This document shows, in pieces, positions 1-64,000 of a stretch of DNA of 64,000 nucleotides; within the stretch, counting starts at the first letter, position 1, and every line of letters begins with the position of its first letter. This stretch comes from Podarcis bocagei (taxonomy: Eukaryota): assembly GCA_964188305.1 (NCBI GenBank), contig OZ076895.1. One strand, 5' to 3'. Both the position numbers and the translations under genes were made by a program. The notes beneath the pieces were generated by a model that did not search any database, was not told where the DNA came from, and saw only the letters and a list, made by a program, of their open reading frames with translations.

Positions 1-581
1 TCACTCAAGAGTAGACACACTGAAATTAATGACCATGACCCACTTAGGTCATTACTTACTTAGGACTCGTTATTGATTTTGATGGGTCTCTACCCGTGTG
101 TGTGTGTGTGTGTGTGTTAGTCAGTAGCTCTAGACTCTAGAGAACAAGGGACGAAACAAGTCCTGTATAAATTGCTGGTGAGACGATTCCTCTGCTTCGC
201 ATAAAACCATAATGCAATATTTCAAATGAATGAAAGACTTACATCTGATCCACCTATTGTTGAATCAGATTGTTAGTTCAGACATAATGAGAACAAACCT
301 AGGCAAGCCTTAAGTTTTTCCTCTCTCACCCTCCACCGGTGGGGCTGCAAATAGGAGATAAAATGCTCTCATTTTAGATTAACTGCAGCTTGTTGTATCA
401 GCTGAACCTGGATAAGCTGCTGTTCATTTTAACTGTTGTTAGTGGGGGGAAAGCTTAACATCAAACCATAATTAATTACACTTGCTTGTTTTCCTTATCT
501 ACTTAAAATTAACCACAGTTTAGCATGTTATCAAACTCTAAACTAAAACAGAAACAGAACCAACTGATAGGAGTTATATAG

Positions 582-750
582 TAGGGTTGCTGTATTTCAG
601 AAAGTGAAAATCTGGGCACAAAAGTTGTGGCCCTACGCCCAGTTTTTCCCATACATTTTGGCAGATTTTTGGAAATTCTGCCTGGACGCTATTTGCAAAA
701 AAGACAAATCCTGGTTATGTCCGGGAAATTCCAGACATATGGCAGCCGTA
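582..750. mobile_element. Degenerate MITE with TAGGGTTGC-type termini (hAT-like)
   Basis: tagggttgc...ggcagccgta imperfect terminal inverted repeats; TSD not evident. Confidence 0.5.
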
Positions 751-786
751 GGTTATAACCCAAAACTTGCTGAGAAAGGCAATGCT

Positions 787-1143
787 AAAGGTAAAGGGAC
801 CCCTGACCATTAGGTCCAGTCACGGACAACTCTGGGGTTGCGGCACTCATCTCCCTTCACTGGCCAAGAGAGCCGGCATTTGTCTGCAGACAGCTTCTGG
901 GTTATGTGGCCAGCATGACTAAGCTGCTTCTGGCAAACCAGAGCAGCGCACGGAAACACCGTTTACCTTCCCGCTGGAGTGGTACCTATTTATCTACTTG
1001 CACTTTGACGTGCTTTCGAACTGCTAGGTTGGCAGGAGCTGGGACCGAGGAACGGGAGCTCACCCTGTCTCGGGGGTTCGAAGCGCCGACCTGATCGGCA
1101 AGTCCTAGGTTCTGTGGTTTAGACCACAGCGCCACCCGCGTCC
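787..1143 (-). mobile_element. Sauria SINE, near full length
   Basis: Minus-strand tRNA-like head ggacgcgggtggcgctgtggtctaaacc and (ACCTTT)n tail; matches three other copies in the window. Confidence 0.9.
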
Positions 1144-1902
1144 TCCTCTCCTTCATAGCCCCTCCCTTTTCTTGCCATTTTCTGCCTTCCCTTTTTCTGA
1201 GCAAATATAGCAATGAGGCCAGACTACACAAAGAGGTAAAACTTGTAAACATAAAGAAGAATGAACTTCCAACTATTAGGATGCAACAAACATCCTGACT
1301 GCACTATTGGGGCAGTTACCTTTCAAGGTCATATAAGATCAAATTATAGCTTTTTGTCTGATGTCTCCTTCGTAAGGTTTTAGAGTGACAGTTATATCAT
1401 GGAAATAACAGGAAAATGCTCATTGCTAGAGAGGATTTTCTTTTCCCATTGGTGTTTGCAGGTAGGCTTTTCTGAGATGAGAGGGAGAGAGACAGTTCAG
1501 TTATCAATCATCCCATTTCCTGTCTCCCTTGGCAGGTACCTAGTTAAATTTTTGTTTAGACAGGATTTGCTATGCCATCTCCATTTGCTGCTAGAATGGT
1601 TATGTTCTGACATGACATACAACTGGAAAGCAACTTATATGAGTCATCTGAAGCCAGACGGTTTACAGCACACCAGACACCACAGAGATACCGCAGCATA
1701 CATTGGTTTGTCCTCTAATCTGTGCTATAAGGTCCCCTAGGCAATTAGGCTTTTCTTAATGTTTGGATTAAATACAATGGAAAAGTAGTGTGTCTGGTAA
1801 TTTTAGTAATACACTGTTGGGTCTAGGCTTTTTAAAATACGGACCCAAAGGGACTGCTCTCCTTCACTCCCTAACTGTGTGTTGTTGTTTTTTATATTGC
1901 AG

Positions 1903-1987
1903 GGCAATAATAATCAGAAACGGAGAAGTCATTCCAATGTCTTCAGAATTCACTCCAGAAACAGAACGTCAGCGTCTTCAGTATCTG
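1903..1987 (+). CDS. PPM1H: PPM1H coding exon (probably exon 5): RAIIIRNGEVIPMSSEFTPETERQRLQYL
   Basis: ttgcag acceptor and gtaagg donor; 85 nt; peptide recognised as PPM1H; phase joins the next exon. Confidence 0.95.
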
Positions 1988-2401
1988 GTAAGGGCCTAAA
2001 GATTTGGATTAGTGGGTGGTGGTGTTCATTGAGCTATCACCTTCTCAGCCCTTATCTGAAATGAATCTTGTACTGCCCTTCTGGAACTATATTGTTATCC
2101 CACACTTCAGCCAAGAAAGGCTGAAGAAATGTGGGTGAAAATACCCTGCTGTCCGGCTTACAGGCTTACATCCAAAAGGAAAAGGAATTGAGATGGAGGA
2201 GGAAGGAAAAGCTAACTCGGTCACGATTTCTTAGTCACAGAGTTCTTGTAATGACTAGCCGTAATGGAAAGATTTTCAAGAAGAGGAGGAACTAAAAGTT
2301 ACTGGTCTTTTAGCAAAGCTGATGGAGAGATGTGCTGCCCCATTCCCATCAGGCTGTAGGAAAGGGGATCTGCACTACATTTTGAGTTGGCAAGTAGGTG
2401 T

Positions 2402-3304
2402 TAGGGCTGGTTGAGAACTGATTTTCAATATTGCAATATATCACCAGCTGAACATCGTAATATATCGATATATCATGATACCTGAAATAAGGAAGGAACT
2501 ACGCAGACGCAAGCAGGACAATGTCCTGGCAATTGCTAATGCTTAAGGGTCTAAAAACAGCATCTTAAAAAGTAGTCACTTTCAACAGCAGGCAAGCCAA
2601 CATGCATCCAAATGAGACTTTTGGTTTTGGGCTTGGCTTCCAAATGGTAGTGAATACAAATAATTTGAGACTGTCAGCAGGTCTGCTAGGAGGCAGATGC
2701 AGCAGTGGCAGAAACAGCTTGCCACGACCGTGGTACGTTTGAGTAGTAGCGGTGACAACCAGCAAGGCCTTGTGGTGGTGATAGAGAGTGACAGCAATAG
2801 CAGCAGTGGCCTGTGAGGACTCATGGCAGTCTGGCAGTCCAAGATTATTTGTATTTGACTCATCACCATACTTTGAATTGTCCTTATTACCACCATTTGG
2901 TAGCCAAGCCCCAAACCAAAAGTCCTGTTGTGATGCATTTTAGCTTGCCTGCTGGTGAAACCGAGTGTGTGATTATTGATAATATAGTCATTTATCCGTT
3001 TTAGTTCCCTACGTACTAGCAGTTGCCAGGACATTGTTCTGTTCGCCTCCGTATAGTTCACATCCTTATTTCAGACATTGTGGTAGATTGCATTGTTTAG
3101 CTGGTGATACTGTTAGGTTTACCTGGTGGTAACCTTGCAATGTTTAGCTGGTGAGTTATCGCGATGTTGGAAACCAGATACCGCCTAGCCCTTACACACA
3201 TTGTCATTGGCGATATATTGCCAGCTCAAATATTGTGAAACAATTATCACGATGTGAACTTTTAACCCGTTTTGTATGATATATTGATATATTGCCCAGC
3301 CCTA
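2402..3304. mobile_element. Non-autonomous DNA transposon (hAT-like), ~900 bp
   Basis: TIRs tagggctgg...ccagcccta; repeated subterminal atatcg/cgatat motifs; TSD degraded. Confidence 0.65.
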
Positions 3305-5419
3305 CTTGGTATCAATAATAGTGATACATTTAGGCTTGCTCTGAGAAAGGGTACTTTGGATCTTTCAGAACTGACAGCTGACCCAATTTATTATGCTCTC
3401 CAGAATTGGCAGATATTGGAAGGGTAACCCAGCAATGGTCATCCTTGCCCTTTCAGCTGCCATTGTGGGTATAAGAAAACACGCACCCTAAAATCCCTTT
3501 TGTCAGGCTGTGGCATCTGGCCTGTGCCTTAAATTCCACCAGTGCAACTGGCACTTCAGGCAGATGCTCCAAACCAGCCTGTTTCTCCCCGTCTCTGAAA
3601 CTTGACTTTAAAACCAGCGTGTCGTCATTAGTGTCCTCTCCCACTGTGCCCAGAAGCTGATGGGGACAAGCTTGTATAGGCCAGATGGCCTTTCCTTTCT
3701 CAAAAATGCTCGCTCTGAGTAGAACAATGCTTCGCTGGCTATAAATGCCGAAAGAAATGTGTGTGGTTGTGGTGATTGCGGGGAGGCGACTATATTCTTC
3801 TGTGCCCTGATTTTATTGCTGTTTACATTGCCAGGGTCTGAAACATTTCAGAGGGAAGAGCTACTTTTGGAGTCTCGTTTTTCACAGTGATGAATACAAA
3901 GCATCTGCAATAAATATTTATGTTGCCTGCATTTGCAAAAAAAACCCCCAACGTGTTTGTCTTTTAAATTAGCAGGGATCTGTAGCATCTTGAGAGTGGG
4001 GTTTCATTTGAAGAAAGCAGAGATAAAACATTGCCTGAGAGGGTCTTTCCCCCCTTCAGCCTCTTTTGATGTTCATTCTGGTTAGATCTGAAAATAGCAG
4101 CTGCCTTGAAAAATATTTATGCTACTTCCCCTAACTCTTTTCTTTACCTTTGTTTGTTTACTGCATCTCCGTATGTAGCAAATGCACTTGGGCTATGGCT
4201 ATCACGTTCAAAGGAAGTAGGTGGGAGATACCAGAAGTGTGAAACCACATTAGAGAGATCCTTTCAAATGCACTGGAAGTAACATGTAGAAGATAATTTT
4301 AGGACCATTGGTATTTCTGACCAGTTCTCACCTACTGCTGTTAGGTTTATGACTACGCTTGGTTTGTGGTCAGGGGTTTCAAGTACGGTACTCCTGCAAC
4401 CGATGATTTCAAAAACAAATGTCAATACTTCTCCCAAGAGTATTCTGTACCACTTTTTAGATTTAGCATTTTTCACTCACGCACTTCTCCTTGCGGTTGT
4501 CTAAAATTGTTATAGCTTAATATTGACAGAACATTCTGCAAGGAAGAAATACATTTCAGAAGTCCTATCCTTAGATTTGATTCTCTCCTCTCTCCATCCC
4601 TCCCCTTCCCTTCATATTTAATCTGCTTCTTTTCTTTGGTATCCTATTAAAGCAAGGTGCATGTGACTTGTATCATAATTTAATATTTCTTGCTAAACAG
4701 TTTGAGGATTTCCAAATGGAAAGGCAGGGTATAAATATTTTAATAAATAAAAGTGATTTTTATTTTTTTTAAATTGCTACAGGGAAGTGCCTGAGTATGT
4801 TCCCTTCTCCTCTTCCATTTAGCAGTTTCTGAAGAAAGCACATAAGATATTATTTGCAAATTATATATAAAAGCACTAAGCCTGTCCACAAATTGAAATA
4901 ACAGTTTAGTTATTACAAGAAAAAGAGAATATTGTATTACTTAGGCTCTTGTCAACAAGCAAGAGGAATCTCAAGTAAGCCATTGAACCTATATGACTTG
5001 CAAAAAAAAGTTAGACCATAAATTTCTAGTATTTTACCAACCCCAGTTTTAGAAGTTGCTTTCTGTGTTCTAACCTCTGAGCCATCTATGACTTATTTCC
5101 CACAGTTCTTCCATCATGGATTTGCATATTGACTCTTGTTGCAAGGAGGTCTTGTGGTTTTTCATCTTCCTTTTTAAAAAAATTAAATTTGTTTCCCAGT
5201 TGGAAACTTTACCTAGCTTCCTCCAAATTTATTATGAGCTCCTATTACAAACACTTGATAAATTAGCAAACTTTTTTAAAAAAATAAATCGATTTGATTC
5301 AAGTATCAAAACAAATTAAAGTTAACTATCTCCATCCCCCCACACATATACCTACACACACAAGCAAACATTTTTCCCAATAGTTGAGGAGTTTGAGCAG
5401 GATTGATTTTAAAAGAATA

Positions 5420-5651
5420 CAGTTGTACCTTTGTTCTCGAATGGAATCAGTTCCGAAAGTCCGTTTGACTTCTGAAAATGAAGACACGGCTTCCGATTGG
5501 CTGCAGGAGCCTGCTGCACTCAATCGGAAGCCGTGTCGGACGTTCGGCTTCCAAAGAAAGTTTGCAAACCGGAACACTCATTTCCAGGTTTGTGGCGTTT
5601 GGGATCCAAAATGTTCGAGTCAGAAGGCGTTTGAAAACCAAGGTACGACTG
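5420..5651. mobile_element. Tc1/mariner-superfamily MITE
   Basis: TA|cagttgtacctt...aaggtacgactg|TA. Confidence 0.8.
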
Positions 5652-7091
5652 TACTACAAAATAGCTCTTTAGGTTTGCTTTAAGCACAGCAGCTGTTTTT
5701 AAAGATCAGGAAAACTTTTAACTGCCTTGGTTGGCTTAGATGAACTGGAACCATTCATGGAAAGCTGAGGGTATTAAAACTCCTGGTGACAATGCTGAAC
5801 TAAGCAGATCTCCGGGTAATTTTGTTCGGTTTGCTTCATGCAAGCATGCGCTGTCCATTATTTCAGCGGATGTACTGATACTCTGACAAGTATGCAAATA
5901 GCTTGCATGTTTCCTTTAATTTGCTCATTTGCCGAGGACACTCAGGTTAAGCCAAGCTCAAACGCCATGTGCTTGTTCTTCTGTATTTATCAATACAGCA
6001 GTAAACCAGAAGTTAATACCCATGTTTTATTCTGAATGGCACCACATCTCAGAATCCCCATGTAAAACAGGTACTACGTAAACAGGTGGGGTATACAGGA
6101 AAGTTTATATAAAAAACCACCCCAGTATCTAGAAGCCTGAGCTGTACATGCTGTGTTCCAGCCTAGAACAGACCCATGTGTAGAACAGACAGCTGACCCA
6201 GTTTAATTTGATGGACTTTGATTGGACTGAATCCAGACATCCTTGTTCCCCTCCCTCCCAACAATTGGTCAATAGGACCTAGAAAAGCTAACGGTGCTGA
6301 CAGTACAAAAGCCTAGAGCATTGTGCATGGTAGTAGCAGTGATTTATTATACGGTTAAAAACCAGCATGCTGTATCAAATACAACAAACAAAGCAAATAC
6401 GAATAGGGATGAAACAAAGTAAAATAGAATGGTAGGCAAGCAAAACTGAAGATGTAGCAATTTAAAAGAGAAACAGGAAGTCTGTGTAGACCCAGTAGGC
6501 GAGAACAACTGGCGTATCTTGTAGGCTGCTGCGCAAAATCTTGCAACCTCTAGGCATTCCTTCAAATAACGGGGGAATTATCTTTATATCTTGGTAGCAG
6601 GGGCAGCGTAAGAGAACATGGCCTATGATCTCTACCTCTCCATCATTATAGGGGCAGAGCCTTTTGTCTAAAGAGATTTTTCAGTAGCGCCCATCTAAAA
6701 TGGCAGTAGTGCATGCAGAATTTGAGGGCCAAAACTGGTGCCAAAGGTGATGGAAGAGCCACATTGCAATGCCTACCCTCAACTATGTACAGTACCAGGT
6801 TTTATAGGCAAGTTGTCCTGAACTGCAAATAATTCGCAGAAGCACAGCCGTGGTGTAAGTTGAGGACAGAAGAGGTGACAAAATGTTTTTGCAGTCGTTC
6901 AAAGGTTTGAGGGTAGGGAGGGAGAGACTTATTATCCAGTGGAAGTTATTTGAGACTTTATAATAGTGGGCTTCTGAGATTTTGTTCATCATTTGTTTAC
7001 AGTTACCACCTCTCCTTGAAAACAGAGAATAACAATGCAAGAGCTCCAATAATGATTGTCCTCTTTCATTTCCCCCTTTTTAATCTTGTAG

Positions 7092-7210
7092 GCATATATG
7101 CAGCCACACTTGCTGGGAAACGAGTTTACACACTTTGAGTTTCCAAGGAGGGTCCAGAGGAAGGAAGTTGGGAAAAGAATGCTCTACAGAGACTTCAATA
7201 TGACTGGCTG
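7092..7210 (+). CDS. PPM1H: PPM1H coding exon: AYMQPHLLGNEFTHFEFPRRVQRKEVGKRMLYRDFNMTGW
   Basis: tgtag acceptor, gtaaga donor; 119 nt; phase 0 to 2. Confidence 0.95.
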
Positions 7211-7286
7211 GTAAGAACGCCTCCTGCTTTTTAGAGGGCAGCATCCACACAGCAGTTTGTTCCATTTCCCCTGCATTTCCCTAACA

Positions 7287-7422
7287 CAGGCATAGGCAAA
7301 CTCGGCCCTCCAGATGTTTTGGGACTACAACTCCCATGATCCCTAGCTAACAGGACCAGTGGGCAGGGATGATGGGAATTGTAGTCTCAAAACATCTGGA
7401 GGGCCGAGTTTGCCTATGCCTA
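7287..7422. mobile_element. Palindromic (fold-back) MITE, hAT-like
   Basis: aggcataggcaaactcggccctccagatgtttt...aaaacatctggagggccgagtttgcctatgcct; decayed relatives near 17690, 35950 and 46920. Confidence 0.85.
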
Positions 7423-8904
7423 GTTAATTTCTGCATTATATTTGGGCTTTCATGCAAAAAGCCACTTCTGGAAAACTAATGGCACATAGTGCATGCTCAG
7501 CACTCATTTCTGTGCTATTTGATTCCAGAAATAATCTTAACTTGGAAAAATGTGGGAGTAAAAGTGATGGAATTTGGAGCAGCGTACTGGTATATAGTTC
7601 TTCGCTGCTGTTTTCCTGGGGGAATTGTGGAAGAACCAAAGCGCACACATATTTGGAAAGGGTAGGCAGGTAGTGACATTGTCCAATGGCATTTGTTGCT
7701 GTGTCACAGCACGTTCCATGATTTGAATGAAATTTAGTGTGACATGTTAGCAATATTGTTCAAAAAGCCACAGTTCCCTAATGCTGCATCCCAGTAGAAA
7801 ATTTCCAGGGGGGGGGGGGGAGAGACGAAACTGGATTATTAAAACTATTTTCCATATTGTACAATTTCACATCTACACTAGATGGGTCTGATTTGAGGTG
7901 ATGCTGGTTTCTTTGTACACTTTCTTTTTTCCTGGGCTCTGGAACTTTTTCAGAGCAATTGGCTGGCCAGCTTGTATAGGTTTGCTGAAGGTGGTAGTTA
8001 ATGCCCAGGACTTGCATCATCCATTTAGTGTTTGGGTTGGTTCAAGGCTGCTACTCTTAACTCTCTTCAAGCATCACCTATCGCTGTAGCTGGTGACTTT
8101 GTCAGGAATTAAACTTACCAGAGTGTTACATAGATGGGAGAGTGATGCTTATTATCCTCAGTGTCTACTTCCTTGTGACACCTGCTATGGCTGGCATTGC
8201 AGTTACGGAACACAGTTTCTTGCAGACAAGAACCTGAGGTACCTCAGACTGAAATTTGCCATCTGGTCATATTTAATTACATTTTAAAGTCCAAGTACAC
8301 TTTTATGTCCTTGGGATTCAGTCTGAATTACAGTTCTCGTGTGACTGTATTAAGTACTTTGAATGTTTCCCATGCCTTTTTTCTGTGGGCCAGCTTAAAC
8401 CTTTCCAATCAACAACATAAAAGCAGCCCGAAATGTTGAGGAGTAGACTCCAATCCTCAAAAGACTGTGCCGCTTCAGAATGAAGATGGGGTCCTGTGTG
8501 TTTGACTTTTCTCCCACATCAAATGTTACTTGAACGTGGAAAGCTGTAGATGGTTCTTCCTGAAGTTCTAGCTTTTTATGTTGAAGTGTAATCCAAGTGT
8601 AATCCAAGCGTAAAATTCTCACAACTAGAACGTACTTTTGTGCTCTTTCTGAACCTTTTGGTCATGTTAATTATTATTTTTTAAAAGGAAACCAGACTTG
8701 TTTACAGGATGCTTCGTGAATATTTCCTTTTATATACTCACATCATTTTCACATGGAACAGCAATAGGCTGCTACCAGTTGTGGCTGATGTAGCAGCTGC
8801 TGCCGCTGCTGCTGGAGGATGATTAGAGAAGGAGAAAGTACTTTGAGCAACTTCTGTGGCTTGTGCACAGCTTTCATTTTCTGTACTCAGGAACAGAATA
8901 CATA

Positions 8905-9140
8905 CAGTCAAACCTCAGGTCCCAAGCGCCTCCATTTTGGAGCGTTTCAGCCCCCGAATGCTGAAAACCTGGAAGTGAATGCTCCGGTTTCTGAACATTT
9001 TTTGGAAGTCAAACGTCTGACTTCCACTTGAGTGCAGGAAACTCCAGCAACTAATCGGTAGCCACGCCTCTGTTGTGAAACATTTCAGAAGCCGAAGGGG
9101 CTTCCGTAACGGATTACGTCCGACAACCGAGGTTTGACTG
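8905..9140. mobile_element. Tc1/mariner-superfamily MITE
   Basis: TA|cagtcaaacctc...gaggtttgactg|TA; interior related to the 5420 element. Confidence 0.8.
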
Positions 9141-9328
9141 TACTTGTTTTGTCTCAGCTAGCCACCTGGCTGCTCTTTAGGCCTTATACTATGGCTTATA
9201 AGTCTCGCCCTCTTTTTTTTTACTGAAATAAAATAAATGCCATGATCCCAAACGGATCATCTTTGGAACGCAGAAATCTTCTCCGTCATGTTCACCTGCA
9301 GGCAAAGGGTTAATAGCCAAAGCCATGA

Positions 9329-9476
9329 TACAGGTTGCCATATGTCCTCTTTTTTCCAGGACACATCCTCTTTTTCATGGGTATGTGAAATGAGAGTTGC
9401 CATAGTGATCTATAGTTAAAAGTAGAAGTCGGCAAATGTGTCCTCTTTATTTGCTCTTCAGAGTATGGCAACCCTA
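9329..9476. mobile_element. MITE with ggttgccata/tatggcaacc termini (hAT-like)
   Basis: Terminal inverted repeat plus repeated tgtcctct subterminal motif. Confidence 0.55.
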
Positions 9477-9646
9477 AGTTGGTAGGAGTCAGGTGGGTCA
9501 GCCTATGCCATTCATTTGTCCCCAGTGGTTTTGCTGCTGTGTTTCTGTAAGCTTTCCTTGCAGTTAGCTGGCAACGTCCATTGTGTATCTATGTATTTTG
9601 GTGTACCTCTCCCCCTCTCACATGCACGCGCGCGCACGTTCGTGTG

Positions 9647-9675
<29 letters not shown>
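9647..9675. repeat. (CA)n microsatellite
   Basis: Direct observation. Confidence 0.95.
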
Positions 9676-9677
<2 letters not shown>

Positions 9678-9851
9678 ATTCTGAATCAGAGGCTGGAGTC
9701 CTAAGGGAGGGGACCCTGCAATGTTTTCTGCTTTCATGGAATGATGCCTGTCAAGTTGCCATTGTCCTTCCTTCCTTCCTGCTAGAGCAGGTATTCAGGT
9801 CTCTTGAGTATTTGATTTTAACAAGCAGCTGCATTCTAATCTTGCTTCTTG

Positions 9852-9853
9852 TT

Positions 9854-9909
<56 letters not shown>

Positions 9910-9910
9910 T
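9852..9910. repeat. (TTTC)n microsatellite
   Basis: Direct observation. Confidence 0.95.
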
Positions 9911-11952
9911 TATGCGCGTTTTCTAATTTTGTCTGGGGTTGACCTTTTTCATTTTTTTCTTGCAACTAGCACCAAAGCTAGTCTGTTTTAATTCCAGTTG
10001 GCAAACAAACAAACAAACAAAAAACATAGTCCCAGATGAAGCCCGCTAAACACAGCAGCTCATGTGTGCTTTGCATTGTGTAACTTGCATGTTGCGTTCA
10101 GCAAATGTTGTAGCTGTGGGCGCTTCTCTTCTTCTTTATTGCTCTGCTCGGTGGCACTTGACAGCCCAGCCAGGCAGTCTGGCAGAGCAGGGGATAAGTA
10201 GATTGAGAAATGCCACAGAATAGTTTATGAAGCCAACACCAGATCTGCACTGCCTCCTCCCCTCCTCTTTAATATAAATTGATTTATTGAATCAAGTGCA
10301 GAAGCCCTGGTTCCAAAACCTTAGGCGTTATCCTCCAGAGAGCCGCCTAATAAAAGAGGCCCAACTGACAGTCCTCATTAGCTTTGCCACAGATCCCAAG
10401 GCAGTATTTAAAGTGGCAATGTCCCTTTCCCAGACCTGGATTTATCTGCCAGCCAGTGCCGACGGGCCTAATTAGCTTGCTCTTATTAGTCTTATTCAGA
10501 TAAGTGGTCTTCTCTAACAGTCTGACTCCAGGGTACAAAGAGCAACCCGCAGCCTGCCTGCCTTATGCTTCCACCTGCTCAGTTACACCTTGCTTTCTAA
10601 TTCGTATAATTCTCATGAGCTCCCATGGAAAATGGTGTCTGTGTGTTTAGCTGGGTTTTTTGTTTTCCTTTGTTTTTCCTAGTGAAACATTTCAACTTCC
10701 AGCAGTGATCATGATTTTGAGAGAGGGAACATATCTCAAGTGCGTAATTAAACGAGCCCTTTCCCACCTCTAGTATGTGATATATATTTAATCCAAGTAG
10801 TTTTTGTGTTTTTTTAATAAAATATAATGGTTATGGAGACAGCAGTCCTGTTTTAGGGAGCGGGGTGGTTAAAGAAAGATGACTGCTGTGTTAATTTGCA
10901 GCTACTGACAACAGAAGGAGACAGAAGATAGAAGCGTAACTAGATTTAACAAAAGCCCTTTGCACGGGTACTTTTGGGTTCCTGGCGTCATGCGCCCCAG
11001 AGAAACATAGCTCCCTGTATTCTGTTTGTAACACGTTTCTGGAATGATAAATGGCTGCTCACAACATGCATGTTCTGCATCTTTTCAAGATTTGCAGCTC
11101 TGGCTGCAGGAACAGCAGGGGAGGAGGTCTGACCTGCTGTGTACAGCACATCTCCTGGCAATGACAAATGACTCTTCGTTCCCTAAGTGCACACATGCCA
11201 GAGGAACAGAGCCAGTGCTGTTGGAGCAGGGCCAGCTGGAGACAACAAACAAACCAGAGAAGCCCCATAGTCACCCCCTAACTGTGAGGGAAAGAATAGC
11301 AGGGGAAGATATGTTTTGGTAGTCTGCTTCTTGTGATTTTTTGCATTGCCTTATCAGTTTTGTTGTAACCTCCCAAGATATGTTTAGTGTGTCATTTCCC
11401 TCCACATTAACACAGGACAACCTTGGAAATAAGTACTTTTAATTGGTACCTGAATATTCCTAATTGATATTTATTTAATCTCACAGCAATCTGGAGGCCA
11501 GTGTGGTGTCATTACTAGAACATGCAAAAGGCAACCAAAATGATAAAGCAACTCCTGGTTAGCCATTGTGAGGACTAGATGCTGGACTAGATGTTTCACT
11601 GCCTTAATCTAGCAGGCTCTTCTTATGTTCTTCTGTGTGTGTGCTTGCTTGAGAAAGTCAGGTCCATATTCCCATTCAGCTATGAAGCCAGCTGGGTGGT
11701 CTCGACCACTTCCAGCTTCACCTATCTCGTTAAAGTAGTACATGGTCTCGTGCAACTTATGCAATTTTCTATTTTCCTCTTCCTATAAATTGTTGTCACC
11801 CCATCTCTTTCGTTATTGGAACCTTGCAAACATTTTAATGTTGCACCTATCTATCTACCTACACAAGTAATACAAACAGAAGCTAAAGTTTTGATCTCAC
11901 AGTTGAGGTCTGCGGAATTCTGGTTGATCTTTTTATTTGTTAAACTGAACAA

Positions 11953-11990
<38 letters not shown>
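11953..11990. repeat. Compound (GT)n(GA)n microsatellite
   Basis: Direct observation. Confidence 0.95.
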
Positions 11991-11991
<1 letters not shown>

Positions 11992-12663
11992 CGCACAAGT
12001 GAAAGAGAGAGAGTGCACACGTAGCTGCAGTTGCACAAATGCAGGCTTAAACAAGAAACCCAAAATCAACCCACAATCCTCCGATAAGGAAGTGCATGTG
12101 CAAATAATATTTGGTTCAGGACAATGACTGATAAAACTGAAATGGTGTCACACAAGAGTTTCAGACTAGGTTCATTCTAGATTCCATTTCTTATGCCCTA
12201 ATATATAATAATGCTTCTGTGTGAAATTCTTTTATCTGGAAGTTGTGTCTCTTATACAGAGCTAGCTCATGCGAGCGCATCACATGAACTTGAGAGGTGT
12301 GTTCTGGCCGTCATTCTCTGTGACATTGCTAAGGTTTTTGCACAATACACTCAGCTGTGTTGGCACATGGTAATAATAGACCCTTGGATAGTTTGAATCG
12401 TTGGAACACTGCTGCCTTGGCCTGCTTGTTAAGTGTTACTATCTTTGACAGCAACACAGCTGAAGCAAGAGTGAAGAAAATAGCCATTCCCGAATTGTGC
12501 ATGTTGCTTAATGGGCTTGTCCTTAGCTTTGATTTCTCCTACTCTGCATAAACAGCTAACTGAAGAATCCTGCCTAGCCAGGCTTTGAAATTCCAGAACT
12601 GAAGCCCCCCTTTTAATATAGAAAGTATGTGTGTGTTTTATTGAATATCAGTAAATACTATTA

Positions 12664-12905
12664 CAGTGGTACCTCTGGTTATGTTCTTAATTCATTCCAG
12701 AGGTCCGTTCTTAACCTGAAACTGTTCTTAACCTGAAGCACCACTTTAGCTAATGGGGCCTCCCGCTGCTGCCGTGCCACTGGAGCACGATTTCTCTTCT
12801 CATCCTAAAGCAAAGTTCTTAACCCGAGTTATTATTTCTGGGTTAGCGGAGTGTGTAACCTGAAGCATATGTAACCTGAAGCGTATGTAACCCGAGGTAC
12901 CACTG
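12664..12905. mobile_element. Tc1/mariner-superfamily MITE (family A)
   Basis: TA|cagtggtacctc...gaggtaccactg|TA; closely similar to 53962-54187. Confidence 0.88.
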
Positions 12906-15489
12906 TATAAAATTACCCTCCCGCCCAAAAAACAGTAACAAATTACCCTCCTCTTGAATTCTTATGAACTGGGATTAAGTCTCAGAGTTCAAGAAAAGGG
13001 AACCAATGACATATCTGTGCAGCAAAATAAAAAAGAGATTGTTCCCGAAAGGATGTCTTTCTTTACATTTCCTGGAAAAGTGGCACACTCCAGCCTTAAT
13101 CTTCTGATGCTAATTGAACCCCGTTTTAAAAGCATTTGCAAGGATGTAAAATACTGACAATACTGATTTGTGCCGTCTTCCTGTAGGGATTTCTTTCTTT
13201 TTGGTACTGGATACTTCTAGTACCTGCAGTTTTACTTCATACTGTGTTCAGACCTCACTTGTTTTCTTATCACCACCTTCTTAGAATGCATTGCATTGTA
13301 CAAAAGCAACCAGAGTTCCTTCACGTTCACTCTTACCAAGCTGCAATTGGATTTAGCTCCTTCACCCTTGTGGGTCTGTTTCTGGCCTAGCTTCCGTGGC
13401 CTCGTTTCCCTCCTGTGGTTTCTTTATTTCTTCAAGGGAAGGAATTGCATTTGGAATCTGAAGCAGTGCGTAAGCAAGAGACTTGTGCTGCTTAGGGACT
13501 TTGGAGGAGAGCAAAGTGTGAGAGCAGACCTTTTAGAATGCATCACTGTTTGCAGCCCTGAGAAAAAGTTAAGAGGCAAGTCTCTACTTATTCCCCACTG
13601 CCATTTACTAAAAAGGGGTGGTTCACGCCTCCTGCAGTTGCCTACTAGAACTTCCCCTCTTGCTTATGTTTGCATAAATATAGATTACCCATGGGCATTG
13701 AGTTACTAGCACACCCTTCTGAATATGTATGAATCAACACATAGCAAACTTGAATGAACTTCAAGAACTTTTGTTTCCGTATAACATAGTCCCCTAGGCA
13801 ACCTACAGTAGTTCAGGTAAAAGTGCCCACACTGATCCTGCAGACTTCTCAGGTTGCCTTCGCACTCCAGGTATCTGTGTGTGATGAAGCAGCAAGTACA
13901 GCGGCTGGAGGGCAGGTGGCAGAAATTCCAACCTGAACCTGAATGAGCACAGGTGAGAGAGCATTATTGCACCTATCAAGTGGTGGTGTTGGCACTGCAC
14001 CTGCATTTAGCTGTCTGGCAGAGGTCTTACGGGTAGTGAATGGCCAGGAGAGCAGTGCTCTGATTCCATCAGCAGCCTGATGGGACAATTGTGCTAGGAT
14101 GATAATAATAATATTAATAATTATTAATAATAATAATTTTATTATTTGTACCTGACCCATTTGACCTGGTTGCCCCAGCCACTCTGGGTAGTTTCCAACA
14201 CCAGAATAGAGCAAAAGATACATACCTGTTTAGTATAACAATTGAATGACATCCGTGTTGTTCTTCCTCCAGGTTAAGAGATGGTGTCTGTGTGAAAGCA
14301 TGGGTGTAAAAAAAGAAGTGTGGGGAGGTAAATGCCAATCACTGAATTAAAAACCTTGTAGGGACAGTTTGTCAAAAGGGGAGAAAAACTACAACATAGT
14401 CTGTGTTAGGTTTCTGTGGAGTTAGAATGGGACAAGGCCAATTGGTGGTGCTACTGTGCCACTCCCAGGTGTTTTTTTGTGTGGAGGGGGTATCAAGCTA
14501 CTGCTATGCGTGTTGTTGTTTTTCCAGCCTTCCTTTTGTAAATGTTGAATGCTATTTTCGTTTTCAATTTGTATCCAACTGCCAGCCTGCACACACGCTT
14601 ACCCTTTAATGAGTGCTCCTGTCGAGTGCAAGAGGCCTTCACAAATGCCATGCGGGTGGTGAGATGGAAGGAAGCAGCAGCAACTTTCGAAAGTACAGCC
14701 TTTAGAATATACGATCCTGCATTTGCTTTTAAAAGCCATTCTGATGTGATTTGGTGCCGAGAGAATGTTAGGCTCAAGGCCATATTGCAGCCTCACCTTT
14801 ACTATAGTTTCCGTCATGCTTTGGCAGCCGTTGATTTCTCTCAAAGGCAGTGGAGCTGCCACTTAGCTGCGATTTTATTGTTTGGTGCTGTTGGATTAAA
14901 CGGATTTCTCCAGAGTTGTCATGCTGGCATGCTTTGAAAAGGGCTTCCTCTATTCTCTCTTTCTCTCTGTCTGGGTTTGTGGGATGACGGCAGTGGCACA
15001 GCATATTTAACACACTGTGCTCTGCCTATAACTGACATGGACAGCATAAACATAGTTTTATTGCTTTGCTGTCAAGCGAAATTGCCCAGATGGGTGTGCA
15101 CTGTAAAATAAAAATGGGGCGTATGGTGTGGCGGGAGAGGGAGACTGGGCAGGTGTATCAAACAGTTTTTCACAGCTTATTTTTGAGTCCCTTTCAACAA
15201 TTGCTAGCGTGTCAATTAGAAAAAGAGCTGCTTCCTTTTCTTTGACAGGTCCAGTTTTGTCCATGTCTCAGAACAATAAACCATTAGCCAAGGTTAAAAA
15301 GCAGGACCCCTCCCCAAGTTTAATATTCAGTGGCCAGGTCCATGAAAATCTTGTATTTCAGAATCTTCATGCTCAAATCTATTTGCAATGGCACATAATC
15401 TTAGTCACCAGCTGTAGACTTCTGTGCTTTCCTGGGTCTCACTAACAGAACCCTAAATGCTCATCCCTCAGTGTCCAGAGAAACAATAG

Positions 15490-15660
15490 TGGTTGTGGGA
15501 CTCCCTCAGGAGGTGGTGGACTCTCCTTCCTCGGAGGTTTTTAAGCAGAGGTTGGATGGCCATCTGTCATGGATGCTTTAGCTGAGATTCCTGCATTGCA
15601 GGGCGTTGGGCTAGATGACCCTTGGGGTTCTTTCCAACTCTACAGTTCTGTGATTCTATG
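15490..15660 (+). mobile_element. CR1 LINE 3' end fragment
   Basis: ggactctccttc..ggaggtttttaagcagaggttggatggcc...ttccaactct..ttctgtgattctatg, a typical CR1 terminus. Confidence 0.8.
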
Positions 15661-16504
15661 AAATACAAGCAGAGCAGACCTGCCTATTTTATTTCTCTCA
15701 GGGTGGCTTCTTACCACCCTGGGTAAGGACACTCCCCATGTGGAAAGTAATTGTGCACAAAACAATAGTATGCAGTAAACTCTCCATGTATATAGTGGAC
15801 CCTTGGGTCATTTACAGCGTCTCAGGGCACATGCAGCAGGTATAAGCACCCATATAGGCCAATCAACCTACAAGTGTCTGGCGTACTAATTCCAACAGCG
15901 AGCTGCTTTCCATATTGGCTTACCAGTAATTATTTGGAAAGTGTAGGGGATCCTGGCACTGAGAATTTCTGGCAAGTTTGAATGTCATAGTCAAGGTCAG
16001 ATGAGCATTAAATAACCTGATGAAAGCTGTATCAAACTTCAAGCTTTCCTTTATGTATTTAGCTTCTGATGGATTTTCTTAAAAGAGCTGGTTTATGCCA
16101 TCCTTTATCTACAAACCCTGCTGTTTCTCACAGCTACCAATTAACAATGAGATTCCATTCTTAAATGGATTTGTGTTGTTGTTTGGTGGACACTGTGGCC
16201 CACACTTCTAGTAATTGGGATGTTTTCCCAACTTACTTTCCCATCTGTTATTAAAATGAGAAGGTAGGGCTTGTTTATAAAATTACATTATGTTCTTTGC
16301 TTAACTTTTTCTTTTGCAAAAATGGTACCATCCAGCAGGTGTAGTATGAAGAGAGAGAGAAAGAAATTCGGAATGCATTATAAAGTTGGAGCCTAGACAA
16401 ACTTGTGGAGAAAAAGCCATAACAAGCAAAGAGTCACCTAGTGTCAGGGCATTGGGTCAATAATTGAGTGCAAGCTTTATAAAATGCTGTTTATCTTCCC
16501 ACAG

Positions 16505-16568
16505 GGCATACAAAACCATTGAAGAGGATGACTTGAAGTTTCCTCTTATATACGGAGAAGGCAAGAAG
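16505..16568 (+). CDS. PPM1H: PPM1H coding exon: AYKTIEEDDLKFPLIYGEGKK
   Basis: cacag acceptor, gtagga donor; 64 nt; phase 2 to 0. Confidence 0.95.
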
Positions 16569-18052
16569 GTAGGAATCCATTTCAGAGGAATATGGTGCCT
16601 TATAACTGTTTACCACTCAATTTAGCCTCAAGCAGTCCATCGTTTTCCACTTGCTATCTCTTTATTTTATCGTTCTGACAGCTTGAAAGAATATTGTGCC
16701 TGCCGTAAATCAGTTCCTGCTGTCTGTAAGGGGGAAAATGCAGTCTATGGGTGTGTGTGTGTGAAAGCGGTTCAATAACATTTACGGATGAATTTTCTTT
16801 TTTCACCCACTTAATTATTTTTCTTTCTTTCAAGCAATCGGGACTGAAAGAGGCTTTTTGAAAATAAAATATTTATTTATTTGATTTGCAGACAGCTCAC
16901 TGCAACTTGACCACTACATTAAATGTGAGCCAATAAAAGCTGGGAAAAGACAAAAGACGTAATGTTTGTTTAATTAGTTTTGAGCACAATCTTAGTGTAT
17001 TGGGATCAAGCAAGACTGAACTTTATTGGTGCATGGATTTATTTTGTGTATGTGCTCTTAGCTGCATTCACTGCTCGGTTCAAGCTTAGGAATAAAATTC
17101 TCTTTCAGGAGAGGGGTGTTTGTGGAAAGACTGAGAATGCTCTTGAAAGAGATGCATAATTAAAAACAGCAAGGTTATTTGCACTGATCCCAGCATGCCT
17201 GAGAGATACAACTCTAGGATCAATAAAAGGGCACTGAAGTCTTAGATTATTGGCATTGGTGTGCTCACACTGTTTCTAAGCAACTCTTTCCCAATGGCTT
17301 TATTGCTTATTTGATTTTTGTTTTAATAGCCTATCTTCAGAATTAATCTAGCTATGCAGGACTCAAACCTGATGTGGCTTATCTGTACGATTTGATGGGC
17401 TGGTTTGTTTTCAGAAGTATTTGTACACCTGTTACTTCTAAATTTATTTTTCTCCCTATTTTTGTGTTTGGGCTTAGTGGGTTTACTTTGCAGTGTATTT
17501 TAGAGCCAGAATTGAGAGTGTCCAGTATTGTCAGTAAACCAGTACCATCAGTAAAATGATGTATCTGCACCATAAGCTGTCTCAAGAATCCTACTCTTTT
17601 GCTAAGGGATCCCAGGGCTGATGCAAAGGTGTCAGAAAGGGGGGTTGGGGGGTTGGTAGAGGACATTTGATTGTTCTGTGATGGGCTTCCCCAACCTTCT
17701 GCCCTACAACTTCCATTAGCCCCATCCAACATGGCTAGTGGTCAGTGATGGTTATAGTTGTAGTCAACTTCTGGGAGCAGCAGGCTGTCCCAAGAGTTTT
17801 CTTGCTAGGTATTTGTTGTTGTGTTCATTGTTTTATAAAGAACTGTTGCCTCTATTTTAGGCCAAAAAACCCCCCAGTCCTTGCCAAAGTTTTTTTGTAT
17901 AATGAAAGAAGGGTACAGGTTATGCCCTGTAGGTGAGTTTATATGATCTGTCACATATGCTATAACTGCAGTCATTTACTTGAATGTGTGCAATTACTTC
18001 AGGTCTCAGGTGATCAGTCTTGGGCAACATTCCCTCAACTTGCTTGGTAATA

Positions 18053-18135
18053 CAGTGGTACCTCGGGTTAAGAACAGTTTCAGGTTAAGAACGGACCTCC
18101 AGAACGAATTAAGTTCTTAACCCGAGGTACCACTG
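18053..18135. mobile_element. Short (83 bp) family A Tc1/mariner MITE
   Basis: TA|cagtggtacctcgggttaagaac...gttcttaacccgaggtaccactg|TA; 23-bp perfect TIR. Confidence 0.88.
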
Positions 18136-18139
18136 TATA

Positions 18140-18520
18140 GGCTTTGACTCATGACAGGATATGGGCTCTTGAAATGTAACCACATACTTCAGGGTCTGGA
18201 ATGCAGGCTGTCTTGGATGGGGTTGCCGTCACCCTGAAGACACTGGCTTGCAGCTTGAGGCCACTCCTTGATCCAGCACTGCTTCTGTACGATTGGATGG
18301 CAGTGGTGACTAGCACACCTTTGTACTGGTGGCTGTGGTGATGAGAACAGCTTTCTACCTGCTTTGGCTCACATGCCAGTTGCCTTTTTGTGGTGGGCTC
18401 ACTCCCCAGCCAACACAAGATTAGACTCAAGGGGGTTGTCTTCCTTGGGTGTAGGCTTTCCAACATGGGACAGGAACCCTGAATATGCCATGTTGGAAAC
18501 TCTATGTATGAGTACGATAG
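18140..18520 (+). mobile_element. Decayed LINE (L2/CR1-clade) ORF2 fragment
   Basis: Resembles degenerate squamate L2 ORF2 sequence (ttggatggggttg..ccctgaag...ttgatccagcact). Confidence 0.4.
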
Positions 18521-18742
18521 CAACCCCCCACCCAACAAATGCTGATCATGTGTTTGCTGGGGAGGATATCCAGCACATAAATAATCTAGGTGGGGTGTGA
18601 CTTCTTCATATGTTCCTACTTGCCCCTTCATGCAGTCAAGCATTTTGAGTAGGATTTATTGGCGCAGTTGCTGGTAACAGCTTTCACATAGACAGCTGCC
18701 TCCCAGAACAGCACTATAACTGGTTTCTTTCTCCGTTTCCAG

Positions 18743-18850
18743 GCTCGTGTCATGGCAACTATTGGGGTTACGAGAGGACTTGGAGACCATGACTTGAAGG
18801 TGCATGACTCAAACATCTACATCAAACCTTTTTTGTCCTCGTCACCAGAG
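18743..18850 (+). CDS. PPM1H: PPM1H coding exon: ARVMATIGVTRGLGDHDLKVHDSNIYIKPFLSSSPE
   Basis: tccag acceptor, gtaaaa donor; 108 nt; PP2C motif VTRGLGD. Confidence 0.96.
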
Positions 18851-19047
18851 GTAAAACATTCACACTTTTTTTATAGGAACAGGACAAGGGACCTAAACTA
18901 TGGCTTTAAAAATGTTTGCAACATGTCTTAACCTGCTTGTGAAATGTTTAGGTGTCCACATGAAAAATGGCTGCAATGAACACCTTAAATAGGGAACATG
19001 GCTGTGGCTTACGGAAAAGATGGTCAAAACTCATTCCCCTGTCTAAG

Positions 19048-19135
19048 AGTACGATTCTATGCATGTTTACTCAAAAGTAAGTCCCTTTGTTCAGTGGGGC
19101 TCACTCCCAAGTAAGCGAGTTTAGGATTGCAGCCA
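19048..19135. repeat. Short imperfect palindromic interspersed repeat (probable old MITE)
   Basis: cctatgcatgtttactc..agtaag..cc...ggg..tcactc..agtaagc..ttaggattgcagcc pattern; similar copies near 41988, 42860 and 63160. Confidence 0.55.
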
Positions 19136-21919
19136 AATATGGCTAGAGGATGTATGTTAAATTTATAGCTGTCTAGAGGGATTTAGAAAGCCCATAAAAC
19201 ACATTTGACAAACATTAGTATAAAAGTTATAGAACCATAAAGTGGACATTTGGCACTCTGTTCTGGAAATTTACTACAGGGCAGGAAACATAGAGGAGCT
19301 GTTTGGTGGGTGTCTTATTTTTTAAAAGCAAACCCTAAAGGGGGAGGGGGTTAATTGGCGAGTATAGCAGATAATAAAGCTGAGTACCAGACTTTAAAAG
19401 TTACATATAAATCATTTGGATTGTATTTCTATGTTTGTCAGTGAGTTAGATGAGAAGGAAAAATGCAATTAAGAGAGGATTAATTTTATTTAAGTAGCTC
19501 TGTTGATCAGTTGTAAAGTAGCCGAGGATTGCTTATGTTGACTGTTTCTCTTGAATTCCATAGTGAAAAATGGGTCATATCAGGAGTGTTGCATGTTGTG
19601 CTTTGAGCTTGGTAAAGCTTTCAAAACACATTTTGTGTCATTTAGGACATCTTCACATAAAACTCTTAAGCCCAGAATAACTCCCAAGGTAACTGTTTTC
19701 CCTGCTTCAGGCCATCACTTTCATAAAATATATGACCATTTCTTAGGGAAGGAGACCCAGAAGAATGACAAGGATTTCAAGGATGAGAATGAGAACATTT
19801 TGTGGCTAGTTGAGTCTGAAGTGATAGGAACATTTTCTACCTGGGTGTAGATTAAAGGACAGTGTATCAAGATGTTGCTGCTCTTGTTCCTAGCTGGGTG
19901 CTGTACCATAAAGCAAAAAATGAAGAGAGTGCTCAAGACAGGTAGCTATCTCGAATCACCCTGACATACACTATAGGAAAATAGTGATGGAACACATAGT
20001 GCAGTGGTTGGGAACAAGCTAATTTGGCCCATGAGGCCATTTCCTCCCCCCCCCCCCATACCCCACATGCTCCACAACTGACATGTTGTGGGTGGGTAGG
20101 TATTGTTGATTCTTCCTTGGTAGCCAGGGCTCAGCTGATTGACAAGGACAACAAGCCCCTTTGAAGTTGTCCATTTGTGGGAGTAGCTTGGACTCAGGTA
20201 CCAATCTGCAGTGAAAAGAAAATGTCAATTTTTGCAGGTGTAATGAATCCCTTTGCAGGCATGCTCTCAGATCCAATCAGTGTGACTTCAGAGGGCTTAC
20301 ATTCAGCATCGGCCAGCTGATGGGCACCGAGAGCAAACTTTGTTTCTCAAATGTGCCACATTTATTCCATCATTAGCTGTCTTAGCTCTCCATCCAGCCC
20401 ACCCAACCCACACATCATATTTAATTAGGAAGAAATGACTTGGTTGGATATTGGCACTGTGACTGGCACTTCTGAAAAGCTGTGGGATTACAATCACTAA
20501 ATATGGAAGCTGGCTCTGCCATTCTAGGGTTGGGGAATGTTTATCTGGTTCTTGCCTTTCCACTTGCTGTTTAATTGTTGGCTTTTTTTCTCTGAAAATT
20601 AATAAATACATATTTAAAGCAAGCAAACAAGAAAAGGTTAAGTGTTGACATACAGCATCTGTGTAATTTTGTGTTCATTGTATAGATTTAACCATATTTT
20701 TAAAGCCTACATTGCTATAAACAAGGAGAAGCCACTATCTATTCTGTTGTTTGTTCTGATACATACTTTAATAGGAGGCAGGTCTAGTCCTTTGTTGTAT
20801 GAAAGAGGTGCATTGCGTTTATCTTCTTGCTTTTAGCTAATGAGAAGTGGGGGAATGAGCATGGGTACTTTGTGCTGTGTTATAGGTCTCTGGTGGTGTA
20901 ACACTTTGTTGGTAGCTAGAGGGTGTAAGTTATGTTCCTCTGCAGTGGACTTGACAACTTTTGCGTTTAATTTTTGACACTTTGAATGAGGAATGAGCAA
21001 TTGTGTGTCTAGCTCATCAGCTTCTAATTCCTTAATCGCATCTTCCACCTTAGTAAATGATATATTTCATTTTTTAAAATCCAAGTTTCTCCATTAGTTA
21101 AAGGGAATATTGAATGTTTGCACTGGGATCTAACTACATTAAGAAGTCTAAGTACTCCATATACATTTCCTAATCCTGGATTTCAAAGATTAGCACAACA
21201 CAAAGAGAGGATAAATGATTCTCTTACAGCAATGCCAAGTGTGTTTCCCAACACAACCGCAGAGCACTGACCCTGCCAGCCGTAAGGATAAATCAGCATT
21301 CCCAGCCAGGTGTGCTGTTTCCAAATCCTAGTCCCGATAATAACTTCCTTTTGTCAGTTGTCACAAGGTCACTTCACTTCTCTGAAAATACAGCTACTGC
21401 TGGAGTAATTAAAGTGCTCCGTTAGTAATTCAGAAGGACTCCTGAAGGTTTTGTTTTCGGACTTAAAGGAGCCAGGTGGTTTGACAATGGGGAGTATGAA
21501 GCAGGCAGCTAGAAGACCTGCATCTCTCACAGAAGACACACTTGGAAATACATAAAATGACCTTTATCCTTCTGCTGGTTCAATAAAATCTGTCAGTGCA
21601 GCCAAGGAATATATTTTGGATGCCATACTCAGCAGGCTGTAAGTGAACATTTATTTTGTAAAGTTTTTTAATCAGCATGCAGGACTATGAAAAATACTCA
21701 GGTATGTGAGTTTTCTGTTAGTTCCATTTCTGTCAAAACATTTGAGAATATCCTGCACGTCACATACATAGATCAGCTTCAGGTTGGTTTGTCAGACTAG
21801 GGCGTGTCACCTTCTCTCAATTGTCATGCAGCTGAACCATACGTTTCCCCCGTGTTTTGCCTTTATAGAGGTGGGAGCTTAGTGAAAAGCTGCTGCTGCA
21901 GACTAAAATTGTCTGTAAT

Positions 21920-22165
21920 GGTAGTGTGGTGTAGTGGTTAAGAGCGGTAGTCTCGTAATCTGGTGAACCGGGTTCGCTTCCCCGCTCCTCCACATGCAGC
22001 TGCTGGGTGACCTTGGGCCAGTCATACTTCTCTGAAGTCTCTCAGCCCCACCCACCTCACAGAGTGTTTGTTGTGGGGGAGGAAGGGAAAGGAGAATGTT
22101 AGCCGCTTTGAGACTCCTGAAGGGGAGTGAAAGGCGGGATATCAAATCCAAACTCCACTTCTTCC
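21920..22165 (+). mobile_element. tRNA-derived SINE (squamate family other than Sauria)
   Basis: A box gtggtgtagtgg, B box gggttcgcttccc, gggtgaccttgggccagtca core and cttctt tail. Confidence 0.8.
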
Positions 22166-22565
22166 TGCATGACATGTTTGCAGGCTGAATGCTGCATTAG
22201 CAGATCCTGCCTTGAACCTTCCAAAGCTTCCAGATCAGCTAGGTCTGTTTTAAAATAAATAAGATGCCGAGTGATTTCCTGTACTACTTGATGAGGCTCA
22301 AAGTGTTGACTTAGAGGTGACTGCAAAACGAGAGAAAGCAGCACTTGGACATAGTGCTGGTGCAACTCCCCCTTCAGAAAGTAGTCTAAGTAGGTAAGAA
22401 TCTCCACTTAAATGTGTAGACTGTACACGTGGCCACATTTGATCTTAACTGCTAGGGAAACAAGTAGATTTTTTGGGTAGCAGAAATATACAGCATTCAT
22501 TAGGACACCCACAAAAACAAACCCTTGTTTCTCCTTCACCTAATGAGTTTGTTTTTGTTTTTCAG

Positions 22566-22717
22566 GTGAGGGTATATGATCTTCTCCAGTATGAGCATGG
22601 ACCTGATGATGTGTTGATCTTGGCAACAGATGGACTCTGGGATGTACTATTAAATGAAGAAGTGGCAGAAGCAGTCACTAATTTCCTGCCAAACTGTGAC
22701 CCTGATGACCCCCACAG
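22566..22717 (+). CDS. PPM1H: PPM1H coding exon: VRVYDLLQYEHGPDDVLILATDGLWDVLLNEEVAEAVTNFLPNCDPDDPHR
   Basis: ttcag acceptor, gtttgt donor; 152 nt; PP2C metal-binding motif DGLWD. Confidence 0.97.
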
Positions 22718-23159
22718 GTTTGTAATCTCTCCCTTTTATATTTCCTTAGCAAGGTGCTTTTCAGATTCAGACTGCTTGCCAGGAATGTGTTGTTGCCTTT
22801 GCAGTGCTTCCACTGATCAATATTAGAAGCTTCAGCAGGAACAAATGCACGTTCTGAAAAGCTTTATTCCAATTAGGTCCTAAGGAGAATGAGTTGCTTG
22901 AAAACTACTTCAGCAGTTTTGTAAAGTTGCCTTGACAGTTGCATTCCAAATTTGCTACATTAGTGAATAAAGCATTCAGTAATGCACTGCTAGAGATATT
23001 AATCTCCAAGTTCCTGAAATGCTTTCTCATTTATCTGTTACTAAGAAGGGGCAGCCTCCCTTTTATTCCAGTTACGTATAGTGCGTTTTCCTGTTGCCAC
23101 TGCTTGCTTTCCTTATGTTTAGCATTGATTTTCATGAATTAATGCTTATTTGGCAGTTT

Positions 23160-23612
23160 GACTGGTGAGTGGGAGTGGCTGCTGGGACCATATAACACCA
23201 GTTTTAAAGGATCTACATTGGCTCCCAGTATGTTTCCGAGCACAATTCAGAGTGTTGGTACTGACCTTTAATGACCTAAACGGCCATGGCTCTATATACC
23301 TGAAGCAGCATTTCCACCCACATCATTCAGGCCTAGCATGGAGATCCAGCTCTGAGGGCCTTCTGGTGATTCCCTCACAGCAAGAAGGGAAGTTACAAGG
23401 AACCAGGCAAGAGGGCCTTCTCAGTGGTGTCCACCTTGTAGAACGCCTGCCCATCAGGTATCAAACAGATAAACAACTATATGGCTTTTAGAAGACCTCT
23501 GAAGGCAGCCCTGTATAGGGAAGTTTTTAATGTTTGATGTTTTTTATTTTCTGCTGGAAGCCAGCCAGTGTCTGGGGCAAACCAGTCAGATGGGAGACGC
23601 ATAAATAATAGT
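23160..23612 (+). mobile_element. L2-clade LINE 3' fragment
   Basis: Translation HITPVLKDLHWLPV is the L2 ORF2 C-terminal signature; ends in an AAT-rich tail. Confidence 0.85.
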
Positions 23613-24972
23613 AATATAATTCAGTTCAATTCCCCCCATCTTTTTTTTAAAAGTATTTTAAAGAATAAGAAGATCATATTCTTTTACCTTGAAATACAGC
23701 AGTTCTACCTTAAGTCTTTACAAATTGTGGATCTTGGTGTCTGATATATATGTATCTGTTTTAATTGCTTTTTCCAGTATTGACGATCCCTAGGTTCTTC
23801 TGCTATTGACTGCAAATTTCTACAGGATTTCTCTCAGTTTCTTACTGAAAAGGAGAGAATATCCAGCAGACAATAAGAATCTTCCATACATGGTACAAAA
23901 GTATAATCAACCCCTGCCCATAGAGTAATGTCAGACATCTTTCTATTAAGACCGATGGCACAAAGAGAAACGTGTCTCAGCGATGAGATCCTGATGCAAT
24001 TTGGCTTTCTGCACGGCTGATTGCATGTGCTAGAGAAAGAGAAAGAGATCTATCATGGGTCTCATTCATCTATCATTTTATTTGTATGTCACCTTTCCAT
24101 AGTTAACACCATGCTCAAGGCAGCTTACAACATGGAAAAATGTGTGTAATTACAAACATAACAAAAGTAGTCATAAACAATAAATAAAACTCATCAAAAA
24201 GTAAACAAATTGAACATTTTCCACATACATCTAAAAAGATCAACCACAACCCCTCTCCCAACTTACTTCTTAAGAACTTAGAAAACCACCTTCCATCACC
24301 GTCAGGCCACTGGTTCCTTTTGCTCACCTGTTGTATACACTGGCAGCAGTTTTCCAGGGAGCCTTTGTATATCCACCCTGGACATGTTTACCTCAAGAAC
24401 CTAGGACCATCTGCCACATGTAAAGGATGTGCTCTACTACTGAGCTACTGTATGCTCCTTCCTCAAACGTTCTTACAAAAATGCTAAAGCTTGATAAAAT
24501 AGTTATGATCTCTGATATGGATAGGACTTTGGAAGAAGGAATGGTTAAGGTTTACTGTTTTAGACTGCTGCAAGTTCTCCCACTGTGCACAAATCGAATG
24601 TTGGGGCAGTGTGGCTGTTCATAACAACTGTGCTTGACATGTGCAGTTATCCTTTTCTGTCCAACTAAAAGTGGATTTACACTGTCGGGTTCTTCCACAT
24701 GATCAGGTATCCTTCCTGCACCATTGTAAAACAATCTGTATTGCAGCCTTCCCCAACTTCTGGACGACTGGGTTGGAAAAAGACAGCCATACAAGCAGAG
24801 GGGCTGGCAGGCTTTTCAGTTTTGACTGGTCTGTAAAATAGAAACACAAATCCTGCACTGCAAATCTTATACTTTTTGAGAGGATATATGGAATGCTTTC
24901 CTTGCCCAGCAAGTAATAAACCTTTACTATTATACAACATCTGTAATCTGTGACTGTTTCTTCTTCATGCAG

Positions 24973-25120
24973 GTACACATTAGCAGCTCAGGATTTGGTA
25001 ATGCGAGCCAGAGGAGTGCTGAAAGACAGAGGCTGGAGGATATCCAATGACAGACTGGGCTCAGGAGATGACATTTCTGTCTTCGTCATTCCTTTGATAC
25101 ATGGAAACAGAATCTTGTAA
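24973..25120 (+). CDS. PPM1H: PPM1H last coding exon: YTLAAQDLVMRARGVLKDRGWRISNDRLGSGDDISVFVIPLIHGNRIL*
   Basis: tgcag acceptor; PP2C motif GSGDDIS; TAA stop at 25118-25120. Confidence 0.96.
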
Positions 25121-28100
25121 AACAAACACGAAAGCTGGTAATAGGAAAGGTGTTGTTTTTTTTTTACAGTAAGAACTTCTGGAAAAGGCAGGCTACCAAG
25201 AAAAGAGATCAAGTTTAACTTAAAAATTATGTTCTAAGCTTGGTTAGACTGGGATATTTCTACATGAAACATAGAGGCTGAATTGCAATGATTTAAAGGC
25301 ATCTCCTGGAAACTGCAGCTTCCCTGTGGGGTTTTGTTTTTTGTGTGCGTGCATATCAGGACCAGGACTTTAATGCTGCTAGTATATTAGTGATTTATTT
25401 TTAATGTCCCTCCTGGTGAGGACCCTAGTGTAACCTGATAGAATATTTTTCTTTCCCAGTTTAATGTAGCCAGAAATAACACATGAGATGCAAATTGGGA
25501 AAGCTATTAAAATTGGTAATGTAACCCATTTCCCCCATTATTAATTGACTGGCTAACTTTGCTTTTGAGCAAATTTTAAGTTACTAAGGTGAACAAAACC
25601 TAAAACGGCAGTTAATTTTTTTTGTTCAAATCTTGTTAATGTTTCAGTAGATAATTTCAAAAAGATGAGTTTTATTTATGTCAATAAAGCAAGCTTTTCC
25701 TCTTGTACACCATCATAAACATTTTGGAACCTTAGTTACCCTTTATATGTTTAGATGGTGAAGCCAACCTTTTCTCTCGACAAGGTCTAATCTACACCTG
25801 TTAGCACACTTGCCTAAGAGAATAGGGAAAGCTGTTTGGCTGGAAAATGTGTTCCTTATTGTCAAGATTTTTGTATTTATAACTATGATGTAGCAGACTG
25901 GGAGAATTCTTGATTTAGAAAGATTTCCCCAGAAATCACCATTTCTTTGGCACCACACGTTTTCATTCATTGAATGCTTCGGTCTCCTCTAATTTATATC
26001 CTGTTGAAAGGATCATTGTATACGTACTGTTTAATTTATTGTACTTGGTAATTTGTCTTCTGATTTCTCTCTTATTAACTGTGTAAGGCTGGTATGTTTC
26101 AGAAGTCTCCCCCAGAACAGTAGCTTTTCGGCATCAATTTCGTTTATTGCTTCTCTGATATTGCAAGGGCCAGTACACATTGCTAGTAGACATTGCTTGA
26201 CATTGTTAATCCAAAAGGTGGAGGGAGGAGCCATTGCAGAGTGATAAGACTCATCAGCTTGTTTGACATTCTGTACCTAGGCTTTCGAATATTAACATAG
26301 CAACAGAATAGAAACTTAAGGATTTACATTTACCTGTACAACCACACATTTTATGTATTCTAGGATGAGAATGAGTCATCCCAATTATCATCATTCGTAT
26401 TGTTACAGGTGACTCAAAATTTAGTTCTCAGGTATTATCTCCCTGGCCAAGAACTAAAGAAACATATCCCTGTGGTTTTTTAAAAAACAGTTTTAGGTAG
26501 CTGAGAGCAAATGAGTTGACAGTGATTGTGGGCAGTTGATGAGCCATCTCAGAAATGTTAGGTTTTTTCCTGAAGAGAAGCTACCAGCATAGCAAGAGTA
26601 TGTACCACATGTTCGCATAAGTCTTTTCTGTGTTTATATTCTCTCCCCCCCCCCCAAATACCCTTAACAGAATTAGCCTGGAAATAATTATTTGCTTAAA
26701 CAATATATTGTACATTTCTGTTGGAGTAGGCATTTTATTAATGCTGCTATAGTCAACTCTGCATTCCACCCCTGCACCAGATGTTAAGTTGTTTCAGTAT
26801 GCTGCTGCAGCAGCAAATAAGTTTCAATCTGCAACTGAATAGTTCAGAAAAGTGTTAATTCTGACATGAAGTAAATCTGCTTGCAATAATGTTTTTCTGA
26901 TACCATAAAATCTAAAATTTCATGAAAAGTAGATTTTCATAATGCAGTGTCTTTTCACAAATCAGCAATACTTCTCAAATTTATTCTCAATAAAGTACCT
27001 CGTTTTTCCAATCATATATGTTCAGATTATCAGGTCACATTTTGCCTAAAAAACTGATAGTGTAACCCTTCCACACAGCCTCCCTGTTTTTTCAGTTCAG
27101 GCAATATCATTTTTCTGGGTCATCAGGTCATCATTTGCTTTCAATCTCATGATGAGAGACATTCTTAGGCAGCAAACATTTCATTTGTAGAATATTACTA
27201 ATAATGTAACACCACTTTCTAACACAATATATATACACCCTGGCTAAGATTTACAGGTGTTACTGTCTTCATTCTGTTTGTATACTTTTTGCACAGAACT
27301 TGAACACATTTCCCATTTCCAGTGCCATATGCGAAAAGAACGTATTTAGTGGCAAACAATCCCATTGGACCAACCAAAATAAAAGGACTTTTGCCAGTGC
27401 AGGAAAACTTTAAATTGGATTTTCATTTTGACTCATAAGAACACACTACATATGATAGTAACCTAGGTTGCAGCTCCAGAAAACATCTGTACATCAAACT
27501 GGTTCAGAATGACCAGTAGTTCTGAGTGCATCCAATTCTTCCTAGAATAGTATCTAGACTGCTACATTTTATCATGTCATGAAAAAATGCTATTTTTGAA
27601 ACATTTAAATGAAACATTACAATACTTCATCCAGATTTGGTGATACAATTTCAAATGCTGCTTAATTTGAATAGTATGAGATAGATAGATATATATCAGT
27701 AGTAACATCATTGAGAGTGATCCTGAAAATGCCCACCTTGTTTTTAAAAGAGGCAGCAGTGAAACGCTTAAAGCAGCAACAAAAACAAACACTTGCTATT
27801 GTTCAGACGTACTTTTAGGACTGAATCAATACCCCAATTTGCACCATCCCTTTCAAAGGCTTTGCTTAAGTAATCCTGTATTTGCTACCGAACAATTCCC
27901 AGAGAGACCAAAGCTAAACTCTGGATTGTTAAATAAAATTTGTGTTTAATTCAAACTAAACAAACTCTTTGAATTCATTTAGAAATTAAGCCAACTTATT
28001 CTGAACTTTTACTTGCCCCCATCTCATAAGATACACTCAGTAATGGTTTTCACCAACTTAGAACTGTATAGAACATTTCAATTGTTTTATTTAATAATCC

Positions 28101-29915
28101 TTTCAAAATAGCAATGCCCTATCTAGATGAATATATTTTATGAGAGCCAGTAGACAGGATTCAGACAGAAGTGAGTGGCAACCCCTACCCCCTTAAAAGC
28201 CTGCTCCCATTGCTGGATACTCTCTAGACTGACATCCTATAAACTTTAAGGCTACTTTTGGAACTGTTGCTTTGGCTCCTGTGGGTAAGCAAAAGTGTTT
28301 TCTGCTCATGCATTCAGTGAGGGATGGATCTTGCCCCATGCGCTTATTATTGGGCTGCAGCACAGAACATTTGCCAAGCCTAGCTGAAAAGTATGCAAAC
28401 TGGACAGCAAAATTCCATTCACACTTCAATAACTGAATTCCAGGTGTGTAGTAATACTGTTTTTTGTTTTTAAAAAGAAATTGCAATATGGAATTTAGTA
28501 TTGTCTAGAAATAATTCACTTTGCTGCTGCTGCTGTGTCAACAGTTTTATAACCCAAGACAAGGTTGAAAATCATGCTTAAAAGTAAACCAGTTACATAT
28601 ATTTTAAAGGTGAAAGGTTACTGGAAATTAAGGTTATAGCTTGGGAAATTGGTGGGCTGGAAAATCGTCACTGGGCCACCATCTATTTCAACAATGTTGG
28701 TAACAGTGTTAGAAATTATTAGAATAACTTGCCTAAAGAAAATGGGGAAAACCCAGACTTTCATACCAACTATCTCACCTAGGTCAGAACTGGAAGAGCT
28801 TTTAGGCAAATAAAAATTGAGATAAGAGAGGAAATTCACTTGTCTTATGGAGCTGCTACAGCCACATGATCAATGTTTGCTATCCGATTGTAAATATTCA
28901 AAGATAACATTGTCCAAATTTGCAAATCAGCACTACAGAAATTGCCCAAGACACATTTTATTAGATCGCTTAGCTTATCTACTCTTTCCTTCTCCCCTGA
29001 TTTTAAAACATTCTAGAACAACCTCCTGATTCTGTCTGCCCTTTCCAGTTCATACAGTTCAGGGGAAATTCCCCTTTACAGTAAATATCTGACAGCTGTA
29101 ACTCAAAATGTCTAACTTCTTCCTAATCAGAATTTACCAAAATTATTCTATTTTTATCAAATAATCAAAGAGTTGTTTTTCAGTACTTGCCCAATGTACA
29201 TAAAGAGAGTTGTATTGTCAGTTTTAAAACTAGCAGTCCGGGATACTTGTTCAATAAGAACGTTCTTCAAGGTACTTCGCTAAGTGACATGTTGAAATAA
29301 AATATTTTGTAGGTTGTTGCTTGAACTTTACAGGTACTTGTCTTTCATACAGCACAATCCTACTAAATTTCTTTTAGTCCTTTGCCCTTTGCTTAATGCA
29401 CTCTTGCAGTTTTGTTTCTTGTGTTGTGACTTATGTGAAAATTGCACACTTGTAATTTTTCTTTCCTGTCGTATGAAGATGACATAGACAGTGGCCAAAT
29501 ACCTCTTCAATCATTCTGCCAAATTCTACCTACATTATACTTGAAGGAGGCTTCTCCCTGTCAACCTCTAGTTTACTTTGATGTTCCATTGTATTTCAGT
29601 TTAATTTTGCCATTTTCTTCCTTTATTGGCACAGTGACTGTAAGCAAGGAATGTACTATATTCTGGGCTCAGCATTCCAAACAATGAAGAGAGTCTTCTG
29701 GATAAAAATTGTTTGGATCAATGTACTTAAGCGTGGTGACTGTGAAATGTCAAAACTTTTTTGTAACCCGAGAACAAAAATGTTTAGTAAAGGGATATAT
29801 TTTATGTGTTTTGAAACTTTTAAGTGCAATGAAATAAGGAAGCTGGAAAATGTATGCACAACAAAGTTTTAAAATGATATTGTAAAAAATAAATAAATAT
29901 AAAAACTTATTTTGG
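25121..29915 (+). other. PPM1H: Probable long (~4.8 kb) PPM1H 3'UTR
   Basis: AT-rich, repeat-poor stretch after the stop, ending at overlapping AATAAA hexamers followed by a GT-rich tract; the end point is inferred. Confidence 0.6.
29888..29897 (+). terminator. Candidate PPM1H polyadenylation signal (overlapping AATAAA x2)
   Basis: aataaataaa, upstream TGTA motifs, downstream ttttgggtagtattgctgtg. Confidence 0.6.
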
Positions 29916-31775
29916 GTAGTATTGCTGTGAGCTTCTTTTCTGGGGCATATAGCTGGTGAATGCTGTCAGTGAAAATATGATATAGTCTACAATTCCCCAT
30001 CCTTCAGCATAGGTACATACTGTACCTTCTTTTTAAATTTTTCCATTTGTTAAGTTCTCTTGCAGTGCATGTTCAAGCACTCAGCTATCAATTCTGTTTG
30101 CTGAAAGAACAAATTGGGAATAAGCAGAGAAGGAAATTGACATAAGTAAAATCACCTAACTGAATTCCAGAGCAAATGCCCAGTTGGTCGTTACAGATTT
30201 TTGTATGATTTGGGTCAGTGGAGTGCTGCTTGTAAAATTGCAAAGAAGCACATAATGAGTGAACAGCTGTTGTTTCTACATATGGACAAAATTACTTTAA
30301 AAAAGTTTGTACTCTGTTACTGTCAAGTGAATAATATGTCAACTAGCACTTTATGTTTTTATAGTATTTTAATTGCTTTTCAGTAATTAAGTCAGAAGTT
30401 AGAAGATAAATGCTTGCTTAATAATAAAACTTGGAGAAAGCTGTAATGCACATTTCTGAAGTTTGGCTGGTTACTGAAACTCAATAATGCAGCTAGCTAC
30501 GAATTCTGTTCTGCAAGTGTATTATAAATACTGGCAGATATCAGGGAGAGCTTTAAAGGGATTCTGTGTTTCTAAATAATTGAAAGGATACTAAAAATGG
30601 TTTAGACACATCAAACAATACCAAGAAGCTTAAAAACTTTAGTTTTGTATAATGCTGAGACAACAAAGGGAAATGGGAATATTTTAGCTCCACGTGCAAG
30701 GCTTAAAGCTGATGAAGAAGGGGTGGCTTAGCTACAAGGGAGAGGGGTGAGAAAAAAAGATAACAGCAAAGGGTTAGTCAGTGCTCTCCTTTCCAGTGTG
30801 TATAGTAACAGGGGCTTCAGCAGGGCCCTCTTATAACTTTCACTGAGATAAACAGTGATTTGCCTGTGCAGTGAAGTGAGCAGATGGATTGTATAATAAG
30901 GGGAAAGCTCTGCTAAGCTTGGTTGATGGTCCAAGGTGGAGGGGGGGATGACTAACTATAGCCCATGGAAGAATCAAGGTGAGATGTATAATGTATGATG
31001 GAGGTTCTCCGTATCGGAGGCTTTGCTGGGGCCAGATAGAAATTTCCAAAGGTTAGATTTACCCTTGTTACCTATTCATAAACATTCTGTTTCAGGAGAA
31101 TCCACCACTGATTACAGAATCACATTGCAGGTTGTCTGAGTTTATTTTAAAAGCAGTTTCTTGAGCAAGGCAACCATAGTTCTTTCTCTTTCTTTTAAAA
31201 ATAATATTATAACCCACAGAGCCGTTTCCTATGAAGGCATTGGTTGAATATATAGGATAAATATTTCTCTTTCATATTGTTGTTTGTACTTGCAAATATC
31301 CATGCAAGTTGGCAAATATTTCATAATAGGCACTACTGTTTGTTTTGAGAATTAGTTCCTAATATGTGGCACAGTTCTTTGAATTCAACATATACATATA
31401 TTTTGAGAGGGCATTGTTGATGCTGGCATATATTTAGTATAGATTTATGAGGTACTCAGACTGAGAATGGACTAGAATGTTTCCCCATTGTTTTAATTTT
31501 ACAGGATCAAAATTATTTAACATTGCTCTGGAAAACAAACTGAAAATTAACATTTGCTGAAGAAGTAAATTCCTAACGTGTATGTGACAATAAAAAATAT
31601 GGTATGTAAAATGCATTACTCCCCAGCCTTTTCTAGCAATTGTGCTATCAGCATAAGCATTTCAGCTTGCCAGACAAAATGACACCCCGCCCTGCCATCT
31701 TCCCCTGGGGTGTTGTTCTCTTGACCCCTGCCCCCACCCAACTTAGAGGAGGGAAAGCCCAGTTGTTCTATCATA

Positions 31776-32100
31776 AAGGTAAAGGACCCCTGGACGGTTA
31801 AGTCCAGTCAAAGGCGACTATGGGATTGCAGTGCTCATCTTGCTTTCAGGCCAAGGGAGCCGGCGTTTGTCCACAGACAGCTTTCCAGGTCATGTGGCCA
31901 GCATGACTAAACCGCTTCTGGCGCAATGGAACACTGTGGCGGAAACCAGAGCACATGGAAATGCTGTTTACCTTCCTGCCGCAGCAGTACCTATTTATCT
32001 ACTTGCACTGGTACGCTTTCGAACTGCTAAGTTGGCAGGAGCTGGGACAGAGCAATGGGAGCTCACGCTGTTGTGGGAATTTGAGCTGCCAACCTTCTGA
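31776..32100 (-). mobile_element. Sauria SINE, 5'-truncated
   Basis: Homologous to the 787 copy; lacks the head. Confidence 0.88.
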
Positions 32101-35100
32101 GCAGCTATCTTAAGTTGTATGGGCTTCTGCTAGCAGGACTTGTTACTTGATTCCAGACCTAAGACCTTAATGAGACAGACCTATGGGTTGTAGTTAACAC
32201 TGCACAGCAGAATTCCATTTGTGCACCAGGGTTTCCCCTTCCTCTCTTCCCATGTGCCCCAAAATCTGCTCCAGAGGACCCTTCAACTCTCTGGTGCAGA
32301 TGTTGAGGATGCATGGGGAACCACATGGAGAAGGGGTAAGTCAATTCATGCAAGTGGAAAGTCTCTTGCTTGAACAGAACAGCAGAGTTGTATACAACCC
32401 ATTGCTTCTCAACTGTTTCAAATGGGAGCCATTTGTAAACTTAGTCTTCCAGGGACCATCTATAAACTAACTTCACTTTTCAAGTTCTACTTTCACCCCC
32501 CCATAACAAAGTGCAGGAATATTATACCAGTAGTCGGCACCAAACAAGTCTACACTTCATTTTAACCTCAATATAGGAATATATAGGCAAAATGCATTTG
32601 AATAGAATTGAAGTATGACAAAGGGAGAAACAAGTGAGCCTATCTCATAAAAAAGCCTCATGACCTTAATGGTTTGTTGTTGGCCTGGAGAAGGGCAGCT
32701 TGGGAAGGGGGGGCAGTCACTGCTACCCTTCCAGGAAAAATTGGCATTGCAGTTTACAGAACAGAGGTCTATTGTTCTCGTTTTCTCTGCTCACTTTCTC
32801 AAAACATCCAAGTAAAAATGAAATTGTCCAACCTTTTTCAGTTATCAGGTGGGGCCATGGCAGCACATAACATGATGCTATCCCATCATATGTTGTGCTG
32901 GTTTAGATGCTATGAGGAAGAGACACATGGAATGGCAGCAGCTATTTGGGCTCTAGCTCAATCCTAATATGGTTACTCTTCCAGACCTTTTCAATATATT
33001 TCTAATTTTACCGTGCGACCAGAAAATGAAGAGCCACAACTTTCCTTTCTAAAGCATAATACTGCTTTTTATACTTGGTCCATGAATTTCTTAGTAACTA
33101 TCACCATTTAAAAGACATTTTAAGGATGTTCCTTGTGCATTACCTTTTGTTGCTCACATGAAGTTTGAAATAGAAACCTGCGTGTGCATTTTCCTATTGC
33201 AAAATAGGCAGCAATTTTAAAGCGAGAAAAATGGCATGAGTGGCACCACCATTCTATTTCAAAATAATTTCTAATAATAATTAAGGGTAATTACATATTA
33301 GCAAAGCAATGACTTGTTTCAAAATCAGTGGCACAGTTGATTTTTTTTGGAGAGCTCAATTGCCCAGGCCTGCCTTATCCCTTTGTCCCCCACTATCTTG
33401 TTCAATAATCATTCTTCTTCATGCAAATGTAGATGGAGTGAACAGGGAAAGGTTAAAATGGAAGCAGGCTATCTTTCATCAACATTGTAATTTTACTGCT
33501 TGGCTTAGTGCCAAATACTCGCTGCAGTCACTAGCTGCCATTCCAACATGAGTGAAAGGATCTTTAATAAGAGTGTAAATAAAAGCCAGGCTGAGAAATG
33601 AGTTTTCCATCCCAGCAATCACTGGCCTAACCTCTGCTGTAAATAGTCTTTCAGAGCAGCACAGATGGAATACCTGCACCTGGGGATCAAGGCAATCTCT
33701 GAGCAGTGCAATTTAAGCAGCTGGGTACAATCGAAACATGAATTAGCTGGGATAGGCTGAAGAATTCCATTTTATATATATTATGTAGAAACAAATAGTT
33801 CACTATAAATTTCCCTTTCACAATGGAGTTGCTTTTTTAAAGCCATTTCTCTCTTGGAAGGGGCAGATGACTATAGCTGTTGAATTAATTAAGCCAGGAG
33901 AATTTCTCATAAGATGGTATAACAATAGGTATTTAATTTATGATTATTGATTCAATAGCGTGAAAGTGATTTATCTGATCACAGCAGAGGTAGCAACGGC
34001 ACCACAAGAACGATAGGTCATTCTAGGTTTATGTGTCTGAGTGGCTTTATTGATTTTGAACTACTGAGTCAGATGTACTTGGCAACTGAACCCTCAATAC
34101 TTTTTAAAGCCCTTTATACCACCATTGGTAACAATTTATTGTACTGATCAAGTGTTGCTCTGTAGTGGAGTGACAGCAAACGTATGTCAGAACTAGTAAC
34201 ATTTTGCTGTTGTTGCTCAGTAGATCAGTCTTTTAAAAAACAAAATCATGTGCTATTAAGGCCCCATGACATTTTACTGGTTGTTAAATGGAGACAGCAT
34301 TACACAATCTGTGCTAGGATCTATATTATATTGGAATATAGCTAAAGATATAGCTGAAACGTTTTGGCACATGACAAAATCTCAAGCTGCATGACTTGGT
34401 ACCAATGCGAAAAGTGGGCATTATGCTAAGTGATTTCATGAGTATTAAAGTGGCATGCCTACATAAAAGAGTGATAGCAGTAAATAGGCATACAAAGATG
34501 ACAATATGGACCAGCACAACAACCACGTTCATTGGACCAGTTTAAAAATGGCACGTTACATTACATTTACATTTTTAATGTAAATGATATCTCTTTCAAT
34601 TAAGTTGCTATTTAGTAGTGGTGCATCAATGCAAAATCACATTATCTTCCATAATCTTCTTAGATTTTAGTCTAGTCTAAAGAATGGTTTACTTTTATTT
34701 GTATAAAGGCTTTTTATTTTTATGCACATGCATAACATTTAAGACTATTGATACAGGAACAAATGAATGACCCTGCTTCCTTTCTTATAGCCTCTATGCA
34801 TACACAGGAAGAATGAGTGTAACAGCATATGAAATCGTCACATTCCATTCTTTTATCTTCTATACAGCACAACTCATGGAATAACCTTCCATAAACACCA
34901 ATGTGTTACGGACTATAGTTCATAAACTAATATTTGCCTCCTATCAAATTGCAGCCAAAAGGCATTGCAATCTGCACTCCCACTTGGATGAAGATGTGTT
35001 CTACAAAAGGCAAACAATGACTGCACCAATCTCTCTTAGAAGAGAGGTTGGATAATAAATATATCTTCCCTTCCCTTAATATATAAACATTAAAAACCAG

Positions 35101-38100
35101 TTCTAGCCATGGGTAACAGGTTTTATATAATTATTAGTTGTGCCAAACATTTATAAGCAATCTTTGTACATTAAAAAGTGTCTCCAGAAAAATTAAATAG
35201 ATCTTAGGTGAACCCAGTACTGCACATCTGTACCCACATAAGCAACTTGAGCAGAAGGGTGTTTCTGCCAAGGAGCCAAATCTAGCTAGGAGGATACCAA
35301 GAATGAGCACTTGTAAGAGTTTCTTAAGTGGCACAACTCTCATGCCTCCATGGCAGAGGTTTTCAATCTTTTTGAGTCCATGGCTTTCTTGAGCAGCTAC
35401 ATTATTTCTACAGCACCCCTGTGGGAATCAGGAGTCCAGTTATGTCACCCCTTGCCTGCAGAGGTGGTAGCCTCAACATTTTTCAAACACCCTCCCTCAG
35501 CCTCATCTCCTCTCCCCTCTCCTTAGGAGTCGTCTGGGCAGCCACAGTCCATTCTCTGAACTGCCCCACCCCCACCCCTGAGAGGTGCCTCCTCACACTG
35601 CCCACAGGGGCCTGGGAAGCACCCCCTGGCGAGCCCCAGAGGCACCATTCGTCTGGAGAGCTTGTAGCCAGGGCTGCTGCAACAAACAGCCGTGCAAGCC
35701 TTTAGGAGGCAGAGACATTCAGGGGGAACAGAGGGAGGGAAGGAAAGAGAGGCCAGTGTGTGCGTGCATGGTGAGGGTGCTGTTTACATGCATGTCCCTA
35801 ACCCCATCCACTTTTGAGCATTCACACATTCAGGCATTAAGAATTTACAACTCCGAACAGTAAATTAAGGAAACCCTACAAATTAACCCACATTGTCTCA
35901 TGAACTATTAATACAGAAATGGGAAACTTGTAGTACGCCTGTTGTTGGGCTCAAATTTACACCAGGCCCAGCCAGCATGAATAAGTCAGGGATGATGGGA
36001 ATTATAGTCTATCATCTGGAGGGCCTTAGACAATTCATATTTGCATCAATGTATCATAGTATCTAGGGAACTCCTTCTCGTCACCCTAGCTTGAGATTAG
36101 ATGGGCGAACAGGGAGAGGACCTTTCCTGATCTGGCACTCCCTCTCTAGGTATTTGGCAATTCCACACCATATAGTCAACACATATGCAATACACGACTT
36201 TCCCAAAAAAATCCTGGAAGCTAGTTTAAGGGTGCTGAGAATTTTTAGCTCTGTGAGGGGTGAACTACAGGTCCCAGATTCTTTGGGGGAAATCATATAC
36301 TTCAAATGTATGGCATGACCCCGTCCATTATTTGCCTGCCATAACCACAGCTAGTCTTCAAGGACTTGGGCCAAGACTAGCTCTTTCTACCAGGTATTGG
36401 AAAAGTAGATTTACTTCATTGTTCCCTGTGGTTGTGGTTATTTTAAATCTTGTATTATATATAATTTATTATTATAGTTTTATTTTGTAGTAAGCACTTT
36501 CTTAACAAATTACAGGAAGGTGAAGTATACAAAATCAAATAATTGCATCCACCTTTTTATCCCCACTGACAATTCTGAAGAAATGCCAACAAAACACCTG
36601 AAAGAGACATCTCAGAACACTGATGAATATTCAAATATTCAAGCATTCTTTCCCCATTCATAAGATGGAATAATCTGATGAATGTATTATGCAGCATTTC
36701 TGAATGGTTTGGCTTTATGGTAAACTCTGTGATGAAAGGCAGGCAGGATGTGATATACTTTAATAAATGGGTAGACTCACTATACTAGTTAAATCTATGT
36801 CTACAACTCAGTATTTTCCCCAAGTACTCAAAACCTTGCTCTCAAGCCATGCAGATTTCATAAATTGCAAGTTACTAAAACCACTTGGAATTGTGTAGGG
36901 AAATGTAACATTTAACAGCACCTTCAGCACCAATTATGTTCTTAACTACACCTACATGTAATAGCTGCTCACTTTAAACCCATCCTGTGCAAGAGTTCTA
37001 CTAGCCCATCCCACTTTCCTAAAATGCCCTCTAAAATAATTAGCCTGAATGGAATGGAAGGCAATTTTAGTACAATAGCTTGAATATAGGTTTAGTTAGT
37101 AGAAAACTATTTTGTTCATGGAAGTGGTTCCCAACTTAGTAGTGAGAAAAGTGAACCCAAGTCCTGTAGGGCTGTTTCTAAGGTCAGTCTGTGTCTTCCT
37201 TTTTCAACATATTTCTCATACCCTGACAGTGACACGGAAAGAAGTAGTTTCTGCAAGAGTTCACAGAACAGGACTAATACATTTTCTCATCCTTCTCAGT
37301 TCTTTGGATTTAAGCCCTTATTTCTGCTTCAAGAAGATCAATGTAATACTGAATTCAGCCCCAGGCATTAACGCCTTATCTACTGATACCAATGAAATAC
37401 AACTGCAAATACCCGAAAAGGTTATTTATAAGCAAAACTCACGAGAAAGAAAAGCTCCCATTCAATTCATTTAATGAATTTTAAATTGTGTCTAGTTCCA
37501 TGCAGTTATGTTGCTTTTGTGCATATACCTTTAAAAAGCAGTGCCAGCTGTATAACTGCTAGGATTAAATTATAGAACTGTGCTGTCTTGCTAGTGGTAG
37601 GGAATGATGGGCACTAGTCTGAAAAACAGAAGAGCAACTAATGACTTAGCTATGGGAAAGATATCTACTTAAGAGCAAAACATAAATTGCTCCAGTCGTT
37701 CAATGCTTTGTAAATTGCAGAACTAATTATATTCTTCCCAGCCCTGGAACTAGGGAGGGGAAGAAGATTGTACTCAATATATATCTACCTATTTATGCAC
37801 ACATACAGAGAAGAGTTACTTGCAACCCACAAACTGCTTTTACAGTGAATTCTACCCTATTTTTGTATACTACACTAATGGAATAAATTTTGTTGAGAAG
37901 CGCTGAGCATTTTGCCGAATTCACTAGCAGCTGAAATGAACATCACTCCTAAAGCTATGTAAAGTTCATGAAGTGTTGCACTCAGAGAAATTAATGGACA
38001 CAACCAAAGTTCTCTCTTACTTGGTGTAGGAGTCTGCAGTAAAGAGCCACATCCAATCATGTGCTTCAAACTGCATTACAAAGACAGTTTGAACTTGGAT

Positions 38101-40094
38101 GAGTAAATGTGCATCATAGTTCCCTGTTGTGTGCAAAAATCTGATTGGTTTCCTAACTGATGATGCTGAAACTTTTAATATTTAAAAAGCAATTTCATCT
38201 GAAGTACAATCCTGACCTCACGTTATGATTTACAAGGAATTTTTTGCACATTTTCAAAAATCCTATATTCACTCCCCATTCTTATGGGATACTGTTGTCA
38301 GCTGTCACATCATTCCAACAATACTACTGAGAGGATGAATGGCCAGAATTTTTTTCCTGAGGTTTCATAAAATTATTCAATGAAGAAATGTTTGTGTTCG
38401 ATGAATCTTTCAAAAAATTAATCATAAAGTTTCCTTGTGTATCCTGAAAGTACTTTTTTAAGTGTTCTAGATCCAAGTTTAAGCTACATCTTTTAGATAA
38501 AAGTGAAAAATAACACGTTTGCCACAAAGACTACATTTTCCCATTACTGCTCTAACTTGTGTCCTCAATTTATTTTTTCATCATATCTTCTTTAAACAGG
38601 CCACCCTACCTTACAGCTTTCTAAGTTTCAGGTGTTTTTTAAAACAAAGAAACTCACTGGAGCTCAGCATACAGCACCAAAGATATCAAATAAAGATAAA
38701 TGTGTTTTATTATATAAACTTTACAAATTAACGTATTCCTATCTTTTCATGATTTAGCCATACAAAGTTTGAAAAAAATAAGAAATCCAACACCTAACTA
38801 ATAAAGCATACAACACAGAGAGGATGTTGCTCACAATATTAAGTACTGAACAACGAACCTTTACAAGTAAAGAACCTATTGTTTTCCAATCTATAGCTCA
38901 GTATATTCATTTCAGCAAGGGCAAACACTAGTTTAATTAAGGAGCTTTTATATAGTGATCATACTAGTTTGTGTTTCATACTGGTATTAAAAAGCCTTTA
39001 AGATATTTTACCCAGAGTTCTTTCGCCAATTATTTTTAATTTTGTCATCTAATAATAGTGGAATTTGGGTAAATTGAGTTATATCCAACATGAATCATAC
39101 TCAAAAGTAGGTCCTCTGAAATCAATGGGCTGACTAATGCTGGATGTCACTATTTCACTTTACTTTTTATCCTAAGGTTTTAAAATATGGAGATACATAA
39201 TTCATGAAATATTAGGTGCTTCTATACATAAATTAAATATTAGTTAAATGATACACTGGAGGGAAAACAAACTAGTTAGACAGCTATGCACTTACCTGGT
39301 AATGTCCCATTATAAATGGGACTCTTGAGTAGACATGTGTAGATTTGCACTGTTAATTCTAAAGCTGAAGACTATAGCATCTGTCATTAGGAAGGCATGT
39401 GACGTTATGTATTATTCTTACAAAATATTAGGTATTGATATCATTGTCTTATTCAATGCAACTACTGTTTTTCAGTATTTTTATATGCAGTGCAGAATAA
39501 ATGCACAGTCGTTAAAATTTATGAAACCTCATAAATGGTGTTTTATTGATGTCATTTCCATAACCAGAATTCAAACAGTAATTGCCACTCATTATATCCC
39601 AAACTCATCAGCCCAGCAACACAATCTAAACATATGTCCTTGCTGGTGCAATACAAGTATCAAAATTTCACTATAAATATGTAAGTGCCCATCTAAAGAT
39701 TTGTTGTATGAGATGCTGTCTATTCAGCACATGCAAGATGTACAATAAATTTTAGCTTTCCACGGATATGTAATAGATAACAACAAACAGGCATTTTCTT
39801 TAGCCAAATTAATAATCTGAATAGAACAGTATCTGTCAGGACGTCACTAAGGAATACAACATGCAAAACTGACGTAAATACTGTGCATTTCAAAATTCAG
39901 ACATTTCCTGAGGAAATAAAAAACTGGAAAATGCCACATTTCAGTTGTGCGAAGCCAAGCTCTGCAAAGCCATATACTGAGAGGCATTAAACACACAGAA
40001 ACAGCAAAGGCAAGCTTGGTTCTGTTGCCACCCCTCCTTCAGTATGCAAGTAATCCCTGGGAAAACAAAGGGGATTCCCATTGTCATTGTCTTC

Positions 40095-40226
40095 NNNNNN
40101 NNNNNNNNNNNNNNNNNNNNNNNNNNNNNNNNNNNNNNNNNNNNNNNNNNNNNNNNNNNNNNNNNNNNNNNNNNNNNNNNNNNNNNNNNNNNNNNNNNNN
40201 NNNNNNNNNNNNNNNNNNNNNNNNNN
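40095..40226 (-). ncRNA. MIRLET7I: Inferred let-7i microRNA precursor, inside the 132-nt N block (sequence not visible)
   Basis: Conserved MON2 / let-7i / PPM1H synteny; ~1.1 kb downstream of a minus-strand CpG promoter; minus-strand 3' flank gaagacaatgacaatgggaatcccc resembles the mammalian let-7i 3' flank as I recall it; the gap is large enough for a ~85-nt hairpin; no let-7 mature sequence seen elsewhere in the window. Confidence 0.75.
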
Positions 40227-41650
40227 CCTGGAAGGAGAGAAGAAAGGCGGGCATGTTCCACCCACAATAAAATGAAGAGCCCAGAGAGAGAGAGAGGAAG
40301 GAAGGAGCCATGGCAAAACGGTTCGGGCTCTTTCTGACGGTCCTCTTGTCTCCTTTATCTGCAGCAGACATCAGCCAGACTCCCTTCTTTGCGAAGGGCA
40401 GGAGGAAACCCCGCCCAGAGCGCGCATTACAACGCCGCCGCCGCCGCCCCCCACCTACCCCGCCGCCACCCGCTCTGCCCTTTTCCTTGCATGACCTGAA
40501 ACTGACGCGAGGGAGTCTCGTTTATTAGGTACATTACAGGCCACAGCTGGTGCAGTCCCCAGGAGCTTAATTGTCAATCGGCGCGAGAAGCAAAAGCGAA
40601 GGCGCGGGAGGGGAGGAGGGACAAGGGGGAAGGAAGGAGGAACAAAACTGAGGAGAAAATTCACGCTCCCATATTCCTAGACACTCAATCGCCTTCGCCT
40701 CAGCTTTAGGGCATCGTTCCGCGGCGGAGAGAGAAACAGGGACCGGTGCCCTCCCCTCTCAAAATTCGAACATAACCGTTGCAAGCTTCTCCCCCCCCCC
40801 CACCAACCGCCCGAGCGCGCGCGCCGGCCCCCCGAGGGTATAAAAGGCGGTGAGGCGCTTGACGAGGCGCCATTCCTGGCGGCTGAGGGAACACGATGGC
40901 GCTTGCCGCCTCACGCGCCGCCGCCGCCAATCGGATAGACGAAGGCGGGAGAGAAGGAAGAACACGGTTTTTTCGGTCCCTTCCTTTCAGGACAGCAGTT
41001 AAATTCTGCTCCTCTAACGGCGGCGAAAGCATCTTCCTCTCCGCGCCGCCTTCCCCACCCCCCGCGCTGTATCGCAGTGAAAGACGCCGCCGCCGCCGCG
41101 CTCCCGCCCTTTCCGAGGCTCCGCCGATTTCCCTTTCTCCGGAAGGATGAGAAAAGCCCCCCCCCTCCCTCTTGGCGCGCCCCGTCATCCAAACCATAGA
41201 GATGGGGGAAAGGGGGGGGCGCGACTACTCACGCTTTGTCCACGTGACTAGTAGGCCTGGCCCGTCAGAAAGCCTTCCAGCGCCATCTTGAACAAGAACA
41301 AACCGGCAACGGAGCGAGGTTGCGGGGGATGGGATGGGAGGTCGGTGCTCTCGACCTTCTCTGCTGCGGCCCCCGAGGAAAAGACGGCGCCGGTCAATTA
41401 ATCCCTTCGGGCAAACAGGAACTCGCTTTAAAGCCCTTGCCTCAAGGAATGCTGGGAAATTGGATGTGTTCCCCCCTCCCCTTTCTTCGCGTGAGGAGGA
41501 AGAGCAAATCTCGGCGCGAAAATATAGAGGGGTGTGGGCACCTGACGACCAGTCTCGCGCTCTGAGCGAAGTCTGCTGGGAAATGTAGTCCAGGACAAGC
41601 TAGGCCTAGCCGGGGAATCGAGTAAAATTTGCGTTCGCCAGGCGTTAAGT
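40227..41650. promoter_or_regulatory. CpG island / promoter of the minus-strand let-7i host (pri-miRNA) transcript
   Basis: Very high GC and CpG density with (GCC)n runs; YY1 motif cgccatcttg 41281-41290; E-box cacgtgac 41241-41248; no coding gene starts here. Confidence 0.85.
41233..41320 (-). ncRNA. Putative first exon of the let-7i host lncRNA (5' end approximate)
   Basis: Minus-strand CAAGATGGCG (typical of YY1 sites just downstream of a TSS), then a donor aagc|GTGAGT at 41232; matching acceptor ccgcctttcttctctccttccAG at 40228-40250. Confidence 0.55.
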
Positions 41651-42379
41651 TGCCTATCGATCTGCAAAGGGGCACAACAGATAAAAGGCGAAAAATACTG
41701 TTTGATACGGCTGAAATCCTAAAAATAAGCCACGCTAACCATAACGGGACTTTGAATAATCATGCACCATACTGTAATTTAACCCACTAATATATACAAT
41801 CTAAGACTGTTAATCACCTGCAGTGTAATGGACAAAGGTCGTCGTCGTTTTGAAATGCATTTAAACTCGTGTTTTGCTGTAAATAATTTCTAGGCGTTCT
41901 AAGCAGGCGACATGCAAAACGATAAGAAGTTAAAATGTATCACCCATATTAAAATAGTATGTGGAAAGATTTTAAAGGGAAACTAGTGAAATCCTATACA
42001 TGTCTACTCAGGGGTAAGCCTCATTGATAGGATTTATAACGTGAAATAAGTATTGGCTTGCAGCCTAAATCACAAAAAGGTGATCTTACCACCTCATTAC
42101 TACCACCATTAATACAGATAAGAGGCCAATTAATCAAAACTTCAAGCAGTGCACATGATATGCAAAAAAAGAAGCAGCAAAGACTTGGCTAGACTTGCTG
42201 AAATAAAAGTTTTTAGCAGGCACCTACAACAATATAGCGGGAACAACCATGCTTGCTGCTGTAACAGAAAGCCTCCCCAGAAGAGCTTAACACTAGCCCA
42301 TGTGGCACAATGTGTTTCCACCAAAAACTGAAGTAAGGCTTTGAAGCTAAAAACTTGAACACATTAGCAGCTAGCACCA

Positions 42380-43518
42380 ATATCCAAAAGTTGTTTTATT
42401 ATATTTTGTGCTGTCCATGCATGCTTCAGTAGCTGTCTTTAAAGTTACAGGCAGAAAAGTGAACTTGTACTCATAGTGCATAAATGATAAAAACAAGATC
42501 TATACAAGGAGTATACAGATTATTTACAAGGTTTACTGATATGGTAAGAGGCTGTGGATCCACAGAATCCAAAGCTTTCCTGTTTTGAACAGGAAGTAGA
42601 GCTGGGGGAAAACTACCAATGGGAGGGGGAAATTATTACAAAAGCAGCCTTAAGTGGCCAAATTAAAAAGCAGGAAATTCATTCCTCCAAGGATGCATGA
42701 ACTGACACTTCCCTCTACCTTGATTTCTCCCTCACATCTGACAGATTGCTCTGCTAAACATTCTAAAGACCAACATATAATGTACCTTTTCACACATTTA
42801 GATTAATCATCATAAATTCAGGCCAGATTGTGTGGTAAACTTAAATCAATCTTAAACATATCTGTACACTATATGGGGGACTTACCCATGTAAGTATGTA
42901 GAGAGTTTTAGCCTTACATTACTATGAGAAAATAAGAGAAAATACCAATTGTAATAACCAATTCAAATCAAATTTTCTATTTATGCCTGCTATTTTCTAA
43001 ACAAAAGAACATACAAACTGGTTGAAAACGATAAAAAAATTAATTTACAACTAAATCAAGATAGCATTAATTCAAATCATTGGCTCATATTGCTTCCTGG
43101 AGCAGGTAAGCATCAGAAAGACTATTATTGTTCTACAACACAGAAAGAAAATGTCAAGCTATCTGGCTGGCAAATAAGAATCATAATTTGAGAGCACATT
43201 GCAGAGCTTATGGTATGAGCTCATTGGGATTCTGGTGAAATACAAGATGGCATGTTCTGGAGGTAGTAGGAACAATGTCTCTTCCCCAATCTTTGTATCA
43301 AGCTTGCAGTATATACAGCACACGATCCACTGTAACAGTCAAGATGACTTCAAAAGGAAACAGGGCTTGGCATATCTTCCTTCTCAGAGGGTAGCAACCA
43401 ATCCTGGGCACACATACCGGTAATTGAAAGTAAGCACAAATGGTGGATAGGATAGGATTCAGCTAAATATGTTTGGGCTTGTAAGTGCAGACTTTACCAT
43501 GTTCATTTGTACTACATT

Positions 43519-43577
<59 letters not shown>

Positions 43578-45191
43578 AATTTAATGCAACCTTACTGAAA
43601 TAAAAATTGAAACTTTTTAAATCCATACAAGCATGCTTTTTGGCTGTTCCATAACAAAAGGTGTGAACAGTCACCATGGAGGCTTCTGAGGTAAGAGCAC
43701 AGAAAGGGCTCCATTATAGTAGTTAATGGCATGTGCCTTATCTGTGACACTATTTATGTGGCAGGTGACAAGACATGCTTGTAAAGTGTGTCACCTCCAT
43801 AGTAACTTATTATTTTGCTGAGGTTCTCACAGCAGAGAATGGACAATAGAATAAAACTTTCTATCCAACATATTCCAGTATTATCAAGATTAGGATCTGA
43901 CTAAAATTTAAGTGGTGTGGCCTAGGGATAAGATTTCTTTGCAACAATGAAGAGGTTTTACAGGAAATACCCATTCCATGGCACTTCATAGTAAAGGGAA
44001 ACAAACAATTTTACTTCATGACAGTTTACTATATCTCTAAACTATCTTCAAAAATACACTTCTCGGTTTGTATCACACACATATTATACTCAAAGAGTAG
44101 AACAGTTATTCTTCAGGTTGAAAAGACGTTACAAAACAAAGCACTTAAAATTATTGAAACAATGACAAGAAATACAAGTAAAATATTGCTGATACTTAAA
44201 ATCATTTTGCTTTAGTCATAATTCAACAATAGTGACCAATGCTGTTTGGGGCGAAACCGAAAAAATATACATTTCAACTAAAAGGGTTTTTAAAAAAGCA
44301 GAGCTACAAAAAAAGGCTGACAGTAAAACAATTATTTAGTGAAATGAGGTATGGTAGTGTTTTGAGTGCTACACAGCAATTTTCTGCTTATGCAGATTCA
44401 TTTATTTCAACATGGCAGCTCACAGATTTTTGCCACTATCTTTATTCATACGTCCTGTTAGAAGAATTGTTATTCATTGGCCACAGATAAGATACATTCA
44501 AATATGCCAAAAGAGAAAAGGAAAAAATCATCTGCATGATCAGATATGAATGAACATATCTGCCAACAAAGAAGGCAAATATTAAGTAAAAATGCAAGCA
44601 TACAACTTAGTATTCATAATAAATACATTTTCAAGCTTTTAACATTATTGATGTTTAAAAAAGAATTTAAACAATAAATGCAACTTTTTTTTTACAGAAC
44701 TGTACGATTTATTATACACACAAGTACATTTCCCTTTGTTTACAAAGGCTGGTTACAGATAATGTGGAATGTTACAGTACCTTCTTGCATAAAATTTTAG
44801 TACAATTTTGTACTTGAAAAAACGGTGCAAAACACCTGCCTAATAAATCCAAATGAATTAGGTTTCTTTTTTTTCTTAATTACATCATTAACACATACAC
44901 AACAAGCTGTACATAAGCCCACTTTTCAATCACCACTTCAAGTTACTGTAGCAAGTACTGTACTTTAAAATGGATTCCAGTCAGTGAGTCAAAGGCTTGC
45001 ATTGCTATTCACCCAGAAACTTTTGAGATGCAAGCTTGAAGTGATATGAATCACAGAATTCTGGTTAGTACAGTTTAAAGGCGGTCAACACTGCTTGCCA
45101 AGTACTGCTCATGAGATTTCATCAAAGATGTCTCACATTAGAACAAACATTCGTTTGATGGATGCATTTTTCTTGAAAAGCAAAAATTTGG
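42380..45191 (-). other. MON2: Probable MON2 3'UTR, with candidate poly(A) signals at 44708-44713 and 42395-42400
   Basis: AT-rich sequence after the stop; minus-strand AATAAA hexamers; ends are inferred. Confidence 0.5.
43524..43574. repeat. (CT)n microsatellite
   Basis: Direct observation. Confidence 0.95.
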
Positions 45192-45355
45192 TCAGGACTC
45201 TCCATTCTGTACCTTGGATGCTGGTGGGTGCATAAAGTCCTTAAAGGGAACTAAAGCTTCTTTGAGAGCAGAACAGACCTCTGAAGATGAGCAGGTGATA
45301 CATTCTACTAAAGTTGGATACAAAGCAATAACCTGTGCCCATGTGTTAGCATCAA
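45192..45355 (-). CDS. MON2: MON2 last coding exon: [54 protein letters not shown]
   Basis: tacag acceptor; TGA stop; recognised MON2 C-terminus. Confidence 0.96.
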
Positions 45356-46167
45356 CTGTAAAAAAATAAAAAGAAGTAATTTTATAGTGTATTCTTTAAA
45401 AAGTATTTTTCCACCTTGTCCCCAACCCTGAGATAAAGAGAAAGATACACATCATCCACAGAATAACAAAAAGGTAAATGCAGATGCCCTCTCATACCTG
45501 CCCAGTTAATACACGTAACAGGAAAAACAGTATGTTTAGCCAAAGACCACTGCAGCTTAGATTCAATAAATACATATGTTTTCTCAGCGTCTTAATTCCT
45601 TTGCTAAATTGCCATTTATTCAATAGTAGGCCTAGGATTGTAACCTTACGTTGATAGCTGAATGATAGAATCTGTGTACACTTCCTATGAAACAAGCTCG
45701 CACAGTTTGAAACATTAGCCAGTTCATACTTGATTGTGGACTCCGGAAGGCTAAAACAACCAGACTGAATTGACTAATTACATCCCTAGACCCATCATTT
45801 TACTGTGGTATCCAAGAGCTGTAAAAATTAGAACTTGCTTAGAGATACATTTGTTAGAAAATGTACAGGCAAATCTAATGAACAGGCAAATCTAACTATG
45901 AGTCAACATAAAGAATTATGCATAGTATTTAAGACTATTCAATAAGTAAACTCTATAGTAGAGGTGCGCCTGCCTTGCCCCATGACAGTGAGTGCCTGGG
46001 GCGTGTTGCTTTTACTGTAGCTGGGCCCCTTTATTTAAAATTTGTGGGTGCCTGGGCACCCAGAGCCCCACATAGTTGCCGACTATGGTATAGTACTATA
46101 AGGGGTCATCTCACTGAGAAACGTATGAAGATAAGTAATTTATACACATGGTTTTTATTTTACTTAC

Positions 46168-46250
46168 CATTTTCTGGTTGAGTTTTTTTAAGAGAATCTA
46201 TGAGGGTACTGACAGCTTTTAAAACAAATATTATTTCTGTAACTTGTTGC
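46168..46250 (-). CDS. MON2: MON2 exon: [27 protein letters not shown]
   Basis: GT-AG boundaries; 83 nt; phase consistent. Confidence 0.95.
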
Positions 46251-47633
46251 CTATAAAAAGAAAAACAAAATCAGAAGTGAATTTAAGTTCGAGGAAAATT
46301 TGATTAACTTGAGTTTATGCAAAATAAATTTCTGCAATGATTTCTAACAAAATCTAAAACTGAACTTTAAAAACTATTATATTTTCACCGTGACATCTCA
46401 ATTTAGGATGGATTATATCTAGTTTCATTTTCAGAATGAAATACGAGAGCATTATAAATATCAATAGAGACGTCATCAAGTGAATGTTGACAGGATTCCA
46501 ACCAAGATGGATCCCATGAAGAAAAAGGAGCAGATATCAAATGCTCAGGGAAACTGAAGTTTGCAGGAGTACAAGCAATTGGGGAGCGGGGACTAAGGTG
46601 GCACCCCTTGCAAAAAAAGAGAGAAAAGCTCTGAGTATTATCAGCAGCTACAGAATGCCGAGTGTCTGCTGGTCAAAACAAAACAAAACAAAACAGGAAC
46701 TGAACTGGGGGAATAACCTAGAAGGCATCACTAGATAGCTTGAAGCCTGAACAAGAACACCCCATATTGCAACTGTTCTGCAGTTTCCACTTGTTTCTCG
46801 TATACATCATTTTTAGGAATTTAAAAATACTATGGCAGGGATACAAATAATTTTGCAGTGAGCAATACCCAGACACGTCATTTGGAAATTAAGGGATATT
46901 TCAAAAGCAGCTTCCATTAGGGCAGGTATTGGGAACCTTTGTCCCTCCCAGATGTTGCTGAACAACTCCCATCAGCCCTGGCAAAGCATGGCCAATGGCC
47001 CAGGGATGGTGGAAGCTGTACCTCAACAACATTGCCAATGGGGCATGGAAGGGCATTGGGCCATTCAAACAGAAGATCAAATCTTAGCTGATGAACAGGG
47101 AGTTCAGTCATGCTTGGTCACTATCTCCCAAACTGGTGAATTTTGACAGGTGGGAGTGATATCACCCACTTGCCAAACATGGCCCATGGGCGTAGGGGGA
47201 GATAAACAATTGGAACACTAGGCTGAAAAGGTTCCCTACCCCTAAACTACATAAAATTCATGCTCCGTTTTTGAATGCTTCTTAAAGAGTTGCTGTGGCC
47301 AAATTCACGGTGATTAATCAAAAAGATTTAACTGATCATCAGCATCTACCAAATCAACTAAGATTCTATTATATTTTTGTTATGGTCATTATATGTAGTA
47401 AACTAGAAGACATAGCTACTATTATTTTCAGGTGACCAAGATATACATATATACAAGCCTTTCAGCTACCAATGCTTTTGTAACAACATTCTTTTAGATA
47501 CCAGGAAAGGCACATGAGAACCCCAACACAAAAAGGCCTTAAGGAGGACAGCAACATACAAACCTTAGTAAGCAGAAATAAGCAGCTCCCTTAAACACAC
47601 AAACACACACAAAAAAAACACCACAGTACATAC

Positions 47634-47841
47634 CGTGGAAGGGGGCACTTGCCACTTAGCCTTTCATCTTCTATGTAGCGATACAGCACATCTTGTGATC
47701 GTTTTAAGAGAACCGAAAGTGCCATTCGTGAAATGTAGCCTTCTTGAGGAGTTGTCACTTTATTACTGAATGAAAACTGAAGCAATGTTTCAAAACACAT
47801 CTTTGAAAATTCCTCTCTCATACGGATATCTATTTCGGCTT
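47634..47841 (-). CDS. MON2: MON2 exon: [25 protein letters not shown]...GKCPLPR
   Basis: GT-AG; 208 nt; inside ORF 47591-47854. Confidence 0.96.
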
Positions 47842-48209
47842 CTGCCAAAAACAAACAAAAAACTATTTAAATGTACTTATATATTATTTTAAATGAATTG
47901 TTGGACTAGCAGAGCATATGGGAAAGGATAATGATCACAAAAGCAAATTGTATCTGAGATAACATATATATAAATACATACATTAAAAGTACAAATAAAC
48001 TGGACAACTTTAATCACGTTTAAAAACAAGTCTCTTGTGCACTGTTCGGCTGTGCTAAAGAATAAAACAACACTAATCTAAAGGGTGTTATCTGTGCCTA
48101 ATTATTCACCTAGTGCACATGATATTTAATATTTTCAGTCCAAATGTTTACTGTATAAGGAATCCTTCCATGTGTCTCCTTATACGACTTTATTGTTTGG
48201 TTAACATAC

Positions 48210-48333
48210 CTGTAAATGAAGATGACTGCGAATGTATTGAGCCTTTATTGAGCATAGTCATAATTTGACCAACAAATTCCTTGGGAATAAAGTTAGCATA
48301 AGGCAGTATCTCTGTGCTGATGAGCTGCACCAC
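48210..48333 (-). CDS. MON2: MON2 exon: [41 protein letters not shown]
   Basis: GT-AG; 124 nt; phase consistent. Confidence 0.95.
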
Positions 48334-48705
48334 CTATAACAGATGAGAACATATAAATGTTATGTTGAAAAGTCATTCACCAGAAGTTCATTAATACCCA
48401 GGAGATTTGGAAACCGTTGCAGAAATAAATAATGTCAACAAACACGAGTATAAAGAACCCCTGCCTTTTTAGCATGAGATCTGTACACACATGGCCCATG
48501 TCTAGGGTGAAGCACAGGACCAAGCTTTGGGCTCTTACACCCTCCCTGCACTATCGACAGAACCTTGAATGTGAACCAAAAGGTGCATTAATCCTTACTT
48601 GAATAGGTTCCTGGTATATTAACTAAATTATGTAATCTAGTTTTGATTAATTAAACATCTTGCTGGCAAATATTTTGAGTCACTTGACAGGAAATATGCA
48701 CTCAC

Positions 48706-48766
48706 CTCAACATCAATGCTTTCATTTCTCTGAAACTCTTGAATAGAAAGATTATCTGGAGGGGAA
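48706..48766 (-). CDS. MON2: MON2 exon: [20 protein letters not shown]
   Basis: GT-AG; 61 nt; phase 2 to 0. Confidence 0.94.
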
Positions 48767-49690
48767 CTGAAAGGAAATGAAGAACAGCCTTAACATATGG
48801 GATTGAGAGACCAATTTGTTTGTGTGTGTGCGCGCGCACGCACAATTGCTTTATAAGTCTTATTGTGTTGTGAAATCATTTTAAGATGCTTCACAAGAAA
48901 CAATTAATATATGAAATTCACAGTATTATATGAGGAACCATGGGACGAAGCTTTTCAGACCCTTGACCATACTAAATATCCTAGTGGGCATATCCTTTAT
49001 GAGCAATTTGAGTATATTTAAATAGTTTACAATCCTTATATATTTCAACTTGCAAATTGTATTTAATTTTCTTATTTTGCAAATGGGGAACTGAGGCTGA
49101 TACTCATATCCAGTAAGCCACACAGCAGCAGGATTTGAAAGAGTGGATCATGCACTGAACCACACAGTCAAAAAGACATTTACTGCAGACACTTTCTTTT
49201 TATACCTCCCTGTTTCATTTCATGCTTAATCAACTTAGTATATTAAACTGGACAGTTGAAGGCAGATTATTCTTGCACTTACTATAAATGAAATAATACA
49301 TCCCTATCTTTTCAGCTTTCAAGTGAGACAAAGACACACGGCGGAACACAACACTGTTGAATGCTATTATGTCTTTTTGCATCTCAAAACAAGGAATAAT
49401 TATTCTGACTTTTCAGAGAGCCTCTCACTGTTTTTTAAAATGTCAAGTACAGAATTTGACAAGCACAGAATTTTCCTTTATCACAATTTAGGTAACTATT
49501 GCAAACTATCTGGTATATTGAAAGGGCTAATTAAACTACTGCGTGCCTGCAGAGACAGAAGGCAAGACCATCTCCCAAACATTATGTTATGTTTCTACTG
49601 CATAAACACTGTGCTGGACATAGTTAAATATTTAAATTCATTTTCTGTGAAACAGAAAATGAGCAGTGGGATATTGATATAAAAATAGTG

Positions 49691-49691
<1 letters not shown>

Positions 49692-49731
<40 letters not shown>
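49692..49731. repeat. (AAT)n microsatellite
   Basis: Direct observation. Confidence 0.95.
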
Positions 49732-50663
49732 TGTAATGGTGATACTAAGCTGACAGGCTTCTGTCAGCAAAATAGAGGAAGAAATAATTCTCAGCAGTTC
49801 CTTCTCTCTGCACTGCAGACCTCCACTCCACCCCAATTATTACCGATAGCTGGGTGACCCTCTGGAGCCAGTTTGGAAGCAAAAAGAGGGCTGGAGACTG
49901 AAGAGGGGGGAAGAGGAGTAGCTGAAAACTGTTTTCCTTCCTTTTCTGCTGACAGTAGCTGAGTAACACCATTGGATGCAACCCAGTGACTGTAAACTTT
50001 GTAAAAACACTAATTCTGGTAAGATCAAACTCAATTTGAAATGTTAATTCCAAAATTTAAGAAACTGTGCAGAAAAGTCTTTCAAAGGAAGAAGCTGTAT
50101 GTGTCATCTTAATTTGTGCACTACTTAAAATATATCACTATATAGAATGCCTATTACAGTTGCTTAATGCTGCCTATACTAAAAAAATACTATTTCCAAT
50201 TATGTGTAAGCTTGCACAAATTCAGCCAGTATTATGAAATATGCGGTTGCCTACTGCAATTTACAGAGCAATGCTATGAATGTTTACTCAGTAAGTCTCA
50301 CTGTGAACATACACTATTTAATGTATGTTTGGACTGCAGTTTTACTGGTGTTATTGTTCAGTACAGAAGCTTGTTAGGGATTGGCAGAAGTCATGGATCC
50401 TCATGATCACATCTTTCCCACTGCATGGGGAGTTTTAAGAAATTGTGACTCAACAAGGCTTAAAAGTCAGACTTCTTGGGCACGAATGTTCACTATAGTG
50501 TCAGAGCCAAAAACTTTAGAAACACTCAAGATTGGGTTTCACTTATTGGTACAGTACTGCTATTTCATCCTTATTTGTTGGACCAGTTCAGCCTATATTC
50601 ACCAGCTAAAGACCACAAAGTTTTTAGCACACATGCCCATCTAGCTTTTGAGAACCTTTAGTG

Positions 50664-50855
50664 CAGAGCTTTCCAAACTTTTCATGTTGGTGACACACTT
50701 TTTAGACAGGCATAATTTCATGACACAGTAATTCAGTTTTACTATCAAATCAGAGGTTAAACTAATCCCTTTCCAGCCCCGGGAGGAGAGCAGGGAGCGT
50801 TTGCACGACACGCCGGCACACTAATGTGTTGCGGCACAAAGTTTGGAAAGCTCTG
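50664..50855. mobile_element. hAT MITE, 192 bp
   Basis: 18-bp perfect TIR cagagctttccaaacttt; perfect 8-bp TSD ctttagtg (50656-50663 / 50856-50863). Confidence 0.92.
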
Positions 50856-51139
50856 CTTTAGTGACACAGAATGGGGAAAAAAACAATGAGCCTCAAAGTT
50901 TTCATAAGGTAATATAATTTAGGAAATTACATAATGGTGTTAATTCTCATATAATTTGCACCTGTGTCTACTTAGCGCTTTCCTAGTCATGGAACCATTC
51001 CAAAGTTTGCGGAAGAATCAAGTGTTCTAAGACAGAGGTGTTTAAGAGCCAATTTCATAAATAATAAAATCAGATGTGTTCTATTTCAAGTTTCTTCACT
51101 CGATCTTTAATCCCACACAAACAAGAAGTTGCCCTTTAC

Positions 51140-51330
51140 CTTTTAGTAAATAAAAAGTTTTCAAAAGTGTTGGCTAACTCTGGCCACATGCTGTCAAATT
51201 TCCCAGAGGAAGCATGCTGCCTTGCAACTGGTAGGCCAATGGAAAGAACTTTCAGGAGAGAAGAAACTGCCAGCTTCCAGGTGCTTTCTGAAGGACAAGC
51301 ATACTTCAAACTAAGTGGCATTCTCAGTGT
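51140..51330 (-). CDS. MON2: MON2 exon: [28 protein letters not shown]...ENFLFTK
   Basis: GT-AG; 191 nt; inside ORF 51136-51336. Confidence 0.96.
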
Positions 51331-52444
51331 CTGCAAAAATAAGTATGCTTACGTAAATCAAACAGTAAGGTGTACAAAAAAGAAATGTGCATTTTATTAT
51401 TTTTTGTACTTGTAACACAAAGAAAGAAGCTCACTTAAAGTACAGATCAAATACAGAAATAGAGAAAGATTGTGCCTGCAGGCAAGGAGGACAGAAAGAA
51501 AAAAAAGCAAAAGTGGCCACCTAGGTTTCCCCATGCAAACATTACAGGACCGGAAGGGAAGACGGGAGTGTAATGACAGTGAACAATAATAATGGAAATA
51601 GACAAATTTTGGGAATTTTATAATACTAGAATGCTTTTTACTGTCTAGTTCCAAATACTCCAGTCTTACGTTTGATAGAAACCCAAATGAATATAAATGC
51701 TAATCCACATTTCATTTGGTTTGCACATGTGGAAATTTCAAATACTATTCTTGGGGTAAAAAATTTTCACTGTGCATTCCTACTAAAAAATGGTAATATT
51801 TGAAATGCACATATATCAAGAAGTACAGCCAATTCCTTTCCCTCAGTTTGTGTGTGCCATGACTGCTTTGTCATTAGGCAGGAGCAAAAACTGATTGGGA
51901 GCCATCTAATCCCCAAGAGTTTCTTCTCCTGCTTTCATGCTCCTGGTGCAACAAGAGCCCAACGTGACGATGCCAGCAGGAAATCCATGGTTATCATCGT
52001 TATTTATATATGTATAACCGTATGTGTGTGAATATACACAGAATCATGAAGAAAACAAATGTCACACAAACCCAGCAATGTGTTTCTAAATGTAATAGAG
52101 GTTAGTCATTACATGCCAGCCAACTGCAGATTTTATTCAATTACACTAGTACAAGGACACCTTAGTCTCTTGCTTCCGATCACCATAGTCTAGTCTCCAA
52201 CAGTGGCATTGTTTTCCAGTGTGCAAGAGACTAAAACAAAGATCCAAGCACCAACTATATGGGTAGCTGTCAAAGTTGACCCAAATTTCTGCAGAACATA
52301 TTTATGGACAGTAATTATTGTAGCACAAAATGGTTATTGCTAAAATCAAAACAGAATCACTCTTAGTGCTCCAGAGCCATTCCACAAGCTAACCTCAGAG
52401 CAGAAGAACTATAATTATCTTAAAATTTATATATGAATATTTAC

Positions 52445-52573
52445 CTTGATAATATTTTGAAGAACTCTCTCATTTACAACAGCTTTGTGACAAGCTGTCT
52501 TTTGGTACAGGTCTACCACAACTTCTAAAGACCTCTCAGCAAATGGAACATAATTCAATGCTACCCACTCTGC
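52445..52573 (-). CDS. MON2: MON2 exon: [43 protein letters not shown]
   Basis: GT-AG; 129 nt; phase 0/0. Confidence 0.95.
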
Positions 52574-52866
52574 CTAGAAAAGTAAGATTGGGACATCAGT
52601 GCATGTAGAGAAACAAGACTATTAAAAAAAAAACAAATCCTGCAATGGACCTATTTTGATGCCATGCAAAAAATTTTGAAAATTCCACAAGGAAAATTAT
52701 TTGATCCATGAAAAACTTACAAAAAGAAATCTTCCAAGCCCTCACACATACAGAATTGAGAATAGGGGTGCACAATTGAAATTTAAAAGTATTTTTTAAG
52801 CAAGTGAAATGTTGCAATTTATGCAGCAAGAAGACTAAGCACAATCTTTAAAGAATTTGAACTCAC

Positions 52867-52884
52867 CGGTGCAAACAGTTGTAT
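52867..52884 (-). CDS. MON2: MON2 18-nt microexon: IQLFAP
   Basis: caatag|ATACAACTGTTTGCACCG|gtgagt; symmetric phase 0; restores the NAKYNQ-IQLFAP-AEWVAL sequence of long MON2 isoforms. Confidence 0.9.
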
Positions 52885-53374
52885 CTATTGTGATTCCATT
52901 GTGTTGCATGATAAACAGAATAAGGGAAAATTAATACACATACACACAGTATCTATTAAAATTCTGATGACTCATTCTTCTGTTGAGTATGATTAGTATT
53001 GTAAATGCATTCAAAGCAATGGTATCACAAAACAGAAGAATGAAAAGAGAGCCTAACAGGAAAATTTAGAATGCAGAACTGAGTGCAGGTTGATTAAAGC
53101 AACTTTGTTAGGCTAATATAGATATATTTTGCTAGTTTTCACTACAAATGTATAGTTTTCTTTTCTAATAGAATGCAATCTCAAAATGGAAAGGTAACAA
53201 GAAAAAAAGGAAAGAACTTGAAATGAAAAACCAGCAAACATTTATTAAATTAGTTGATAACACAAATGTCCAAATGCAGGAAAATGATGGAATTTAAAGA
53301 ACTCATGCAAAGCTGATCATATCTGGAAGCCAGTGACCTCAAAAACAGAACTGCTAAAATTCAACACACCTCAC

Positions 53375-53518
53375 CTGATTGTATTTTGCATTTGCAATGT
53401 GCTTTGTTTCTAGCTGTCCATATTGCGGTGGTTTACAGGAAAATTCAACAAATGCCAGCAACTGATCAAAGATAGCAGGATACATTATTTGCATGCTTTC
53501 TGAACCCACACATATGGC
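53375..53518 (-). CDS. MON2: MON2 exon: [48 protein letters not shown]
   Basis: GT-AG; 144 nt. Confidence 0.95.
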
Positions 53519-53599
53519 CTATAAGAAGCAAAACGAAAGCATTAATATTTCTAGAAACATAAAGCATGCAATAATGCAGCTCAGGGCCATTCAATAAAG

Positions 53600-53960
53600 C
53601 TCCGTTTTAAAAGATTCAGGGCAGATAAAAGAAATTACCTCCCTCACAAAGCACCTGGTTGAACTATGGAATTTGCTATCACAAGATGTAGTTAGAATGA
53701 CAAACTTGGATGGCTTTAAAAGAATCAGATTCATGGAGAAGTGTATCAATGGCTAATAGCCAGAATTGCTATGTCCTAACTCCACCGTCAGAGGCAGTAT
53801 TTGTCTGAATACCGATTCCTGGGACTCACAAGTGGGGAGAGTTCTGCTGCACTTAGGTGCTGCTTGCAAACTTCCCAGAGGCATCTGCTTGTCTACTGGG
53901 AGAATAGGATGCTAGGCTAGATAGTGGGACTTTGGTCTGATCCAGCAGACCTCTTCTTAT
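53600..53960 (+). mobile_element. Decayed CR1-like LINE 3' fragment
   Basis: cttggatggctttaaaa...ttcatggag...tcaatggcta...ttggtctgatccagcag..ctcttcttat pattern. Confidence 0.6.
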
Positions 53961-53961
53961 A

Positions 53962-54187
53962 CAGCGGTATCTCAGGTTAAGTACTTAATTCGTCCCGCAG
54001 GTCCGTACTTAACCTGAAACTGTTCTTAACCTGAAGCACCACTTTAGCTAATGGGGCCTCCTGCTGCTCTTGCGCCGCCGCTGCACAATTTCTGTTCTCA
54101 TCCTGAAGCAAAGTTCTTAACCCAAGGTACTATTTCTGTGTTAGCGGAGTCTGTAACCTGAAGCGTATGTAACCCGAGGTACCACTG
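53962..54187. mobile_element. Tc1/mariner-superfamily MITE (family A)
   Basis: TA TSD; homologous to 12664-12905. Confidence 0.88.
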
Positions 54188-54587
54188 TATATGGCATAAA
54201 CACACAAACAAGAGGGCTCTGGCCATATATTGTATGGGATGATAGAAATGGAAGGGACCTTAAAGCCCATCAAGCCCAACCTCTTGTTTGTTGAGACGAT
54301 GATTAAGTTTGATTTTGGTTACGAAGTATCTCTCTTCCCTGCCACAACACACATACACACTGTCAACAATTTGAAAGCATGTGTTACAAGAATCTGAGAC
54401 GCTGTGGGCATTTAGTTTCTGAAGCATGAAGAAAGGGTCAACAAACTACTAACTAGCACACACAAAACATACATTGGATGCATTCCAGTCTGTGGAACTG
54501 TGACAACAGCGTTCAGAAGGGGCGTTCTGTAATATTATAACAGAAAATACGCATCAATTGCTGGGGTTAACTTAGTAACTGCTCTGC

Positions 54588-55262
54588 CAGGGTGGATTTG
54601 ATTTAAATCACACACAAGTCAGTAAGACTTGATGTAAATCACTAGTCAGTAAGACTTGATTTAAATCATGTTTTTTGCAGAAAGACTCATTCTTGCTGGT
54701 ATAATCTTAATATCTACAACCAGATGAAGGTTTCATTTTTGGAATAATAAATTTTCAGAGTAGTTTTTACAGTTATATCAAAAATTACTGATTTGGTTAT
54801 ACTATTAGAAATACATAGACAGATAATTATGAAATTATTGTGAGGTTCAATAAGTTAACTGTTTATATTTGGACAACTTTTCTGCTGTACTTTATTGGAA
54901 GGAGAAAAATAATGATTTCCTTAATAAAAATTTAAACAATTTATTTAACTAAAACAATAACATTATAGCATATGTATCCATGTTTGCTTACTGATATGGT
55001 TAAACGGTTTGGTTTTGTTTTTTAAAAAAAATAGATTGAGTTTTGGAACACATGAAAAGCTTAAAACAAATCCTTATTTCCCAATGAATAGCCTTTGGAC
55101 TATAATGTAACTTAAACAGAAAACTATCCTTAGAAATATTTTTCCTCCCAAGGTATTTTATTTTAAAAATCTGATTTAAATAAAAAAAAAATCGATTTAA
55201 ATTTTTAAAAATCCAATTTTTTATTATTACTTTTTTTAAAAAAATCGTTGTTATCCACCCTG
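54588..55262. mobile_element. AT-rich non-autonomous hAT-type element, 675 bp
   Basis: TIR cagggtggat/atccaccctg; perfect 8-bp TSD tgctctgc; repeated gatttaaat subterminal motifs. Confidence 0.9.
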
Positions 55263-55860
55263 TGCTCTGCATTTATTTCACAATAGAACATTTAAAAATA
55301 AGATCAAATAAGAACTCTCAGTACAATATTATCCTTAAATTACACTAAACAGATGGGAACTCAACTAAAATTCCACTCTGCGTAAAATACAATCTTATAT
55401 AATGTTATGGTTGTGATGGTGGTACACAATGCCAGTGCATGTGACAAAAAGAAGTGGATTTCAGGGTGTTGCAGGTGCAGAGCAGAGCTTAGTCTGAATC
55501 CTATGCTTTGTTAGATCTTCACTGTCCTTGTCAATGGCATAACATGATGTCATCAAAAGAAGTGGATTCACACACACTCCAACGTCTCCCTTTTCCACAG
55601 GTTAGACACCAATTCAATACTTATAAAGTATGTTTCTCACAGTGTTATGTAGTCTACAAGTAAGACTTATAGTAGTGTGTGACCAGTGGGAAATAAACTA
55701 TTCCTATGAGGGGTTGCCATCTTTTTTCACCCTGGGCGTCTCAAAATGTTCACATTGCACAGCAACATAACTGGTTCAGCAGTGATGGAAACTCGCTTCT
55801 CCTGTTTCTCAGTGCACTGCTTTCTCCTCAATATTACCAACCAGCTCATGATATTTATTA

Positions 55861-56218
55861 AAGGTAATGGTAAAAGGACCCCTGACCATTAGGTCCAGTC
55901 ATGGCAGACTCTGGGGTTGCAGTGCTCATCTTACTTTATTGGCTGAGGGAGCCGACGTACAGCTTCTGGGTCATGTGGCCAGCATGACTAAGCCGCTTCT
56001 GGAGAACCAGAGCAGCACACGGAAACGCCGTTTACCTTCCCGCCGGCGTGGTACCTATTTATCTACTTGCACTTTGACGTGCTTTCAAACTGCTAGGTTG
56101 GCAGGAGCAGGGACCAAGCAAGGGGAGCTCACTCTGTCGTGGGGATTCGAACCACCAGCCTTCTGATCAGCAAGTCCTAGGCTCTGTGGTTTAACCCACA
56201 GCGCCACCTGCGTCCCCC
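55861..56218 (-). mobile_element. Sauria SINE, full length
   Basis: Head and tail present; perfect 14-bp TSD catgatatttatta. Confidence 0.93.
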
Positions 56219-56901
56219 CATGATATTTATTACTGTGAGCTTATTCCTATAAGTAGGCATTCTTCTTTGTCTCTGTGTCCTCTATATTTATTACTTGAAA
56301 TAACTTTCCAACCCCCTCACACTGCAATGCAAACATAAATATGATGTATTCTATGCACATCAAGTGGAATAAGTGGCACCACAGTGAGGCTGCAGAATGG
56401 TTGCTGCGTTTAGCATGACACTCCTTCCTTCTTCATATGAGTATGGCTAATTCTTTATCAAAAGGCTGCTGGTGGCTCTGTTTTGGCTTCCAAGGCATTC
56501 TCTGTGTAAAGGGAGCCTTAAAGCTTACGGCTGAAAGTATCAGCTGCTGATTCTTAACCCATAAGCCACCTGTGCCTCTCACATAATCAACTTTGGCATT
56601 TTCTTTAAAATATCATACACAATTATTCTTGGTTCACTGTAATTCTGTATGAACGTCTGATTCAACAAATTTATGAAGATGACCTAGCTGCAAATGTAAT
56701 CTGCTGAAGTCACGTTTGAACAGGAAGAAACCTGCAGAAAGCAGAAAAGACAGGCCTGGAAGAGGCTCTCAAGGAGCAAAAGTACCTTATAAAACTATTA
56801 CCATCGCCAATTATATCTACCAATATTTAACCTATTCGCATTATAGATGGGCAATATGAAGTTGAGTGTCTGCCTTTCAGAAATAATTTAAAAACTATTA
56901 C

Positions 56902-57530
56902 CTTTTGTAAGACATCTAAAGCTGTTAGAACCGCTTCTTGCAAACTTGTTAGAACTGCCTCCGTGTATGATGGTAGGATGAAAGGGGATGCATCTGAACT
57001 GATTGGAACAGAAACTGCACCATGTAGAATAACACCCAATTTTTGGAGATCATCCATACTGAAACCTGTTTTGATGTGCTGGTAAAGGGCTGGGAATATC
57101 TGTATTAAAGCTGTTAGAAAAGGCTGGCTGGGGATAAAAGTCATTTTATCGCAAGAAACTGGAGGCTTTGTGCTTTCTGAGCCAATCCTAAACCAGCTGT
57201 TCCAGGCAGCCCACCAAAGATTCAAGTCTTCAATTTCATCTGTTATTACAGGAGGTTCTGCAACGTTATACCTTCCAATCCTTTCTCCTATAGAATCAGT
57301 TCTCATAAAAGATCTTCCAAGGCCAGTGGCAGTCACTGTTCCTATGAGGACAGGCACAGGCATATTAATAGCAGGTGGTGTGTCAGGTTTTTCAGTTTCT
57401 CTAACAGGGGACACAATTTGTAAGATTTCCTGAAAGCTTTTCAAAGCAGCCAGAGAAACTTCGTTGTTTTTGCTGAGTGCAGCTGACTGGATGTGATCAA
57501 GAAGGACATCCCAAGCTTGAGAAAAATCTC
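56902..57530 (-). CDS. MON2: MON2 large exon: [19 protein letters not shown]...[12 protein letters not shown]
   Basis: GT-AG; 629 nt; overlaps the 205-aa ORF 56827-57444. Confidence 0.97.
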
Positions 57531-58095
57531 CTGTTGGGGAAAAAGAAGTTTCAGAAAGCTGTCCATTTCATTATCATGCTCCCCCCCTCCTTTTTCTCCT
57601 TTTTAAAAGTGACTTTTAGTAAGTGGCATAATAATGATGATACATCGTAAGAAAAAAGCTCAGCAGGAGAAATCAGAGGATAGGTGTGCTACATAACCAA
57701 GAACACACTGTTACAAGGCAGCATTTATGCCTGCCAAAGATCTGTGGTTACAGAATACGTAGTATATTATTTGCACTTATTAGTTGCTTTTCTTTTTTTA
57801 AAAAAATGTAACTCAAAGTGATTTACAAAAATAGCACATTTGAAAAAAACTAAAACAGAGTAAAAGCTAAAAATGCATTTGTATTTATAAAAAGTCAGGA
57901 GTAGAGTACCCCACCCTCTAGAGGAGGCCAGATAAGGCCAGGCAACCTGTTGTGACCTGTTCTGAGATTATTTTATGATGAATGGTGGGATACAAATCTT
58001 AATAAATAAAATAAATCAACCTATAACTGTGGGATCTTCCCCTGCCCAAGTAAAAAATATTCACTGGCCATAAACAAGCAAAGAAGACATTATAC

Positions 58096-58294
58096 CTAAT
58101 GACTGTAGCAGGTATCTCCTTGTGTTAAATATTCTAGCTACTCCAGCCAACGTTAACACCCATGTTTCAGCCCACTGTTTCTCTGCTGTATCTCTTGAAT
58201 GGTGAATGAGGATATTGCCACCACCAGACTCAATCTTCTCTTTATCAGCAGTTGTAGACGACTCTCTCACTCGATCCAGCAAATGAAACAGAAC
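58096..58294 (-). CDS. MON2: MON2 exon: [45 protein letters not shown]...LLQSL
   Basis: GT-AG; 199 nt; conserved [11 protein letters not shown] motif. Confidence 0.97.
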
Positions 58295-59074
58295 CTATAA
58301 AATGAAGCATTCCAGAACTTAATAGTCTAGCTGTGCCTTGCAACTGAAGCTTACAAAATAATAAACAAAAATGTGGGCAAGTTATTTTCTTTCTCAGGCA
58401 AAGTATGTTAAAGATTCCAGTTTACTTAAATCGACCAACACCAACATTTTTAGCCTATAGATGTTTGCTCAGAATTATCAGTACATTTCAACACCATGTT
58501 CACCTGGAAGTTCACAACCACACTTAAAATAGTCTGCGCTGACAAGCACTCCACTACGTTTTCTTAAAAAGTATTTGCTGAAACATGCCTGACACTGACT
58601 GCAATGGGAGTTCATAAAAGTGTGTTCCAATATCAGTGACTTTGTAGAAAATGTGGAAGCACATATTTCAAAAACTGCACAGCTTCCATCTTAGCTAAGA
58701 TGCACATGAAGCAGAATGTCATGAATGTTGAGATAAGAGAGACAGAAAGGAAAAATAGATTATGCATGAGAAGGAAGTTGTGCATCTATAAGGCAAATTA
58801 TTAAGAAGCCCATGTTGCATTTTAAAGTAGGTTATATGTCTGGAAAGGCTAAAGCCCACTGAATTACTTGGCAAAAGCTGGCAGAAAGTCAAACAAACGG
58901 ATTGGACACTAAGGACCAATAGAGAATAGGGCGATTTCCTCTTGCAGTAAATTATACATTGCAGCCAAGATAATTGAAACTGAAAAACAAGAATACCAAG
59001 CACACATAAATACAACTAGGATAAGACACAGTTGTGATATTACTGTTTTAAGATGTATGGTTTTTGTATTCTAC

Positions 59075-59368
59075 CTTCCAAATAACTGTGTGCCACGTTG
59101 AGTGCTGAAGTAAAGTTCCATGAGCACCAATTGTAGAGAATAAGGTCTGCCCAGCACTCTTTCTCACGGCAGGCCGTGGATCTACACAGAGCTCCCCTAG
59201 TTTGGCATACAGACATAGCCAAAGGCAGTCAAATGGTGGTGCTGGGTGAAAAGGACGGTTCAGTGCTATTCCTTTTTCTTCTGCTTGCTTCTGTAGCAAT
59301 GCTTCCTCTTTGTTCAGATCTTTTTCAATAATTTCACCTCTTTGGAAGAAATAGTCTGAAATGTTCCA
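59075..59368 (-). CDS. MON2: MON2 exon: [12 protein letters not shown]...[17 protein letters not shown]...TVIWK
   Basis: GT-AG; 294 nt. Confidence 0.97.
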
Positions 59369-60465
59369 CTGCAAAAACAAAGAATGCATCTTCATAAATT
59401 ATGTTTACAGAGCACAGAGAAGGGTGGCAACCATTCTGTTGAACTAATTACCCTAAAAATTGTGCCAAGCTCCATGCTAGTACTAGGTTTGCTGGCTAGT
59501 TTTCACATTTTTATGCAGGAAGGTTTTGGGAAGTGTTGCTGGAGTGCTAAGTTGAGTTCCCTTTTAAATGGGTTTTTATGGTAGCTGGTTTTAAATACTA
59601 CTTTAAAGAGCGAGGTTGTCTGAATTCTTTGATGCTGCTTTGGGTTTCATTTTTAAAAAATAAAGGAACAAGTGTAAATGAATGAATGAATCCAGCAGCA
59701 AGCGGTTACATCTAAGAACATATTCTGGTTGACCTGTGAATTATAATCCTGAACAAGCAATAAATAAAAGACCAGGCTACAATTTCAATCCTGCTGCACA
59801 CTTAACGATAAACCATATTTTATTTGGGACAAAATAATACTCAAAGTATGTCATGCTGATGCTCCTCTTACTCATTTCTGGCAAAGAAGGTCTTAGAACG
59901 GTTGTGCTCATTATTAATTTATACAGGACAGAACCTGTTACTTGAAATGCTTTAGTTTTCCAAAGAAAGACTTATCTTTCATCTCAATGGACTCAGCTTT
60001 TCCTACCAGGTGCCTGACTCTAACTAATAAGCACAATCCAGAGAAAGTAGAAGTGGCTTAAATTACACCAAAAATCAATGGAAATTGACACTTAACTCTC
60101 CCTTGAAAGCTGTGTCCAATCAGTTCCAAAAATCTCAACACCATAGAATACGTTTTCTGGAACTTGCACACCAACTCCTTCTATTTTGTATCAATGAATC
60201 AGGAATTGTATTTCTCAATATCTGAAACATAAAAACCTGGGAGCTGCCAGTTGTTAAGGAGTTGTAGCTCTGTCAGGGGTAAACTACAATTCCCAGGATT
60301 CCTTTTTTTGGGGGGGGGGATGTATGGGGTGTGTATGCAGTCCAAGTCTCACAGAGCAATCCTATGCACATTTAGTTAAAAGTCAATCTCTCTGTTAAAT
60401 TATGCGAAATAATGCTAAACATTAGAAAGTAAAGTTCACAGCTAGGGGTTAAACTAAACACTCAC

Positions 60466-60628
60466 CAAGAGACCAATTGATGTTAAGCTAATGTTGAGTT
60501 CTTGATTGTGAAGCCCAAAGCTTCCAGCAACATCTACAACAATCTGTAGGCAAGTACATGGCATCGTTGGCAAGAAGTCAGTCACAACCAACTGTAGGCA
60601 CTGGAATGCAGTCCTTATTAGAGACTCT
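60466..60628 (-). CDS. MON2: MON2 exon: [24 protein letters not shown]...ISLTSIGLL
   Basis: GT-AG; 163 nt. Confidence 0.96.
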
Positions 60629-60834
60629 CTATTAACAAAGCAAAACAAAAATTTCTAGGTTTATCAAATGGTCATAAAATATCATGCTACCAAACAGATG
60701 ATTGCCCAATTGATACATTCAACTAGATACGTGGTAGTTCTGCATCAGTCCAACTCTCTGTGCTTAGCTGCTTACTATACAGACCTGTCCATTTTCAACA
60801 TGCTCAAGGAAGCCAATCCCCTCCACCAAATTAT

Positions 60835-61870
60835 GGGACGTGGGTGGCGCTGTGGTCTAAACCAGTGTTTCCCAACCTTTTTTGGGCAAAGGCACACTTG
60901 TTTCATGAAAAAAATCTCGAGGCACACCACCATTACAGCCCTGTGACGTCAGCGCGCAGCGTCACGCCGGGAGGGACGCACGAAAGTGTAAGTTTCAATT
61001 TTTTCCCCTCCCCCTTGCCTTCCTTCTGTGCCAACCGCCAAAAAGCCAAGAATCGCGGGACCGCCGGCGGAGGGGGGGAGGGCGAGCGGAGGCAGCGGCG
61101 AGCCCCGTTCCTCCCCATCTGCCCCATTCCGTGCAAGGAGCGCAAACAGGTGTGAGAAGGGGGTCAAACCTGCGGGTCGGCGCCGGGGAACCTCCAAGCT
61201 TTGGGGGTGGGGGGGGAGGAGGCAGTAAAGCGAGGCAGGAAGGAGAGCGCGGCTTGGCTGGGTGAGCTTTGGCAGGGGCAGGGAATGAGAGCCGCGAGGC
61301 GGGCGCTGCGGACGGAGGCGCTGCCCGCCGAGCTCGCAGGCAGCCAGGCAGGCAGACGGCGAGAGCCCCGCACTGGGCGGCCTCTCCTTGCCGCCGCCGC
61401 CCCGCCTCTCGCCGCCCGACTCGCCTGCCTCCCTCCAGGCAACATCTCGCGGCACACCAGGCAACATCTTGCGGCACACTAGTGTGCCGCGGAACAGTGG
61501 TTGAAAAACACTGGTCTAAACCACTGAACCTCTTGTGTTTGCAGATCGGAAGGTCAACAGTTCGAATCCCCATGACGGGGTGAGCTCGCGTTGCTCTGTC
61601 CCAGCTTCTGCTAACCTAGCAGTTCGAAAGCACACCAGTGCAAGTAGATAAATAAATACTGTTGCGGTGGGAAGGTAAACGGCATTTCTGTGTGCTCTGG
61701 CTTCCATCACGGTGTTCCATTGTTCCAGAAGTGGTTTAGTCATGCTGGCCACATGACCGGAAAGCTGTCTGTGGACAAACGCTGGCTCACTTGGCTTGAA
61801 GCAAGATGAGCACCGCACTGGATAGTCGTCTTTTATTGGACTTAACAGTCCAGGGGTCCTTTACCTTTTA
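60835..61870 (+). mobile_element. Sauria SINE interrupted by a hAT element
   Basis: Head gggacgtgggtggcgctgtggtctaaac at 60835, body resumes at 61522, tail cctttacctttta; TSD ccaccaaattat/ccaccaagttgt. Confidence 0.9.
60863..61513. mobile_element. GC-rich non-autonomous hAT (Charlie-like) element, 651 bp
   Basis: TIR cagtgtttcccaacc / ggttgaaaaacactg (13/15); perfect 8-bp TSD gtctaaac. Confidence 0.92.
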
Positions 61871-62371
61871 CCACCAAGTTGTATGGAACTGGCAAGTCTA
61901 CACATTGATGGCTTGACACATGTAATACCACCATTCTCTTCGACTTTCATATGACCATTATGCAATGTCTTGTATGTGTGGCATAGGTCATTCACTTTAC
62001 AGAAGCAAGAACAAACCGCATGCACTAAATACATTTAAATACATTTATGCACTAAATATATTTGAGAGTATTAGCTAAAAGGTTATAAAGTTTGGGTGAA
62101 AATAAGCAGCTTTTCTTTTCATATAAACACTAGGTGCAAAAAGATGAAGCTTAGAGGACATCAGAATATTTATTTTTTTTAGTTATGTGCTAGAGCCACA
62201 AAAAAACTTGTTACCCTAGGAATGAGGTTACTATATTTTGCACAATAATTTGGTGCAATAATTATATATAAAAAAGACTATGGAGCAGCACCACAAAGTG
62301 ACCTAAAAAACAGAAGCAGCAATGAAGATTAGCAATAGTAAATGTTTGCATCTTGGCTTCAAGAAACTCAC

Positions 62372-62547
62372 CCCTGATCACTTCTGATTGCTCCCATGAC
62401 TCCAAGTACCAAGGGCCACCCAGGCCCCAGACTGTCACCCTGGCTTTGCAAAATCTGTAGCACACATTCCAGTTGCTTGAGCCTAATATCAGGGTGATTG
62501 ATGTTTGACAGTTCTTTCAGTGGATTTAGAAGCAGCAACTGAAGTCT
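62372..62547 (-). CDS. MON2: MON2 exon: [59 protein letters not shown]
   Basis: GT-AG; 176 nt. Confidence 0.96.
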
Positions 62548-63480
62548 CTAGAAATAAAAGGGAAGTAGAGACTGAACTTTAGTTACGAAAGCATCTTGAA
62601 GCTAAACAGCATCATACTCAGAAGTGACAAGCTCAGTGGGGAGGCAGGGACCTATTGGACACCAATGGCAGCTGCGGAGGGACAGAAAGTGAAACACTGA
62701 AATTCTACATTCCAGCCTAAATCCAGTCTAGGCTGCCTCAACTCAAAGATCCTGGCCAGCAGCTACTTTTCTAGCATATCATCATTAGAAGTGTAGCTGC
62801 AGCCAGATCTGTGCCAAAAGGGTTAGAAGAGAGGAGAAAAGAGTGGGAAAATATAATTGCCTAGTAGCCACCAGCTGTCTGTGTCTCCTGCTGCTTACTC
62901 ATATACAGTGAAAAGTCCACACAAGATGCCTGGGTTATTGCCTCATCGTTGCTCAACCTGATTCCCCTAATACCCCACAACCTCCATTCTGCAATAAAGC
63001 CTCCTGTTTATTGTAGTGCTGAATCTTGTAAAAAAATAGTGAGCAGAACAAAGAAACAGAAACAGATGCAACCCTACAACCTCCAGGTTGGGAGCCAACA
63101 TACTGTTCTGGTGTCTACCTAGCTAGGTATGAAGCTACTGTAAGAAAATACTGGGGTTCCAGTTCTACACTGACTAACTTAGGAGTAAGCCCCTTAGGTC
63201 TGAATCAGCACACATAGGACAGCACTGCTATTCAGCTCAACAAGCAGCCACTTCTACTGGCTGGAAGAGCAGCCTTGACTCCTACAAGTCAGCTATGTAG
63301 GATGGGAAATTCCAGAGGCACAGACATTCCAGCTATATATTCATTACGTAGCTAACAATGTACAGAACTGTGGAAAATAACTTCTGATTCTTATTGACAA
63401 TTAATATAAATTACACGACGACTGCTTGCTATGGAGCATAATTTCCAGAAGATTTTTTATTTCCTGGAGCGTTATTTTAC

Positions 63481-63591
63481 CTGGTTCTGAGAGAGTGAAG
63501 GATCATGGTTAAATGTCAGCCCAGCCTTGATGAGAGACGTTAAAGCTTCTGCTCCCCATTCCCTCATCCGTGAGTTTGGATGTTGGCAAAC
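63481..63591 (-). CDS. MON2: MON2 exon: [37 protein letters not shown]
   Basis: GT-AG; 111 nt; the gene continues beyond the window end. Confidence 0.95.
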
Positions 63592-64000
63592 CTAAATATA
63601 CAATATAGCTTTCTTTATTCAAGCTGGAATGCACATTAATAAATATTCAACATTAATAATAGGTTTTCAATCTATGAATTCTTTTAAAATACTGATAACC
63701 ATAAGCTGATCTGGTACATATATACAACAATTGCTGTGTTATTATATTAATAGTAATTTCTGCGGCCCTTTCAGCATGCATGGTGCTTTGTAATTCTTAT
63801 CTCATGTGGCTTCTGAAAATAGGAAATACAAGATACATATTTCTTATTTGACTAATAATTAATTCTAGGTTTAGATGTTTTGTATCTTAATAAATTCTCT
63901 ATCCAATTCCAATGATATATGTGATTGCAGATTTACCAACTGTGCAAGCTGGCCCTAAGCTACAAATGAGTCATTCTACGTATATCAAAATCTCTCTTTG

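Follow-up and report, generated by a model that had tools for sequence, protein, structure and literature searches.

In human, mouse and rat, let-7i is found with Mon2 upstream and Ppm1h downstream (PMC2632650). In the mammalian annotation the primary transcript, pri-let-7i, is unspliced, with CpG islands and start sites located 188-430 bp upstream of the precursor, and the poly(A) signal lies past the precursor 3' end, at ~530 bp in mouse and ~612 bp in human (PMC2632650). Conserved USF1 and ATF6 sites have been described ~1 kb upstream of the mammalian transcript (PMC2632650). The isolated let-7i locus has been traced through all available tetrapods (PMC3384580).

The stretch of DNA analysed here, hereafter the window, is 64 kb long and contains the genes that flank let-7i in mammals. 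PPM1H is on the plus strand and MON2 on the minus strand, and their 3' ends converge across a 20-kb spacer. A scan of the whole window found its sole run of N letters in this spacer, at 40095-40226; the length of this N block, 132 nt, is an estimate only. The spacer has a single CpG island, and the block lies at its downstream edge. The original prediction, which placed a single block of this size at the edge of a CpG island between the convergent ends of the two genes, was thus borne out by the scan, by the composition bins and by gene mapping, and the minus-strand letters that it quoted as leaving the block were found next to it on direct inspection of the sequence. Going by its position and by the architecture of the surrounding transcript, we consider it very likely that the N block hides the hairpin of a minus-strand pri-let-7i.

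In order to define the gene neighbourhood, a 1701-aa MON2 representative (P0009) was compared with the window using tblastn. Its residues 826-1701 were placed on fourteen minus-strand pieces, running from 63591 down to 45195. The last coding exon (45195-45356, minus strand, including the stop) corresponds to residues 1648-1701 of P0009, and the translation ends in ...KVQNGES followed by the stop at 45195-45197. A large MON2 exon was identified further upstream as an open stretch of 246 aa (56830-57567, minus strand) matching Pfam Mon2_C, at positions 206-436 of 819, with an E value of 2.6e-101. For PPM1H, PP2C motifs were observed in the plus-strand pieces 18692-18928 and 22449-22823, and in the piece 24947-25117 48 of 49 residues were identical to the C-terminus of the PPM1H chains in the PDB (E 7.6e-26). 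The last coding exon of PPM1H, assigned on these chains, spans 24968-25120 on the plus strand, where the 5' limit is the start of the match only; the coding sequence ends in ...PLIHGNRIL, with a TAA stop at 25118-25120. The N block therefore lies, as expected for let-7i, between MON2, which is upstream and on the same strand as the inferred hairpin, and PPM1H, which is downstream and convergent. This order, claimed in the original prediction for let-7i on the MON2 strand, matches that of the mammalian loci (PMC2632650), and is shared with MIRLET7I on human chr12 and with the mouse locus on chr10.

A second CpG island was observed within a MON2 intron, at 60900-61900 (GC 0.58, CpG o/e 0.72), between the exons at 62371-62508 and 60457-60627. 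It adjoins a SINE-like copy on the minus strand (~61519-61860), and may represent a promoter, either internal or antisense, or else GC-rich repeat sequence.

On the MON2 strand, the CpG island of the spacer lies directly upstream of the N block, an arrangement shared with the promoter of mammalian pri-let-7i. We delimit it as 40227-41700 and presume it to be the minus-strand let-7i promoter; its GC content is 0.51-0.71, with up to 15 CpG per 100 nt. In 1-kb bins the region 40001-42000 has a GC content of 0.52-0.58 and a CpG o/e of 0.83-1.02, against ~0.1-0.3 for CpG o/e elsewhere in the spacer. In 100-nt bins the CpG-rich part extends from ~40300 to 41700, so that it begins ~100 nt from the N block, and a CpG-island promoter within a few hundred nt upstream is what a let-7i locus would be expected to have. 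Nine ORFs from the island, its surroundings and the left flank gave no match in Pfam, and for this reason the idea of a protein gene having its first exon here was rejected. An E-box, CACGTG (41241-41246, no strand assigned), a site of the USF type, is located ~1 kb upstream of the N block, as in the mammalian loci. The same motif was present in 39% of shuffled islands, and its likeness to the conserved USF1/ATF6 sites ~1 kb upstream of mammalian pri-let-7i (PMC2632650) may be regarded as a weak parallel. We also noticed a TATAAAAG box at 40839-40846, in the middle of the island and on the plus strand, antisense to the inferred let-7i transcript; a divergent transcript running in the direction of the MON2 3' end may start from it.

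The readable part of the window was searched for let-7 itself. The 22-mer of let-7i, with up to 3 mismatches allowed, had no match in the readable 64-kb window, and the 11-nt 5' part of this 22-mer had a single, chance-level match at 43259. Rfam gave no let-7 over the whole window, either at the gathering score or at E<=1, and none at E<=10 over 38-43 kb, and no truncated match touched the edges of the N block. The low-scoring Rfam matches (MIR1222, snoRNAs, mir-567) were far below their cut-offs and were set aside as noise. These searches uphold the earlier statement that the readable window holds no let-7 mature sequence. The family expected for the hidden hairpin, by position, is the let-7 precursor family, which we take to be RF00027 in Rfam. 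As cmscan reported nothing at the edges of the block, the hairpin, if present, must be wholly inside the 132 N. The locus would then share with mammalian pri-let-7i the presence of a single isolated let-7 member outside any cluster, and would differ from it in that the hairpin is written as N and in its host, which the SINE-like repeats and a weak mir-5408-like match suggest is probably a squamate.

On the plus-strand numbering, the left flank of the N block is the downstream side of the inferred transcript. A poly(A) signal, AATAAA, was found there on the minus strand (39542-39547), 548 nt from the edge of the block. Its coordinates in the minus direction are 39547-39542, and no other AATAAA or ATTAAA occurs on that strand in the 1055 nt downstream of the block. 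With a density in the spacer of 1.28 AATAAA/ATTAAA per kb, the chance that the first hexamer would fall in a comparable window is ~0.09. The distance of ~550 nt compares with 530-612 nt for mammalian pri-let-7i. Taken alone, the poly(A) distance and the E-box each lend modest support to the presence of let-7i.

RNA data from a closely related organism, designated organism A, were examined next to the poly(A) signal. Four runs were compared, on 37095-40094 only, with an internal silent stretch as control. An RNA contig of X1, 582 nt long and with a depth of 8.16, covers 39528-40094 and continues for 15 nt into the N block; elsewhere in 37095-39527 the depth of X1 was 0-3.7, with three short pieces at 2-3.7. 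At its other end, 39528, this contig stops 14 nt beyond the AATAAA, a canonical distance for cleavage, so that a transcript ends at a poly(A) signal which itself lies at the downstream distance expected for let-7i. A contig of X2, from another study and 1328 nt long, ends at the same letter as X1 inside the N block, 15 nt past 40094, and a contig of X8 ends 1 letter past 40094. From the AATAAA to the contig end inside the block there are 562 nt, which falls between the mouse and human figures. The contigs are unstranded, and their minus direction is inferred from the AATAAA alone. The minus-strand segment 39528-40094, between the edge of the N block and the poly(A) site, is accordingly taken to be that part of the primary transcript's 3' arm which can be read. 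Words of the left flank (39480-40094) were in addition found, at shares of 0.51-0.79, in twelve RNA-sized runs that belong to organism A and come from three studies; its DNA runs reach 0.82.

The shared end 15 nt inside the block, together with the poly(A) site 582 nt away, is as expected for a 3' product cropped by Drosha. In the mechanism that we propose, RNA polymerase II would start in the CpG island just to the right of the N block, following the mammalian locus, and would transcribe through the hairpin, after which the RNA would be cleaved and polyadenylated at ~39528. Excision of the hairpin by Drosha would leave a polyadenylated 3' fragment of ~580 nt, matching the RNA-seq contigs, and we infer that the shared contig end is the 3' cut of Drosha. 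The stem-loop of let-7i in miRBase is 84 nt long, and its pre-miRNA ~78 nt. The block could accommodate such a pre-miRNA together with its basal stem. Should the contig end mark the cut, the 132 nt of the block would fit 15 nt, a hairpin of ~78 nt and a further ~39 nt. The CNNC motif was absent from the sequence 16-18 nt past the putative Drosha cut. A decamer matching the NF-kB consensus GGGRNWYYCC on both strands was observed at 40070-40079, in the transcribed 3' arm and 16-25 nt from the edge of the N block; it may be due to chance.

The contigs by themselves are compatible with a Drosha cut and with a transcription start alike, and contigs sharing one end letter could mark a sharp start. 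An ordinary assembly gap could then account for the data, with an unspliced non-coding RNA of 582 nt starting 15 nt inside the block and let-7i lost or located elsewhere in this lineage. The edges of GC-rich islands are typical sites of gaps in short-read assemblies, and among the raw reads of X23, three were placed on 37095-40094 and none on the 582-nt segment. Such a gap would leave unexplained its coincidence with the syntenic position of let-7i and with the mammalian poly(A) distance. A target of ~165 nt predicted from this distance would be overlapped by a random 132-nt gap in ~0.5% of placements in the 64 kb, or in at most ~10% if gaps favour CpG islands. A gap without let-7i also sits poorly with the report of let-7i in all tetrapods examined (PMC3384580), with the lack of any let-7 elsewhere in the 20-kb spacer, and with the finding that part of the flank upstream of the N block is itself contained in RNA runs. 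We therefore consider a gap without let-7i to be improbable.

This upstream RNA was observed in 40227-40620: four studies, covering two organisms, provide at least 14 RNA-sized runs that contain 0.23-0.67 of its words (0.23-0.31 in most cases), the ceiling in DNA runs of organism A being 0.69. Individual libraries hold both sides of the block: X7 contains 0.74 of the left-flank words and 0.23 of the right, and X13 contains 0.34 and 0.31. The presence of RNA from both flanks in the same libraries indicates that transcription probably starts upstream of the N block, and this favours an internal cut rather than a transcription start as the source of the shared contig end. Set against the DNA ceiling of 0.69, shares of 0.23-0.31 amount to roughly 130-180 nt somewhere within 40227-40620. 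If the RNA-covered part adjoins the N block, the start site would precede the hairpin by ~200 nt, a spacing like the mammalian one.

The architecture of the transcript may be viewed differently, with the hairpin in exon 2 of a spliced host rather than in a short unspliced pri-miRNA; the identity of the hairpin is the same in both cases. Exon 1 would occupy ~41226-41320, and the acceptor would be formed by a pyrimidine tract and CAG at 40227. A long run of pyrimidines on the minus strand does end in CAG|G at the edge of the N block, and a GTGAGT follows a YY1-like AAGATGGCG and the E-box near 41230-41290. Against this, mammalian pri-let-7i is unspliced and starts 188-430 bp upstream (PMC2632650), and the segment 40227-40620, which would be intron in the spliced model, is found in at least 14 of the RNA-sized runs at the word shares given above. 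The right-flank RNA thus argues against reading 40228-41226 as an intron, and we regard the spliced host as rather unlikely. The original prediction had placed let-7i about 1 kb into its host transcript. This part of it does not hold up well, as the mammalian start lies 188-430 bp upstream (PMC2632650) and the right-flank word shares agree better with a start close by than with an intron.

Beyond the poly(A) site the runs differ. RNA-sized contigs of X2 and X8 cover most of the following 2.4 kb, at depths like that of the 582-nt segment, and those of X1 do not. This signal could be read-through RNA, a longer isoform, or DNA in the libraries, and X2 is weakened as an independent witness of the RNA end because it also covers the DNA beyond the poly(A) site. 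In this respect the locus is unlike mammalian pri-let-7i, since in some runs here RNA (or DNA) extends for over 2.4 kb beyond the poly(A) site. Within this region, contigs of organism A carry ~34 letters more than the window at 39132-39133, which X2 contains between the two sides of a joint and X8 as a loose end; we take this to be an insertion/deletion difference between close relatives.

The N block could also be a scaffold join between non-adjacent pieces, with flanks from different places, and the base composition does jump from a GC of 0.33-0.48 on the left to 0.51-0.70 on the right. A jump of this kind is, however, what the edge of an island gives, and the neighbours on both sides are the expected ones, as are their order and orientation. 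Each flank is also contained in one and the same set of DNA runs (X15 and X16, with a share of 1.00) and of RNA runs (X7 and X13), and the architecture of the left-flank transcript fits a promoter in the right flank. A join of unrelated pieces is therefore very improbable. BLAST of one flank against the other for overlap or duplication gave only chance matches of 7-18 nt. Reading frame has no bearing on continuity here, because the nine ORFs compared with Pfam had no match.

Sequence divergence was also compared near the block. Across 37095-39527, ~1.1% of sites differ between organism A and the window, against a single site in the 472 nt next to the N block (Poisson P ~0.036). This low divergence mildly supports constraint on the sequence near the block.

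The N letters may represent a deliberate mask of a near-invariant stretch identical to human, or a genuine break of the assembly at a GC-rich edge. A mask is possible because the near-exact coincidence of the block with an ultra-conserved element is what masking would give; a true gap is possible because GC-rich island edges also break assemblies. The data fit either, and the let-7i reading is the same under both. What the original prediction proposed, a minus-strand pre-let-7i under the block, is thus backed by synteny, by the lack of let-7 elsewhere in the window, by the poly(A) distance, by the ends of the RNA contigs and by RNA on both flanks, while the letters of the hairpin itself are N. 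It is most unlikely that the let-7i transcription unit (promoter, 3' arm of ~580 nt and poly(A) site) has been kept with the intact hairpin absent. If true, this would mean that a microRNA otherwise reported in all tetrapods has been lost or replaced here, and that the remaining RNA has another role.

If the let-7i reading is right, a known and conserved microRNA locus is hidden here by missing or masked letters, and the biology is already known rather than new. A search of this sequence would score let-7i as missing solely on account of the N letters, and a gene-presence call of this kind in the assembly is not to be read as a loss. The locus also illustrates that a hidden microRNA may be recognised unread, from synteny, from the geometry of promoter and poly(A) signal, and from the ends of RNA contigs.

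Two further elements were observed in the window. A palindromic hairpin at 7313-7396 matched Rfam mir-5408 on both strands with 47 and 45.6 bits, against a gathering score of 90, and a weaker copy of it is present at 46952-47032; it is probably derived from a repeat rather than being a member of the curated family. A repeat of ~300 nt occurs in three copies that are 65-90% alike (781-1092, 31769-32095 and 55860-56161), and presumably resembles a tRNA-related SINE of squamate reptiles.
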